Below are positions 1 through 64,000 of a DNA stretch of 64,000 bases, piece after piece (position 1 is the first letter of the stretch; each line of letters begins with the position of its first letter). The notes beneath the pieces were generated by a model. It did not search any database and was not told the DNA's origin. It saw only the letters and a list, made by a program, of their open reading frames with translations. Both the position numbers and the translations under genes were made by a program. The DNA is from an uncultured delta proteobacterium (lineage in GTDB: Bacteria; Myxococcota_A; Polyangia; Polyangiales; Polyangiaceae). The DNA lies in assembly GCA_963716725.1 (NCBI GenBank), contig CAVQUB010000011.1:160001-224000 (forward strand), written 5' to 3'.

Positions 1-579
1 GCGGTCGAGATCGATCCGTGACGCCACCAGCTCGCGCTCCTCTTGGGTGTTGAAGGCGATGGCGCGCGTGCGACGGAAGGCCCGGAGCGCGAGTTCGAGG
101 CGGAGGGCAGGCTCATCGTGGGCCGTCGGCACGAACAACGATCGCTCGGCCACGATTGGCAGGCCGAAGACCGTCGGGAAGTAGAGGTAGGTGAAGAAGA
201 CGAAGACGTCGAAGTCACGGCGTTGCTGGCGCAGGCCGGCGAGAAGCCCAGGCGCCAGGGGTCCCTGCGCCAGGAACCACGGGGGCTCGAAGGCACGACG
301 CAACGGCCCGTGACGGGTCAAGGGTCCGAAGAGGCTCTGCAGCACCGGGCGCCGCTCGGTCAACACGCGGAAGCGCTCGACCTCGATGCCCTCGAGCGTG
401 CTCGTGCCCGGCGCGTAGTGATTGGCCCAGGTCGAGTGATCGCGGGCGCAGGTCGTGAGCACCTTCACCTGCTGCACGTCGGCGCGGGCAGCGACGCGCT
501 CGGCGAGCTGCCGGCAGTGGAGCTCCGCGCCGCCGTTCACCTCGACGCCGTAACGTTGAACGACAAACGCGATGCGCAT
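1..579 (-). CDS. Glycosyltransferase family 4 (GT-B), 3' end outside window
   Basis: Manual translation from ATG at 579: MRIAFVVQRYGVEVNGGAELHCRQLAER...VLTTCARDHSTWAN...IEVERF, a typical GT4 N-terminus; absent from ORF track because it runs off the window. Confidence 0.8.
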   Translation of the reverse strand, partial: MRIAFVVQRYGVEVNGGAELHCRQLAERVAARADVQQVKVLTTCARDHSTWANHYAPGTSTLEGIEVERFRVLTERRPVLQSLFGPLTRHGPLRRAFEPPWFLAQGPLAPGLLAGLRQQRRDFDVFVFFTYLYFPTVFGLPIVAERSLFVPTAHDEPALRLELALRAFRRTRAIAFNTQEERELVASRIDLDR

Positions 580-614
580 CGCGGCGGAGTCTAGCGCGTC
601 GCCACCCGCCGACT

Positions 615-2864
615 TCACTTCACTCTCCGAATGCTCGACCATGGCCAACAGCGCCGCGCGTAACCGGTCATGAAGCTCGAGAGCAGCGCCGCTTCGGGCA
701 TCAAGGTCGGCGTCACGCCGCGGGCACTTTCGACGTCGAACACCGGCTTCGCGGGCTCGTCGGGATCGACCATCGCGCCGGCCTCGGTGATCCGGAACAG
801 TCGCGACGCCGCGTCAACGCCGATCACAACCGTGTCGGGCGCGGACGCCACTCGAAAGTGGGGGCTGAGGGTCTGACCGCCGAGCGTGTGCCAACGTTCG
901 GTCTCGGGCAGAGTCGAGAGGGCCGCGCCGCGGGCGAGCAACGCGAGGATCAGCCGCGGCACGTCGTTCTGGGAGGTGGGCCGATCACCGAGCAGGGTAT
1001 TCAGATCGGAGATCAGGGAGTGGACCCGGGCCGGGTTGGCGCACGACTTCACCAGCGCCTCGGGAAACACGACCAAGAACGGGATGTGCGACAGCGCGTG
1101 CTGGCGCTCGGCTCCGCTGAGCGTGGCGCCGCCTCGCCACAGGAAGTAGTCGGCGGTGGCGTGATCGCCGCCGATCACCAGCAGCGAGTCCGCGGCCGCC
1201 GCCGACGCTTCGAGCTTGGCAATCATCTCGCCGAGCGCGAAGTCGGAGTACGAGAGCGTGTCGAGTCGCTTCAGGTGATCCGCGCCGACGCTCTGCCCCG
1301 AGGCGGCCGCTATCTTGCGCACCCGCTCCCCGACCTCGGCCGGAAGGTCCTCGGGGCGATCGAAGGGGTGGTGATGCGAGAGCGTCATCAGCAGGTTGTA
1401 TTGGGACTCGCCCTGGGGTCGCGCGTCGCTCGCGGCCAGGGCCTGCGAGAGCACGATGCGATCAGGCACCGCCCAGCCACGGTGAGGTGTGTCTTCGACG
1501 TAGTCGCGCTCGGTCATCAGGTGATCGAAGCCGTGGTAGTGCAGAAAGCTCTGCATGTTGTCGAAGGCAGGGTTCGACCCGTAGTAGAAGTGGAGCGAGA
1601 AGCCGGCGTCCTTGAGCACGTCGGGCAAGCACCTGAGCGGCGGCAGCCCGAGGTCACGCGCGGATGACAGGCCCCAGGGCATGGTGCCAGTGCCGCAGAC
1701 CAATGCAGCCAGACCTTGGGACGTGCGAACGCCGGCCTGATGCATGCGCCGCGCGGCGATCACCCGGGGCTCCGGCATCGCCGCTGCGGTGTGCAGCCCG
1801 TCGAGAGTGGGGGTCAGACCGGCAGGCACCTTGGGATTGAGCGCGGCAATGTCGTCGGCGCGCATGCTCTCGAGCCCGACGTGCCAGACGCGCACTCGCT
1901 TCCTGTCGGCGAAGAGCTCCCGTGAGAGTTCGTCCACGACCGAGCCCACGCGGGAGGCAAACTCGTGATTGCTGCCCGCCCCCGCGTCGCGGGTCGGAAC
2001 GGAGAAGGGCTCGGCCAGGGGGTGAGGGCTGCAATCGGCGACGTCCGCGACGCGTCGACCCGCGTCGGGCGGCAGGCCGAGCATTGCGGCGCCCGGGGCG
2101 CGATCGGCCTCGGGCGAGCCGATGTGTTCGACCAGGGCGATGTAGCCGAAACGAATGTTCTCGTGACTGGTGCCGAGGCTGCGGAAGAAGACCGGGAAGG
2201 GCGACTCCACCACGCGCCAGTTGGCGAAGTTGCTCGAGAGGTGCGGGCTCGCTCGGTGCAGCCCGAAACCCAAGAGCGCCACGGCACCGAGCACGAAAGC
2301 GGTGAGCACGGCCTCAGGCACGGGCCGCCGCGGTGCAGGCTGGTCCGCGGCCCGGAGAAAGCCCCACGACAGCAGGACGAAACCCGCCAGCGCCAGCACC
2401 CAGCCCCACAGGAAGCGAGAGAGGAAAAACGTGCCGAGGGCCGAGCGCACATAGGCGCGATCCGCCAGGCCCATGCTGAGATCGAAGGAGGTCGGGTAGA
2501 GCCCGCGCTCGACCTTGAACTCGCTGGCGCTGATGGTGCCCCACAGCACGAACAGAAATCCCGCTGCCGTTGCCACTACAGCGGCGATGCGCAGAGCACG
2601 CGGACTCGGAAGCCGGCGCGCGATGCCCCAGGCGATCGCCGCACCGACCACGTTCACCAGGGCGTAGGTCGCGACGACGAAGGGACTGTCGGCCGCCATT
2701 CCGACGACGACGAGTTCCCAGGCGCGACCCGCAAACTGCGCCTGGTGTGACGCGAGGGCGATGCGCGCAGGCAGGAGCGCGAACACGAGGGCGACCACGA
2801 GATATCCCGCCCAGGCCAGCCCAAGACCGACGGCTCGCGGCAGCGCGTCACGCGACTCGCTCAC
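615..2864 (-). CDS. LTA synthase/OpgB-like membrane sulfatase-fold phosphotransferase
   Basis: About 5 N-terminal TM segments, then VGLES, GVRTS (Thr nucleophile), TLSHHHPF and GGDH metal-ligand motifs; start GTG 2864 inferred. Confidence 0.75.
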   Translation of the reverse strand: MSESRDALPRAVGLGLAWAGYLVVALVFALLPARIALASHQAQFAGRAWELVVVGMAADSPFVVATYALVNVVGAAIAWGIARRLPSPRALRIAAVVATAAGFLFVLWGTISASEFKVERGLYPTSFDLSMGLADRAYVRSALGTFFLSRFLWGWVLALAGFVLLSWGFLRAADQPAPRRPVPEAVLTAFVLGAVALLGFGLHRASPHLSSNFANWRVVESPFPVFFRSLGTSHENIRFGYIALVEHIGSPEADRAPGAAMLGLPPDAGRRVADVADCSPHPLAEPFSVPTRDAGAGSNHEFASRVGSVVDELSRELFADRKRVRVWHVGLESMRADDIAALNPKVPAGLTPTLDGLHTAAAMPEPRVIAARRMHQAGVRTSQGLAALVCGTGTMPWGLSSARDLGLPPLRCLPDVLKDAGFSLHFYYGSNPAFDNMQSFLHYHGFDHLMTERDYVEDTPHRGWAVPDRIVLSQALAASDARPQGESQYNLLMTLSHHHPFDRPEDLPAEVGERVRKIAAASGQSVGADHLKRLDTLSYSDFALGEMIAKLEASAAAADSLLVIGGDHATADYFLWRGGATLSGAERQHALSHIPFLVVFPEALVKSCANPARVHSLISDLNTLLGDRPTSQNDVPRLILALLARGAALSTLPETERWHTLGGQTLSPHFRVASAPDTVVIGVDAASRLFRITEAGAMVDPDEPAKPVFDVESARGVTPTLMPEAALLSSFMTGYARRCWPWSSIRRVK

Positions 2865-2973
2865 GCCGGCCACCTGGCATGAGGGGTCGAGCGGTGTCAA
2901 GGGCGCCGTCCGCGTCTTTCGGCGGCAGAAGCACTGTTCAGGCCGCCGGAGCGAGCGCAAGATACCGCGAGTC

Positions 2974-3906
2974 GTGTCGGCCCTCGAGCTCAGCGTCGTG
3001 ATCTGCACCTACAACCGGCGGGCGCTCGTCGAGCGCGCGGTGCGCTCACTCATGACCCAGACCCGATCGCCAGCGTCGTTCGAGGTGATCCTCGTCGACA
3101 ACAACTCGTCGGACGACACATTGGCCTGGGCCGAGGCCTTCAGCCGCGAGTTCTCGCAGCTCCGGCCAGTCCACGAGCGGCGCCAGGGGCTCTCCTTCGC
3201 GCGCAACCGCGGCGCGCTGGAGGCGAGCGCGCCCATCCTCGCGTTCCTCGACGACGACGCCGTCGCGGTTCCGGGCTGGGTCGACGCAATGCTGAAGGCG
3301 TTCTCGTCGGGACGCCCGCGCACGGTGGCCGTGGGCGGCCGCATCGAACTCGAGTGGGCGAAGCCGCGCCCCACGTGGCTGCCCGACTCGGCTCGGGGGT
3401 GGCTCGGGTACTTCACCCTGCCGGAGGACTGCCGCGATCTGCGGCCCGGCAAGGACAACCTTCGCGGCGGCAACATGGCCGTCGAGCGGGCGGCGTTGCT
3501 CGACGTCGGCTCATTCGATACTCGCCTCGGCCGTTCCAAGTCGGGGCTCATGGGAAACGAGGAGGTCGAGTTCCAGCGGCGACTCGAGCAACTCGGCAGG
3601 CCCATGGCCTACTCGCACGACGCGCTCATCTATCACTTGGTGCACCCCGAGCGACTGACTGCGCGCTGGATGTTCCGGCGCGCGTACGATCAGGGCCGCT
3701 CGGACGTGCACCTCGCAGAAGCGATGGCGCTGTCCCAGAGTTCGGCCGGCTTCGTCCGCCCAGCATCGAACGCCCTGTACAACGGCACCCGGGCGCTGCT
3801 GGCTCCTCGCACGTCGCGACGGATCCACTTCGCCCTGCGCGCTACCAGCGCCGTCGGCGCGGTCGTCGAAGGTGCCCGCCGCCGCGGCGCAGCTCCGGAG
3901 GGCTGA
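2974..3906 (+). CDS. Glycosyltransferase family 2
   Basis: LSVVICTYNR, VILVDNNSSD, GLSFARNRG, AFLDDD motifs; start GTG 2974 inferred. Confidence 0.9.
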   Translation: MSALELSVVICTYNRRALVERAVRSLMTQTRSPASFEVILVDNNSSDDTLAWAEAFSREFSQLRPVHERRQGLSFARNRGALEASAPILAFLDDDAVAVPGWVDAMLKAFSSGRPRTVAVGGRIELEWAKPRPTWLPDSARGWLGYFTLPEDCRDLRPGKDNLRGGNMAVERAALLDVGSFDTRLGRSKSGLMGNEEVEFQRRLEQLGRPMAYSHDALIYHLVHPERLTARWMFRRAYDQGRSDVHLAEAMALSQSSAGFVRPASNALYNGTRALLAPRTSRRIHFALRATSAVGAVVEGARRRGAAPEG

Positions 3907-6900
3907 GTGGGTGACTCGCAGCTTCCCCCGCGACGCAGACGCCGACTGATCGTGCGGTTGGCGCGCGGCGCGGGGCTGGCGCTGGCCGGGCTCCTGCTGC
4001 TCGTCGTGGCGGTGGTCGGCGCCCTGCACAGCGCGAGCGGGCAGGAGTTTATTCGCAAACGCTTCGAAGCGCGCCTGAGCGAGCGCATGCAGGGCAGCGC
4101 CAAGATCGGTCGGCTCGGGCTGAAGCTCTTCGGATCCATCGAGCTGGGCGGGGTCGTGCTGTCGGACGCGGGCGGCAAGCCGGTGGTCGAACTCGACTCG
4201 CTGCGCGTAGTGCCTGCGTGGCGCCAGCTGTCGGGCGGACACATCGTCATCGACCGGGTCGCGGTATCGGGCGTCCGCGTATCGATGCAGCAGGACGCTG
4301 ACGGCGGCTCCAACTTGAAGCGATTGTTCAAGCCAAGTCCTCCGACTCCGCCCGACCCGAACCCGAAGCGCCGACGGATTGAGGTGAGGGAGCTGGCGCT
4401 GTCGCAGATTGGGTTCTCGCTCGAAAAACCCGACGGCAGCAAGCTCGCGGTCGACGACCTCGAGCTCGACGCGCGCATCGACGCGACCCCCGTCGACAAG
4501 ACCGTCGAGCTGCGAGTCACCCGCCTCGCGCTCGGGCTCGAGCGACAGGGCGAGAAGGGCGCGAAGCTCGCGCTGAGAGAGCTCTCCACCCGGCTCGACG
4601 TCGCCCTGATCCAGGGCAAGGGCAAGATCGCGCTCGGGCCCCTGTCGGCAAAGCTCGATCTGACGCGTCCCGGAGTCGCGCCCTTCGCCACGCCCATCGC
4701 GCTCGGCGCCGTCGAGGTCGCCGTCGGTCCCGACGCGCTCGGTGCGACGCTGAAGAAGCTCGAGGCCGGGCTCGCGCTGCTCGAGAGCCTGGAGCTCTCC
4801 GGCAAGAAGGGCGACGCGGGGCTCGAAGGGCCGCAGAAGGCGGTGATTGTCGGCCTCAGGCTCGACGCCAAGCGACTGAACGAACTCTTGGGCAAGGACC
4901 TGCTCGCGAACAACGTGGATCTGAACGCAGCGATCGCCGGCGAGCCCGACGCGCTCGGCACCGACCTCGCGATCGACTCTGGCGGTGGCAAGCTCAGCGT
5001 CAGCGGCAAGCTCGACGTGTCGAAGCTCGACCGTCCCGGCTACGATCTGACGCTGCTGATCTCCAACCTCGCGACGAAGAAGTTGCTCGCGAGCCCCACC
5101 GCGCCGGACATCGAGGCCGAGAAGATCACGCTGGCCATCAAGGGCAGCGGCGCCAAGAAGGAGCTGATCGAGGCCGAGGTGCGACTGGACTCGGGCCCGG
5201 TGCGGATCGGCAAGATCCAGGTGGACGACATCACGCTGCGCGGGAAACTCTCGCGCGGTGTGGTGACGGTGAACGAGCTCAGGCTCCACGCCCTCGCCCA
5301 GACCCTGAACGCTCACGGCACCTTCACGCTCGCGGACAAGTCCCTCGATCTGAAGGTCGAGCTCGCGGGCGACATCGGTCGGGCCCTCGCCGCGGCAAAA
5401 CGCGCGGGGGTGGCGCTGAAGTCGACTATCCCGCCCGGCGCCATCGCGATTCAGAAGGGCGAGTTCCAGCTCGAAGTGAAGGGCAAACTCGACGAAGGGC
5501 TGACGGTCAGCTTGGCGCGGGCAACGCTGAGAGTGGCGGGGGGCAGCGTCGCGCTCGATGGCAACGTGACGCTGATCCGGGGTGAGCCCGATCCGGAGGG
5601 CAAGCGCGCCCTCGGGCTCGACCTGCTGAACACGGACATCGAGCTGCGCAACGTGCGGCTGTCTCGTCTGGCGGCCCTGCGGGGCAAGAAGCTACCGGGC
5701 ATCGACGGATCGTTGAACGGTTCGATCTCGCTGCGCGGCACCAAGCGGTCACCCAAAGCCGACGTGGACCTCACTATCCGCGCCCGGCGCAGCGACGACG
5801 CCAGCGCACCGAACCTCGTGGTCGACCTGAAAGCGCAGGGCGATGCGCGCAATCTCGACGCGAGCGTGAGCATCGACCGGGTCGGCAAGGACGGTTCGCG
5901 GAACCTGGCCAAGCTCGACGCCCGCCTGCCCATCACGCTCTCGGGACGGCGCGGACTCGCCGCGGGTCGGCGCATGGCGGTGAAGCTCGACCTGCACCGC
6001 ATCGCGCTCAGGGATCTGCTCCCGCTGTTGCCGCCGGAAATCGCAGCCAAGCTGCAAGCACCGCGGGAGACCGAGCTCGAGGCCCACGTGGAGCTCGGGG
6101 GTACGACCAGCGCGCCTCAGGGGGAAGTGAAGCTCGACGCGACCACCAAGCTCCCGCTGGTGGACGTTCGGCCTCGCTTGAACCTCGACCTTTCGATCGC
6201 GCCAGAGGGCCGGGGCAGTCGCGTCATCGCCAAGGCCCGGGCCTTCTTGGATCGTCGCGGGCCGGCAACGCTCACCCTCGACGCCGACGCGCGCCTCGGC
6301 GGTTCGCCGCTGCTGCCGCGCGGCGCCGAGCAGGTGGACTGGAAGCTCGCCGGGCGCCTTTCACCCCCGCCCCTCGACCGGCTTCCATTGGGACGCGACC
6401 TCTCGGGCAACACGGCCCTCGCCTTCGATTTGCACGGCACTCGCCACGACGCCGGGGGCCAGCTGGAGCTCACGCTCGCGGGCGTGAGGAAGGGCGAGAC
6501 CGGGCCCATCGACGGCAAGCTCACGGTGGATCTCGAGGCCGAACGCACTCGGCTCGCGCTGGACCTGAAGGTCGCGGGGCTCGAAGCGCTGCGCGCGCGG
6601 GGCAAGATCGGACTCGCGGGGCGCGGGCTGATCGCGACGTTGCGCGACAAGAAGGCCGGCGACGCGGATCTGGACGTGTTGGTCGAACTGCCCAAGCACC
6701 GCCTCGCCGAGTGGGCCGTTGTACGCCCCAAGTTGGAGAAGTATCTCGGAAGCTTCGGCGGTGCGCTTCACCTGGCTGGCAAGCTGAACGCACCGACCGC
6801 CAAGGGCGAGATCGCGCTCGACGACTTCACCACCGCGTCCGGTGAGGCGGGCCGCGCGGCGCTGCTGCTCGATGCGGGCGCCGAGCAGATCGATGTCGAC

Positions 6901-8526
6901 CTGCGTCTCGGACCCGTCAGCGATCAGGATCCGGTGGCGATCCGCGTGCACACGGCGCGCGCCGCCCTGATCGATCTGCTGCGAAAGAAGGAAGGCGACG
7001 CCAGCGCGGCGGTGAAGATCGAGGCCCGCGCCCACCGGAAACCCGTCGCTTCGGTGGTGCCGAAGCTCACCCGCGATTTCCCCGACACGGGCGCCCAAGG
7101 CACCTTCGACTGGGACATGCAGGGGGAGCTCGTGCTGGCCTCGACCGACGGCGTGCGGCGCCTGGCAGACGCGACGCTGCTCGGCGACTTGTCGATCACG
7201 AAAGGCAGCGTCCCGATCCCCGAAAGCAAGCGACGCTTCCACGGCGTCGAACTCGCGATCCGAGCGACACGGGACGCGCTACGCATCGACAAACTCGAGG
7301 TCCACGAGTCCGATCGCGAGAAGAAGGACCGGCGCGTTTTCGTCACCGGACAGCTGCCGTGGAGCCGCTTGCGCCCCGAACGCGTCGAGCTGGCGATCGA
7401 CGCCCAGGACTTCTTGCTCTTCGGCACTGATACGCTCGGCATGCCGGACGCGCCCCGCGGCGCCCTCAGCGCGAAGCTGGAGGTGAGCGGCGACCTCTCT
7501 CGGCCCCGCCGCCGCATCGACGCCACCGTGCATGCGCTGAATCTCTCGATGCCCGATCGCCTCGACAAGGCGCACTGGCCCGAGAAATCGAACCTGGGCG
7601 ACGTGCTCTACCTGAGCAAGAAGGGCGTCGCGGTGGGCAAGCTGCCACGGCCCGAAGCAAAGGCGAGCCCACCGCCGGCGCCGTCCGCGCCGTCCGCGCC
7701 GCTGCCAGATGCGCCCGGAGCCGCAGGAACCGACGTCTACCTGCACATCCCAAGGCCCATCAAGGTGCAGAAGATGCCCTTCGAGCTGGTTGCCAAGGGA
7801 GAGCTCGAGGTGAGGCTGCGCGCCGGGAAGAAACCGGCCATCACGGGGGAGCTCGTGGTCGTCGACGGCTACATGTCCCTTGGTGGCCGAAACCACGGCA
7901 TGGATCCGCGGCATCGAAGCCGGATCTTCTTCGACGCCGAGCACCCCGGCGGCGAGCTGGATCTCTGGGTGCGTCGTGCGCCCCACCCGGTCGTGCTCGC
8001 GGACGTGTCGCTGGTCTCGAGCGGCGGCGACGACGTGCGGCTCCACCTGACCGGTCCGATCTCGAAGCCCTTTTCGACGGTAAACGGGGTCGGCAACGCC
8101 GACCTCTGGGACATCTTGCCCGTGCACAACGCGGGTCGGGTCAAGTTCATGTCGGAGCCCGACTTGCCCGCGACGGCGGCCGTGCAGCTCCCGCGCGAGT
8201 ACGACGTCGTATTGCTCTCGTACATGGCGGTGAATCTCCCGCACAACCTGTTCCTGAGCCGTCTCAACGCCTGGGCGGATCCCCACGATGACCGCGGCGC
8301 CTACGGCCGCGTCCGCCACCTCGAAGCAGACCGCTACTCGGCGACCGGCAAGACTCGGATCCGCGCCGCGGCTCGTCCGACGACCATGGGTCAGAGCAGC
8401 GCCGAGCTCGAGATCGGTCACCTGTTCGTGAACGAACCCCATACCAAGGTCGGCGCGGCCATCGTCGCGGGCAGCCGGATCGGCGGTGGTCCGGCGCTGT
8501 TCTTCGAGTGGGCGAGCGACGATTGA
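3907..8526 (+). CDS. TamB/AsmA-like translocation-assembly (repeating beta-groove) protein
   Basis: 1539 aa, N-terminal TM anchor, long amphipathic beta-rich body, TamB-like C-terminal region. Confidence 0.7.
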   Translation: MGDSQLPPRRRRRLIVRLARGAGLALAGLLLLVVAVVGALHSASGQEFIRKRFEARLSERMQGSAKIGRLGLKLFGSIELGGVVLSDAGGKPVVELDSLRVVPAWRQLSGGHIVIDRVAVSGVRVSMQQDADGGSNLKRLFKPSPPTPPDPNPKRRRIEVRELALSQIGFSLEKPDGSKLAVDDLELDARIDATPVDKTVELRVTRLALGLERQGEKGAKLALRELSTRLDVALIQGKGKIALGPLSAKLDLTRPGVAPFATPIALGAVEVAVGPDALGATLKKLEAGLALLESLELSGKKGDAGLEGPQKAVIVGLRLDAKRLNELLGKDLLANNVDLNAAIAGEPDALGTDLAIDSGGGKLSVSGKLDVSKLDRPGYDLTLLISNLATKKLLASPTAPDIEAEKITLAIKGSGAKKELIEAEVRLDSGPVRIGKIQVDDITLRGKLSRGVVTVNELRLHALAQTLNAHGTFTLADKSLDLKVELAGDIGRALAAAKRAGVALKSTIPPGAIAIQKGEFQLEVKGKLDEGLTVSLARATLRVAGGSVALDGNVTLIRGEPDPEGKRALGLDLLNTDIELRNVRLSRLAALRGKKLPGIDGSLNGSISLRGTKRSPKADVDLTIRARRSDDASAPNLVVDLKAQGDARNLDASVSIDRVGKDGSRNLAKLDARLPITLSGRRGLAAGRRMAVKLDLHRIALRDLLPLLPPEIAAKLQAPRETELEAHVELGGTTSAPQGEVKLDATTKLPLVDVRPRLNLDLSIAPEGRGSRVIAKARAFLDRRGPATLTLDADARLGGSPLLPRGAEQVDWKLAGRLSPPPLDRLPLGRDLSGNTALAFDLHGTRHDAGGQLELTLAGVRKGETGPIDGKLTVDLEAERTRLALDLKVAGLEALRARGKIGLAGRGLIATLRDKKAGDADLDVLVELPKHRLAEWAVVRPKLEKYLGSFGGALHLAGKLNAPTAKGEIALDDFTTASGEAGRAALLLDAGAEQIDVDLRLGPVSDQDPVAIRVHTARAALIDLLRKKEGDASAAVKIEARAHRKPVASVVPKLTRDFPDTGAQGTFDWDMQGELVLASTDGVRRLADATLLGDLSITKGSVPIPESKRRFHGVELAIRATRDALRIDKLEVHESDREKKDRRVFVTGQLPWSRLRPERVELAIDAQDFLLFGTDTLGMPDAPRGALSAKLEVSGDLSRPRRRIDATVHALNLSMPDRLDKAHWPEKSNLGDVLYLSKKGVAVGKLPRPEAKASPPPAPSAPSAPLPDAPGAAGTDVYLHIPRPIKVQKMPFELVAKGELEVRLRAGKKPAITGELVVVDGYMSLGGRNHGMDPRHRSRIFFDAEHPGGELDLWVRRAPHPVVLADVSLVSSGGDDVRLHLTGPISKPFSTVNGVGNADLWDILPVHNAGRVKFMSEPDLPATAAVQLPREYDVVLLSYMAVNLPHNLFLSRLNAWADPHDDRGAYGRVRHLEADRYSATGKTRIRAAARPTTMGQSSAELEIGHLFVNEPHTKVGAAIVAGSRIGGGPALFFEWASDD

Positions 8527-8646
8527 TCTGCCTGCCGGCTGGTCTCCGGCGGCGTTGCCAGCCCAGGCCGCAGCTCGCTTTTGACCGCGCGGCGCGACGC
8601 GCAGAACCCGGTCGACAATCCCGCACGCCCCTCTACACTCTAGATC

Positions 8647-8847
8647 GTGCCTCGCTCACCCGCCCTACTGCTCGCGGTACTCGCCTTGGCGGGTTGCGCC
8701 GACGTCGCCCCGTGGCAGCGCTCCAAGCTCGCGCACCCGAGCATGGCGGCGCCGGAAGTGAGCCCCAGCCGCGCGCACCTGCAAGCGCTCCAAGAGGGCG
8801 CGACCGGTGGCGATGCGACGGTATCGGCCGGTTGCGGCTGCAACTGA
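8647..8847 (+). CDS. DUF4266-family small lipoprotein
   Basis: Lipobox LAGC, V-x-P-W-Q-R..LA...M, C-terminal GG...GCGCN. Confidence 0.8.
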   Translation: MPRSPALLLAVLALAGCADVAPWQRSKLAHPSMAAPEVSPSRAHLQALQEGATGGDATVSAGCGCN

Positions 8848-9162
8848 GGCGTCACTTCCTGATGCCCCCGGCGGCGATGACCAAGTGCGGTTCGAGCGCC
8901 GCGGCGACCCCCCGAAACCGCGACGCGAGCTCCTGACTCGCCTGATCGGCTCCACCCGGCCCCGCGCTACCGCGAGAGAAAGCTCGAAAAACTCCGGGCG
9001 CGGGCCGCTTGGCCCTTCCCGCCGCCCTCTGCACGACGGCACCGCGCTGCGGGCTGTCCGCGCTGGCCAGCAGCCTGTGTTCAGCTCGAGCGGCACCGCT
9101 CTTGCAAGTGAGGCTTTCGCACAAAGGGGTTGGTTTCCCTTGGATCGCAGCTGAATTGGAGT

Positions 9163-11067
9163 ATGCCTCCCGCCGTGATCGCGCAGGAGACCATCGAGCG
9201 CGTCCGCGCCCACACGGCGATTGTGGCCGTCGTCGGCGAGACAGTGAAGCTGCAGAAGCGAGGCCGGTCCCATCAGGGTCTGTGCCCCTTCCACAAAGAG
9301 AAGACCCCGAGCTTTCACGTCAACGAAGAGCGAGGCTTCTACCACTGCTTCGGCTGCGGCGCCCACGGGGACGCCTTCCGATTCCTGATGGATCTCGAGG
9401 GGCTGAGCTTCGTCGAAGCGATTCGGCGTCTGGCCGAACGCGCGGGCATCACCATCGTCGAACACCACGACGAAGCGCAGAAGCGCGAAGAACTCGAGGC
9501 GCGCCGCCGGCAAGACGAGCTGTACTCCGTGGGCAGTGTGGCTGCGGAGTTCTTCGAACGAATGCTGCGCGAGCACTCCCTCGGACGCCACGCCGAGCGC
9601 GAACTCGACAAGCGCGGACTGCGCAGCGACGACGCCACCGGACCCATCGCGGATGCGTTGCAGGCGTTTCGCATTGGCTACGCCCCCTATTCGTGGGACG
9701 CGCTCGCGGAACACCTGCGCGACGCTGGGATCAGCCATCGCGCGGCGGAGCAGGTCGGACTGCTCGTTCCACGCAAGAGCGGAAGCGGTCACTACGATCG
9801 CTTCCGCCATCGCCTGATGTTCGCGGTGCTCGACCTCCAAGGGCGCGTCATCGCGTTCAGCGGACGAGCGCTGGACGATCCCACCGACGCCGAGCTGTCT
9901 TCGCTCGGGGTCGAGCGCGTTGGCAGCAGCACGCCCGGTGAGGCGCCGGCCAAGTACGTGAACTCGCCGGAGTCGCCCATCTACAAGAAACGTGAGGCGG
10001 TCTTCGGCCTCTACCAAGCCCGGAGCGCTGTCCGCGACTCCGGCGTCGCGGTGTTGGTCGAAGGGAACTTCGACGTGGTCAGCCTGCACGCCCAGGGGAT
10101 CAAGAACGTGGTGGCGCCCCTCGGAACCGCGTTCACGCCCGAGCAAGCACGGCTGGTGAAGCGATTCGCCCCGAGCGTGACGCTCTTGTTCGACGGCGAC
10201 TCCGCGGGCCGACGCGCGGTCGTCGCGTCCCGAGAGTCGTGCAAACAGTCAGGACTATCCGCCAAAGTCGCGACGCTGCCCCAAGGCACCGATCCCGACG
10301 AGCTGTGTCGAACCCAGGGCGCCGAGGCGATTCGGCGCGTGGTGGGCGCGGCCCGAGGTCTGCTCGAGTACCTGATCGAAACTTCACTCGACGCCCTCGC
10401 CGGGACCGATGCCCAGGCCCGCGCCGCCAAGCTCAAAGAAGTGACCGAGCTCCTGGCGGCGGAGGACGATCCGGCGGTTCGGGCCCTGGCCGAGCAGCAC
10501 GCCGACCGCATCGCCGGCCGCCTGGGCATGGGGGACGAACGCACCTTTCGCGCGCTTCGGAGCTCCGTGTTGGCGCGCATGACCGACGCCAGTCCCCGAC
10601 GTGGCGCGGCCCAGAGCCCCGAGCGCGCTCGGTCCAGCTCCGGTCGAAGCGAAGTCGAGCAGGTCGTTTTCGGCGCCTTATTGGACTATCCGGAGCTTCT
10701 CGGCGATGACGAGGTGCTCGCGGGGGTCGACCTGATCGAGGGCGATGTGGCCGGGGCAATTGCCGCACTGCGTCAGGCTTGCTTGAGTGGATCGTTGCAG
10801 AACCCTGAAGTTGTCCTTGCGAAGCTCGCTCCTTCGATCCATCCATTCGCCTCCGCTCGGCTGGCCGCGCCCCGACACGACCGTGTCGAAGACGCAAGAG
10901 GCGAGCTTTTGCAGAATATCGCGAAGTTGAAACGACTCGAGCTCAAGCGACAGCGAAGCGAAGTGATGCGAGAGCTTCAGCAAGCTGCGAGCGTTGGGGA
11001 TGTCGATCAGGAAATGGCTCTGCTGCGTGAGCACATGCGCCGAACGCGTGAGCGTCACGGGCTTTGA
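9163..11067 (+). CDS. dnaG: DNA primase
   Basis: CPFHKEKTPSF...HCFGCG zinc finger, KYVNSPES, Toprim VEGNFDV and FDGD; directly upstream of rpoD. Confidence 0.97.
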   Translation: MPPAVIAQETIERVRAHTAIVAVVGETVKLQKRGRSHQGLCPFHKEKTPSFHVNEERGFYHCFGCGAHGDAFRFLMDLEGLSFVEAIRRLAERAGITIVEHHDEAQKREELEARRRQDELYSVGSVAAEFFERMLREHSLGRHAERELDKRGLRSDDATGPIADALQAFRIGYAPYSWDALAEHLRDAGISHRAAEQVGLLVPRKSGSGHYDRFRHRLMFAVLDLQGRVIAFSGRALDDPTDAELSSLGVERVGSSTPGEAPAKYVNSPESPIYKKREAVFGLYQARSAVRDSGVAVLVEGNFDVVSLHAQGIKNVVAPLGTAFTPEQARLVKRFAPSVTLLFDGDSAGRRAVVASRESCKQSGLSAKVATLPQGTDPDELCRTQGAEAIRRVVGAARGLLEYLIETSLDALAGTDAQARAAKLKEVTELLAAEDDPAVRALAEQHADRIAGRLGMGDERTFRALRSSVLARMTDASPRRGAAQSPERARSSSGRSEVEQVVFGALLDYPELLGDDEVLAGVDLIEGDVAGAIAALRQACLSGSLQNPEVVLAKLAPSIHPFASARLAAPRHDRVEDARGELLQNIAKLKRLELKRQRSEVMRELQQAASVGDVDQEMALLREHMRRTRERHGL

Positions 11068-11079
11068 ATCGAGGTAGCT

Positions 11080-13229
<2,150 letters not shown>

Positions 13230-13248
13230 GCTCGCTCACTGAGCGACG

Positions 13249-13283
13249 GCAAACGGCGTGGGCGACCGCGCCGTTTTGCTTTT
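13249..13283 (+). terminator. Rho-independent terminator of dnaG-rpoD
   Basis: GCAAACGGCG-loop-CGCCGTTTTGC stem followed by TTTT about 20 nt after the rpoD stop. Confidence 0.75.
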
Positions 13284-13336
13284 GTGAGAGTGCTGGCCGA
13301 CGCGCGCAACTTCGCGTGGGCCAGCGGGGGCCCTCG

Positions 13337-14179
13337 TCACGGACACTCGCAGTACGGATCTCGCTCGGCTTCGGACGCGCAGATCCAGTCCCACTTGCCG
13401 GTGTCCGAACAGCAATCGGAGTCCCGCTCACATACGGCAGCGGCACACGTGCTGCAGCTCTCGTTCAGCGCGGCCCCCTCAGTGCACTCGTCGTGGGCGC
13501 ACGCGCTCACTCCGTCCGCGCACACGCCGCGGCAAATGCCGACCGTCTTCTTTGCCTCGGCCACACACTCTTCGGTCCAGCCTTTGGCCTCGAGGTCCCA
13601 GAGCGCGTGACCAATCTCGTGCCCCGCGATTCGAGCCACGTCTGGGTTCGCCGCGAAGATCCCGATGCGGACCTGGGCTGACGCCGTGCCCGCCCATTCG
13701 CTCGTGTTGGCGGGCATGAGCACCACGTCCGAGTGCGTCTCGGTGCGCGCGGCGTCGAGCTTTGCCAGCGTTTCTGCGGGCAGGTCGTCGCGCATCCAGA
13801 TCTGGCGGTGCATGGCCGGATCGTTCGGGTCGTGGGCGTGTTCGACGCGGAACGCCGTGTCTCTCACGGTCCCGGTCGCCGCATCGGAGAGCCCCGAGTC
13901 CACGGACGTGAAGAACTTCCGATACACGGCGACGTACTTCCAGTTCTCCGCGAAGCCCGGGATGGCCTCCAGCTTGGCGAGCATCGCCTGGGCGTCGGCG
14001 TCGAACCTGGACTCCTCGCTCTTGGTGTAGCCCTCGGCGACCAATAAGAAGGTGTAGGCCGTGCAGGGCTGGCTCGGCTCGACCACCTGGACGCTGGGGC
14101 CGGCATCAGCGCCCCCGCTTCCGCCCACGTAGACCGCGCGCCGCGGGCCAATTGGCGATCGCTGACGAGCGCTCGGCAC
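13337..14179 (-). CDS. Peptidase M64-like zinc metalloprotease fragment with C-terminal Cys-rich domain
   Basis: FLLVAEGYT...S.DSG M64-like N-region, HEIGH zincin motif, C-terminal CxxCxxxVCxxDxxCC...WD..C module. Confidence 0.6.
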
Positions 14180-14205
14180 GCGGGTTCGGGCTGCTCACCA
14201 GCGCT

Positions 14206-15354
14206 TCATGCAACGACATCCCGTCTTCCGGCAACCCGAACCCGATGCACCTCGCTGAGGATGGATGCCACGCGGCGGAGCCAACCCCAAAAGGTCAGAC
14301 ACCAGGCGATGAGCGCGACGATCACGAAACGTCGGGCCACCGCCGTGAGCTCGGGCACGCCAACGACCGTCGCCACCTGGAAGGTACACGCGGTGTACAT
14401 GCCCAATGGGAAGACGGCGCCCCAATACAGCGGGTCGTAGGTGACCGGGAAGCGCTTCACTGCGTGCCGCCAGACGGCCAAGATCACCAGCATGGGGATC
14501 CACCAGGTGGCAGTGGCCCAGTACCAGAGCGTGAAGCCTTTGAGGAAAGGCAGCAGCGAGACCAGCAGAGGCGAGGCGTCCGCGTGCTTGATCAGCGTGG
14601 TGCCGGCCAGCGTCGAGATCGCCATCGCTCCCATGTTGATCCAGTAGGGCGGCATCAGATCGCTGGGGAGAAATCGAAAGAACGTATAGCGGTAGAAGAT
14701 CAGCGAGATGGTCCAGATGTAGAGCATCCCGCCGCACAGCCAAAAGGAGAGCATCACGAAGAGGGCGAAGACCCGATGGGGACCGAAGGTGCTCGAGATG
14801 TTGGTGCCGAGCACGCACAGCGACTGTGTGGCGACCACCGCCACCAGCCATCCACCGTTGATGCCGTTGGGCAGCGTAGGCTTGGCGTCGCGGACCGTCA
14901 GCGCGGTGAAGATGGCGTACATGCAGCCGCACCACAGCGCGAGGCCCACCCACCACAGCCCTCGCCCGAGCCCCAATGCCGAGCGCAGCGTGACGTGCTG
15001 CGTTCCCACCACGCAGGTGCTCGCCACGATGGTGAAGAACCCGACGCCGCGCTGGTGATCGCTCCAGTCCGCCAGGAAGGCGCGAGGAAAGCGCACCAGC
15101 CTGAGCAGGTTCAACCCGATGAGCATGGCGAAGAGCGGCACGGTCAGCCACAGCAGCACCTTCGCGAAGGTGCCATAGCCGAGGAGCTGGCAGGCAATGG
15201 ACACGATGCCCGTGGACATCACCATGGCGAAGTACGCCGGATGCAGGTTCTTCAGGCGTTCGTCGGTGACGTGAGCGATCGCGGCGCCGAGCCTCAGTCC
15301 GGACGCGCGCGCAGGGGGCAGGTCCGACTTCAGAGCCTCAGTGGCTTGCTGCAC
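14206..15354 (-). CDS. TDT/SLAC1 family (tellurite resistance/C4-dicarboxylate) transporter
   Basis: PAYFAMVMSTGIVS, PPYWINMGAMAIS, YWGAVFPLGMY; about 10 TM; start uncertain. Confidence 0.85.
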   Translation of the reverse strand: MQQATEALKSDLPPARASGLRLGAAIAHVTDERLKNLHPAYFAMVMSTGIVSIACQLLGYGTFAKVLLWLTVPLFAMLIGLNLLRLVRFPRAFLADWSDHQRGVGFFTIVASTCVVGTQHVTLRSALGLGRGLWWVGLALWCGCMYAIFTALTVRDAKPTLPNGINGGWLVAVVATQSLCVLGTNISSTFGPHRVFALFVMLSFWLCGGMLYIWTISLIFYRYTFFRFLPSDLMPPYWINMGAMAISTLAGTTLIKHADASPLLVSLLPFLKGFTLWYWATATWWIPMLVILAVWRHAVKRFPVTYDPLYWGAVFPLGMYTACTFQVATVVGVPELTAVARRFVIVALIAWCLTFWGWLRRVASILSEVHRVRVAGRRDVVA

Positions 15355-15943
15355 GGGCCCTGGCGAGCCTCTCGATGGTGGCCATCGTGCGCGCCGACTT
15401 GTGCACTGGCTCGCCGCACTCGAAAGCGTCGAAGCGCTCCCGAGAGTCATCCCAGCGGAGCTTGACCGGCGTCAGCCAGCCCCCGCGCTGACACGCCGGA
15501 CAGGCCTCGAACTCGACGCCGACCCGTGCCTTCGTCGCCGCGTCGGCTGGCGGGGCTTGGTCCAAGAAGCTGAGCAGCTGCAGGTCGCCAGCTTCGATCG
15601 ACTCCAAGAGCTCTGCGTGGGTGTCCTCGCGCAGCATCAGCGTGCGCGTTTGCAGCGGTTCACGGCAGGTGGCGCAGGCTTGCACTCCCGAGACGAAGAG
15701 CAGCATGGCGCCCGCGATGATCGCGCCGAAGGCGCACACCCCAGAGAGGATCTCGCCCGCGGTACCGAACGCACTGGCCGCGGCAAACGAGAGCGCCATG
15801 AGCGCTGCTGTGCCGCCAAAGATTGACAGCAAACCTGCCGCCACCAAACCCCATGAGAGCCTGACGGATGTGCCGTTGACGTCGGTCTCCGGGCCCGGCG
15901 GGATGACCTGTGTCGCGGTGGACGAAACGTAGGAAGTAGCCAT
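15338..15943 (-). CDS. Hypothetical membrane protein with two CxxC pairs
   Basis: Two TM segments then CATC and CPAC; GAGGAG SD upstream of ATG. Confidence 0.6.
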   Translation of the reverse strand: MATSYVSSTATQVIPPGPETDVNGTSVRLSWGLVAAGLLSIFGGTAALMALSFAAASAFGTAGEILSGVCAFGAIIAGAMLLFVSGVQACATCREPLQTRTLMLREDTHAELLESIEAGDLQLLSFLDQAPPADAATKARVGVEFEACPACQRGGWLTPVKLRWDDSRERFDAFECGEPVHKSARTMATIERLARARAASH

Positions 15944-16041
15944 CGGTCAGCTCCTCAGTTGGATGTTCGGAACCACTCCCAAATGGTGAAGGATTCGGGA
16001 AAGCCCGACAATCGGCCGCGCCTCACGCAGCTGTCAGCGAA

Positions 16042-16060
16042 CGCCTACGCGAGCGTAGGC
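16042..16060. terminator. GC hairpin downstream of response regulator
   Basis: GCCTACGC-GA-GCGTAGGC inverted repeat just after the stop; no U-tract. Confidence 0.35.
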
Positions 16061-16065
16061 CGTCG

Positions 16066-16698
16066 TCAGTCGATGAGGCCGTGCTGCAACGCGTAGCGAG
16101 TGAGGTCCGCGTTGGTCCGGAGCTGGAGCTTCTCCAAGATCCTCGTGCGATAGGTGCTGACCGTCTTCGCGCTGATCTGCAGATCGCTTGCCACCTCGCT
16201 CACGCTGCGGCCAGCTGCCAACGCGACGAGTACGGAGAATTCCCGAGCAGAAAGCGCCTCGTGGGGGGCGACGCTCTGCCCGGTGGCGCGTTCCTGAGCC
16301 AGCTTCTCGGCGAGCACCTCGGACACGTACAGGCGCTTGTTGAGGACTTTGTTGATGGCCTGAACGAGCTCTTCGGGGGCGCGCTCTTTGGTGATGTAGC
16401 CCGCCGCACCGGCCCGCAGAGCGCGGATCGCGAACTGCTCTTCGGAATGCATGCTCACCACCAGCACCGGCAGATTGGGCCGCAAAGCCTTGATATTGCC
16501 GAGCACTTCCATCCCGGTCTGACCGGGCATGGTGATGTCCAGGAGCACTGCGTCCCAGTCGTGCTGGCTGACCATGGCCAGAGTCTGCTCGGCGCTGGCC
16601 GCTTCGCCCAAGCGCACCGGACCCAGCTGCTCTGCGACGATCTTGCAGATCCCTGCCCGCACCATGGCGTGGTCGTCAGCGACGAGGATCTTCAGCAC
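16066..16698 (-). CDS. NarL/LuxR-family response regulator (UvrY-like)
   Basis: ILVADDH, LLDITMPG, GYITK; LuxR HTH LSAREF...KTVSTYRTRILEKL. Confidence 0.93.
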   Translation of the reverse strand: MLKILVADDHAMVRAGICKIVAEQLGPVRLGEAASAEQTLAMVSQHDWDAVLLDITMPGQTGMEVLGNIKALRPNLPVLVVSMHSEEQFAIRALRAGAAGYITKERAPEELVQAINKVLNKRLYVSEVLAEKLAQERATGQSVAPHEALSAREFSVLVALAAGRSVSEVASDLQISAKTVSTYRTRILEKLQLRTNADLTRYALQHGLID

Positions 16699-18467
16699 GA
16701 TTCGGCTCCTCCCGCAGCGCGCGTGGGCACTACTAGGCTGACCCGTGTGCCCGCGCCGGGGGCGCTCGTCAAGTCGATGGTGCCGCCGATCAGCCGCGCG
16801 CGTTCGCGCATGCCCAGCAGGCCCAGCGATGTGGAGTCGTCGGCCACGCCCTCCGGCAGTCCCTTGCCGTCGTCGATGACTTCGAGCGTGAGCGCTTCGG
16901 CGGTCTGTGTCAGCGACGCTCGCACGTGGGTCGCCTCGGCGTGGCGCGTCACGTTGGTCAGGGCCTCTTGGAAGACCCGGAAGATAGCCGTCGCCTGAGT
17001 GGGGTCGACCGCCAGGATTGGGGCGGCGATCTCCAGCTCGCAGTGGATCCCGCCATGCCGCTCGAACTCGCCGGCTTGCCACTCGAGGGCGGCTTCGAGG
17101 CCCAGCTGATCGAGGACCCCGGGACGCAGGGCGGTGGAAATGTCCCGCACCAGCTGGACCATTTCGTCCACGCGCCCCCCCAGCTCCCCCAGCGAAACGC
17201 TGGAGTCAGGCGCCTTGCGGGCGACGGCGGCGATGTCCAGCTTCAGCGCGGTGAGGGACTGCCCGAGTTGGTCGTGCAATTCTCGGGCGATGCGCGCGCT
17301 CTCTTCTTCTCGCGCGGACTGCAGTCCCTGCGAGAGCGCGCGGAGCTGGCGCTCGCTGGCGCGCAGCTCCGCCGCGTGCTCTTCGGCTTCGCGCTGTCGC
17401 CGCTCGAGCACGTCCGCCATCGAGTTGAAGGTTCGTGCCAGCACCGCGATCTCGCTCTCGGGCAAGCGCTCCGGCGCGCGGGCGTGGGGGTCGCCCTCCG
17501 CCAAGCGTTGCGTTGCGCTCACCAGCGCGCGGATGCCGCGCAGCACGAAGACCTCGGTTCCAAGGAGGCCCACGGCGGCCGCGAACAGCGTGAGGGCGAC
17601 CAGGGCAGCGATCTGTTGCCAGAGCGCGCGGTCCGCCGGCGCAAAGGCGAGCGTGCTCGGCACGCCGACCAACGCGTAGACGTCTTCCATGCTGGCCAAG
17701 GGGGCGATGGACAGCAGCCTCGAGACGCCGTCGATGTCGACGGCGCTGCCGACGTACCGGCCTCGACGTGGCGCCGCGAGCACTGCCGCGATACCGGTGT
17801 GGGTCGATCCCACCCAGCGTTCGGAGTCCGCCGAACGGGCCAGGATCCTCCCCTGCCGGTCGACCAGGGTCAGCACCGTCTGGGCGGGCAGCTCGGCCTG
17901 CTCCGCGAGCTTGCCGAACCACCCGAGTTCGAGAGCGACGAAGAGGACCCGCTGGACGCCGCCGGAGGCGTCACGCACCGCGTACGCGAGCACCAGCACC
18001 GGGCGCTGCACGATCAGTCCGATTTGATAGTCGCCGCTCTCGACGGTCTGCGAGTGCACCGCGCGCTGAAACGCCGGCGTCTGGGACATGTCGACCGGGT
18101 GCGGAACCGGTGCGACCGAGCAAGTGACGCGACCGGTATCGGTCAGGATGCCGAGGTTCGCGAAGTGGGGAAACCCGCGCAGCAAGGGCGAGAAAAAGGC
18201 GGGGCACTTTCCTGCGGAGTCCTCGGCGGCCCCGGGAATGCTGCCCAGGCTCGCCAGCAACTCGCGTCCGGCTGAAATCTCCCGGGCATGCTCGCGCGAC
18301 GCGAGTCGCGCGACGCGAAGTGAGTCGGCTTCCACGGCGCGCATGGTGGCGTTGCGCTGCCCGGCCGCCGTGAGCAGAATCATGGCCAGCGCTGGCACGG
18401 TGACGATTCCGATCAGCACCAAGAACCTCGCCCGAAGCGTGAAACGAAGCGCCCCCCTCGCGGACAT
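16692..18467 (-). CDS. Sensor histidine kinase (Cache-like, HAMP, HisKA_3, HATPase)
   Basis: 2 TM, HAMP EIAVLARTFNSM, H-box RIARELHDQLGQ, QEALTNVTRHA, DDGKG, GLLGMRER. Confidence 0.93.
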   Translation of the reverse strand: MSARGALRFTLRARFLVLIGIVTVPALAMILLTAAGQRNATMRAVEADSLRVARLASREHAREISAGRELLASLGSIPGAAEDSAGKCPAFFSPLLRGFPHFANLGILTDTGRVTCSVAPVPHPVDMSQTPAFQRAVHSQTVESGDYQIGLIVQRPVLVLAYAVRDASGGVQRVLFVALELGWFGKLAEQAELPAQTVLTLVDRQGRILARSADSERWVGSTHTGIAAVLAAPRRGRYVGSAVDIDGVSRLLSIAPLASMEDVYALVGVPSTLAFAPADRALWQQIAALVALTLFAAAVGLLGTEVFVLRGIRALVSATQRLAEGDPHARAPERLPESEIAVLARTFNSMADVLERRQREAEEHAAELRASERQLRALSQGLQSAREEESARIARELHDQLGQSLTALKLDIAAVARKAPDSSVSLGELGGRVDEMVQLVRDISTALRPGVLDQLGLEAALEWQAGEFERHGGIHCELEIAAPILAVDPTQATAIFRVFQEALTNVTRHAEATHVRASLTQTAEALTLEVIDDGKGLPEGVADDSTSLGLLGMRERARLIGGTIDLTSAPGAGTRVSLVVPTRAAGGAESC

Positions 18468-18556
18468 GGCAGTGGCGCTGTGCCGGACGGGCATGCGACA
18501 CAATAAATGACCGGTCGCGATTGTCGAACGCGGACCGGGGCGAGGAGTTTGGAGTT

Positions 18557-18637
18557 GCCCCCCCACGCCCGGGCGCGGCTACGCCTCGCGCGGGCTTCCC
18601 CCCCAAATCGGCCGCTCCGCGGCCTCAGGGGGGGAAT
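18557..18637. repeat. REP-like palindromic intergenic element
   Basis: C-run, nested GC hairpin CCCGGGCGCGGC-TA-CGCCTCGCGCGGG, then TTCCCCCCC...GGGGGGGAA inverted arms. Confidence 0.4.
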
Positions 18638-18705
18638 TGAGGTCATCCCGCAGCTCGCAACGCCCGCAGCTCGCAATGCCTAGGCGAACAACGATGCCTC
18701 TGCGG

Positions 18706-20237
18706 CTAGACTTCGCAAAACCCGAATTTGGTCGCGCTGCAGCAGTTGACCGCCGAATTCTGAACACACCACGGGAGGCTTGGGGGGCAGGTTCCGCAGA
18801 CGGTGTTGCCCCCGCAACCGTTGGGCCGCGTGCCGCACTCGTCGAGCTGGTCGCAGGCGTTCGGATCGGGCGTGCAACAGCTCGCGTTGTAACAAAGCGC
18901 GGTGCCCGTACAGCCGCAATCCGCCGGACAAGTCGAGCAATTCTCCGGAGCGGCGCAGGTGCCATCACCGCAGCCAACGCACTTGCCGCTGCCGTTGCAG
19001 GTCAACGTGCCGGAGCAGGTGCCACAGCTGCCGCCACAAGCGTTGCTACCACACTGCTTGCCGCTGCACTGCGGCGTGCAGCAACTCGAGTTGTAGCAAG
19101 TGGCCGAGCCGCTGCATGAGCAGTCAGCCGGACAGTTCCCGCAGTTCTCACCGGCTTGGCAGCTACCGTTGCCACACGCTACGTCCTGCACGCAATTCGA
19201 GGTCTGGCACGAGAACCCCGACTGGCAGGTGCCGCAACTGCCGCCGCAGCCGTTCGAGCCGCAGGTCTTGCCAGCGCACTGCGGCGTACAGCAGCTGCCA
19301 GCGGAGGTGCAGGACTGCCCGCCGCTGCAGGGACAGTCACTGGCGCAGTTCGCGCAGTTCTCTCCGGTCTGGCAGGTGCCGTTGCCGCAGACCAGGTCCA
19401 GCACACAGTTGCCGCCCGTGCACGTCGAGCCGCTGGTGCAGCTACCACATACCCCGCCGCAACCGTCGGACCCGCAGCTCTTGCCGGCGCAGTTCTTGGT
19501 GCAGCAAGCCCCGGCCACGCAGCTCCCGCCAGTGCATGCGCAGTCGGCGCAGTTCGCGCAGGTCTCACCCGCGGCAAGCTCACAGCTGCCGTTGCCACAG
19601 GTCGTCGAGGTCACGCAGGCGCCGTTCTGACAGATGCTGCCCGTAGCACACTGGGAGCAGACACCGCCGCAGCCGTCGTCGCCGCACTTCCCAGCGGGGC
19701 AACTGGGCGTGCAGCACGCTCCGCCCAAGCACACCCCGTCCTTGCAACCGCAATCCAAGGCGCAGCTTTCGCAGCTCTCCGTGGGATCGCAGAGCTTGTT
19801 GCCGCAGGAAACCTGAGCGACGCACTTGCCCCCCACGCACAGCTCGCCCGACGGGCACCCCAGGCAGTCGATGGCGTAGCCGCAGCCATCGTTGCTGATG
19901 CCACACTCGATGCCGAGGAATCGGCGCAGGTGCTCGAGACACACCCCGTACCACAACGATTCGGGCCACCCCCGCCACAGACCTGGCCGCTCGGGCAGCC
20001 GCCACAATCCAGGACTTTGCCGCAGCCGTCGATGAGTTTGCCGCAGTCGTCCGCAGTACAGACCGCGGGCACACACGCGGCCGCATCAACCCCGCCGTCT
20101 TGGGCTCCGCCCGCGTCGGCGGGGTCGCCCTTCAAATCGTCGAGAGACGATGCCAACGAACAGGCGCCGAACAGCGCGAGTCCCATCGCGACCGGGAACA
20201 GCCTGAAGAAAGCCCGCAGCATCTGGCTCGGAATCAT
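18706..20237 (-). CDS. Cys-rich repeat lipoprotein (one frameshift near 19920)
   Basis: Lipobox LFGAC in one frame, continuing in another as repeated CGNGxC..ExCxxCxxDC and CCTPxCxGKxCGxDGCGGxCGxC modules. Confidence 0.75.
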
Positions 20238-20328
20238 GGCACGGAGTGGCGCCACTTGCATCCGCGCCACCGTGCTCCGGCGCGCCGGAGGCGGAACCAC
20301 AGCGTGTGCCGCTCGACGGGCAGCTTGC

Positions 20329-20811
20329 TCAGGGCAGGCAGCTGGAAGCTGGCGTCTCGTCGAAGTCACACTTCGCGGTGGTGAGGCCCGGAGAGCACTG
20401 GGCGACTTGTTCTTCGCCGCTCGGGCACGGGCCCGTGGCGCCGCAGTAGCAAGCACCTCGAGAGTCGTCCGTGACCTTGCAGCAGACCGGCCCCGTGCAC
20501 GTGTCGGCGCCCGACGAAGGCGCTGTGTTGAACTCACACCCGCAGCTCTGCCCGACCATTTCGCACTTCCAACTCGTGCAACTGCAGATCTCGGGGCCGT
20601 CGCAGCAAGCGATTGGGAGGTTGGTGTAGCTCGGCCCCTGTTCGCAGGCATCGACGGCAGTCGCGCCCGAGGGGAGCGGCTCACCACAGGCGCACTTGCC
20701 CAAGTCGACGTAACACTTGGCGGTGGGTTTCGTTGCGCCGCCGTCCGAGCTCCCACACGACAGCAGCAAGACCGACCCCAAGAGCACGTGGACCAGCGAC
20801 ATGACCTTCAT
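20329..20811 (-). CDS. Small Cys-rich lipoprotein
   Basis: Signal peptide with LLSC lipobox; Cys-dense mature region. Confidence 0.7.
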   Translation of the reverse strand: MKVMSLVHVLLGSVLLLSCGSSDGGATKPTAKCYVDLGKCACGEPLPSGATAVDACEQGPSYTNLPIACCDGPEICSCTSWKCEMVGQSCGCEFNTAPSSGADTCTGPVCCKVTDDSRGACYCGATGPCPSGEEQVAQCSPGLTTAKCDFDETPASSCLP

Positions 20812-20963
20812 GGAAACCCCTCGCAGACTCTAGCGCACATCGCCTGGAGGGAAGCACCCATCACAGCGGGCGACCGGGCAAGAGCCCGAAGGTTCGGGCT
20901 CCGGGAGTTCCTGCGAATTCGCGCACGCGACACGGCCCGTCGCTGCTCGCAGGCGCGGACGCC

Positions 20964-22169
20964 GTGGAGGGGAAACCGGGTCTTGGGGGCTTCGCAGCAG
21001 GGTCCAGTTTGACATCGCGACGACTGATCGCGAGTGTGTCCGTGGTGGTGGACCGGACGAACGCAGATCCCGCGCCGGGAGTGCTGCGACGCGCGTGGCC
21101 TGCAGTCCAAGCCCGCCTCGGCGGACCCCTGCTCGAAGCGCTGTTGGCACGCGGGAGCCTGCGACGGCGACTGGCGCGCAGTCGCAGCGAGGCAGTGGAG
21201 GGCCAGTTCGTCGACGAGCATCTTGCCGCGATGCTCCGCATCGACGACCTCAGCGGCGACTCGCTGGTCGAGCGAAGGACTCCGGAGGAGGCGCGTCGCG
21301 CACTGCGGGTGAGCGTTGCGTCGGTCGACGCTCCTCCTCGCACCCAAGTCCACTGGCGTGAGCTGTGGTGGAGCGGTCCGGGCGGGAGCCAGCGCGCGCG
21401 GCTCTACACGCCACCGGGGCTCGACACACCCTCGCCAGCAGTCGTGTACTTCCACGGCGGCGGGTGGGTCGTTGGCAATCTCGAATCGCACGACTTCCTG
21501 TGCCGACGACTCGCGGTCAGCGGCCACGTGCGCGTGGTGGCCATCGACTACCGCCTCGCCCCGGAACACTTCTTTCCGGCCGCGGCCGAGGACGCGGTCG
21601 CGGCGTTTCGCTGGTGCGTCGATCACGCGCGGGAGCTGGAGATCGATCCGGCGCGCGTCGCGGTGGCCGGAGACAGCGCCGGCGGGAACCTGAGCGCGGT
21701 GGTTTCGCTGCACTCCAGATCGCACGCGGCGAAACCAGCGCTCGCCGTGCTGCTCTACCCGGGCCTGGACGCCACGCGCAGCCAGCCTTCGCACCGGACC
21801 TTCGGCGACCGCTGGATGCTCACCGAGGCCTCCATCGCCTGGTACCACCACAACTACTACGGCGATTCCGCAGAAGTTCACCGGCATCCCGACGCATCGC
21901 CGGTGTTCGCGACCGAGTTCGCCGGGGTCTGCCCGACGTGGATCTACGCCTGCCACTTCGACCCGCTGCGGGACGAAGCCGTCCACTATGCCGACCTCCT
22001 GCGCAATGCCGGCGTGGACGTGAAGCTGAGCGTCTTGCCCACCATGATCCACGGCTTCGCCCTGATGACGCGGGCTTGCCCGGCGGCCCGGGAAATCACC
22101 GAGCGCATCGCGGCTGATTTGGGCGCCGCGCTGCGCGCTGGCGCTGGCTGGCGCGGACTTTCTCCCTGA
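20964..22169 (+). CDS. HSL-family alpha/beta hydrolase (esterase/lipase)
   Basis: YFHGGGW, DYRLAPEH, GDSAGGNL, DPLRDE, IHGF; true start probably somewhat downstream. Confidence 0.92.
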   Translation: MEGKPGLGGFAAGSSLTSRRLIASVSVVVDRTNADPAPGVLRRAWPAVQARLGGPLLEALLARGSLRRRLARSRSEAVEGQFVDEHLAAMLRIDDLSGDSLVERRTPEEARRALRVSVASVDAPPRTQVHWRELWWSGPGGSQRARLYTPPGLDTPSPAVVYFHGGGWVVGNLESHDFLCRRLAVSGHVRVVAIDYRLAPEHFFPAAAEDAVAAFRWCVDHARELEIDPARVAVAGDSAGGNLSAVVSLHSRSHAAKPALAVLLYPGLDATRSQPSHRTFGDRWMLTEASIAWYHHNYYGDSAEVHRHPDASPVFATEFAGVCPTWIYACHFDPLRDEAVHYADLLRNAGVDVKLSVLPTMIHGFALMTRACPAAREITERIAADLGAALRAGAGWRGLSP

Positions 22170-22190
22170 AACCCCACTCCGCTTGGCACC

Positions 22191-22686
22191 CTAGTGCCGC
22201 GCGGCCGAAGTTCGAGTGGATTCGCCCCTGAGACCTGCGCTCATTTGGGCTCTCACAGGAAGGGCGGAAGAGCGGAAGGATTTGGGGTGGTCAGGCGTTA
22301 GCCTCCGCAGGCCATTTCTGAGCGCGGTCACGTTGAAGTTGACGAGCAGGCCGACGGGCAACCGCGAAAGGCGCAGATAGGTGATGACCTGCGCTTCGTA
22401 AATCGGGAGCAGCCGCTCGACCGCCTCGAGCTCCAGGAGGATACGATCTGGAAGCGACCAGGTCGAGGCGATAGGCGCAGTCAAGGTGTACGCCTTTGAA
22501 GCGGATTGGTAGCGGTCGCTGCCGCTCGAACTTGAGCCGTCGTTCGGACAGCTCGGCAGATAGACAGGCCTCATATGCGGATTCCATCAGCCCTGGACCG
22601 AGATGCCGATGCACCTCGATCAGCGCACCGATCACCTCGTCCGTCCCATCCCCAAATCTTCCGAGCTTTCGCCCTTCCTGTGCCAT
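22191..22686 (-). pseudogene. GxxExxY protein (PD-(D/E)xK-like nuclease), frameshift near 22455
   Basis: IGALIEVHRHLGPGLMESAYEACL...YRLDLV in one frame, then DRILLELEAV...AQVITYLRLS..GLLVNFN in another. Confidence 0.85.
22254..22682. repeat. 37-bp imperfect inverted repeats bounding the GxxExxY core
   Basis: 22254-22290 CACAGGAAGGGCGGAAGAGCGGAAGGATTTGGGGTGG versus reverse complement of 22646-22682 CACAGGAAGGGCGAAAGCTCGGAAGATTTGGGGATGG. Confidence 0.85.
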
Positions 22687-22702
22687 CCCCGTGTGGTCGG
22701 GC

Positions 22703-23190
22703 CTCACTCCGAAACAGTTGCGGCTTTCTTCGCAGAAAGTGAGGGGATTTTTCTGGATTCGGCCCACGACTTGGGGCGGTACGACCAGCGAAAGGGTCGG
22801 TCGGTCCGCAGATACCACGCGACGTACGCGTCGATCCTCGCCGCGAGGTCGTCGGTGCTTCTACTCGAGCCGCTACGGTGTCCGAGAGAGAGAGGGCGGC
22901 CGTCCCGAGCGCGGGGCGTCCGCCAGTCTCTCGCTAGGTGCCGCGCAGTCGAAGCGCTTGCGCCAGTCGTCCACCGTGCGCACGTGCACCCCGAGGAGCC
23001 GGGCGATGTCCGTCGCAGGCACTCCGTCCGCCATCATCAACACGGCCTGCGCCCGACGAACCAGCCGCTGCTCCGCCCTGGCGGGTCGCAACGCCTCCTC
23101 GATCCGCGCGCGCTCTTCAGCCCTCAGCGCGAGCGGAACCGTCGGACGACCACCGTGCGCTCGACCCGCGAACGCGCTGTAGTCGATCAT
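22703..23190 (-). pseudogene. IS630 transposase remnant (HTH plus extreme C-terminus, DDE core deleted)
   Basis: RRAQAVLMMADG...IARLLGVHVRTVDDWRKRF...LADAPRSGRPP; other frame STDDLAARIDAYVAWYLRTDRPFRWSY matches IS630 C-termini. Confidence 0.8.
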
Positions 23191-23293
23191 GTCACCCCAC
23201 TACACCGACGACACGCACACGGAAAAGAAACCAGCGAAACTTCTGCCGCGCGGCACTAGCCGATCCCGCCCCTGCGCACGCCCGCCCCTCGAG

Positions 23294-24262
23294 TCACGGA
23301 CCTGCTGCCTGCGCGGCGAAGAAGTCGAAGACCACCTTGCTGGCGTCGATGTCTCGACTCACTCGACCCACGACACGCTCGGGCAGGTACTGACGCCCAC
23401 CGGGCCAGGTGTGTCCTCCGCCCTCCACTCGGTAGAGCGCGACGCGGGTCCCGTCTGCGCAACCGTCTCGCTCCTCGAAGTGAACTCGGGTGCCGTCGGC
23501 GGGATCCACGTCGGGCAGTGCCAGCGGCGCTGCCCGACGCGTGCAAGCGCCGAACTTCGCCCACCACTCCAGGGTCGCGTCGGTGGAGAGGACCTCGCCG
23601 CGGTCCCGTCCCAACACCCGAATTTGCCCGCCGGCGTAGGGCACCACCGGGTCAGCGGTGCCGTTCACCATCAGCACGGAGATGCGACGCTTCGGAGTGG
23701 CGTGCTGGTGGACGGCGGGCAGGCTCATGGTGACCGGCGCCACGGCGCGGATCCGGTCGGACAGCTCGACGGCGAGCCTGAAAGACATGCCTCCCCCGTT
23801 GGAGATCCCGGTGACGAACACCCGCTGCCGATCGATCCCGTACTCCGAGTGCGCGTGATCGATCAGGGCCGAGATGAAACCCACATCGTCGACGCCTGCC
23901 CGCGCCCGCGCGCCGCGGTCGTCCAGGGGACGACCGTCGTTCCATCCGTTGGCGATGCCCTGCGGCAAGAGCAGCACCCAGCCCCGCGCGTCTGCCTGAG
24001 CGGTCAGTGAGAACTTGGTGGCGCTGTTGAGGTTGGCAGCAACTCCACCTCCGCCGTGCAGGGCGATGACCAACGGCACTGGACCCCGAGTCGCGTGCCC
24101 CGGCGGCAAGTGTAGGAAGAACGTCCGCTTGCGACCTTGGAACTCGAGCGTGTGCTCGGAGAGGCCTCGCCGAGCTCGCAAGCGGCACGCCAGCAGCCCC
24201 ACCAGCACCGCGCCCAGCGCGAGGCAGGCGGTGACGACGAGTCGCTTCGTTCTCCGGTTCAC
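23294..24262 (-). CDS. PHB depolymerase/LpqC-like secreted esterase
   Basis: PLVIALHGGGG, DDVGFI, GISNGG nucleophile, GTADPVVP, GGGHTWPG; GTG overlaps upstream TGA. Confidence 0.88.
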   Translation of the reverse strand: MNRRTKRLVVTACLALGAVLVGLLACRLRARRGLSEHTLEFQGRKRTFFLHLPPGHATRGPVPLVIALHGGGGVAANLNSATKFSLTAQADARGWVLLLPQGIANGWNDGRPLDDRGARARAGVDDVGFISALIDHAHSEYGIDRQRVFVTGISNGGGMSFRLAVELSDRIRAVAPVTMSLPAVHQHATPKRRISVLMVNGTADPVVPYAGGQIRVLGRDRGEVLSTDATLEWWAKFGACTRRAAPLALPDVDPADGTRVHFEERDGCADGTRVALYRVEGGGHTWPGGRQYLPERVVGRVSRDIDASKVVFDFFAAQAAGP

Positions 24263-25299
24263 GGGGGCCTCGACTTCGATGGCCCGGCCCGGAACCGCTC
24301 GCGGATCCAATCCACGGCGCTGGACAGCTTCGCCGCCGGTCCTCGCTCCTTCGCCGCGCAGGCGTCGAAGGCCGCCGCGAGCGCGTCGGACGCGAGCCCG
24401 TCGCGATCACCGATGAACACGATCAGGGTTTCTCGGGCGCGGTCGCCCCAAGCTCCGCCGAGCTCGATGCGGGCGCGGCGACCGACGACCTGCAAGACCG
24501 TGCGATGATCGGGACGGGCGTCGAGATATACGAAACCTTTCGCGCGAAATACGCTGCTGGGCAGCTCCGTGCATGTGGTCCGAAGGGCCTCGAGCGACAA
24601 CATCTTCGGCGTCCGGTAGGTGAAGGTCGAAAACCCGTGGCTACGCTCGTGCTCGGTTTCGGCTGGGCGCAAGCGGGCGTGATCGGGATCCATGCCCAGG
24701 CCAAGGCAGAGTTCCAGCGGCACCTCACCGAGCACCGTATCGACCACACGCGCCGTCGGCACCCAGGCCACAATGCGACGGCGAAGCTCGGCGACACGCT
24801 CGGGCGAGACGAGATCGGTCTTGTTGACCAGCACTACGTCCGCGAGGACCAGTTGCTCGCGCGCGAGCAGGTAGTGCTCGTCGTCGGCTTCCGGGAAGTG
24901 CTCCGCGTCCACCAGCGCGATCACGCCATCGACGAACAGGGGCCAACGCTTCTCCATCAGCGCAAAGGTCCTGAGCACGCTGCCCGGATCGGCGACGCCC
25001 GAGAGTTCGACGACCAAGTGTTCGGGGGGCGGTTCGCGACGCAGGAGATCACGAGCCGCCGCCACTAGGTCGTCGCGGATGGTGCAGCAGACGCATCCGT
25101 TGGCCAGCGTGATGGTGGTTTCATCCGCAGCGATGATCAGCTCTCGATCGACGCTGACATCGCCAAAGTCGTTGACCAGCACCGCGATCCGCCGGCCGTG
25201 CTCGCCGGCCAGGATGCGATTCAGAAAGGTGGTCTTGCCCGCTCCCAAGAAACCCGCGACCAACGTCACCGGTACCGGCGCGTGGCGTCGCGGCTCCAT
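24259..25299 (-). CDS. COG0523/CobW-family G3E GTPase metallochaperone
   Basis: GFLGAGKTT, VNDFG, NGCVCCT (CxCC), ELSGVADP, NKTDL, FRAKG CobW_C; ATG overlaps upstream TGA. Confidence 0.93.
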   Translation of the reverse strand: MEPRRHAPVPVTLVAGFLGAGKTTFLNRILAGEHGRRIAVLVNDFGDVSVDRELIIAADETTITLANGCVCCTIRDDLVAAARDLLRREPPPEHLVVELSGVADPGSVLRTFALMEKRWPLFVDGVIALVDAEHFPEADDEHYLLAREQLVLADVVLVNKTDLVSPERVAELRRRIVAWVPTARVVDTVLGEVPLELCLGLGMDPDHARLRPAETEHERSHGFSTFTYRTPKMLSLEALRTTCTELPSSVFRAKGFVYLDARPDHRTVLQVVGRRARIELGGAWGDRARETLIVFIGDRDGLASDALAAAFDACAAKERGPAAKLSSAVDWIRERFRAGPSKSRPP

Positions 25300-26604
25300 C
25301 AATCCAACTGGCCGAGCACGCGGCCCACGGTTCGTTCGACGTCTTCGGGGGACACGCCCAGCCGGGCGGCGACCTTCATGGCAACGTCGAGCTCTGCGCG
25401 CGCGAGGTGGCGATCGGCGAGCGCTACCACGATCAGATCTTCGACCAGTTTCTTGCGACCCAAGCGGGGAAAGATGACTCGAGAGGCTCTGGGCCAACGA
25501 CGCCATGCGCGCGTCGTGGTCCTCGGGCGACAGCGCCAAGAGATCAGCCGCGGAGTCGACCACGCCTCGCTTGCCCACTAGACTGCCCAGCGCCTCGCGC
25601 TCGCCTCGGGTGACCTGCCCATCGGCCAGCGCGATGGCCATGCCCGCGAGGGCAAGCAGCTCCCGGGTCGCTACCGCGACGTCGAGCTCGTCGGAGAGAA
25701 AGCTCGGGTCCATCATGCGCATCAGCGCGCCGACCTCTCGCTCCAGCTCCGCCTTGGCCAACAGCACGCCGCTCTTGCCGAGGAAGCGGTGGAAGCGCGC
25801 CTCGGCCGGGCTTCGGCCCATGATGCCGTGAAAGGCGTCGGAGCGAGCGAAGAGATCGAGCGCCTTCACACGCAACGGGCTGTAGGGATGCGTCGAGAGC
25901 CAATCGGCTTCGCTGCTCTCGATCTCGTCGCTGGCAACTGCAGCGAGCTGCTCGGCGTGCTCGCGGGCGTGGTTCAGGTAGGCCGGTTGGCTGAGCCCGC
26001 TCGTGAGCTTGAAGAAGGCACGCACAGCCGCGTCGAAGTCGTCGCAGCACAGGAGCCCGACGCGGTCGGCCGAGAGCTCGGCGTAGCGCATCCAGGCGCA
26101 CAGTCGCACCAGCTGAATCGGAGCGACCTCTTCGTCGCCCACCAGGTCGCTCACTGACAGGTTGAAGTGACCGAAGAGGACGTGCCCCAGCTCGTGCCCC
26201 AGCACGAAGCGGAGCTCCGCCGGATCGAGGCGTTCGAGCGCTTCGCTGGTGAAGCCGACGAGCAGCACGCCGTCTGCCTGCCGGGGAGGCACGACGAAGG
26301 CGTTGATGCGGGATTCGGAGACGCAATAAAGCTCGAGCGGACCTTCGAGACCGAGCGTCTGGTTGACGTCGGCGAGGGCGGCAAAGGGCTCTTTGGCCAT
26401 GCTCGGCGACAAGCGGAGCGCGTTCAGGAGGAGCCGGCGGCGAGCGGACATGCTGGCCGCATCCGCGTCTCGCGCCGCCAGAATGCGAGCGAAGCGCTTG
26501 TCCCGGGTGAGCGCCTGATGGAGATCGCGATCACCTTCGAAGATGACTCGATCGAGATCGAGCTTGCAGGCCCGACGCGACCCGAGGCTCAGTTGCCGTC
26601 CCAC
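25299..26604 (-). CDS. M48-family Zn metallopeptidase with TerB-like C-terminal domain (frameshift near 25460)
   Basis: INAF, ELRFVLGHELGH, AELSADR, STHPYSPLR; C-terminal AIALADG and VVALAD TerB-like repeats. Confidence 0.85.
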
Positions 26605-29600
26605 GGCTTGCCCATTTGGGCGAGGATCTTCTTGGCCTCGCCTCGGTACGGGTTGTCGGTGGGACCGAGTCGAAGGAAGGCTTCCCAATGCGGGATCGCA
26701 TCGCGATTCTCGCCCATGGCGCGAGCCAGAACGTGGTGCGCCTCCCACTGCCATCGCGGCTTTGGGTCCAACTTGGCCGCGAGCTCGAGAGCTTGCGCTC
26801 AACTGAGTCTCGGCCTCCGCGTTGCGCCCGTTGGCGGCCAGGAGCTTGCCGTAGCGATAGCGCCAAGTGGCGTTGTCCGGCTGGCCCTCGACCGCGCTCT
26901 GGTACTGAGTGATTGCCTCAGTCTCTCTTCCGAGATCGTAGAGGCTGTCACCCAGCGCGGCACGCGCCTCGATTCGATGGGGGTTGAGCTCGAGTGCCTT
27001 GTTCAGATCCTTGACGGCGTCCCGAACGGCTCCCTGCTTCTGCCGGAGCACGCCGCGCTGCCAATAGGCGTCGCCCAAGCGCTGATCGAGCTCGAGGGCC
27101 TTCTGCACGGCTATCTCGGCACGCTGGGGGCGGCCGGCTTCGTTCGCCGCCCAGGCGACGTACAGGTGATATTCGGCGCGATTCGGATCGAGATCGACGG
27201 CCTTCTCGAGCATCCTCAGAGACTCGGCCATGTTGGTGCCCTCGGTCAGCAGCGCCTTGCCCTTACAGTGATGAGCCTCCGCCGAACTCGGGCGTTTCTC
27301 GAGGACCTTCGTGAGCATCTCGGAGGCCTGCTTCGCAGCCTGCGTTCCGGCCTTCCCGCAGGCCACGCGCAGCATCAGATCCGGATCGTTGGGCGCCTTC
27401 GCTAGCGCATCTTCGTAGGCCTTGAGGGCCTCGGCGCCGCGACCCGAGGCTTCGAACAGAAGCCCTCGCTCGAGGGCTAGCCCGGGGTATTCCTTGTCCA
27501 CCGCCGCAACCTCGTCGAAGGCCTTGCCGGCCAGGTCGAAGCTCTTGTCACGCCGATAGGCGATGGCGAGCTTGAACTTGGCGCCGACGTCACCTGGATC
27601 GACCTTCAGAGCCGACTGGTAGTCGCTCACCGCGTCGGCGGTCTTGCCTCGGCCAAGCGCGATGTCCCCCAGGGCGATGCGCACCTGCGCAGAGTCCGGC
27701 AGCGCCTTTTGGGCGGCGGCAAGGACGCCTTGAGCTTCATCGTGCTTGCCCTGCGCAGTGAGGAGCTGCGCCAACCCGATGTGGATGTACACGAGATCGG
27801 GATCGACCACGCCCGCCGCGATCACCTGGCGGTAGGCGGCCTCCGCCTCTTTGCGCGAGCCGGCCGCTTCTTGCACCTTGCAGCCCCAGTAGGCCACGAG
27901 CACGCTCTTGGGGAACTCGCCCTTCAGCTTCTCGATGGCCGTGGCCGCGTCTTCGAGGCGTTCGAGCGCAAGCGCAGTCTTGGCGACCCCGACCCGCGCG
28001 GTCACCTCCCTGGCGTCGGATTGTGCGGCCGCTTCGAAGCGCGCGAGGGCTTCGGAGTACCTGCCCGCTCGGTAGAGCGCGTCCCCGAGACCGACCAGCG
28101 CACGCGCGGACTTGGGATCGATCTTGAGCGCCTCGGAGAACGCCTTCTCTGCGTGAGTCACCCGCGAGCGGGCCAGGTGAACCTCGCCCAAGAGCGTGTG
28201 CGCCTCCACCAACTCACCCGAGCTCGAGCCCGCGGTGTCCGCCGTGACCTCCTCGAGCAGCTTGGTTGCCTGGGCCTCTTTCCCGTGATTCCAGGTTGCT
28301 CGCGCCGTGAGAATGCGCGCGCCGACGTGGCTGGGATTCCTGGTCAACGTGAGCGTGGCGAGCTCTTCGGCCTGCTTGCGATCCCCGGCGAGGAACTTGC
28401 GCTCGCGCGAGGCCATATGCGGTCCGCGCGCTCTTCTCCACGACCTCGGCCTTCTCCCAGGCCGCCGAAGCCGCTTGCGGCTCACGCGCTCGAAGCTCGG
28501 TTTCCCCCAAGAGGCTCAGCACGTCGATGTCATTCGGGCGCGTCGATGCCATGGCTTCGAGCATTCCGCGCGCAGCCGGTGAGCGCGTGGCCGCCGCGTG
28601 CGCAGCGCGTGCCAGATCGAGATTGCGCACTTCTTTGACGTTCTCCGACCCGAGCTCCTCGAGCAGCACCGAGGCGCGCGCGCTCACCTCCGGGTCGGCA
28701 CCGAAACGGAGCTCTTGACCGTAGGCGACGTAGACCGCGTAAGCAGCTAGCGCCTTCTGCCGCTTGTTCGTGGAACGCGCGGCGTCAGCGGCCTGGTACG
28801 CTCTCTTGGCTTCCGGGTGGGTGTCTTTGGCGAGCGCGTCGCGAACCGTCTTCGACGTGTCAGCGAGTACGCGCTGGTATTCACCGGCCTTCATCTTGTC
28901 GTAGGCCCACAGCAGGCCGAAGGGTCCGACGTTGGGCACGAGCGCCAACGCGCCACCGGCCAAAACAAACACCACGCCCACCGCCGCGATGGCTCGCAGG
29001 CTCTTCTTCTTGGGCGGCGGCTCGAGCTCATCTTCTGCCGCCACGCGCGGAACCGGCGCCCGGACCTGAAGCTGCCCACCCTGCGGCGCCAGCTGCCCTT
29101 CCTGCGGCAGCCCCCCAAACTCCATCTCGTCGCGGGCGGAGTCGATGCTGCCTCCCGGCTGGCCGGCGTCGAGGTTGACCTCGCCGAACGAGACTCCGCC
29201 GCCTGACTGCCGAACCACGCCGGGGTCGCCCTGCTGCGATGACGCGCCCAGATCGATCTCGCCGAACGCTCCCATCGGAGTCGGCAAGCCCGCTGCGTTC
29301 ATCGGCATGCCCGCCGCGTTCATCGGCATGCCTGCCGCGTTCATCGGCAGGCCCGCCGCGTTCATCGGCATGCCCGCCGCGTTCATCGGCAGGCCCGCCG
29401 CGTTCATCGGCAGGCCCGCCGCCGTCTGAGGGAGCCCCGCCGCCGCCTGAGGGAGCCCCGCCGCCATTTGAGGGAGCCCCGCGGCAGGCGACGGCAGTCC
29501 TGCCGCCGGGACCGGCAACCCGGCCTGCACGGAGGGCAGATCGCCGGCGATAGAAGGAAGATCGGAGCCCAACGCGGGCAGATCGAGCTCACCGAAGCCT

Positions 29601-30391
29601 CCCCCGGTCGGAGCTGGCAGGCCGGCGGATGGCAGCGGGAGATCCACCTCGCCGAATCCGGCGGGACGCTGGGGCACCGACGCGGGAAGATCTAGGTCAT
29701 CCAGCTGCGGCGCAGCGCGTCTGCCGCCCACCACTGGAAGGTCGAGCTCCTCCGCTTCGGGCGCGAAAGCCGCCAGCGCGCCGGCGACGGGCGACGGCAG
29801 ATCGATCTCGCCGAAGCCCTGGCTCGGCGCGGGGTGCTTGGGCGCGACCGGGGCGGGCAGGTCGACGTCGTCGACTTCGATGGGCCCTGGAAACGGTCCG
29901 GCTGTCAGCGGACGCGGCGGGGGAGGCTTGGGCGGCGACGCCCTAGGGGCGGCGGGCGCAGGCAAGTCCAGCCCGATATCGCCAAAATTCGCGAACTCGC
30001 CGCCACCGCCCGGCTCCGGGACCGGGGCGAGGGGCTGGGTCAGGCCAGGCCGGGCCGGCGGCTTGGCGGCGGGCGCAGCGAGCCCGCTCGGCGGTGGCGT
30101 GCCCAATAGGGTCTGCTTCGGCGCGGGCCGCGGCGGCGCCGCGGCGGCCCCAGGGCCCGCAACCCCGAGCATTGTCTGCTTCCGAATGGGGGGTAGACCC
30201 GGCTTTGCGGGACCTGTCCCGGCGGATCCCGCCAAAAGTGGACTGGGTCCAGTCGCGCGGGGGTCAGGTGGTGGCTCGACCTGGAAAGAGTTTCCGCACT
30301 TCGGGCATCGCATCTTCAGGCCGGTCGAAGGCACGCGGCGTTCGTCGACCTGATACGGAGCGTTGCAGTCGGGGCACTCGACCTTGAACAC
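26589..30391 (-). CDS. MJ0042-type zinc-ribbon / Pro-rich linker / TM / TPR-array protein (frameshifts near 28400 and 26790)
   Basis: CPDC...MRCPKC zinc ribbon, low-complexity linker with FGExDL repeats, TM IAAVGVVFVLAGGALALV, many TPRs. Confidence 0.8.
29282..29530 (-). repeat. 21-bp coding tandem repeat (AAG[L/M]Pxx, about 12 copies)
   Basis: CGGCA(T/G)GCCCGCCGCGTTCAT units, six near-identical plus diverged flanking copies. Confidence 0.9.
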
Positions 30392-30486
30392 AGGATTCCT
30401 GTGCTCTTGTTTAGCAGGATGTCGGCGGAGTTGTCGCGCTTTCTGAGGCCCGCGGGCCCCGAGCCGTGCTACTCGCTGTCACCGCA

Positions 30487-31047
30487 ATGCAACGCTGGAA
30501 GTCGGTGGTCGCCGGGCTAATCTCGTCGGCTGCGCTCGTCGCCGTCATGTACAAGGCCGGGACGCCTGCTTCGCGGGGCACGACCCCGCTCCCGAGCGCC
30601 TCAGCCTCCGGGGGCGCCGCAGCGGAGATCCCGCCCGCCCCGAGCGGGAGCGCCGGGAGCGAAGAGCCAGCGGGCCCGGCCTTGGGCGTGCCGTCGGAGG
30701 AGACGGCCGACGACGGCGGAACGGCGCTTCCGAGCGGAGCGCCGGGGACGGTGTCGTTCGGGGTGGTACTCTTTACCTATCAGGGAGTGCAGTTCGCGCC
30801 ACCCGGCGCTAGAACCAAGGCCGAAGCCCTGGAGAAAGCCAAAGCGGCGGTCGCGGACGCCCAGACCGACTTCGCCGAAGCCGTGAAGAAGGGCGATCGT
30901 GGCTCCACGGCGGATGCCGGCCGGATCCCCCGGGGTGTGCTGGAAGCGGATCTGGAATTCGTGGTCTTCAGTCTAGCCAAAGGCGCCGTGCACCCGGAGC
31001 CCATCGACACGCCCCGCGGCTTCTGGGTGGTCCGGCGCGTGGACTGA
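30487..31047 (+). CDS. Parvulin/rotamase-type PPIase-like exported protein
   Basis: N-terminal hydrophobic segment; RTKAEALEKA...DFAEAVKKGD, FSLAKG...PIDTPRGFWVVRR. Confidence 0.7.
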   Translation: MQRWKSVVAGLISSAALVAVMYKAGTPASRGTTPLPSASASGGAAAEIPPAPSGSAGSEEPAGPALGVPSEETADDGGTALPSGAPGTVSFGVVLFTYQGVQFAPPGARTKAEALEKAKAAVADAQTDFAEAVKKGDRGSTADAGRIPRGVLEADLEFVVFSLAKGAVHPEPIDTPRGFWVVRRVD

Positions 31048-31138
31048 CGAGCCACGGCGCGCCGGGCGAAGCGCGAGTGATTTCAACGTGCAGCGACAAC
31101 CCTGCGTAAGGTAAGAGTTACTCGATCGCCAGTCGTCG

Positions 31139-34100
31139 ATGTCCAGCCAGCCACAACCCGATTCACTGTCTCGGCTCGACAGCGAGCTGAACCGGCTGCG
31201 TGCCGAGCACGACGAGGCCGAGAGCGACGTCACCCGCGCAATCCTCATGCACGAGATCGCCGTGCTCGAAGAGCGTAGCGGCGACAGCGCCGCCGCTGCT
31301 CGCGATCAACTCGACGCGGTGAACTCCGAGCCGGAATTTCACGAGCCCCTCGAACGCCTGATCCAGATCATTCAAAAGAGCGGTTCCAGCAAGAACCTGG
31401 GCAAGCTGCTCGAGCGATCGGCCGAAGTCGCCGAAGGCGCAGAAGAGCGCGTCCGCGCACTGATGGAACACGCGGCCCACGTCGCCGACGTCGAGGTCTC
31501 CCCCGACGCCGCCCGAGCGGTCCTCGAGGAGGCTGCGGGGGAGAAGCCGGACGACGCTGGCAGTCTTTCTCGCGCTCGAGCTACTCGCCGCCAAGACGGG
31601 CGACACGGAGCTCCGCGAGCGCGCGCTCGCGACGCGAGCCGAATACTGCGAGCACCCGGCCTGGCGGTCGCTCTTGTTGCTCGGCGCAGCCGAGCTGGCG
31701 CTGACGAGCGGCGACACCGAGGACGCGCTCGAACGCGTCGAGCGCGCAATAGAACAGAAGGGCGAAGCGACCTACGCTGCGCTTCGTGCCCTGGAGCATG
31801 TGGGACGAAGCACGGATCGCTTCGACGTCGTCGCCCGCTCGCTGGAAGCACAGGCAGCGCTGATCCTGCGGGGCACCACCGACGCCGCGACAGCCGACGC
31901 GCTGGGCGTTCCGCGTCATGCCCGCAGCGCCGCGCACGCCGCGGATGCGTGGCTGCGCGCTGCGGATGCGCATCGCCGGCGCGGTGAAGTTGGAGACGCT
32001 TCCGCCCTGCTCGACCAGGCCCTCGCGCGCATCGAAAACGAGCCCGCGCTGACCCACGCTCGCTTGATCACCGCAGAGATCACGGGCGACACGCAGAAGA
32101 GCGCCGATCTGGCCAAGGTCGCCCTCGCGGCGGGCGCCAAGGGCGGTGTGGCCGCGGCGCTCTGGTTGAGGGTGGCCGAAGCAACCGCATCGGAGGGCGA
32201 TCGCGCGGCTGCGCTCGACGCGGTCCGTCACGCTCTGGCCGAGGACGCCGGGAGCATCCCGTCTCGCGTGCTCGAGCTCGATCTCCTCGACGCCGGAGCA
32301 GACCCGCAAGCGCTGGCAGCGTCCCTCGAAGCCGCCGCAGAGTTGATGGGGAGTGACGGCGCCAAGGCGCGGTACTTCTTGCTCGCGGCGGACACCTGGG
32401 CGCGTCTCGCCGGGGACGTCGCCGGTGCAAAGGCGGCGCTCTCGCAGGCCGGAATGTACGGCGCTTCTCCGCTGACGATCGCGCGCGTCGCCCGGATGCT
32501 CGCCGCGCTGGGCGGCGACGCTGCCTGGTACGAAGAATCGACGCGCCGGCTAGTGACCGCACATCCCGGAGACGACGAGACCGCGCATGCGTGGTTCGAA
32601 CTCGGCCGGCTCCGGCTGCTCCGCGGGGAGTTCGATCAAGCTCGCGCGGCGCTCTCGACGCTCTGCGAGAGCGACCATGGCCGGTGGGTGGGCGCTGCGC
32701 TTCGCGCCTACGCCCTACCGCTCGTTTCCGGCAGCTCCGGGGGCGACGACGAGGCCGCGCTCGCGGTGCTCGCATCCCTCGCCCCCGACTCGATCACGGC
32801 AAGCAGCATCCGCACCGCCATGGCGGTCCGCGCTCTACTGAGCGGCCGTGACGCCGACGCGCTCGAGCAACTGGGCGCGCTGCACGCGGAGAACCCCGGG
32901 AACCCGAGCGCGACGGCCGCGCTCGCGGCCTTGGCTCGCAAGCAGGGCAACCCCGTCCGGGCGGCGGAGACGCTTTGGGCTGCCGCCGCGGAGCACCAAG
33001 ACGCCGAGCTCGGGGCGAGCTTCGATCTCGAAGCGGGCATCCTGTACTGGCAGGGCGGCGAGCGCGCCCGCGCCGTGGAAGCATTCGCCCGGGCCGCAGA
33101 GCGCTCTCCGGTGGCCGGCGGCCCAATCCTCGGGTGGGCGCTGAGAGCCGCCGAGCCGGACTCCCTCGAAGCGCGCCGCCGAGCGCTCGCGGCCAGCGAG
33201 GACTCCGAGAGCGGAGCGCTCGCGCTGGAACGCTTCGGGGTCGAAATGGCGCCGGGCGGCGACGCGGACACGGCGCGGGAAGCGCTCGACTTGGTCTCGG
33301 CGGCGGACGAGCGCGCTCTCAGGGATGCCGGACTCTTGGCCCGCGCGCTGACGGCCGCTCCAGCCGAAAGGAGCGAGCTGCTCGACGCCGTTTCGGCTTT
33401 CGGGAGCGAGGCCGAGGCGGTGGCTGCGGCTGCCGCGCACGTGGCGGAGCTCGAACGCGGCGACGTCGATGCGACGCGACGGCTTCAGTCGGCAGCCCGA
33501 TGGGCAGACAGCGACGCGCACGTCAGCTCCGCGCTCGAGTGGCTCGGCGCCTCCCTCTTGGCCAACGACTCGCCAGCAGAAGTCGCGGCCCGGCGAGCGC
33601 TCGCCGAGCGCCTGCCGGGCGCGACCGCGTGCGCTCATGCACGCGAGCGCAGCGCTCGTGTCGGCCTTGAGCGGCGCGGGTGGCGAGCCACTGCTCGAAG
33701 GTGACTCCGAGTGCACCCGCCTCGCGAACCTCGAGCTCGCGCCTCCGGGTTGCGATCCGCGTCGCCGTGCCCGGGCGCTCGCGGGAGTCGAGGCCGCGCT
33801 CGGCGATGACGGCTCGGCGCTGAGCCGTGCGCTGGCCGGCTGGAATCTGCTGGTGTCCGGCGACGCCGACGCCGCACTCGCAGCGTTCAGAGTCGTGACC
33901 GAGGCCTACCCCGAAGAGGTCATCGGTTGGGAGGGCCTGCGCGTCACCGGGGATTTGCTCGGAGAACGCGGCGTCGTTGCCGAAGCATGCGCGTGTCTCG
34001 GCGACGCCGTCCACGACGATGCGCGCGGAGCCGAGCTGTGGGAGCAATCGGCATTCATCCTCATCGACGAGCTCGGGGACGAAGCTCGCGGAGAGTTCGC

Positions 34101-35841
34101 CCTTTCGCGCTGCATCGCACGCGATATCTGTCGAGGGAAAGCCTTCGACAAACTGTTCCGACTCGTGCGCGCGCGCAAAGACGGCGGCCGTCTGCTCGAG
34201 CTCATCGGCCTTCGCCTCGAGGTGGCGGAGGAGCCCGACGAGATCGCCAAGCTCTACTGGGAACGCGCTCGCGTCTTGCGGGAGGCCGGCGACCGCGACG
34301 GCGCGCTCACCGCCCTCGAAAACGTCACCTTGCTCGAGCCCGATCACGTCGGCGCGCTCGCGCTCTCTGGTGAGATCTACCTCACGAGCGGCAAGCTGCC
34401 AGAAGCGGCCGAGAAGCTCGCTCGGCTGTCGACCTTGTCCGACGCGCCCGTCAAGCAGCGGTTGATGAGCGGCGTCGCAGCCGTGGACATCTACGAGAAC
34501 AAGCTGAAGGAGGTCGACAAGGCCCTCGAGGTCCTCGATGGCCTCTACCGCGCCGGGCTGTCGACATTGCCGGTGCGCGAGCGACTCGCGCGCGCCGCCG
34601 CCAAGACCCAGTCCTGGCAGAAGGCCACCGAAGTGCTCGAGCAGCTGATGGCCGAACGCGACACGAAGGAGGGCCGAATCGAGGCCGCGCGTCTGGCCAT
34701 GGTGATCCACCGCGACCGACTCGATGAGCCGAGCGGTGCGGGCGACGCCGCCGCGCGGCTCCTCCTCGAGGCGCCCGACGACGGTGAAGCCCTCGATCTG
34801 GTGCTCTCCGGCGCGCTCCCCCAGGTCGAAGCACCGCTGCTCCGAGCGGGGCAAGACGCGCTGGTCGAAGCGCTGATGCGCGATCCTCTGGACGCAGAGC
34901 GCGTGGACCGCCTCGCGAGGATAGCCGCGCACATCAACAACGCTCCGCTCCGGCAAGCCGCACTGGGATCGCTGGTGGCCCTGGGAGAGGGCTCCGCCGA
35001 GATCGATCGCGAGCTTTCGATTCTGGACCAGCGCGTCGCGCACGTTCCGCAGATCGTGATCGATCCTCGAGCGCTGCCCGACCTGTGTGATGCCGAAGAC
35101 GCTGGACCCATTGCCGAGTTGGTCCTCGCCATGGCCACCACCTTCTCGGAGGCGCTCGGGCCTAACCTGTCCAGCTTCGGCGTTGGCCGGAAAGAGCGCG
35201 TAGACCCCCGGGCAGGCCTTCCGGTGCGCAACGAGATCGCCGCCTGGACGGGTGCGCTCGGTATTGGCGATTTCGAGGTCTACATCGGCGGCCCAGACGA
35301 CCAGGGCATCTTCGGCGTGGGCGCCGAGGTCGCAGCGTTGGTCGTGGGCCGCGCAGTTCAGGCTCCTCTTTCGCCACTGCACCGCCAAGCCGTGGCGCGC
35401 GAGCTCTTTGCGCTGGTGCGAGGCACGACGATCCTTCGACACCGCGACCCGACGGACGTCGCCGCGTTGATCGTGGCGGCTTGCCGCATCGGCGGTTTCG
35501 AAATGCCCTCCCCACAGTACGCGATGCTCGGCGAATTCACCCGCGTGCTGACCAAGGAAGTGTCGCGCAAGGTCAAGAAGAGCTTGCCGGATCTCGCGGC
35601 TCGAGCAGCCGGCTGCGGTCAAGATCCACTGGCCTGGGTGCGGGCGGCCACGTCGAGCCTCGACCGGCTCGCGGCCATCGCCGCGGGGGACGTGTCCTGG
35701 GTGTTGAGCGGCTCCGAACAGCTTCGCGGCCAGGTCGGAGCGTCGCTCGAAGCGCAGGAAGAATCCTCGCATCTCTTGTCCTTCGTCGTTTCCCCCACCT
35801 ACCTCGGCTTGCGCGAAAAGCTCGGGATGACGGTCCGATGA
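31139..35841 (+). CDS. Giant Ala-rich TPR/helical-repeat protein A (frameshifts near 31565 and 33630)
   Basis: Three consecutive ORF pieces in shifting frames with continuous TPR-like sequence; stop overlaps next ATG (ATGA). Confidence 0.75.
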
Positions 35842-38800
35842 GCAACCCCGAAGACCCGAAGCCGAAGGCCAAGCCACCGACTCCGGGAAGCACCGGTCGC
35901 AGCGCGAGCGCTCGCAGCATCGGCGAGGAGCTGGGCGATCTCGACTTCGAGCCCGACGCGCTCCTCGACTCGCTGCTCTCGGACGACCCGCATCAGAAGC
36001 CCGAACCCGCTCCGCCCGGCGCGGTCGACGCGCCTCCCGCGGACTCCGGCAAGCTCTTCGAGCCCGAGACGCGCGAGTGGGATTCCGAAGGCGTCACCCT
36101 GGCGGGCAAGCTCGAACACACGGCGCCCGGACCCCGCACGGGGGATTCCGTGGACGACTTGCTCGCCAATGCGATCGTTGCTCCTCCCACACCCGCCCCA
36201 CAACCACCGCCGGCGGCGCCACCGCGGCCCGCCGCACCGCCGCGACCTGCCGGCCCGCCGCGGCCGGCCCCGACACGACCGGCCCTACCGCCACGCCCCG
36301 TCGCGCCTCGAGCTCCGCTGACTCCCGAGGCGCCGGCGCCCAACCCTCCCGCGTCGGCTGCCGACGAGGCGAGCAACATCGAAGCTCTCGGTCTCGACGA
36401 GTTCACTGAGGTGCCTCCTTCGATCTCCAGCTCGGACGCGGACATCGACGCGTTGGTCGGTGGGCTCGAGCCCGCCGACGGTGCGCTCGATGTCGAGGCG
36501 AAGCCCGGAGACTCGCCGCAATCGCTCGCTCCCGACGATGTGGTCGCCGACGATGTGGTCGCCGACGATGTGGTCGCCGACGATGTGGCCACCGACGATG
36601 TGGCCACCGACGATGTGGCCACCGACGATGTGGCCACCGACGATGTGGCCACCGACGATGTGGCCACCGACGATGTGGTCGCCGACGATGACGGCGACTC
36701 TATGGTCGAGCCGAAGCTTGGAGCCGAGCCACTCTGGACGCCCGCGAACTGGGAGCAGGATCGCCCCGCAGCGGTGCACCTGGCCGAGCAAGAAGGACTC
36801 GAAGCGTGCCTCGCGCGGGCGGCCTGGTTCGAGACGGAGGCGCGGTCGGCCGAGGACGCGGGCGCGAAGGCGCGAGCGTTGCTGGTCGCGAGCGAGCTCT
36901 TCGCGCTCGCGGGCGACGCCAAACGCGCCCGGAGCCTCGCCAACGAATCGCTCGCGCTCGCTCCAACCGCGCCGTTGATGCAGCGGCAAGCGCGCCTGTT
37001 GGCAGCGCAAGACGAAGACTTCAAGACGGTGCTGGCGGCCCTCGACAACGAGGCAAAAAGCAGCGCAAACCCCGCGGTCCGGAGCCACGCCGTGTACGTG
37101 GGCGCGGAGGTCGCGCGCTGCGCGCTGAAGGACTCGGCCCAGGGAGATCGGCGCCTGGACGTCCTGCACAAGCTCGACGCACGCGACCCACGCCAGCCCG
37201 TGATGAAGCTGGCGCGGCAGCTCGCTGCGAGCACCAGTGCGCCGGTGGCGCCCCCGGGCCTGGTCGGTGATCTAGCCGTGCTCGGCCGCGCGGTATTGGA
37301 CTTGGGGAGCCTCCGCGCAGACGGCGAGCCGGCGGCGGACAGCCCTCTGCGCGCCGTCCACTTCGAACGTGCGCGGCGCGCGCTCGCCCGCCACGAAATA
37401 TCCCAGGCGGGCGAGGCCATCGCTGCGCTCGCGACGCTTCCCGGGCTCGAGCTCGGCGCGCGTTGGCTCGCGGCGTCGCTGCTCGCGATCGACTCGAGCA
37501 CGAGGCCCAAGGCCATCGAGTTGCTACGAAGCCTCATCGAAGAAACGCAGTCGCCCTCAGCGCGACGCGCGTTGGCAGCTCGCTCCTTGGAGCAGGGAGA
37601 TCCGTCGGGACTGTCGGAACTGCTCCAAGGCCAGGACTCTGCGGACCTCTCCGCTGCGGATCGCGTCTCGCTCGCCGCCCTCACGGGGGCCGCGCACGAG
37701 CTGGTGGACCGTTGGCTCGCTCGCATCGAAGCAGATCCGCGCCTGACACCGCTGGCGGCCGCCGCGGCGTCGGCCAGTCGTTCGCCCGAAGCGCCCCTCG
37801 AACTCGTCTGTGGTGATGGCGCGGCTCGCACTGCAACCATCCTCGGGCGGGCGATCGTGGCCGGCCGAGCAGAGGGCGCTGATGCCGGAATGCTGCGCGC
37901 AGCGCTCGAAGCTCATTCGATGGCCCAGGGCGACGATCCGCTCGTCAGCGCCCTCGAGGCGGAGCTCGCCTTGTCCGCGGGCGCGGCCGTCCGAATCGCC
38001 CAGGTCATCTCGAGCGGGCCCAGCGCCGAAGACCCGAAGGCCGCCCGCGACAAACACCTGGTCGCGGGGCTCCTGCTCGAGATCGGCCGCGACCCCGACG
38101 CCGCCGCGCGGCAGTACTCGAGCGCGCTCGGTGCGGATCCAACGGCCGAACCCGCCGCGCGCGCCATGCTCGCCGCTGCCACCCCCGCGGGGGCCGCTGA
38201 GCTGCTGATCGGCTTGGCCGACTCGGCCGCCGACGACGCGCACAAGTCGCTACTCTTGCTGGAGGCTGCGCTGCGGCTGGGCATGGAGTCAGCTGAATTC
38301 CCCGCGCTGATCCAGCGTGCCGTCGATGCAGATCCGACCCAGCCCTTCGCGCACCGCCTCGGCAAACAGCACGCCCGGGTGCGCGGCGACGCCGACGCCT
38401 TGCTCGCGCGGCTGCGACGTCGGCGCGCAACCGCGGACGATCCCGTGGAGGGCGCCCTCGACGCCGTCCGCGAGGCGCTCTTGATCGCCGACACCGAGCG
38501 CGAAGCCGCCGCCGAGCTCCTGGAGACCGCCAGCGCGGCACGTCCCGCCGACGTCGCGCTGCACGAGCTGCGGGAGCGCCTCTCGCCCGCCGGCGGAGGT
38601 TCCCGCGGCGCATGGCGCGAGGCGGTTGCTGCCTCCGCAGAGGGGCCCGCGAAGCTGCTGTTGCTCGTGGAGTCCGCGCTCGAATACGAACGAGCAGACG
38701 ACCTCCCGTCAGCCGCGCGTGTCGCGCAGGACGCCGTCGCCGCGGGGGGCAGTGAGTTCGCAACGGTCACCGCCGAACGCTTGGCTCCCTTCGGCTCGGG

Positions 38801-41315
38801 CGGTGCCGCGCTGGCCGAGCGCCTCCTCGCCGAGGCGAAGGCCGCGACGGATCCCGTCGCGCAGTGCGAGCTCTACGAGCGGCTGAGCGAGTTGGACCGC
38901 GTCCGCGGTGACACCTCGAGCGCGCTGCTCTGGCAAAGTGCCATTCTCGAGGCCGACCCCAAGAACCTCCGGGCCCTCCGCACCCTCGAGCACGCGTACA
39001 TCAGGGACGGGCGCCTCGAAGACCTCGAACCCATCGCCGCGGCCCTGGCAGGGCTCCTCGATCGCAACGAAGCAACGGCCCACGCCGTGCTCGCTGCGCG
39101 CCTATCACCAAGGCAAGCCACCACGGAGAGGACCCGCCAGCTCGCGGAGCTCACGCTCACCCACGAGCCTCCGTCGCTGTGGGCGCTGAGGACGCTCAGC
39201 ACGGTCGCGCGGGATTCCGGCGACGATGAGCTGGCCCTGCGAATGGACAAGGAGCTGAGCCAGAGAGTCGCGCGCGCCATCGACTCGGCAACACTCGCGC
39301 TCCGCGCCGGTGAAGCCGCCATTCGCGTCGGCAAGCTCGACGAAGCCAAGGCTCTGCTCGACCGCGCAGTCGAGCTCGTCCCCGACCACCTGGTGGCACT
39401 CGCCAGGCAGGCAGAGACCCTCGAGGCACAGGGAAACGCCCAAGGCGCAGCGGAGGCCCTGGAGGCCCTCGCCGCGAGCAGCAAGGTCGCGGCCCATCAG
39501 ACCGACGCCTGGCACCACGCGGGTCGCCTGTGGTTGGACTCGGTCGGCGACGACGCTCGCGGCCGCGCGGCGTTGGAGACCGTCGCGGACATCGACCTCA
39601 CCCACGCTGACACGTTCACGCGGCTGCGCGCTTTGTACGTCAAACACGAGGAGCGCGAGAAGCTGGCCGCGTTGCTCGAACGCCGCATCGAGCTGACCGA
39701 CGATCCGGAAGAGCGGGTCTCACTGGAGGTCACCCGGGGCAAAGCGCTCGCGGAGATCGGCGACACCAGCGCCGCAAAAGAAGCCCTGGCAGCGGCTCTG
39801 GATGCCGATCCCGATCACGGCGACGCCCTCGATGCGTTCGCCGAGCTGTGTGTTCACGAGGGAGAGTGGGAGGGCGCGGAGCAGTCCTGGATCCGACTCG
39901 CCCGGCACTCGACGGATCCGGAACAGCAGGCCGAGATCTACCGGAAGCTCGGCGCACTGTACGACACCCAGATGCCGAACCCTCAACGCGCCGAACTCTC
40001 GTACCGTGAAGTGCTCAAGCGACTGCCCAACGACGTGGGGGCAATGGAGAGCTTGGTGCACGTCTACGGTCGGTTGGGCGACACCACCAAAGCGCTGGAG
40101 CTCCAGAACGATCTCTTGAATCGTGCCGGCACTCCGGAGGAGAAGCGCGATCGCACCATCGAGCTCGCGCGCGTCCAAGAGGAGTTCCTGAAAGACCGGC
40201 GCAAGGCCGAAGGCACCCTGGACAAAGCGCGCAAGACCTGGCCCCAAGATGGGGCCGTGCTTCGAGCCTTGGCGGAGTTCTACCGGCGTGGCGGTGAAAC
40301 GACGGCCCTGAACGTGCTGCTCGACCGCGCTGCAAACGACTCGCGACGCGCGCTCGGGACGGGCCGCTTCGACGCCGCGCTCTTCGAATCTCTAGCGACG
40401 GTTGCCGAGCTCCGCGGCGGCACCGACGCTGCGCGGGTCGCCAACGCCACGCTGTCCGCCCTGACCGGCGCGGACGCTTCGATCGAGGGCGCCGGTCTGG
40501 CAGCCGCCGACGCGCGACTCGACGACTTGCTGGCGCCCGAACTGCTCACGCTCCCCTTGCGCGCCCTGCTCAAGAAGGCCGGCGACGCGCTGGACGGCGC
40601 GTATCCGATGGACCTGCGCACCATCCGCGCCACTCCGCTGCCGTCGGAGTCGGGTGCTTTCGCCCAGCAGCTCCAGCAGATGGCCACCGCCTTCGGCATC
40701 AACAACCTCGAGGCCTACGTGTCGACCACGCTCGGTCCAAGCTGCGTTCCTGCCAGCGCCGCGCCGCCGCGCTTGGTCTTCGGCTCGGTGCTGCTCGACA
40801 AAGATGTGGACGAGAACGCGCGCACCTTTTTGGTGCTGCGAAGCCTGAAGCTGCTCCAGTCGCGCTCGGCGGCGCTTTCTCGAGCGGCGCCCATCGATCT
40901 GTGGCCCATGGTCGCGGGCATGCTCAGTGTGTTTGCTCCCAGCTGGCAGGCGCCCGGCGTCGACGCCAAGAAGGTGGCCGAGCACCAACAACGCCTCAAG
41001 ACCGCCCTCGTCCGCGAGCTCGACGGCGACGTGCCCGTCCTGGCCATGGAGGTGATCGGATCCATCGGCAACCGCGCGTCGCAGCTCGGCACGGCGGTCA
41101 ATCAGTGGGGCAACCGGACCGCGCTCCTGGCCATGGGCTCTCCCGCCACCGCGCTGCGCGGCATCGCGCTGGGCACCGGACACCCGGAGGGTCCGCCGGA
41201 AGACGCCGCGGAGCGCCTCAAATGGATCGTTCGCAATCCCGAGGCGCGCGACATCGCCGTCTTCAGCGTGAGCGAGCAGTACTCCGACGCGCGACGCCGC
41301 CTGACCCTCGGGTAG
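35838..41315 (+). CDS. Giant TPR protein B (about 1825 aa) with disordered Pro/acidic N-terminus
   Basis: ATG 35838; many TPR motifs (ALDADPDHGDALDAF, VLKRLPNDVGAMESL); C-terminal domain similar to protein A. Confidence 0.8.
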   Translation: MSNPEDPKPKAKPPTPGSTGRSASARSIGEELGDLDFEPDALLDSLLSDDPHQKPEPAPPGAVDAPPADSGKLFEPETREWDSEGVTLAGKLEHTAPGPRTGDSVDDLLANAIVAPPTPAPQPPPAAPPRPAAPPRPAGPPRPAPTRPALPPRPVAPRAPLTPEAPAPNPPASAADEASNIEALGLDEFTEVPPSISSSDADIDALVGGLEPADGALDVEAKPGDSPQSLAPDDVVADDVVADDVVADDVATDDVATDDVATDDVATDDVATDDVATDDVVADDDGDSMVEPKLGAEPLWTPANWEQDRPAAVHLAEQEGLEACLARAAWFETEARSAEDAGAKARALLVASELFALAGDAKRARSLANESLALAPTAPLMQRQARLLAAQDEDFKTVLAALDNEAKSSANPAVRSHAVYVGAEVARCALKDSAQGDRRLDVLHKLDARDPRQPVMKLARQLAASTSAPVAPPGLVGDLAVLGRAVLDLGSLRADGEPAADSPLRAVHFERARRALARHEISQAGEAIAALATLPGLELGARWLAASLLAIDSSTRPKAIELLRSLIEETQSPSARRALAARSLEQGDPSGLSELLQGQDSADLSAADRVSLAALTGAAHELVDRWLARIEADPRLTPLAAAAASASRSPEAPLELVCGDGAARTATILGRAIVAGRAEGADAGMLRAALEAHSMAQGDDPLVSALEAELALSAGAAVRIAQVISSGPSAEDPKAARDKHLVAGLLLEIGRDPDAAARQYSSALGADPTAEPAARAMLAAATPAGAAELLIGLADSAADDAHKSLLLLEAALRLGMESAEFPALIQRAVDADPTQPFAHRLGKQHARVRGDADALLARLRRRRATADDPVEGALDAVREALLIADTEREAAAELLETASAARPADVALHELRERLSPAGGGSRGAWREAVAASAEGPAKLLLLVESALEYERADDLPSAARVAQDAVAAGGSEFATVTAERLAPFGSGGAALAERLLAEAKAATDPVAQCELYERLSELDRVRGDTSSALLWQSAILEADPKNLRALRTLEHAYIRDGRLEDLEPIAAALAGLLDRNEATAHAVLAARLSPRQATTERTRQLAELTLTHEPPSLWALRTLSTVARDSGDDELALRMDKELSQRVARAIDSATLALRAGEAAIRVGKLDEAKALLDRAVELVPDHLVALARQAETLEAQGNAQGAAEALEALAASSKVAAHQTDAWHHAGRLWLDSVGDDARGRAALETVADIDLTHADTFTRLRALYVKHEEREKLAALLERRIELTDDPEERVSLEVTRGKALAEIGDTSAAKEALAAALDADPDHGDALDAFAELCVHEGEWEGAEQSWIRLARHSTDPEQQAEIYRKLGALYDTQMPNPQRAELSYREVLKRLPNDVGAMESLVHVYGRLGDTTKALELQNDLLNRAGTPEEKRDRTIELARVQEEFLKDRRKAEGTLDKARKTWPQDGAVLRALAEFYRRGGETTALNVLLDRAANDSRRALGTGRFDAALFESLATVAELRGGTDAARVANATLSALTGADASIEGAGLAAADARLDDLLAPELLTLPLRALLKKAGDALDGAYPMDLRTIRATPLPSESGAFAQQLQQMATAFGINNLEAYVSTTLGPSCVPASAAPPRLVFGSVLLDKDVDENARTFLVLRSLKLLQSRSAALSRAAPIDLWPMVAGMLSVFAPSWQAPGVDAKKVAEHQQRLKTALVRELDGDVPVLAMEVIGSIGNRASQLGTAVNQWGNRTALLAMGSPATALRGIALGTGHPEGPPEDAAERLKWIVRNPEARDIAVFSVSEQYSDARRRLTLG
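36534..36683 (+). repeat. 15-bp coding tandem repeat x10 (DDVVA/DDVAT)
   Basis: GACGATGTGGTCGCC x3, GACGATGTGGCCACC x6, GACGATGTGGTCGCC x1. Confidence 0.95.
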
Positions 41316-41352
41316 TTGCTCCAGCGAACGAAGAGGCGGGCTCGACCCGCGT

Positions 41353-41368
41353 TGGCACGCCTCGTGCT
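41353..41368 (+). promoter_or_regulatory. sigma54 -24/-12 promoter
   Basis: TGGCACGCCTCGTGCT, GG-N10-GC spacing, intergenic, about 12 nt before GTG 41380. Confidence 0.65.
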
Positions 41369-41379
41369 GTTGCCCGGTC

Positions 41380-41796
41380 GTGTTTCGAAAACCAATCAGT
41401 CATCGTCCCCGCCGAGGAGACCTTCAGGTCGCGTTACTCTCCGCGAATGGCGAGACCCTGGGCGGGCTCCAGAGGTACCTGACTCGCGCCGGGGTGAAGG
41501 TCCGCAGCGTGCTTCTGCCCGCGGCGCTGCTCGAACACACACCCGGCGTTCACGCGGTCGTGGCCTTTCCGGACGACCTCGACCCGAACGAAACCGCCGA
41601 CGTCCTCTCCGAGCTCCAGCATCGGGACCAGGACCTTGCCCTGGTGCTGGTCACTGCCAAGCCGGCGTGGTTCTCCGGAATCGGAGCGACGGATTTGGGC
41701 CGGCGTGTCGTGGTCTTGCCTCGCCCCGCGTGGGGCTGGACGATTCTCGACGCGCTCAGGGGCCTACTACGCGAGGGTCTGGCCGGGACTGCTTAG
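41380..41796 (+). CDS. Stand-alone degenerate receiver-fold protein
   Basis: Alternating beta/alpha pattern VALLS / VKVRSV / AVVAFPDD / LVLVTA / VVVLPRP without canonical acidic pair or Lys. Confidence 0.5.
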   Translation: MFRKPISHRPRRGDLQVALLSANGETLGGLQRYLTRAGVKVRSVLLPAALLEHTPGVHAVVAFPDDLDPNETADVLSELQHRDQDLALVLVTAKPAWFSGIGATDLGRRVVVLPRPAWGWTILDALRGLLREGLAGTA

Positions 41797-41811
41797 GTCC
41801 AGACGCTTCGA

Positions 41812-42780
<969 letters not shown>

Positions 42781-42861
42781 TCCGTTGAGTTCTGTAGGCC
42801 ACCTTTGGTGCCCGAACCAGTGGCCTGGGCCACAGCCTCGCGATCGGCCCCCCAGCGCGGT

Positions 42862-42877
42862 CGGCACGACCCATGCA
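42862..42877 (+). promoter_or_regulatory. sigma54 -24/-12 promoter divergent from the EBP gene
   Basis: CGGCACGACCCATGCA, GG-N10-GC spacing, upstream of methyltransferase. Confidence 0.55.
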
Positions 42878-43033
42878 CAGGGCGACTTTGCCTTCTGTGA
42901 GGCGCGGGTGAGAGCCGCGAGCCCGGGGGGTCGACCGGCGCTTTCTCGTCGCTATGCGTTCTCCGAAGAAACCCAACAAGCCGCGGCGCGGGACGGCTGG
43001 TCCACTCCCCGAGCTTTTCGAGCGACCTCGACG

Positions 43034-43723
43034 ATGCCCATCGCCCTGATTCACGCCGGTCTCCGCAGCGGTGCCGATGTGCCCGACGTGCTCTTCGACG
43101 CGATGTATTCCGCGAAGTGGCGAAGGGCGTCGCCGCAGTTCTGGAGTCCCGTGTGCGTCGCGCAGGTGGCGGCGCGATGGCTCACCGAGGGCGGCGCGAC
43201 ACGAATCTTGGACGTCGGTTGCGGCCCCGGGAAGCTCTGCGTCATCGGGGCCTTGACGACGCCCGCGTCGTTCGTCGGTGTGGAGCAGCGTGGCGAGCTG
43301 GTCGCAGAAGCTCGCGAGGCTGCCCGTCGTCTCGGGGTCGCCCACCGGGTTGCGATCGTGCACGGGGTGATCCAAGACCTGAGCTTCTCGGACTTCGAAG
43401 CTCTCTACTTCTACAACCCCCTCGGCGAGAACCTGCATGGCACCGAGGAGTGTCTCGACCGCACAGTCGAGTTGGGTGCTCGGCGGTTCCAGCGAGACAT
43501 GAACACCGTGGAGGCAGAGTTGGACCGCCTGCCCATCGACGCTCGCCTAGTGACGTACCATGGCCTCGGTGGTCGCATCCCGGACAGCTTCTCGCTCGAG
43601 CGAATCGAGCCCGCCGGAACCGACGTGCTGCGGCTTTGGATAAAATGCCGCGCCGAGAAGACCGGCTACCACGTGGAGAGCTACCACGGTGCGCGATCCG
43701 TGCGGACCGCGGCGTCGGCGTGA
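43034..43723 (+). CDS. Class I SAM-dependent methyltransferase
   Basis: ILDVGCGPGK motif I, FVGVE, LYFYNP. Confidence 0.85.
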   Translation: MPIALIHAGLRSGADVPDVLFDAMYSAKWRRASPQFWSPVCVAQVAARWLTEGGATRILDVGCGPGKLCVIGALTTPASFVGVEQRGELVAEAREAARRLGVAHRVAIVHGVIQDLSFSDFEALYFYNPLGENLHGTEECLDRTVELGARRFQRDMNTVEAELDRLPIDARLVTYHGLGGRIPDSFSLERIEPAGTDVLRLWIKCRAEKTGYHVESYHGARSVRTAASA

Positions 43724-43811
43724 GGCGGCGCTAGCAGGGGCACACCGCGAGCCCACCGAGCGCGGCTGACACGGCAATTTCCTGCTTCGGCGTGGGGCCT
43801 CGGGCCGGAGG

Positions 43812-46223
43812 TCACTCCACCACGAAGCGCACCGGCGCGCTGGCGCGGCCACCCGCGGTCTCGACATGCAGGCGATGCTCACCAGTCGCGAGGGGCCAGC
43901 TTAGCGAATACGGCGGTCCGCTGCTCCCGACCCGCCTGCCGTCGACGAAGTAGCTCATGCTCCCGGCTCCTGCTGACGCGCGCACGCGGAACACGACGGC
44001 CTGAGCCGCGGCAACGACCCCGGGATCTCGCAGGAAGCGCGCACCCTCGAAGGGATACTCCACGCGGGGAGCACTCTCGTCCCTCGGATCCGTCCCGGGG
44101 CAGCGCGGCGACCACGCCTCGGGGATCACGGGGCGCCCCGCGGTGCGCGCCCACGCCGCGTAGCGATCAGCGTAGTGCTCGCGGATCTCGGGTCTTGCCC
44201 CGGTACAGCCCGGACCCGCTCGCAAGCCGGTCGATGCGTCGATGGCGACGCTCACGTGCATCGAACAGGTCGTGCTCGGCGCTCGTCCCGCCGCGAAGCG
44301 TTCCCGGGAACGATGTCGGCAGTGTGGGCCGGGACGCTCGCCGGAAAGCGGGCAAATCTCGACGTCGATGAGGGTGCTCGACTCGCGAAGGGGGGCCGGC
44401 GAACGCTTGCGCATGGCCGCCATCATGACGTCACGGAATAGCGGCGCCGCGCCGGTGACCCCGCTCGAGCCGCGCATCGGCCGGCCGTCGAAGTTGCCGA
44501 CCCACACGCCCACGCTCACCTCGCGGGTGTAGCCAACCGTCCAGTTGTCGCGATAGCCCTTCGATGTCCCGGTCTTCGCTGCGGTCGGAAAGTCGAGTTC
44601 CAACACGCTGCCACGGCCGAAGGCGGCGGCGCGCGCGTTTGGATCGGCGAGCACGTCGGTCAGCAGAGCGGCGACGTCGCGCGAAAGCACGCTAGTTGTC
44701 TCGATGGGCGGCAGCGCGATGGACCCGCCGCCCGCAAGGCGCGCCTGCTTCACCGCGCGTAGGGGCCGGTGCTCTCCGTCGCGCGCCAAGGTGGCGTAGG
44801 CGTTGGTGAGCTCAGCGAGCGTGACCTCGCCGTCGCCCAGGGCGATGGCCGCGCCGTAGTGATCGGCCGCGCGATCGAGAGACGCAAATCCGACTCGGTG
44901 CAGCAGCTCGAGCACGTTCGCGGGACCCGCCTCTTGGGCCACGGCCACCGCCGGCACGTTGTATGAGTTGCCGAGCGCCTCGCGCAGGCGCACCGGGCCG
45001 TGATAGCGACCGTCGTAGTTGCGCGGTGAGTAGTCGCCGCCGGCCGTGCTCAAGTGCAGCTCGACGTCGGGCAGCAAGCTGGCCACGTGCAGCCCGAGCC
45101 GAGCCATGCCCACGGCGTAGACGAAGGGCTTCAGCGTGGATCCGGGCTGGCGACGTGCGATCACGCCGTCGTTTTGGCCCTGACCCCGGTGGTCGAAGAA
45201 GTCCGGGGCGCCGACGTACGCGAGCACGTCGCCGGTCGCATTGTCGACGACGATCACGGACGCCGCCGAAGCATCGACAGACGCCAGTCGGTCGCGCGCC
45301 TGTCGGACGAGCTCGCTCACCTCCCGCTGCATGTCCGCGTCGAGCGTGGTCTCGACATCTATCAGCTCTCGGCCCGCGAGCTCCCTCTGGAGGGCTCCCG
45401 AAAGCACGGCTCTCACGAAATGCTGCGCGCCGCCTTCGACCTGACCGGGCCGGACCAGGATGGGCTCGGCCTTCGCACGTTCAACCGCGTCCGCGCTGGC
45501 GAAACCGCTGTCGAGCATCCGATCGAGGACGCGGTTTCGCCGACGCTCGAGGCGCTCGGTGCCGCGTCGGGGATCGTAGAGCGTGGGCCCACGCGGCATG
45601 GACGCGAGCGCCGCGGCTTCGGACAGGCTCAGCTTGTTCGCGGGCTTGTCGAAGTAGAGCCGGCTCGCGGCCTCGATGCCGCGCACGTTCGGCCCGAACT
45701 CCACTCGGTTCAGGTACTGCTCGAGGATGGTGCGCTTGTCGAGGGCCGCGTCGACGCGGACGGCGATGGCCATCTCACGCAGCTTGCCGCGCACGGTGCG
45801 GGGGCGTGCGACAACGTTCTTGACCAGCTGCTGCGTGATGGTGCTGGCCCCGGAGACGATGCGTCGGTGCCAGAGCGCTTGCCCAAAGGCACGAGCCATG
45901 GCCAGCGGATCGAGGCCAAAATGCGCAAAAAACCGCGCATCTTCCGCAGCCAAGAGCGCCAACGGCACCTCCGGGGGCAGCTCGGAGAGCGTCACTGGTG
46001 CGGCGAGGACTCCGCCATCGGCGCGGACCTCGCGCAGCAGTCGTCCGTGCGTGTCGTACACACGAACGCTCCCGGGCTCGACGCCGGCGCCGCCCGCCAC
46101 CAGGGCCGCGGGCACCGGCTCGAGCAGCGCTGCCACCGCGAGACACACAATCGGCGCGAGCAGGGTGCCCAAGACCGCGCGCACCCAAGCCGTGCGCAGG
46201 ACGCGGAGCAGAGGCGCCTTCAC
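43812..46223 (-). CDS. pbpC: Penicillin-binding protein 1C
   Basis: Transglycosylase EDARF, GASTITQQ; transpeptidase GSTLKP, SYN, KTGT; C-terminal Ig-like domain; GTG overlaps A2M stop. Confidence 0.92.
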   Translation of the reverse strand: MKAPLLRVLRTAWVRAVLGTLLAPIVCLAVAALLEPVPAALVAGGAGVEPGSVRVYDTHGRLLREVRADGGVLAAPVTLSELPPEVPLALLAAEDARFFAHFGLDPLAMARAFGQALWHRRIVSGASTITQQLVKNVVARPRTVRGKLREMAIAVRVDAALDKRTILEQYLNRVEFGPNVRGIEAASRLYFDKPANKLSLSEAAALASMPRGPTLYDPRRGTERLERRRNRVLDRMLDSGFASADAVERAKAEPILVRPGQVEGGAQHFVRAVLSGALQRELAGRELIDVETTLDADMQREVSELVRQARDRLASVDASAASVIVVDNATGDVLAYVGAPDFFDHRGQGQNDGVIARRQPGSTLKPFVYAVGMARLGLHVASLLPDVELHLSTAGGDYSPRNYDGRYHGPVRLREALGNSYNVPAVAVAQEAGPANVLELLHRVGFASLDRAADHYGAAIALGDGEVTLAELTNAYATLARDGEHRPLRAVKQARLAGGGSIALPPIETTSVLSRDVAALLTDVLADPNARAAAFGRGSVLELDFPTAAKTGTSKGYRDNWTVGYTREVSVGVWVGNFDGRPMRGSSGVTGAAPLFRDVMMAAMRKRSPAPLRESSTLIDVEICPLSGERPGPHCRHRSRERFAAGRAPSTTCSMHVSVAIDASTGLRAGPGCTGARPEIREHYADRYAAWARTAGRPVIPEAWSPRCPGTDPRDESAPRVEYPFEGARFLRDPGVVAAAQAVVFRVRASAGAGSMSYFVDGRRVGSSGPPYSLSWPLATGEHRLHVETAGGRASAPVRFVVE

Positions 46224-49200
46224 CGAACCTCCACCAGCGTCGCTCCGGTACGGCCGAAGGTCTCTGGCGTGTACATCTCTTCCGCCTTGGTCGGCGGAAC
46301 GACGAACTTCCCGAGCGTCGTCGCGCGCGCCAGGTAGCGGTAGTGGTACATGCCCGCCGCCATCTGGTCGACGAAGAAGAGCACACGGTCGTCTCGCAAT
46401 TCGCGCCGGTACCAGCTCTCCAGGAAGGCTCCGCCGTGGGCCTGCCAATCGTCTTCGTCTTCGTCGCAGTCGTAGCAGTCGTCATCACCCCCCTCCCCCC
46501 CGGAGTCGGGGATGCGGAGCCAGGCGGCGGTGTTCGAAAGGTTGGCGTCCACGGCCTCGAGGCCCGCAGGCAGCGGATCGTCGATGGCCACGAAGTGGCG
46601 AGGGCTCGGCGTGACGACGACCACGTCCACCATCACCAGATCCCCACCCGCGAGCGCTCGGAGGCTGACGTCGGGCACGGTCTTCATGGCGTCGGCCAGG
46701 GTCTCGGGAGTGACCTTGCGCAGGGTCTTCTGCACGAAAAACCCGCGATCCAGGGGCGCCGCCGGCAGCGTCGTGCGGGCGTACCTGAGCCGTGCCTCGT
46801 AAAATAGCGTGCCCGAGCCCTGCTTCTCGAACACCAGGGTGCCGCCCGCCCCGAGCTTGGCAGTCGGGATCTGGTGGCTGACCGCCGCGACCGACCGGCC
46901 GCGCATCTCGGCCTGCGCGAGCTCAGTTCCCGAGAGCCAGATGCGCGCGAGGTAGTCCGGGACGACCTTCTCTTCAGAGCGCCGGTACTGGTCGAGCGCC
47001 ACCAGCGCGAAGGCCGCCTCTTGGGTCGTGCGCCACGCACCGCCCTTGCGCACCGCGACCAGCCCACGCGCCAGCTTGGACGCCATCGGGTGCCCGGGTC
47101 GGGCGGCGACCAACGCTCGCAGGACCAGCGCACTCGTGCGCGCCGACGAGTCCATCAGTACTGCGTAGTCGTCGCCGAGGTTCTCGTTGGCAAAGGCCAT
47201 GTTCGCGTCGAGGTGCAGCTGGCCTTCGACTTCGCCCGCGAGCAGATCAATCATCTCGCGCTTCTGCTTCGACACCGAGAGCGCGTGCAAGAGCAGCGCT
47301 TGACCGAAGAGCGGCATCTTCTTCCGACGCTCGTAGAGCCGGCTCATGTAGCCGGTGTCCGGAGCGCCGACCTCGGCCAGAACATCGACGATGAACGCCG
47401 CACTCACCAACCACAGCTCGTCCTCGCGCGCCTGCTCGAGGTAGCGGCGCACGTAGCCCTTTGCCTGATCGATCGCCCGCGCGGGCACGGCAGCGCCCCG
47501 CGCCTTGGCCTGGTACAGCGTCCAGAGCGCGTAAGTGCTGACCCAAGACGAACTCTCCGGGGAGTCCGGCCACATGCCGAAGCCGCCATCGCCACGCTGT
47601 CGCGCCAAGATATCGGCGACGGTCTTGTCGACGACCGCGCCAACGTTCTTCGGCAAAGGGAAGTTGAAGTCCTTGGCCAGCTCGCGCAACGGCACCAAGG
47701 GCAGCAGGCGGCTCGCGAGCTGCTCCGTGCAGCCGTAGGGGTACTCGATCAGCTGCTCGACTCCAGCGTCGAGACCCACCAAGGCGGTGCTGGCCATCGA
47801 CACGTGGAGCGAGCCCACGTCCCGGCGGATCGCGCTCAAATCGCCGATTTTCTCGCCGCTGGCCTGATCGGTCTCACCGTAGAGCGCCACGGCCTCCATC
47901 ACTGTCGGGACCTGCACCTCGCGTTCGACCTCGACCGCGTCGTGCTCGCCTTCGGCCTTCGCGTCGAAGCGCAGCTTGGCCCGCCCGGCGCTCTTGGCCA
48001 GCATCGGGAAGCGCACCTCGACGGACTCGTCGCGCCCGAGCTTCACGACGCGCTGGGCATCGCCGCCAAGTTCGAGTCCATCGACCTTGGCCGTCACGGT
48101 CACGTCGGCTGGTCCGAAGCCCTTCGACGTGACGACCACGCCGGCGTCGAGCTTGTCCCCGGCGCGCACGAAGCGCGGCAACGCGGGGCGCGCCATCAGC
48201 CGACGGCTGGTCACCACGCGGGACTCGCCGTAGCCGTAGCGATCGTCGATGCTGGTCGCCACCGCCATCAAGCGGTAGGTAGTCAGGCTCTCGGGGATCT
48301 TGAAGCTGACCTTGGCGAAGCCCTTGTCGTCGGTGGTCAGCGTTGGGTTGAAATAGGCACTCTGACGGAAGTCACGCCGCGCCGAGCGCCCGCTTCCGCC
48401 GCCGTCTCCGCCTTCCTGGCCCTTCTCCAGACCGAGGGTCGCGCCCAGATCGAGGCCGAGCTTCGCCAGCGAGTCCCGCGATTCGACGGTGGCCACTTGC
48501 AGGGGCCGCGACGCGGTGAACACCGGCAGCGGGTCCGGGGTCTTGTAGCCAATCAGGCTGAGCACGCCCTCGTCGACGGCGTACAGCGTCACCTCGGCGC
48601 TCTTGGGTTTTCCGGCAGCGTCGCGCACCGACACCTCCACTTCGGCCGTCGCGCCGGGTCGAAGCTCCTTCTGCTTGGGGCGAACGTCGACCTTGAGCCG
48701 CCTCGCTTCCGGATCGATGACCAGCTCTGCGTAGCCGACGCGATACTGCGGAGCCCCGACGTCGGGCTTGCTGCGATCGCTCGGCGCTTCCTTCTTGCGC
48801 CCGCGGATCAGATGCACCGAGACGAAGGCATTGGGCCTGAATTCGTCGCTGATCGGTACCTCGATGGTCGGCGTGGGCCCCAGGAGCTTCCTGCGCTCCG
48901 ATCGGTAGACGCCGGCGCGTTCGATGGTGACCAGCGCTTCGGCGTCCGGGTACGGTGACTTCACGAGCACCCGCGCGGTTTCGCCGACGCGGTACGATTT
49001 CTTGTTGAGCGCGAGCTCGAGGCTCATGCGATCGCTGTCGCGCCAGGTGGCCCCGCCGGGACCGATCCCGAAGAAGCCCTGGGCGGCTTGGACCGGGTTC
49101 TTGCGCTCGTCGACGGAGCGCGCCCGCAAGAGATAGTAGCCTCCCTCGCTCACGTCGAGCGAACAGCTCGCCGGGGCGGCTCCCGTGACCACCGAGCAGG

Positions 49201-51964
49201 AGCCGGCGACCGTGTCGACGGCCTTCGACTCCGAGTGGTAGCGCCCTCCGCCGATCTCCTGCCGGGCGAGGGTCCACTTGCGTCGCACCAGCTCGACATC
49301 GACCTTCTTGCCGCCGACCTTCTCGCCCTTTGGCGAGAGAGCCACCACGGCCGCGGTGACCTTGCCAGGCGCGTTGACGAAGTAGTCGTCGAGCTGACGC
49401 AGACCCAGGTAGTACGTCGCCGGATGCACCACCGCGCTGGTGCTTCCGCCGAGCGCTTGCCGCGACACGTCAGTGACCTCCGCGTCCAGCGTCACCAGCT
49501 CCGGTCCGCGCTGTCCAGGCAGGGCGAGGCTGGCTTCGACCGTGGTCTTGCCCTGCTCATCGAGCTTGCCCGCCTTGCTCTCGAGCTGAGCCGCGCCGCG
49601 GTCGGCGTTTTCGGCATCGGCGAAGTAGTCGCCGCCATCAGTGACAAAGCCCTCGCTGCCGGGCGGCGAGAAATACGACTGGCTGCGGGTGACCGTGGTG
49701 CGGACGCTGGCCTTGCCCATCGGGGAGCCGAACAAGTAGTCGCCGCGCGCGGTCCAGCGGGCGCGATCCCCTCGCACGTACTCCGGTCGATCACTCTCGG
49801 CGCTCACCTTGAACTCCGCCGGGCGGTACTCCGCGACCTCGAAGTACTGACTCACCGCGTCTTCACGGCCGAGGCCGTCGACGCGGAGCTGCCAGCTGCC
49901 GAGCGCCCCCGTGCGCGGCACTTTGACCGTTGCGTGGAAGGTCCCGAAGCGGGTCGCCGTGACCTTCTGCCGCGAGACCTTCTCGCCATCCGGAGAGCGC
50001 AGCTCGACTTCGAGGGCGAGGCCCTTGGGGATCGAGTTTCCGGTCGGGATCTCGGTGCGCACAATGCCCTTGACCTGCACCGAGTCACCGGGGCGGTAGA
50101 TCCCGCGCTCGGTGAACATCATGCCGTAGCTGCGCTGCTCGCCGGACAAATCGGTGGAGACACCGAAGCGCCAGGCGTCCAAGTGATCGGCCGCGTAGCG
50201 GAACGCCCAGTCGTCCCCGCTCTTGGCGATGATGACCGCGCGCGCGGCCGGTTCGTCTTTGTCGAAATTGGGCTGGTAGTCCGCCGCGGGGATCAACGCG
50301 ATGCCCCGAGCGTCGGCCTCGTAGGTCTTGGCGGCGCCACCCGGGCGGTGCAACTCCACCTTGGCCCCGCCCACTGGCGCTCCGTCGGAGAGCCGCGTGA
50401 CCCAAACCAGGGACCCGTGACGCGAGAGTTTGGCGCTGATGGCGAGATCGGTCACCTGCAGGAGTCGCACGTCGGTACCGACACGCTCACCCTCGGGTCG
50501 CACGCCCTTCTTGGCTTGGCGCTCGACCCAGCGGATGCCGACGGCCATGGGACCTCGGTGAGCGCCGGGCAAAACACCAGCGGGATCGACTCGCTCCTTG
50601 GCGAGCGTGTTGATGGCCGTCGTGGGCCTCACGGTTCGCGGCTTCGCACCCGACACCTTGCCGAGAGCGGCAAAGCGAGTCTCGATACGCTGATGCTCGG
50701 CGAGAGCCAGCAGATCCGCCGGCGCCAGCGCCGCGGTGATCAGCTCGTATCGATCGACGTTCACCGCCCCGATCGTCAGCGGTCGCATGGCCTTGGGTTC
50801 GAGCACGTCTCCCGCAATGCCGATTTCAACGGTGGGCCAGAGGTTGTCTACGATGACCTTCTCGACGTGGGCCTTGGCCATGCGCTGACCGTAGCGATCG
50901 CTGAGATCACCGCTGACGCGCAGGGTATAGGTCGTGCCTGGGCGCAGCTTCACCGACAGGCTCGAGTAAGTGGTCTGCGAGTTGTCCTCGCGCCAGCTCT
51001 CCCACTCGAGCCCCGCGGCGGGCGTGATGCTCAGCGCTCTCCGCAGGGCCTTGAACGCCACCGGATTGGTCAGCTCGATACCGAGACCTGAGCCGGCCAT
51101 GCAGTGCCCGTTCGGCGTGTCGCGGTTGCAGGTCAGGCGCTGTACTGCCAGTGGTCCGTAGGTCTCGAAAGTGATCGGCTCGGGCGTGCCTGCGGGCAAC
51201 GGTCCTTCTTCGCCGATCAGAGCCGCTCCGATAGTGAACGTAAAGCTCGAGTGGATCGGCAACGGAGCAGCGGGGATCACCTCGAGCCGCTTGGGCTGCT
51301 GGGGATCGGGTCGCTTCACGCTGAACTTTAGCGGCCGCGCCTTGCCCGCGGTGGTCGCCACCAGTGAACTCACACGCGTCAAGACCTCGGGGTCGACTGG
51401 CTGATTGAACCTGAACGAGAGCGTGGTCTTGGGTTCGAGGCCGGTCGCGCCCGAACGCGGAGTCGAACGCACCAGGCGCGGCGGCGGCGTCTTCAGCGTG
51501 AAGCGGTGCAGGGCACCCAGCGTGGATCCGTCGAGCGCCCGGGTTGCCGCCGGAACTTCGACCGTGATCGGAGTGGCGCCGGGCAAGCGACCCGTCTTTG
51601 GCACGAAGACCAGAGCCCGCGTTCCCACCCACTGCCATCGCCCATCCAGCTTCGGCGTCAGTTCGATGGGCGGCGGCGCTTCGTCACCGGCGAGATCGAG
51701 GGCGCGCAGTGGCCGGCTGAAGACCACGCTCAGCTCCGCGCCCACGGTGGCGTCGCCCTGGGGGCCCGAGAACACCACGCGGAATGGCCCGTCGCCCGAG
51801 CGCCCCCCGCCGCCCTTGTCCAGCGACAGGGTGCGCGAAGGAGAGACGACGGGCATCGTCGCGCCGCCGGGCACACAAGCTACCGCCACCAGCAAAAGCA
51901 GCGTCTGCAACAGGCGAAATCGCCGAAACCAAGACCGTTGCCCCGCGGGGCGAGCGTCGCGCAT
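46220..51964 (-). CDS. Bacterial alpha-2-macroglobulin lipoprotein
   Basis: Lipobox AVAC, TERGIYRPGD, AVDEGVL, thioester YPYGCTEQ, DPLPAGLE, AEEMY.PE.FGR. Confidence 0.95.
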   Translation of the reverse strand: MRDARPAGQRSWFRRFRLLQTLLLLVAVACVPGGATMPVVSPSRTLSLDKGGGGRSGDGPFRVVFSGPQGDATVGAELSVVFSRPLRALDLAGDEAPPPIELTPKLDGRWQWVGTRALVFVPKTGRLPGATPITVEVPAATRALDGSTLGALHRFTLKTPPPRLVRSTPRSGATGLEPKTTLSFRFNQPVDPEVLTRVSSLVATTAGKARPLKFSVKRPDPQQPKRLEVIPAAPLPIHSSFTFTIGAALIGEEGPLPAGTPEPITFETYGPLAVQRLTCNRDTPNGHCMAGSGLGIELTNPVAFKALRRALSITPAAGLEWESWREDNSQTTYSSLSVKLRPGTTYTLRVSGDLSDRYGQRMAKAHVEKVIVDNLWPTVEIGIAGDVLEPKAMRPLTIGAVNVDRYELITAALAPADLLALAEHQRIETRFAALGKVSGAKPRTVRPTTAINTLAKERVDPAGVLPGAHRGPMAVGIRWVERQAKKGVRPEGERVGTDVRLLQVTDLAISAKLSRHGSLVWVTRLSDGAPVGGAKVELHRPGGAAKTYEADARGIALIPAADYQPNFDKDEPAARAVIIAKSGDDWAFRYAADHLDAWRFGVSTDLSGEQRSYGMMFTERGIYRPGDSVQVKGIVRTEIPTGNSIPKGLALEVELRSPDGEKVSRQKVTATRFGTFHATVKVPRTGALGSWQLRVDGLGREDAVSQYFEVAEYRPAEFKVSAESDRPEYVRGDRARWTARGDYLFGSPMGKASVRTTVTRSQSYFSPPGSEGFVTDGGDYFADAENADRGAAQLESKAGKLDEQGKTTVEASLALPGQRGPELVTLDAEVTDVSRQALGGSTSAVVHPATYYLGLRQLDDYFVNAPGKVTAAVVALSPKGEKVGGKKVDVELVRRKWTLARQEIGGGRYHSESKAVDTVAGSCSVVTGAAPASCSLDVSEGGYYLLRARSVDERKNPVQAAQGFFGIGPGGATWRDSDRMSLELALNKKSYRVGETARVLVKSPYPDAEALVTIERAGVYRSERRKLLGPTPTIEVPISDEFRPNAFVSVHLIRGRKKEAPSDRSKPDVGAPQYRVGYAELVIDPEARRLKVDVRPKQKELRPGATAEVEVSVRDAAGKPKSAEVTLYAVDEGVLSLIGYKTPDPLPVFTASRPLQVATVESRDSLAKLGLDLGATLGLEKGQEGGDGGGSGRSARRDFRQSAYFNPTLTTDDKGFAKVSFKIPESLTTYRLMAVATSIDDRYGYGESRVVTSRRLMARPALPRFVRAGDKLDAGVVVTSKGFGPADVTVTAKVDGLELGGDAQRVVKLGRDESVEVRFPMLAKSAGRAKLRFDAKAEGEHDAVEVEREVQVPTVMEAVALYGETDQASGEKIGDLSAIRRDVGSLHVSMASTALVGLDAGVEQLIEYPYGCTEQLASRLLPLVPLRELAKDFNFPLPKNVGAVVDKTVADILARQRGDGGFGMWPDSPESSSWVSTYALWTLYQAKARGAAVPARAIDQAKGYVRRYLEQAREDELWLVSAAFIVDVLAEVGAPDTGYMSRLYERRKKMPLFGQALLLHALSVSKQKREMIDLLAGEVEGQLHLDANMAFANENLGDDYAVLMDSSARTSALVLRALVAARPGHPMASKLARGLVAVRKGGAWRTTQEAAFALVALDQYRRSEEKVVPDYLARIWLSGTELAQAEMRGRSVAAVSHQIPTAKLGAGGTLVFEKQGSGTLFYEARLRYARTTLPAAPLDRGFFVQKTLRKVTPETLADAMKTVPDVSLRALAGGDLVMVDVVVVTPSPRHFVAIDDPLPAGLEAVDANLSNTAAWLRIPDSGGEGGDDDCYDCDEDEDDWQAHGGAFLESWYRRELRDDRVLFFVDQMAAGMYHYRYLARATTLGKFVVPPTKAEEMYTPETFGRTGATLVEVR

Positions 51965-52248
51965 CCGAGTCGTTCCTCCGGTGCCGCCCGTTCAGCAATG
52001 GGCGTGCCGCGGCTATACCCCGTCTTTCGCCGGACGTGGGCCCGGTGTCCGCCGGACTCCGTGGGCCTCCGGACCCACCCTGAGGCGATGGGCCCACAGC
52101 CCGCACGGCGACTCCGCCCCCCCGGATTCTCTCCGCCGCCACCCCTTCGAACCTGACCCGGAGCCCCACGAACCGAGAGAGCGGTACACGCAGCGGATTC
52201 GAGCAAGCGCTTCGCCCGCCGAGCGCGAGCGCCCCCCGCCTCACCGCG

Positions 52249-53049
52249 TTGGCATCGCGACACGCATGCTGCGCGAAGTCGCGGGGCGAGGCGAGCGGGG
52301 GTGACCGAAGTGCGTTAGACTGCCGCATCTTCTCCGCTCTGCGCGTCTCCATTCCGGTCGCTCTCCTGCTGCTCTCTGGACGATCCGTCGCTACCCCCAC
52401 GGCGAAGTTCCCAGAGCCGGTCGCGGCGGAGCCGGCGCCTCGATCGGCACCACCCAAGGCCGTCACCGCGCAACGTGAGCCCTGGGGTCGCGGCGCCGCC
52501 CGGGAGCACGTCCGGCGCGCGCGCGAACACACGCGTCGGGCCGACGCAGCCTTGGCCCTCGCGGAGCTGAACGAAGCCATCCGCTTCGATCCGAGCTTCG
52601 GCGACGCCTTCCTCGAGCTCGCTCTGCTGCGCGAGCGCATGGGTGATCTCGCTGAAGCCGAGCGCGTCTACGATCAGGCGGCACGCTTACCTGCCGTGCG
52701 AGCCGAGGCGCTCTTCGGACGCGCCCGCGTGGTCAAAGCGCGCGGGCACGACGACGAGGCGTTTCGCGATCTCGAAGCATCGGTGGAGCTTCAGCCTCAA
52801 CGCCGGAGCCTCGCGCTGTTGGCCGAGTGGTACGTGCAGCGGCGGGCCTGGCCCGCCGCGCTGGTAGCCTGGCGCCGCGTGCTGGCGAGCTACGACGGCG
52901 AACCGGGCCCCGATCGTGACCGGGTTCGCGTGCGTGTCCAGGCGCTCGTCCTGCTCGCCGCCGAGTCCGATCCGGTCGTCGGCGGCGCGGCGCACTCGCC
53001 CGGATGGGTGCGGCGGTCGCTGGCCCGAATGGCCAAGAAGCCCCGCTGA
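52249..53049 (+). CDS. Exported TPR protein
   Basis: AIRFDPSFGDAFLELA and related TPRs; hydrophobic signal-like segment; start likely downstream of track start. Confidence 0.65.
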   Translation: MASRHACCAKSRGEASGGDRSALDCRIFSALRVSIPVALLLLSGRSVATPTAKFPEPVAAEPAPRSAPPKAVTAQREPWGRGAAREHVRRAREHTRRADAALALAELNEAIRFDPSFGDAFLELALLRERMGDLAEAERVYDQAARLPAVRAEALFGRARVVKARGHDDEAFRDLEASVELQPQRRSLALLAEWYVQRRAWPAALVAWRRVLASYDGEPGPDRDRVRVRVQALVLLAAESDPVVGGAAHSPGWVRRSLARMAKKPR

Positions 53050-53460
53050 TCAGCCCACTAGATGCGCCTGAGCGACCCCGCGCACGTCGTCGGGCATCGG
53101 GCAGCTCTTCATCAAAGCCAGATCCGTGGTGACCACCGTGTGGTGCAGCTCCGCGGCGATCACGCGATCGCTCGCGCGGACGAAGTCGTAGCGCAGGGTC
53201 AGGCTACGGTTGCCGAGGCGCGAGACGCAGGTCTCGACGACCGTCGTGTCACCGTAACGCAGGGGCGCCCGGAAGTCGGTGTGCAGCGAGACCGCGGGCA
53301 GCCCGATGCGACGTTCGGTCACCAGGCGACAGTAGCCGCCCTCGAGCGGATCGAATAGCCGCTCCATGGCCTCGTGGGCGTAGGTGAGGAAGTGGGGGAA
53401 GAAGAGCAGCCCCGCAGGATCGACCTCGTGAAAGCGCACGATACGTTCGTAGGGAAACAC
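53050..53460 (-). CDS. 4HBT-like acyl-CoA thioesterase
   Basis: VRFHEVDPAGLLFFPHF, DFRAPLRYGD, RLGNRS hot-dog fold motifs. Confidence 0.88.
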   Translation of the reverse strand: MFPYERIVRFHEVDPAGLLFFPHFLTYAHEAMERLFDPLEGGYCRLVTERRIGLPAVSLHTDFRAPLRYGDTTVVETCVSRLGNRSLTLRYDFVRASDRVIAAELHHTVVTTDLALMKSCPMPDDVRGVAQAHLVG

Positions 53461-53512
53461 GCTCGGAGGTAGCACGACTGCCGCGACCCACGAAAGCGCC
53501 GCGACTCGGCAC

Positions 53513-53557
53513 CAGGCCAGCGAGGCCAGCCCGGCCAGCCCGGCCAGCCAGGCCAGC
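53513..53557. repeat. 9-bp tandem repeat x5 in divergent intergenic region
   Basis: CAGGCCAGC GAGGCCAGC CCGGCCAGC CCGGCCAGC CAGGCCAGC. Confidence 0.8.
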
Positions 53558-53622
53558 CAGACGCGTCCACCGTCCACCGGCGCCCTTGCCGCTTGGGGGG
53601 TTTTGCCGGACACTTCTGATCC

Positions 53623-54927
53623 ATGCGCAGCCTATCTTCCGCCCTGACCTTGTCGTTCGTCCTTGCCGGTGCGTTCGCGGCTTGCAGCGCCGATAGCGAA
53701 GGAGGCGGCGGCACCAGCAGCGGCGGTACCAGCAGCGGCGGTACCAGCAGCGGCGGCACCAGCAGCGGCGGCACCAGCAGCGGCGGCACCAGCAGCGGCG
53801 GCAGCGGCGGCACCAGCAGCGGCGGCAGCAGCGGCAGCGGCGGTACCAGCAGCGGTGGCAGCAGCGGCAGCGGCGGCAGCGCGGGCACCGATGGATCGGC
53901 CGGCGACGCTGGCATCGCAGACGTGTCCTTCACCTACGACGGACCGGTCGGCGACGACGGCAGCATCGGGGACGCTTGCGCGGCCACCACGGTGAAGGCC
54001 GATCCGGCGCCGCTCGACATGTTCATCATGCTCGACAACTCCGGGAGCATGGGCGCCGACTGCAACATTGGCCAAGGCACCACCAGCAAGTGGTGCTACT
54101 CGATCAACGCGCTGTCGCAGTTCTTCACGGCTGCCCCCACCGGGACCGGGGTCGCGATGCAGTACTTCCCCAAATGTGCGCCGTCGGCCTCGGCCTCGGA
54201 CTGCACGACGGGTGGTGGCTGCGCCACCGCCGAGGTTCCGCTGGGATTGCTCCCAGGAAACCTGGCCGCGCTGAATGCCTCGCTCGACGGGACAACCCCG
54301 AACGGCGGCACGCCCATGGAAGCCGCGCTGAACGGCCTGACCAAATACACGCAGCAGAACAAGCAGGCCGGGCGCGTCATGATCGGCGTGTTCATCACTG
54401 ACGGCGTGCCCGAGGGTTGCACCACCAACCCGAACACCCTGGCGGGCATCGTGCAAAACCACCTCACGACCAACGGCATCAAGACCTTCATGATCGGGAT
54501 GGATGGTGCGAACTTCGGCACGCTCGATTCCATCGCTGCCCCCGGCGGCGCGTCCCCGCACACGCAGTACTGCGGCGGCAGCAGCCCCTGCTACTCGTAC
54601 GACGTCGACAACGGCAACCCGGCGGCCTTCAACGCGGTGCTGGCGGCGATTCAGAAGAGCGCCGTCGCCTGCCAGTACGCCATGCCCACCACCGACGGCG
54701 GCATCATCGATCTGAACAAGGTCGAGGTGCAGTACTTCCCGGCGGGCAACCCGCCCTCCCAGAAGCTGCCCAAGGTCGCCAACGCCGCGGCCTGCGCCGG
54801 TGGCGGCTGGTTCTTCGACAGCGCCGCGAACCCCAAGTCGATCCTGCTGTGTCCTTCGAGCTGCACTGTCGTGCAGCTGGATACCAAGGCAAAGATCGAG
54901 GTCTCGCTGGGCTGCCTCGGGTCCTGA
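53623..54927 (+). CDS. VWA-domain lipoprotein with Gly/Ser/Thr tether
   Basis: Lipobox FAAC, MIDAS DNSGS, GGTP, ITDG; Cys-containing C-terminal domain. Confidence 0.88.
   Translation: MRSLSSALTLSFVLAGAFAACSADSEGGGGTSSGGTSSGGTSSGGTSSGGTSSGGTSSGGSGGTSSGGSSGSGGTSSGGSSGSGGSAGTDGSAGDAGIADVSFTYDGPVGDDGSIGDACAATTVKADPAPLDMFIMLDNSGSMGADCNIGQGTTSKWCYSINALSQFFTAAPTGTGVAMQYFPKCAPSASASDCTTGGGCATAEVPLGLLPGNLAALNASLDGTTPNGGTPMEAALNGLTKYTQQNKQAGRVMIGVFITDGVPEGCTTNPNTLAGIVQNHLTTNGIKTFMIGMDGANFGTLDSIAAPGGASPHTQYCGGSSPCYSYDVDNGNPAAFNAVLAAIQKSAVACQYAMPTTDGGIIDLNKVEVQYFPAGNPPSQKLPKVANAAACAGGGWFFDSAANPKSILLCPSSCTVVQLDTKAKIEVSLGCLGS
53707..53880 (+). repeat. 15-bp GGTSS coding repeat
   Basis: GGCGG(C/T)ACCAGCAGC x6 contiguous plus variants. 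Confidence 0.9.
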
Positions 54928-54934
54928 GCCGCGT

Positions 54935-56392
54935 TCACTTGCGAGCGACGGTGGCGGGCACGGGCTCAGGGCTGCGCCAGCTCGCGCCGAGGTCGTCGGA
55001 CACGAGCACGGAGTAGCTCTGCTCGGGCTTGGCGGCGGCACCGTAGAGGAACACACGCTTGCCCACCGCGAGGAGCCGGCTCGGGACCCGGGCCTCGACC
55101 CGCGGCTCGAGGTGCGCGGAGTCGTCGTAGGCCACGGTGAAGGGCGTCCAGAGCTGCCCGTCGTCTCGAGTCGAGGCGACGCGGACGATGCCGCCCATGG
55201 GAACCGAAACGATGGTCGCGCCGTCGACTCGGGCCAGATCGAGGGCCGCGCCCAGCGTCCCTCCCACGCCCGCGAAGGTCGGGGCCGGCATCGCGACGCA
55301 GCGCGCGCGGTGGCCACAGATCGAGAGCCGAACCGACTTGTCGCTCTCGCTCCGGTGGGCGACCACGAGCGCCTTCTGATCGCAGGCCACGGAGACGAGC
55401 TCGCTCGAACCGGGGCCAAGCGCCGTGGGGAAGGGCGGCGCGTCCGGCGCGTGGGACACCACCAGCAGGGACGACGAGTCCTCGCTCAGCGCGAAGGTGT
55501 ACGCACGTGGACCCGCGGGACAGCGTTCAGCGAAGCCCTCGCTGCCGCGGACGGGCGACGGGCGCCAGTTGAGCCCCCCGTCGCTGCTCTGGTGCACGCT
55601 CAGGTTCGCCGCCTTGCCGAAGGCCACGGTGAGCGCCCCGCCCACCTCGCCCACCGCGCGATACCCGGCGCGCCACGCCGGAAGACCGCGGCCGACGGCG
55701 GGCCTGGCCGTCTCGACGGGATGCACGGCCTCGTGCTGCGACATGCTCGGCCTTACGAGCTTGACGTATCCGCCGCGCACGAAGGGCCACGCGCTGCGCG
55801 CGAGCTCGGCGAGTCGATGGCCGGTGACGCCGAGATCCGACAGCCGCGCCTCGGCGGCTCCGGGCCCACCGTATTCGGCGAACGACCAGGCCTGTACCTT
55901 GTGAGCGCGCTCGGCGGCGGACGAGCCCGTCAGCTCCAGGGCCAGGTTCGCGCAGTCCTGGAACGGGCGATCCGCGGCCTCGGCGCTGATCAGGCGACGG
56001 CGGACCAGGGACGCGAACTCGGGTGAGTTGTCGCGGAGCAGCGCTGGCCCCGTCGGACCCACCATGCAGAGGCCGTAGTTCGCCAGCTGAGTCGCCGTCG
56101 AGTGCAGCTTCCAGGTCGCCTGCGCGCGCGGGTGGAGAAACCACGCTGCGCCCAAGACAATGGCGAGCAGCAGCACGGTGCGCAGCCGGATGAAGGGACC
56201 GGACTCTGCTTCGGGCGGCGGTGCGCTCTCGAGGGCCGGAGCTGGCGGCACCGGCCCCTTGGGGATCGCGACGTTGCGGGGCAATGACCCCGGCGGGCGG
56301 CTCGAGAAGGGCGAGCTCGGCAGCTCGGCACGAGCCCAGGCCGCGCTGCCCGGCGCGATACGGTGGTTGGAGCGCGGGGCGGGGCCGGCCAT
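54935..56392 (-). CDS. Membrane-anchored protein with BNR/Asp-box repeats
   Basis: One TM; SSDGGLNW, TRDDGQLW, SDDLGASW Asp-boxes. Confidence 0.6.
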   Translation of the reverse strand: MAGPAPRSNHRIAPGSAAWARAELPSSPFSSRPPGSLPRNVAIPKGPVPPAPALESAPPPEAESGPFIRLRTVLLLAIVLGAAWFLHPRAQATWKLHSTATQLANYGLCMVGPTGPALLRDNSPEFASLVRRRLISAEAADRPFQDCANLALELTGSSAAERAHKVQAWSFAEYGGPGAAEARLSDLGVTGHRLAELARSAWPFVRGGYVKLVRPSMSQHEAVHPVETARPAVGRGLPAWRAGYRAVGEVGGALTVAFGKAANLSVHQSSDGGLNWRPSPVRGSEGFAERCPAGPRAYTFALSEDSSSLLVVSHAPDAPPFPTALGPGSSELVSVACDQKALVVAHRSESDKSVRLSICGHRARCVAMPAPTFAGVGGTLGAALDLARVDGATIVSVPMGGIVRVASTRDDGQLWTPFTVAYDDSAHLEPRVEARVPSRLLAVGKRVFLYGAAAKPEQSYSVLVSDDLGASWRSPEPVPATVARK

Positions 56393-56444
56393 CTTCGGCT
56401 CGCAACCTAGGGCACGAGCACGAGGTTGGCCTAGATTTCGAAGC

Positions 56445-57617
56445 TCAAAATGCGGCCTCGAGATCGGACCAGAGGTCCTCGACGTCTTCGATCCCGACGC
56501 TGAGCCGAACGAGCCCGTCTCCAATGCCCGCTCGAGCTCGCAGCTCCGGGGGCATGGTCGAGGCCGTGGTCGAGGCGGGATGCGTCGCGAGCGAGCGGAC
56601 GTCGCCTAGGCTCACCGCGTGGCTCACGATCCGTACCGCGTCGAGCAAGCGGCGGCCCGCGTCCAGACCGGCAACGAGCTCGAACGCGAGCAGCGATCCG
56701 AATGCTCGCATCTGCCGCCGTGCGACCTCGTGGCCCGGGTGGCTCTCGAGCCCCGGGTAGTGGACCCGCGCGATGGCGGGGTGCTCCGCCAAGCGCTGGG
56801 CAAGGATCAGGGCCGATGCACAGGCACGCTCCTGCCGGAGCGCGAGGCTGCGAATGCCCCGGGAAATCAGGAACGCGTTGAAGGGCGCAAGCACGCCGCC
56901 GAGGCCCTTGACCACCAGGTCGCGCACCGGCTCGGTCATCGCCCGAGATCCGACGACCACCCCGCCAATGGCGTCACCGTGCCCGCCCAGCGCCTTGGTC
57001 ATGCTGTGCACCACGAGATCGGCGCCAATACCGAGCGGGTTTTGGCAGTAGGGCGTCGCGAAGGTGTTGTCGACCACGAGGCAGATGCCCCGACCGTGGG
57101 CCGCCTGGGCGAGCGACTCGAGATCCGTGATGCCGAGGGTCGGGTTGGCGGGCGTCTCGGCGTAGACGATCTTGGTCGAGGGCCGCAGCGCGGCGACATA
57201 GGCATCTACTGAAGTGGCGTCCACGAAGGTCGTCTCGATGCCGAAGCGCGGCAGTCGCTCGCGCATCAGGCGCGCGGTCTCACCGTAGAAAGCCAGAGGC
57301 GCGACCACGTGATCGCCTGCCACGAGGCGCGAGAGCAACGCGCCGGTCACCGCCGTCATGCCGCTCGCCGTCGCCACCGCGCCTTCACCGCCTTCGAGGG
57401 CCGCGACCTTCGCTTCGAGCTCGTCGACGGTGGGGTTGCCCCAGCGCCCGTAGATGTAGTGGTCGCCCTCGCCGCGGAACGCCGCTGCAGCCTCATCGGC
57501 GCTGCTGAAGGCAAAAGCGCTCGACAGCACCAGCGGCGCTTCGAGCGCTTGGTTCGCGTCACGCCTTTCGCCGGCGTGGACGCTGAGGGTGGACGGACCG
57601 CGACGGGGCTCGGCCAA
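56445..57617 (-). CDS. Cys/Met metabolism PLP enzyme (methionine gamma-lyase / MetZ-like)
   Basis: YGRWGNPT, ETPANP, VDNTFATP, HSMTKALGGH (PLP Lys), RLSVGIED. Confidence 0.92.
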   Translation of the reverse strand: MAEPRRGPSTLSVHAGERRDANQALEAPLVLSSAFAFSSADEAAAAFRGEGDHYIYGRWGNPTVDELEAKVAALEGGEGAVATASGMTAVTGALLSRLVAGDHVVAPLAFYGETARLMRERLPRFGIETTFVDATSVDAYVAALRPSTKIVYAETPANPTLGITDLESLAQAAHGRGICLVVDNTFATPYCQNPLGIGADLVVHSMTKALGGHGDAIGGVVVGSRAMTEPVRDLVVKGLGGVLAPFNAFLISRGIRSLALRQERACASALILAQRLAEHPAIARVHYPGLESHPGHEVARRQMRAFGSLLAFELVAGLDAGRRLLDAVRIVSHAVSLGDVRSLATHPASTTASTMPPELRARAGIGDGLVRLSVGIEDVEDLWSDLEAAF

Positions 57618-57640
57618 GGCTCCGCCCCTGCTCCCGCTCT

Positions 57641-57874
57641 CTAGAGCTTGACGTCGTCCGTGCGCAGGCGCTTGCGACGACGGCGAGCGGCCTCGCTCAT
57701 CTTCTTGCGGCGCTTGACCGACGGCTTCATGTAGTGGCGACGGCGCTTGAGCTCACGAAGGATGCCTTCGGCGGCCATCTTGCGCTTGAGATGTTTGATC
57801 GCGCGCTCGATGCCTTTGTCACCGACCACGACCTCGAGGGGTTTGCACTGAACGGCTTCGCTGGGGGTAGTCAC
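57641..57874 (-). CDS. rpsU: 30S ribosomal protein S21
   Basis: IERAIKHLKRKM..EGILRELKRRRHYMKPSVKRRKK; start GTG 57874 inferred. Confidence 0.93.
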   Translation of the reverse strand: MTTPSEAVQCKPLEVVVGDKGIERAIKHLKRKMAAEGILRELKRRRHYMKPSVKRRKKMSEAARRRRKRLRTDDVKL

Positions 57875-57918
57875 GGGAGCGCGGGATATGGCAGACGGAG
57901 AGAGGATTTTCAAGCGCG

Positions 57919-58299
57919 ATGCCTACTGATCCGACAATCTCACCCACGGCCGTCCGGGCTCCCCACGGGGCCAGCGTCTTCGAAGTGGCCTGGGCGGACG
58001 GCCGGACTCAGCGCTATCCACATAGAATCCTTAGGGGTTTTTGCCCGTGTGCGTCCTGCCAGGGGCACTCGGGCCGGATCGGCTTCCTCGAGCCACCGAA
58101 CACCGAGCTGCGCCACCTGAGCCAGGTGGGCAACTACGCGCTGGCCCTGGTCTGGGGGGACGGCCACGACTCGGGCATCTACTCGTTCCGGTTTCTGAGA
58201 AGGCTGGGCGACCTGCTCGAGGCACATGGGGCGCCGGGGCTCGAGGCCATCGGGGAGCTGCCGCGCTCCGTGATCCCCGACGGGGGGCCGAGGACGTGA
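57919..58299 (+). CDS. DUF971 (GBBH-like N-terminal) protein
   Basis: W.DG, LRGFCPCASC, VGNYAL...WGDGHDSGIYSF..L. Confidence 0.88.
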   Translation: MPTDPTISPTAVRAPHGASVFEVAWADGRTQRYPHRILRGFCPCASCQGHSGRIGFLEPPNTELRHLSQVGNYALALVWGDGHDSGIYSFRFLRRLGDLLEAHGAPGLEAIGELPRSVIPDGGPRT

Positions 58300-59261
58300 A
58301 GCCCGAACACATCGCAATCGTCACGACCTCGTTCCCCGAACGCGCCGGCGATCCTGCGGGGCACTTCGTCGCGACCGAGGCGGTGATGCTGGCCAAGGCC
58401 GGGCACCGCGTGACTGTGATCGCGCCAGGATCGAACCGGGAGTTCGACGGGCTCAGGGTGATCGGCGTCGGTGCGGGCTCGAGCTTCGGGTGGCCGGGAG
58501 CCCTGACCATCATGCGCTCACGACCCCATCGCGCGCTCGGCGCCGCCGCCTTCGTCGCCCGAGCCCGCCGAGAGCTCCGCAGCCTGCCCTGCGACCGGGT
58601 GATTGCCCACTGGCTCGTGCCGTCGGGCTGGCCCATCGCTACTGCGGCGTCCATTCCCCTCGAGGTCGTGGCGCATGGCAGCGACGTGCGCCTGCTCTGC
58701 CGGCTGCCAACGGCGCTTCGTCACCACGTCGTCTCCCGGCTCTTGGCACGACGCGCCCGCGTGCGCTGCGTGTCGGACGAGCTTCGCGACGAGCTCGTCG
58801 CCTGTGATGCGCGCCTCGCTGGGCAGATCAGCGTCGATCCCGCGCCCATTGACACCAGCCACGCGCCCGATCGCCCGCGCGCGCGGCGCCTGCTCGGGCT
58901 GCCGAAGGCGGCGCGCCTGATCGTGATCGCCGGCCGGCTGGTGCTCTCCAAGCGCGTGCACGTCGCGCTCACGGCCGCTGAGCTGATCCCGAACGCCATC
59001 GTAGTCGTGATCGGTGACGGTCCGGAGGCCTCGACGCTCGCGGAGAGCCACCCGGACGCGCACTTCCCCGGGCTGGTCCCCCGGGACCACGCCCTGACCT
59101 GGATCGCCGCTGCGGATCTGGTGCTTTCCGCGTCGCGCACCGAAGGCGCGCCCACGGTGCTGCGCGAGGCGCGCGCTTTGGGCGTGCCCGTCGTCAGCAC
59201 CGCCGCGGGTGATCTCGAGCGCTGGGCGCGATCCGATGGCGAAATCTGGGTCGTGGACTGA
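58296..59261 (+). CDS. Glycosyltransferase family 4
   Basis: VTTSFP...GHFV, AHGSD, GRLV..K, EGAPTVLREA (EX7E). Confidence 0.85.
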   Translation: MKPEHIAIVTTSFPERAGDPAGHFVATEAVMLAKAGHRVTVIAPGSNREFDGLRVIGVGAGSSFGWPGALTIMRSRPHRALGAAAFVARARRELRSLPCDRVIAHWLVPSGWPIATAASIPLEVVAHGSDVRLLCRLPTALRHHVVSRLLARRARVRCVSDELRDELVACDARLAGQISVDPAPIDTSHAPDRPRARRLLGLPKAARLIVIAGRLVLSKRVHVALTAAELIPNAIVVVIGDGPEASTLAESHPDAHFPGLVPRDHALTWIAAADLVLSASRTEGAPTVLREARALGVPVVSTAAGDLERWARSDGEIWVVD

Positions 59262-59262
59262 A

Positions 59263-60816
59263 TCAGAAGCGTGCGCCCGCGCCCAGCTCTGCTCCGCCGC
59301 GCCACACCGGGCGCGTTGCGCTCCCGCGCTTCACCCCCAACGCTCCGGCGCTCGCCGAGAGCTCCAAGAACAGGACCTCAGCCACGCCGTAGCGCGCCGA
59401 AGCCACCGCAGCGCCCCCCAACGCGAGGGCGCGGTACTCGTCCTCGACGTCGAATCCGAGCGGCTCCAGATCGGCGGCGTCCTTGCGCCGCACGACCTCG
59501 CGTAGCCAAAGGACGCTCGGGCCCAGCCCCGCACGCAGCTCGGCGCGCCCGAGATCGAACACGTACTCGAGAGTCGCCGTCGCATCGAGCGATTGGACCT
59601 CGACGTCGTTCGCACCGGGCGCATGGCGGCCGGCGGCGCCCCCGAGGCGCAAGGTCATTCCAAGATCGGACAGCCGCGTCGATGCGCCCAACTCGAGGCG
59701 GGGCACGAGCGGATGAACGTTGGCCGTGGTCAGCCCCGCGGCGACGAATACTGCATGAGGTCGCAGCACGAGCGTGCCGCCCTTCGCAGCAAGCTCTTCG
59801 ACCTCCACGGGACGAAACTGTGACGCCGTCAGTTCGCGACGCTCACCTCGAGCCAGGGTCAGCGTCACCGCCCCGGCGCCGCCAGCACCCCGCCGCTGGA
59901 GCAGGTACTGCCCGGGCGGCAGCGCGATCTCGGTCGTGCCTTTCGGCGTGGCCCAGACCTCGGCTTGCACGGTCTTCGAGCCCGTCGCGTACGCCAAGTA
60001 GTGGGTGTCTCGGGCCGCCGGCAGGCTCAGATGCGCGGCGCCCGCATCTCTATAGGTGAGCACCAACGGCGTGCTCTCGTGCAGTCGATACTCGGCCTCC
60101 GGCCGCTGAACCACGCCCGACCCGCGCGCCGTCCGGTACAGGGTCTGATGGTAGGCGTAGGTCCACGCCTCACTGAGCGTCACCTGCTGGTCGCGATTGC
60201 GATCGGCGCTGCCTCTCAGCCCGCTCACCAAGAAGTGAGTGAACACGGCGCCCTGAAGCTTGTCGGATTCCTGCGCCGCTTCACCGTCTGCCGATGCGTG
60301 CAACCAGACCGATCCCGAGGCCTGAGGGGCGTCCACGTTCAACGAGAACGCCGGCGTCTCGCGCACGCCCTTGGCTCGGGTCGCTTCGGTGGTGCGGCAC
60401 GCATCGGTGATCACCAAGCGGAGCCCGGCGCGAACCGAGTCGATGCGCTGGCGGAGATCCGCGAGCGTGACGCTCTTGCCGGCCAGCAGCAGGCGAGTAC
60501 GGTCGCCGTGCGCGCTGACGTAGACGATCAACGTCACCTGGTCTTTGGCTTGCTTCGCGGCGATTGCCGCCGCTTTCGACAGGGCGGCGTTCAGCTTGTC
60601 CTCGGTGGCGTCGGTAACCACGATAGCGTTCTCAGGCTTCACGCGGCCTTGCTTGATGAACACTTCGGCAACGCGCTTTGCGTCGCGGTCCGCGTGTCTC
60701 AGCACGGCCTGCTCGGGCAGACCCCGCCGTTGCCCCGCACTGACCAGGACGCGAATCGGCTCCGCCCAACTCTGAGACGTCCAGAGCAGACACACGAGGA
60801 CGAGCCAGACCCTCAC
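59263..60816 (-). CDS. Secreted caspase-family (C14) protease with PEGA-like spacer and C-terminal beta-barrel
   Basis: Signal peptide, L..ADRDA, YVSAHG (His), ITDACR (Cys), AQES...GAVFTHFLVSGLRG.AD; about 8 amphipathic strands ending in Phe. Confidence 0.85.
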   Translation of the reverse strand: MRVWLVLVCLLWTSQSWAEPIRVLVSAGQRRGLPEQAVLRHADRDAKRVAEVFIKQGRVKPENAIVVTDATEDKLNAALSKAAAIAAKQAKDQVTLIVYVSAHGDRTRLLLAGKSVTLADLRQRIDSVRAGLRLVITDACRTTEATRAKGVRETPAFSLNVDAPQASGSVWLHASADGEAAQESDKLQGAVFTHFLVSGLRGSADRNRDQQVTLSEAWTYAYHQTLYRTARGSGVVQRPEAEYRLHESTPLVLTYRDAGAAHLSLPAARDTHYLAYATGSKTVQAEVWATPKGTTEIALPPGQYLLQRRGAGGAGAVTLTLARGERRELTASQFRPVEVEELAAKGGTLVLRPHAVFVAAGLTTANVHPLVPRLELGASTRLSDLGMTLRLGGAAGRHAPGANDVEVQSLDATATLEYVFDLGRAELRAGLGPSVLWLREVVRRKDAADLEPLGFDVEDEYRALALGGAAVASARYGVAEVLFLELSASAGALGVKRGSATRPVWRGGAELGAGARF

Positions 60817-61523
60817 GGATCCACCAGGTAGCTGAACGGGATCGCGGTGACGCCGGTCGGGACACGGTCTTGGCGGGCCTTCGCGACGGCGTCCGGATGA
60901 CCCACGATGATCCAACCGCGGCTCCGCTCGGCGTCGAAGGTCGCAGCGCGCTCCGAGAAGTGCGTGCCTGCGTCGAGCTCCGCGGCAAGCAAGAGCGGCA
61001 CGTACTCGCCGGTCGACGTGAGCACGCCCGCGGCGACGGGCGTGGGCTCGGCCAGGCTCACCTCGACGCGGATCTGATCTCCCGGCACGACCCCGAGTTC
61101 ACCGGTCACGCGCTGCTGACGGCCCGCGCGCTCGACGATCACGAATACCTGCGCGGCGCCCTTGAAACGCGTGTCAGGACCGATGGGCCCGGCGGTCGGG
61201 CTGTGGGTGGGATCCGGGCCGGAGGGCGCGGCCACCTTCGGCAACCGACCCAGGTAGAAGATGAGGCCCGCCGCGACCAAGAGCGGCGGCCCGAAGTAAG
61301 GCGCCAGCCGCAGCACCTTCGCGCCGCGCGAGAGGGGATCAGCCAGGGCCGCATCGAGCGACTTGCGATCGGCGCCGTCCTGGCGATACGCCGCCAGCTC
61401 TCGCTCGAGCGCTGCAACGTACTCGCGACAGGCCGCGCACTCGGCGAGGTGGCCCGTCGCTTCCGGATCCGAGTCGCCGGCGACCACGGCTTCGAGGCGA
61501 TAGCTGGGCATGTGCTCATCCAT
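60813..61523 (-). CDS. ZAS-type transmembrane anti-sigma factor
   Basis: HLAECAAC (HxxxCxxC), single TM, periplasmic beta domain; overlaps ECF stop. Confidence 0.8.
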   Translation of the reverse strand: MDEHMPSYRLEAVVAGDSDPEATGHLAECAACREYVAALERELAAYRQDGADRKSLDAALADPLSRGAKVLRLAPYFGPPLLVAAGLIFYLGRLPKVAAPSGPDPTHSPTAGPIGPDTRFKGAAQVFVIVERAGRQQRVTGELGVVPGDQIRVEVSLAEPTPVAAGVLTSTGEYVPLLLAAELDAGTHFSERAATFDAERSRGWIIVGHPDAVAKARQDRVPTGVTAIPFSYLVDP

Positions 61524-62052
61524 GGGTCGATGCCTCGGGGTTCGAGTCGAGCAGTCGGCGAGCGTGGTCGCGGATGCGTTGCAGTCGCTTGTTGACCGTA
61601 ACGCGCGAGACTCCCAGCGCTTCGGCGGCCTGCGCCTGGCTCATGCCGTCGATCAGCGTGCAAATTGCCAGCTCTTGGTCCTCCTTCGGGAGGTCACCCA
61701 GTGCCCTGCAAACCGCGTTGCGCGCCTCGAGATCCACGCCGGGAGGCGCCGCGAGGTCCGAGGCCGCGTCATCGACGTCGTCGGCCTGCCGCAAGCGGCG
61801 CCCCCGCCGCAGCTGATCGAGGGCGGAGCGGTCCACCACCTGGTGCAGCCACCGGAGCGGGTGTTCCGCCGCGCGGTAGGCCGCACCCTTACGAAGCAGC
61901 TTCAGCAGTGTCTCCTGCACGACGTCGTCAGCCAGGGCGACGTCGCGCGTGATGAGCAAGGCGCGACGTCGCATGAAGAACCCGTACCGTTGGTACACGG
62001 CGGCTACTTCCTCACGGCTGAGTCCCTCGGTCACCGTTCGCTGCTCTAACAC
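61516..62052 (-). CDS. ECF sigma factor
   Basis: ADDVVQE, LRWL...ALDQLR (region 2); GMSQAQAAEALGVSRVTVNKRL (region 4). Confidence 0.92.
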   Translation of the reverse strand: MLEQRTVTEGLSREEVAAVYQRYGFFMRRRALLITRDVALADDVVQETLLKLLRKGAAYRAAEHPLRWLHQVVDRSALDQLRRGRRLRQADDVDDAASDLAAPPGVDLEARNAVCRALGDLPKEDQELAICTLIDGMSQAQAAEALGVSRVTVNKRLQRIRDHARRLLDSNPEASTHG

Positions 62053-62085
62053 GACGCGGACGGCGCGACGGCCTCGGAGCGACCC

Positions 62086-62946
62086 TCAGTTGGCAGGACA
62101 CGGCCAGCCCGCCGGCGGCGTGGCCTCGGCGTGCGTGTAGATAGTGGTCTCGATCGAATGCTCCTGATAGCAAGGGCCGTCGTAGACGACGGTGTCGATG
62201 GAGTAGCCGTACTGATTGTCACCCACTTCGCAGGACAGATTGGGATCGCTCGCGCTGGGGTACTCTCCGTCCGGACCCTTCACCCCCGGCGCGGCTTGGG
62301 TGGTGCTCCCCGATCCGGTGCCCATCGTGCCGTCGACGCACATCAGGCTCTGCGCGTCGTCGGAAGCGTCTTCCGTCAACACCAGCTTGGTGCTGAGTGG
62401 AACCCATGCGAACTCGTCGCCTTGCTTCGAGATTGACGCGATGTTGAAGCCCGGCTGGGGTTTGGCGCCGGTCGGGTCGGTGAGGTCCGGAGGCGGCGCT
62501 CCATCGAGGTAGACCAAGAGCCGGTCGGCGTCGCGCGCCACGATCTTGTCGATGGCCTTGGTCGAAGACACATCCAGGAGATCGAGCTTGCCGTTGCCGT
62601 TGAGATCCTCGTATGCGACCAACATCGCCCACGCGCCCTTGGTACTCTTCGGGTCGTCGTCATCGAGAGGCCCCATGAACGCCTTCGGAGGCGGCTGGGT
62701 GACGGCCAACGAAAAACCGTTGAGTGACGCCGACTCGGGTGCGATCTCGGCTGCCACTGCGTGACTGAGGGACGAGTACCAGAGCAGCGCCACGCCCACC
62801 TTGCCGCTGCCGAGCGACCCGCTCGTACTGCTGACAGCGCCATTGAGCGTGACCAGCGTCGACGGGTCACCCTCGTCTTCGGGCAGGCTGCCGCACGCCA
62901 AGCCGGTGGTCGCAAGCAGCAAAGATCCAATCAAAAGCCGTTTCAT
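62086..62946 (-). CDS. Lipoprotein, first gene of ECF operon
   Basis: Lipobox GLAC; EF-hand-like YEDLNGNGKLD; GGAGAG SD. Confidence 0.8.
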   Translation of the reverse strand: MKRLLIGSLLLATTGLACGSLPEDEGDPSTLVTLNGAVSSTSGSLGSGKVGVALLWYSSLSHAVAAEIAPESASLNGFSLAVTQPPPKAFMGPLDDDDPKSTKGAWAMLVAYEDLNGNGKLDLLDVSSTKAIDKIVARDADRLLVYLDGAPPPDLTDPTGAKPQPGFNIASISKQGDEFAWVPLSTKLVLTEDASDDAQSLMCVDGTMGTGSGSTTQAAPGVKGPDGEYPSASDPNLSCEVGDNQYGYSIDTVVYDGPCYQEHSIETTIYTHAEATPPAGWPCPAN

Positions 62947-63001
62947 TACATCTCTCCCAGGTTCACCGCCGGCGTCGGTCGCCAGCGTCGTTCACCCTCG
63001 G

Positions 63002-63046
63002 GACGCAGCTCCCCCCGAGAAGTGTAAAGGCGGCCGCTGATTTTTT
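63002..63046 (-). promoter_or_regulatory. Putative ECF-type promoter
   Basis: Minus strand: A-tract, then TTACA-N17-CGTC, about 55 nt upstream of lipoprotein ATG. Confidence 0.4.
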
Positions 63047-63059
63047 CGCGTCCCTCCCC

Positions 63060-63587
63060 TCACCCCCGCGCGGCCCCGGTCACCCGCGGCAGAATTTCCA
63101 CGAAATTGCAGGGACGCGTCCGGGCGTCGAGCTGCGGCAGGAGGATCTTCTCGAGGGCCAGACGACAGGCCCCGGTCGAGCCGGGCAGCGTGAACACCAG
63201 AGTGGTCCCGCACAGCGCCGCCTCGCTGCGCGACTGGATGGTCGAGGCGCCGATCTCGGCGTAGCTGAGCCAACGGAACAGCTCACCGAAGCCCGGCAGG
63301 GATTTGGTCACCAGCGGCGCGAGCGCGTCCGGGGTGACGTCCCGGGCGGTGATGCCGGTGCCTCCGGTGGCCACGACCACGTCGACGTCCGGAGACGCAA
63401 TGAAGCCCTGAAGCTCCGAGCGAATCGCGTCGAGATCGTCGGTGACGATGCGCCGCGCGGCGATGGCGTGACCCGCACCACCAAGATCCGTCGCGAGCAA
63501 TCCTCCGCTGGTATCCGTCTCGAGCGTCCGCGTATCACTCACGGTGAGCACGGCGATCCTGAGGGGCACGAAAACACGTTCCGACAT
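63060..63587 (-). CDS. moaB: Molybdenum cofactor biosynthesis protein B
   Basis: [10 protein letters not shown]...[44 protein letters not shown]. Confidence 0.93.
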
Positions 63588-63656
63588 GCCGACCACCGTA
63601 GCGCAGGTGCCCCCGGTCGTCCGGTACCGCCTCGAGATGGTATAAGCTGCCCCCCC

Positions 63657-64000
63657 ATGCAGCCCCCCTGGCAACCCCAGCTCCCGCAGGCAGCCCCCGC
63701 CGAGTACTTATCCCCGGGGCCTTCCCACGAAGCCGGCGTCAGCGCGCTGCGGGCGGTCAAGGCGGTTTTCGCCGATCAGAACATCAAGAACAACCTGCTG
63801 ATCGGCATCGTCTTCATGCTGATCCCCATCGTGGGGCCCCTGGCGATGTCGGGTTGGATGTGCGAAGCGCACCAGCGCCTGCTCCGGCGTCACCCGAATC
63901 CGATGCCGAAGATCGACTTTGGCGATTTCGGGGATTACATCAAGCGCGGCCTGCCGGTGTTCTTGTCGTCGCTGATCATCACGCTGCCGGTAATCTTCAT
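63657..64000 (+). CDS. DUF4013-like membrane protein, partial
   Basis: Manual translation: ...[22 protein letters not shown]...[17 protein letters not shown]...; runs off window. Confidence 0.65.

Follow-up and report, generated by a model that had tools for sequence, protein, structure and literature searches.

An [R]-x-K-G element in a caspase-like protease and its neighbouring anti-sigma factor as a candidate common cleavage site in a Polyangiaceae sigma factor operon

The window, i.e., the whole 64,000-nucleotide stretch of DNA that was analysed, contains an ECF sigma factor, a zinc-finger anti-sigma factor, and a caspase-like protease encoded in one minus-strand operon, with a lipoprotein gene at the sigma factor side. 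The genes and their features are the following:

62086..62946, minus strand: lipoprotein of 286 aa with the lipobox LAC, without a Pfam family
61516..62052, minus strand: ECF-type sigma factor of 178 aa (Pfam Sigma70_r2, E=7.2e-10; Sigma70_r4_2, E=5.6e-9)
60813..61523, minus strand: single-pass zinc-finger anti-sigma factor of 236 aa with the motif H-x3-C-x2-C (AlphaFold mean pLDDT 85.5)
61158..61172, minus strand: TRFKG, anti-sigma residues 118-122, where the disordered stalk meets the folded domain
59263..60816, minus strand: exported caspase-like protease, extended by a beta-sandwich and, at the C-terminus, an 8-strand barrel; GTG at 60814-60816 as the likely start codon
60508..60510, minus strand: codon of the catalytic His136 in SAHG (H in 98 of 100 homologues)
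60397..60399, minus strand: codon of the catalytic Cys173 in DAC (C in 97 of 100 homologues)
60367..60381, minus strand: TRAKG (caspase residues 179-183), within the loop that joins the strand of the catalytic Cys to the one after it, where caspases have their intersubunit linker
59833..60099, minus strand: middle beta-sandwich, residues 273-361 (AlphaFold strands; MALT1 caspase-Ig3 among the Foldseek matches)
59776..59790, minus strand: AAKGG, caspase residues 376-380, in the linker from a short helix (372-376) to the barrel
59266..59757, minus strand: C-terminal 8-stranded beta-barrel predicted by AlphaFold, residues 387-550, last residue Phe

The longest open reading frame of the caspase gene extends to 60915; its homologues are about 510-540 aa long, and a 99% identical database protein has 517 aa. 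Residues 71-238 are matched by Peptidase_C14 (PF00656) with 41.4 bits (cut-off 21.4), and the His-Cys dyad of this family is present at conserved positions; the NCBIfam model NF047832 (caspase, EACC1-associated type) scored below its cut-off (48.8 vs 140 bits). With the AlphaFold model (mean pLDDT 88.7), Foldseek retrieved caspase-8, -3, and -7 as well as the MALT1 caspase-Ig3 structure (E of about 5e-10 to 4e-8), which assigns the protease to the caspase-hemoglobinase fold and places it closer to caspases and MALT1 than to metacaspases. MALT1 prefers Arg over Lys and does not need linker cleavage; its position among the closest structural relatives was counted against a reading in which the protease cuts after Lys. 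In the C-terminal part, eight long strands between residues 387 and 549 are predicted with pLDDT >90. The even number of strands, the C-terminal aromatic residue (70 of 100 homologue ORFs end in F), and the signal peptide, modelled as an N-terminal hydrophobic helix at 32-47 (long-ORF numbering), are all as expected of an outer-membrane barrel, and the Pfam family OMP_b-brl (PF13505) was below its cut-off (E=0.094, 13.3 vs 28.7 bits). The barrel probably anchors the exported protease under the outer membrane, with the catalytic domain on the periplasmic side.

The sigma factor consists of sigma-70 regions 2 and 4 only (PF04542 and PF08281) and reaches 69.2 bits against the NCBIfam ECF superfamily profile (sigma70-ECF, TIGR02937; cut-off 42.9). 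In the AlphaFold model of the anti-sigma factor, a cytoplasmic helical domain (helices at 7-61) is followed by a TM helix at about 65-92, a Pro-rich linker, and a periplasmic Ig-like beta-sandwich (125-232). All of the 49 sequences compared keep H25, C29, and C32, and the N-terminal H-x3-C-x2-C within the helical domain, the single TM helix, the C-terminal extracytoplasmic domain, and the adjoining sigma gene are those of a class I ZAS protein. No Pfam or NCBIfam family matched the anti-sigma factor, and Foldseek of its model against the PDB returned generic Ig-like sandwiches only (E>=9.5e-3, none at E<=0.001). DUF4384 was considered as the periplasmic domain and dropped, as Pfam gave no match even at E<=10.

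The 3' end of the sigma gene overlaps the start of the anti-sigma gene by 8 nt, and the sequence shared by the GTG start of the caspase gene and the TGA stop of the anti-sigma gene reads GTGA. By its sequence, the set of lipoprotein, sigma, anti-sigma, and caspase genes is a translationally coupled operon, with the lipoprotein as an optional member, and it is probably autoregulated. A same-strand anti-sigma homologue lies directly upstream of the caspase gene in 69 of 79 loci, four of the other ten ending at a contig edge, and a sigma gene was found in 67 of these 69. Moreover, in an additional set of more distant loci, picked from a larger list, the anti-sigma gene is preceded by a sigma gene and followed by a caspase gene in every case (20 out of 20). 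The caspase gene thus adjoins the anti-sigma gene wherever neighbouring DNA was available and an anti-sigma factor was detected (69/69 and 20/20), and the module appears to be widespread in Myxococcota and is reported from further phyla. Anti-sigma factors of the same family without a caspase neighbour, sought as motif-loss controls, were not found among the 20 further loci; a search for longer relatives found no fused anti-sigma-caspase proteins, which is weak evidence. The module often includes the lipoprotein as its fourth member: a phmmer homologue occurs in 44 of 99 related loci, located either 5' of the sigma gene or 3' of the caspase gene. Conserved in these homologues are Cys18, five Cys, and the motif Y-x-D-x-N-x-N-G-x-L-D; a conserved K-G is absent from the alignment of the co-located lipoproteins. 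In the related loci the lipoprotein is the sole other frequent neighbour, and no further protease gene occurs as a conserved member.

The sequence-only reading had pointed to a T-R-x-K-G motif in both the caspase-like protease and the anti-sigma factor and had predicted it to be a common cleavage site. Translation of the minus strand puts both copies exactly where that reading had located them, TRAKG six residues past Cys173 and TRFKG at the end of the Pro-rich stretch. In the caspase loop, which comprises about 25 residues and carries its Lys 6-12 residues after the Cys, R180 is conserved in 84, K182 in 94, G183 in 98, and F190 in 90 out of 100 caspases. At the junction of the 90 paired anti-sigma factors, the corresponding counts are 80 for K121, 89 for G122, 58 for R119, 49 for F120, and 29 for T118, with flanking linker columns that are mostly gaps. 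The linker between membrane and motif differs widely in length among the anti-sigma factors, so that the stub left after cleavage would differ greatly in size, a point against the cleavage reading. Caspase residues 176-195 and anti-sigma residues 110-120 are both modelled with pLDDT <50 (the first strand of the anti-sigma sandwich starts at 125) and lie outside the buried cores; both motifs are hence predicted to be exposed, and the burial that had been named as an argument against cleavage is not seen. By alignment and model, K182|G183 is a candidate autoprocessing or pseudosubstrate site, and K121|G122 is a candidate scissile bond.

The third motif named in that reading, AAKGG, likewise lies ahead of the barrel as described, the first barrel strand being predicted at 387. 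Position 378 is K in 97 and R in 23 of 121 sequences of the homologue set, and G379 is found in 120 of the 121; in a second set, 94 of 100 sequences have a basic residue and 94 of 100 have the G. The pattern here is L-A-x-[K/R]-G-G, where L and A instead of T and R precede, and the Arg two positions before the Lys is missing.

How much weight the likeness of the two T-R-x-K-G motifs can bear was judged in two ways. The protease and the anti-sigma factor of the window share eight 5-mers of the form XX.XX, the mean of 500 composition-preserving shuffles being 5.0, and at least one shared 5-mer occurred in 99.4% of these shuffles; the sharing by itself is therefore at chance level. The Lys-Gly cores, on the other hand, rank among the best-conserved columns of otherwise variable and gap-rich loops in both proteins, and by this measure the conservation of the motif core is not due to chance. 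What stands of the shared pentapeptide is thus its Lys-Gly core, whereas the Thr is weakly conserved and the 5-mer match as such means little. The co-conservation of RxKG in both genes, which had been put forward as a check, was borne out for K and G and only in part for the Arg (58/90 in the anti-sigma factors, i.e., absent in 32/90), which leaves [R]-x-K-G as the only common element. The residue before the Lys is F in 49 and L in 16 of 70 anti-sigma factors and A, D, or E in most caspases. The R-x-K-G class is kept in pairs whose caspases are only about 30-40% identical to that of the window, and the tetrapeptides of both proteins are identical at the loci L084, L098, and L099 (R-V-K-G in both proteins of L098, R-V-R-G in both of L099). 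A common domain as the source of the motifs was ruled out, since hhalign found no homology between the anti-sigma and caspase alignments (probability 0.1%), and the motifs were therefore not inherited from such a domain.

Co-variation was assessed in 88 pairs, two degenerate pairs having been removed from the 90. The three caspases without the P1 Lys (Leu at L082, Arg at L085, and Arg at L099) are paired with anti-sigma factors that have Met, Met, and Arg, respectively. Among the other 85 pairs, the anti-sigma factor lacks the Lys in only five; in these five it is replaced by Arg or Met and the caspase partners retain theirs. The resulting Fisher p of 5e-4 is post hoc, based on three events and framed after the data had been seen. 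For the Arg, a reading of the table gave no clear co-variation, as five of the 11 caspases without it are paired with an Arg-less anti-sigma factor against a background of about one third. At L082, a hydrophobic residue takes the place of the Lys in both proteins (Leu in the caspase, Met in the anti-sigma factor) and the acidic pocket residues are unchanged, which fits poorly with simple cleavage after a basic residue.

Three acidic residues are conserved in the caspase homologues, namely D78 (94/100), D171 (98/100), and E216 (100/100), and D78 and E216 are putative residues of the S1 pocket. From these positions, a basic P1 preference of the protease is plausible. D171 occupies the D-x-C position; in plant metacaspase 4 (AtMC4), the Asp at this position lines the pocket in which the linker Lys225, the first self-cleavage site, is bound (PMC7206013). 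Orthocaspases, too, cleave after basic residues (PMC6426788). For the complex prediction, the caspase and sandwich domains (residues 48-366) were combined with anti-sigma residues 96-236, each with its alignment. It gave weak support for an interaction with an ipSAE of 0.42 (runs 0.42, 0.45, and 0.36; best control 0.00), which rates the pairing as such and does not locate K121 relative to the active site. In the benchmark of this score, 116 of the 157 solved complexes and 2 of the 215 mismatched pairs attained the mark; with 0.60 or less, only 18 of the 157 solved complexes did so, together with both mismatches. Between runs, at least 78% of the contacts coincide, and the partner is modelled with a pLDDT of 79 or more.

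As a conserved and exposed R-x-K-G is present in both the inhibitor and the protease, the cutting of the anti-sigma factor by the protease becomes a concrete and testable hypothesis for the switch. The reading that we prefer, to which we give slightly less than an even chance, is that R-x-K-G is a common cleavage site at which the caspase cuts both its own loop and the anti-sigma factor. The anti-sigma factor would display its small Ig-like domain in the periplasm on a flexible Pro-rich stalk. In the resting state, the R-x-K-G loop after the catalytic Cys would fill, or be cut by, the protease's own acidic S1 pocket and thereby serve as a pseudosubstrate or for autoprocessing, in the manner of Lys225 in plant metacaspase 4. 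Upon activation, the same pocket would take up the [R]-x-K-G where the anti-sigma stalk joins the domain, with a cut after the Lys, shedding the periplasmic domain and leaving a stub of about 29 residues. This stub could then be cleared by a site-2 protease, which would free the sigma factor; with 11 matches to Peptidase_M50 (PF02163; best E=1.1e-65), genes for site-2 proteases are present in the window's own genome. The gene linkage, the domain architecture, the conservation and predicted exposure of the motifs, and the co-variation at the Lys come from the analysis itself, and we infer the basic-residue specificity, the cleavage events, their order, and the signal. An extended version, in which a single Lys/Arg-Gly specificity would run a periplasmic cascade of activating self-cut at K182, optional cut at the [K/R]-G-G hinge that frees the protease from the outer membrane, cut at K121|G122 of the anti-sigma factor, and transfer of the stub to the site-2 protease, seems improbable to us; because the operon is probably autoregulated, such a cascade would be a self-amplifying envelope sensor with a caspase in the role of site-1 protease.

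Alternatively, the two proteins may interact through K-G segments that serve docking or structure and are not cut, the protease being an output or partner of the sigma factor instead of its activator and the likeness of the motifs being partly coincidental. For example, the anti-sigma junction and the Ig-like domain could hold the protease for sensing or inhibition, and the caspase loop could be part of the active-site architecture. The shared operon co-produces the protease with the sigma and anti-sigma factors, as expected of a regulon member, the needs of catalysis often keep loops beside a catalytic Cys conserved, and a Gly after a basic residue at the start of a domain can serve as a structural cap. 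The differing residues before the Lys and the intact module at L082, where Leu and Met replace the lysines beside an unchanged acidic pocket, also speak for docking. Both segments are, however, predicted to be disordered and not packed, the Lys positions co-vary, and three separate conserved [K/R]-G sites all lie in linkers, which leaves this explanation a serious one that we nevertheless regard as rather unlikely.

That the motifs are functionally unlinked, each being conserved for unrelated reasons, would agree with the high frequency of chance matches between short motifs and with K and G as the only strictly shared positions; conservation of the R-x-K-G class in both proteins of pairs with such divergent caspases, co-variation at P1, and obligate gene adjacency make it quite improbable. 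The site-1 proteases known to act on anti-sigma factors, among them DegS, PrsW, and Prc, are of the serine type, and exposed basic-Gly sites are generic targets, so another periplasmic protease (trypsin-like, HtrA-type, or tail-specific) might cut the K-G sites and the caspase-like protein be its substrate or a downstream effector, but the invariable adjacency of the caspase gene, the lack of another protease gene among the conserved module members, and the Lys co-variation that links the anti-sigma site to the caspase make this very unlikely.

Cleavage of the anti-sigma factor by the caspase-like protease would resemble the RseA/DegS/RseP system, in which a single-pass anti-sigma factor is first cut in the periplasm by the site-1 protease and the short remaining stub then passes to the site-2 metalloprotease. 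The single-pass anti-sigma factor, the candidate site-1 cut, and the Peptidase_M50 genes in the genome are common to both, whereas the candidate site-1 enzyme here is a caspase-fold cysteine protease that is encoded in the same operon and predicted to be anchored in the outer membrane, and not a serine protease. A closer parallel is DdvS/DdvA of Myxococcus xanthus, in which an ECF sigma factor is also bound by a zinc-finger transmembrane anti-sigma factor and, in the periplasm, a domain of caspase fold that contains a His-Cys dyad lies opposite a flexible linker next to the TM helix (PMC11506125). As the first step, ahead of RseP, the authors propose cleavage of this anti-sigma linker by the caspase-like (CHAT) domain (PMC11506125). 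In DdvA, the TPR-CHAT part is fused to the anti-sigma factor and is described as acting in trans within a dimer (PMC11506125), whereas the module of the window has a separate C14-type protein with a barrel tether to the outer membrane, and its 236-aa anti-sigma factor has a small Ig-like domain only and carries no fused protease-like domain. In both cases cleavage is a proposal. AtMC4 of Arabidopsis likewise has a Lys between the part with the catalytic Cys and the C-terminal part of its caspase fold; there the Lys is seated in an acidic S1 pocket, of which the protease of the window has a putative counterpart. AtMC4 differs in its cytosolic location, Ca2+ trigger, and linker domain of about 150 residues (PMC7206013), compared with the loop of about 25 residues in the window. 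In the type III-E CRISPR craspase, the TPR-CHAT protein Csx29 cuts Csx30, by which a sigma factor is released (PMC10028731). There, too, a caspase-fold protease controls a sigma factor through the cut of a partner, but the system is cytoplasmic and RNA-guided, with a CHAT domain and another cleavage specificity (PMC10028731).

Four metacaspase operons with sigma factors were reported in Myxococcus xanthus DK1622 by Asplund-Samuelsson et al. in 2012, along with an association of sigma factors and metacaspases in Anaeromyxobacter, Haliangium, Sorangium, Ralstonia, and Fibrobacter (PMC3501461). The portions of that paper drawn on here give the association only, with no anti-sigma factor, barrel, motif, or mechanism (PMC3501461). 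In the openly available literature, no proposal was found of a C14 caspase as the protease of a transmembrane anti-sigma factor, nor of the R-x-K-G motif.

ECF sigma/anti-sigma pairs number in the thousands, and how most of them are activated is still a question, as is, and has long been, the role of bacterial caspase homologues. The association of the genes was published in 2012, in the portions drawn on without a mechanism (PMC3501461). If true, a K-G junction that is cut by the adjoining caspase would answer both questions and offer mutable targets in K121/G122, K182/G183, and C173. As Myxococcus xanthus is tractable and has four reported operons (PMC3501461), the hypothesis is directly testable, and its confirmation would mean caspase-type proteolytic signalling across the bacterial envelope.

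Four genes on the minus strand are considered here:

62086–62946, minus strand: lipoprotein gene (lipobox Cys18), 33 nt upstream of the sigma gene
61516–62052, minus strand: ECF sigma factor gene with Sigma70_r2 and r4_2 (NCBIfam sigma70-ECF, 69.2 bits; cut-off 42.9)
60813–61523, minus strand: anti-sigma gene, 236 aa, with H-x3-C-x2-C, a long helix (65–92), a Pro-rich stretch, and a C-terminal β-sandwich
59263–60915, minus strand: caspase gene (longest ORF) with a Peptidase_C14 domain (41.4 bits; cut-off 21.4)

The product of 60813–61523 has no family match in Pfam or NCBIfam, its H-x3-C-x2-C motif is invariant among 49 relatives, and it is a single-pass zinc-finger anti-sigma factor. Its gene overlaps the sigma gene by 8 nt. 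Caspase homologues measure about 510 to 540 aa, with 517 aa for a database protein of 99% identity; the caspase start is therefore likely the GTG at 60814–60816, which overlaps the TGA stop of the anti-sigma gene as GTGA (residue numbers follow the longest ORF). The AlphaFold model of the caspase (mean pLDDT 88.7) contains a signal-peptide-like helix, a β-sandwich (273–361), a short helix (372–376), eight long β-strands (387–549), and a terminal Phe. The catalytic domain groups with caspase-8, -3, and -7 and with MALT1 caspase-Ig3 (Foldseek, E 5e-10 to 4e-8), while the barrel matches OMP_b-brl only below threshold (E = 0.094). A GT4-family glycosyltransferase gene (58041–59261, plus strand; Glycos_transf_1, E = 5.5e-15; Glyco_transf_4, E = 3.8e-12) converges with the caspase 3' end.

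The sequence-only reading had placed three related motifs in the two proteins and proposed that they share one cleavage specificity. All three were found at the stated positions: TRAKG (60367–60381) at caspase residues 179–183, six residues past Cys173; TRFKG (61158–61172) at anti-sigma residues 118–122; and AAKGG (59776–59790), ahead of the barrel, at residues 376–380 of the caspase ORF. The first two are predicted to be exposed rather than buried, as they lie in or at segments with pLDDT below 50. Residues 176–195 are the sole internal caspase segment below that value and form the loop joining the catalytic-Cys strand (165–173) to the next strand (200–206), which is the site of the caspase intersubunit linker. 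In the anti-sigma model, residues 100–108 and 110–120 fall below 50 and the first sandwich strand begins at 125, placing K121-G122 exactly at the border between disordered stalk and domain. The third motif caps the short helix in the AlphaFold model.

The caspase family is large, with 183 proteins at E ≤ 0.001 in a protein search, mostly from Polyangia and Labilithrix-type bacteria. A search of species-representative genomes gave 291 confirmed loci, of which 79 were kept; together with the window copy and 20 more distant loci they form a wider set of 100 caspases. Alignment of 121 proteins shows DACR at the catalytic Cys, then a variable stretch with 0–3 extra residues, then R-x-K-G. In the wider set R180 (84/100), K182 (94/100), G183 (98/100), and F190 (90/100) are kept, and the loop columns flanking R-x-K-G are variable or gapped. 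The third motif has the consensus E-x-L-A-x-[K/R]-G-G, with Leu and Ala preceding the Lys; position 378 is basic and G379 present each in 120/121 proteins and in 94/100 of the wider set. Four related loci (L069, L046, L047, and L068) have a caspase gene broken up into two or three reading frames, reflecting frameshifts, pseudogenes, or assembly errors. Of the two modules in Labilithrix luteola, L021 is intact and the second chromosomal copy, L069, is split.

An initial protein search with the anti-sigma factor returned only 6 relatives, in all of which R-F-K-G is invariant. An HMM made from these 6, run on the 79 caspase loci, located an anti-sigma gene immediately upstream of the caspase gene and on the same strand in 69, and in 67 of these a sigma gene lies upstream of it. 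Of the ten misses, four lack upstream DNA (L040, L042, L062, and L075), and the other six (L052, L072, L074, L077, L078, and L079) hold the most distant caspases. Against genomes phylum-wide the profile gave many matches to the generic N-terminal zinc-finger part; 20 further loci were chosen because the match reached into the periplasmic domain, and in all 20 the anti-sigma gene lies between an upstream sigma gene and a downstream caspase gene. Among 90 anti-sigma factors, T118 is kept in 29, R119 in 58, F120 in 49, K121 in 80, and G122 in 89, and the linker ahead of the junction, about 13 to 60 residues long, is mostly gaps in the alignment. The column counts in both proteins thus define [R]-x-K-G as the shared conserved core. 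Conservation holds for R-x-K-G in the caspase, K-G in the anti-sigma factor, and [K/R]-G-G before the barrel; it is weaker for the anti-sigma Arg and for the Thr, which is common in both proteins and far from fixed.

We tentatively favor a periplasmic switch in which the caspase would cut the anti-sigma factor at the shared motif, followed by a site-2 protease. The protease would be tethered beneath the outer membrane. Its R-x-K-G loop may serve as pseudosubstrate or autoprocessing site, and the matching site at the anti-sigma stalk and domain junction would receive the site-1 cut before a site-2 protease completes the breakdown. Peptidase_M50 genes are found in the genome of the window. From the end of the transmembrane helix (about residue 92) to K121, the predicted stub would comprise about 29 residues, and DegS leaves a stub of similar size on RseA. 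The wide variation in linker length among other anti-sigma factors would speak against a strict stub-size requirement.

The catalytic dyad is kept (H136 in 98/100 and C173 in 97/100 caspases), as are the acidic residues D78 (94/100), D171 (98/100), and E216 (100/100). MALT1, a close structural neighbor of the window caspase, is presumably Arg-selective. In Arabidopsis metacaspase 4, a negatively charged pocket formed by the Asp at position −2 from the catalytic Cys and by residues of the C-terminal part holds the linker Lys225, the first self-cleavage site (PMC7206013), and orthocaspases are reported to cleave after basic residues (PMC6426788). By analogy with these precedents, the conserved acidic residues make it reasonable to expect that the caspase family prefers a basic residue before the cut, and it may accept Lys as well as Arg.

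Co-variation at this Lys (P1; K182 and K121) was assessed in 88 of the 90 pairs, leaving out locus L068, whose caspase is frameshifted, and locus L095, whose caspase is degenerate (E = 5e-22) and has lost several further conserved positions. All three pairs whose caspase lacks the Lys also lack it in the anti-sigma factor (caspase/anti-sigma: L082, Leu/Met; L085, Arg/Met; L099, Arg/Arg), versus 5 of the 85 pairs whose caspase has it (L058, Met; L061, L063, L065, and L070, Arg). Fisher's exact test gives p = 5e-4, for three events and a test framed after inspection of the table. The three loci belong to different phylum families and their losses are probably independent. As natural variants with both lysines replaced, L082 (G212:C100), L085 (G041:C7), and L099 (G028:C3) are useful test cases. 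In L082 a hydrophobic residue takes the place of each Lys and the acidic residues of the pocket stay the same, which runs counter to a simple model of cleavage after a basic residue. The K-G segments may instead have a docking or structural role and not be cleaved, which we consider less likely. Prediction of a caspase/anti-sigma complex gave weak support for binding between the two proteins.

That the resemblance is mere coincidence is improbable, although chance does account for part of it. The two window proteins share 8 5-mers of the type XX.XX, against a mean of 5.0 in 500 composition-preserving shuffles, 99.4% of which contain at least one; with any single wildcard position, 34 were observed against 24.7 ± 7.6. 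A shared 5-mer alone is thus expected in almost any protein pair of such composition. Homology between the two proteins is undetectable (hhalign probability 0.1%). Among the closer, Polyangia-type sequences (70 anti-sigma factors and 77 caspases), the Lys is mostly preceded by F or L in anti-sigma factors and by A, D, or E in caspases; across the 20 more distant pairs this residue is alike in the two proteins, and the tetrapeptides are identical in L084 (R-A-K-G), L098 (R-V-K-G), and L099 (R-V-R-G). The exact 5-mer identity is a lineage coincidence; beneath it, both proteins have a real [R]-x-K-G element that is conserved and exposed, and a [K/R]-G-G element precedes the barrel. The conserved motifs stand, and cleavage itself is hypothetical. 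Cleavage of the K-G sites by another protease is likewise improbable.

The lipoprotein, which is without a Pfam family, is probably a fourth module member. Its homologues, present in 44 of 99 related loci, precede the sigma gene in Polyangia-type loci and follow the caspase gene elsewhere. A Y-x-D-x-N-x-N-G-x-L-D stretch and five Cys are conserved, and comparison of homologues revealed no conserved K-G. Two TGAAC words within about 50 nt of its start codon (62947–63070, minus strand) could represent an ECF-type -35 element. Within the caspase domain, residues 238–249 (approximately 60169–60204, minus strand) are EF-hand-like, with the family consensus D-x-D-G-D-x-x-V-T-L-x-E. Conserved positions are D238, D242, and E249; the window copy has Arg, Asn, or Gln at some liganding positions, and the match to the calcium-binding protein 3akb is weak (E = 0.17). 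Ca2+ control as in metacaspases is possible, and this stretch together with the lipoprotein's D-x-N-x-N-G-x-L-D hints at Ca2+ as the signal.

An association of sigma-70-family and metacaspase genes has been known since 2012 from Myxococcus xanthus and other genera, presented without a mechanism in the part of that report dealing with it (PMC3501461), and CHAT-domain neighbors are described for ECF54 (PMC8999054). In DdvA of M. xanthus, a periplasmic TPR-CHAT domain is fused to the transmembrane anti-sigma factor (PMC11506125), whose linker its authors propose to be cut in a caspase-like manner before RseP (PMC11506125). Craspase cuts a sigma-factor partner in the cytoplasm (PMC10028731). Our literature search found no paper proposing that an anti-sigma factor is cut by a stand-alone C14 protease carried on an outer-membrane barrel, or proposing a motif shared by caspase and anti-sigma factor. 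The shared-motif reading offers a sharp and cheap experiment, and the interpretation of the system as regulated anti-sigma proteolysis by an operon-encoded, outer-membrane-tethered caspase-fold protease is partly supported.
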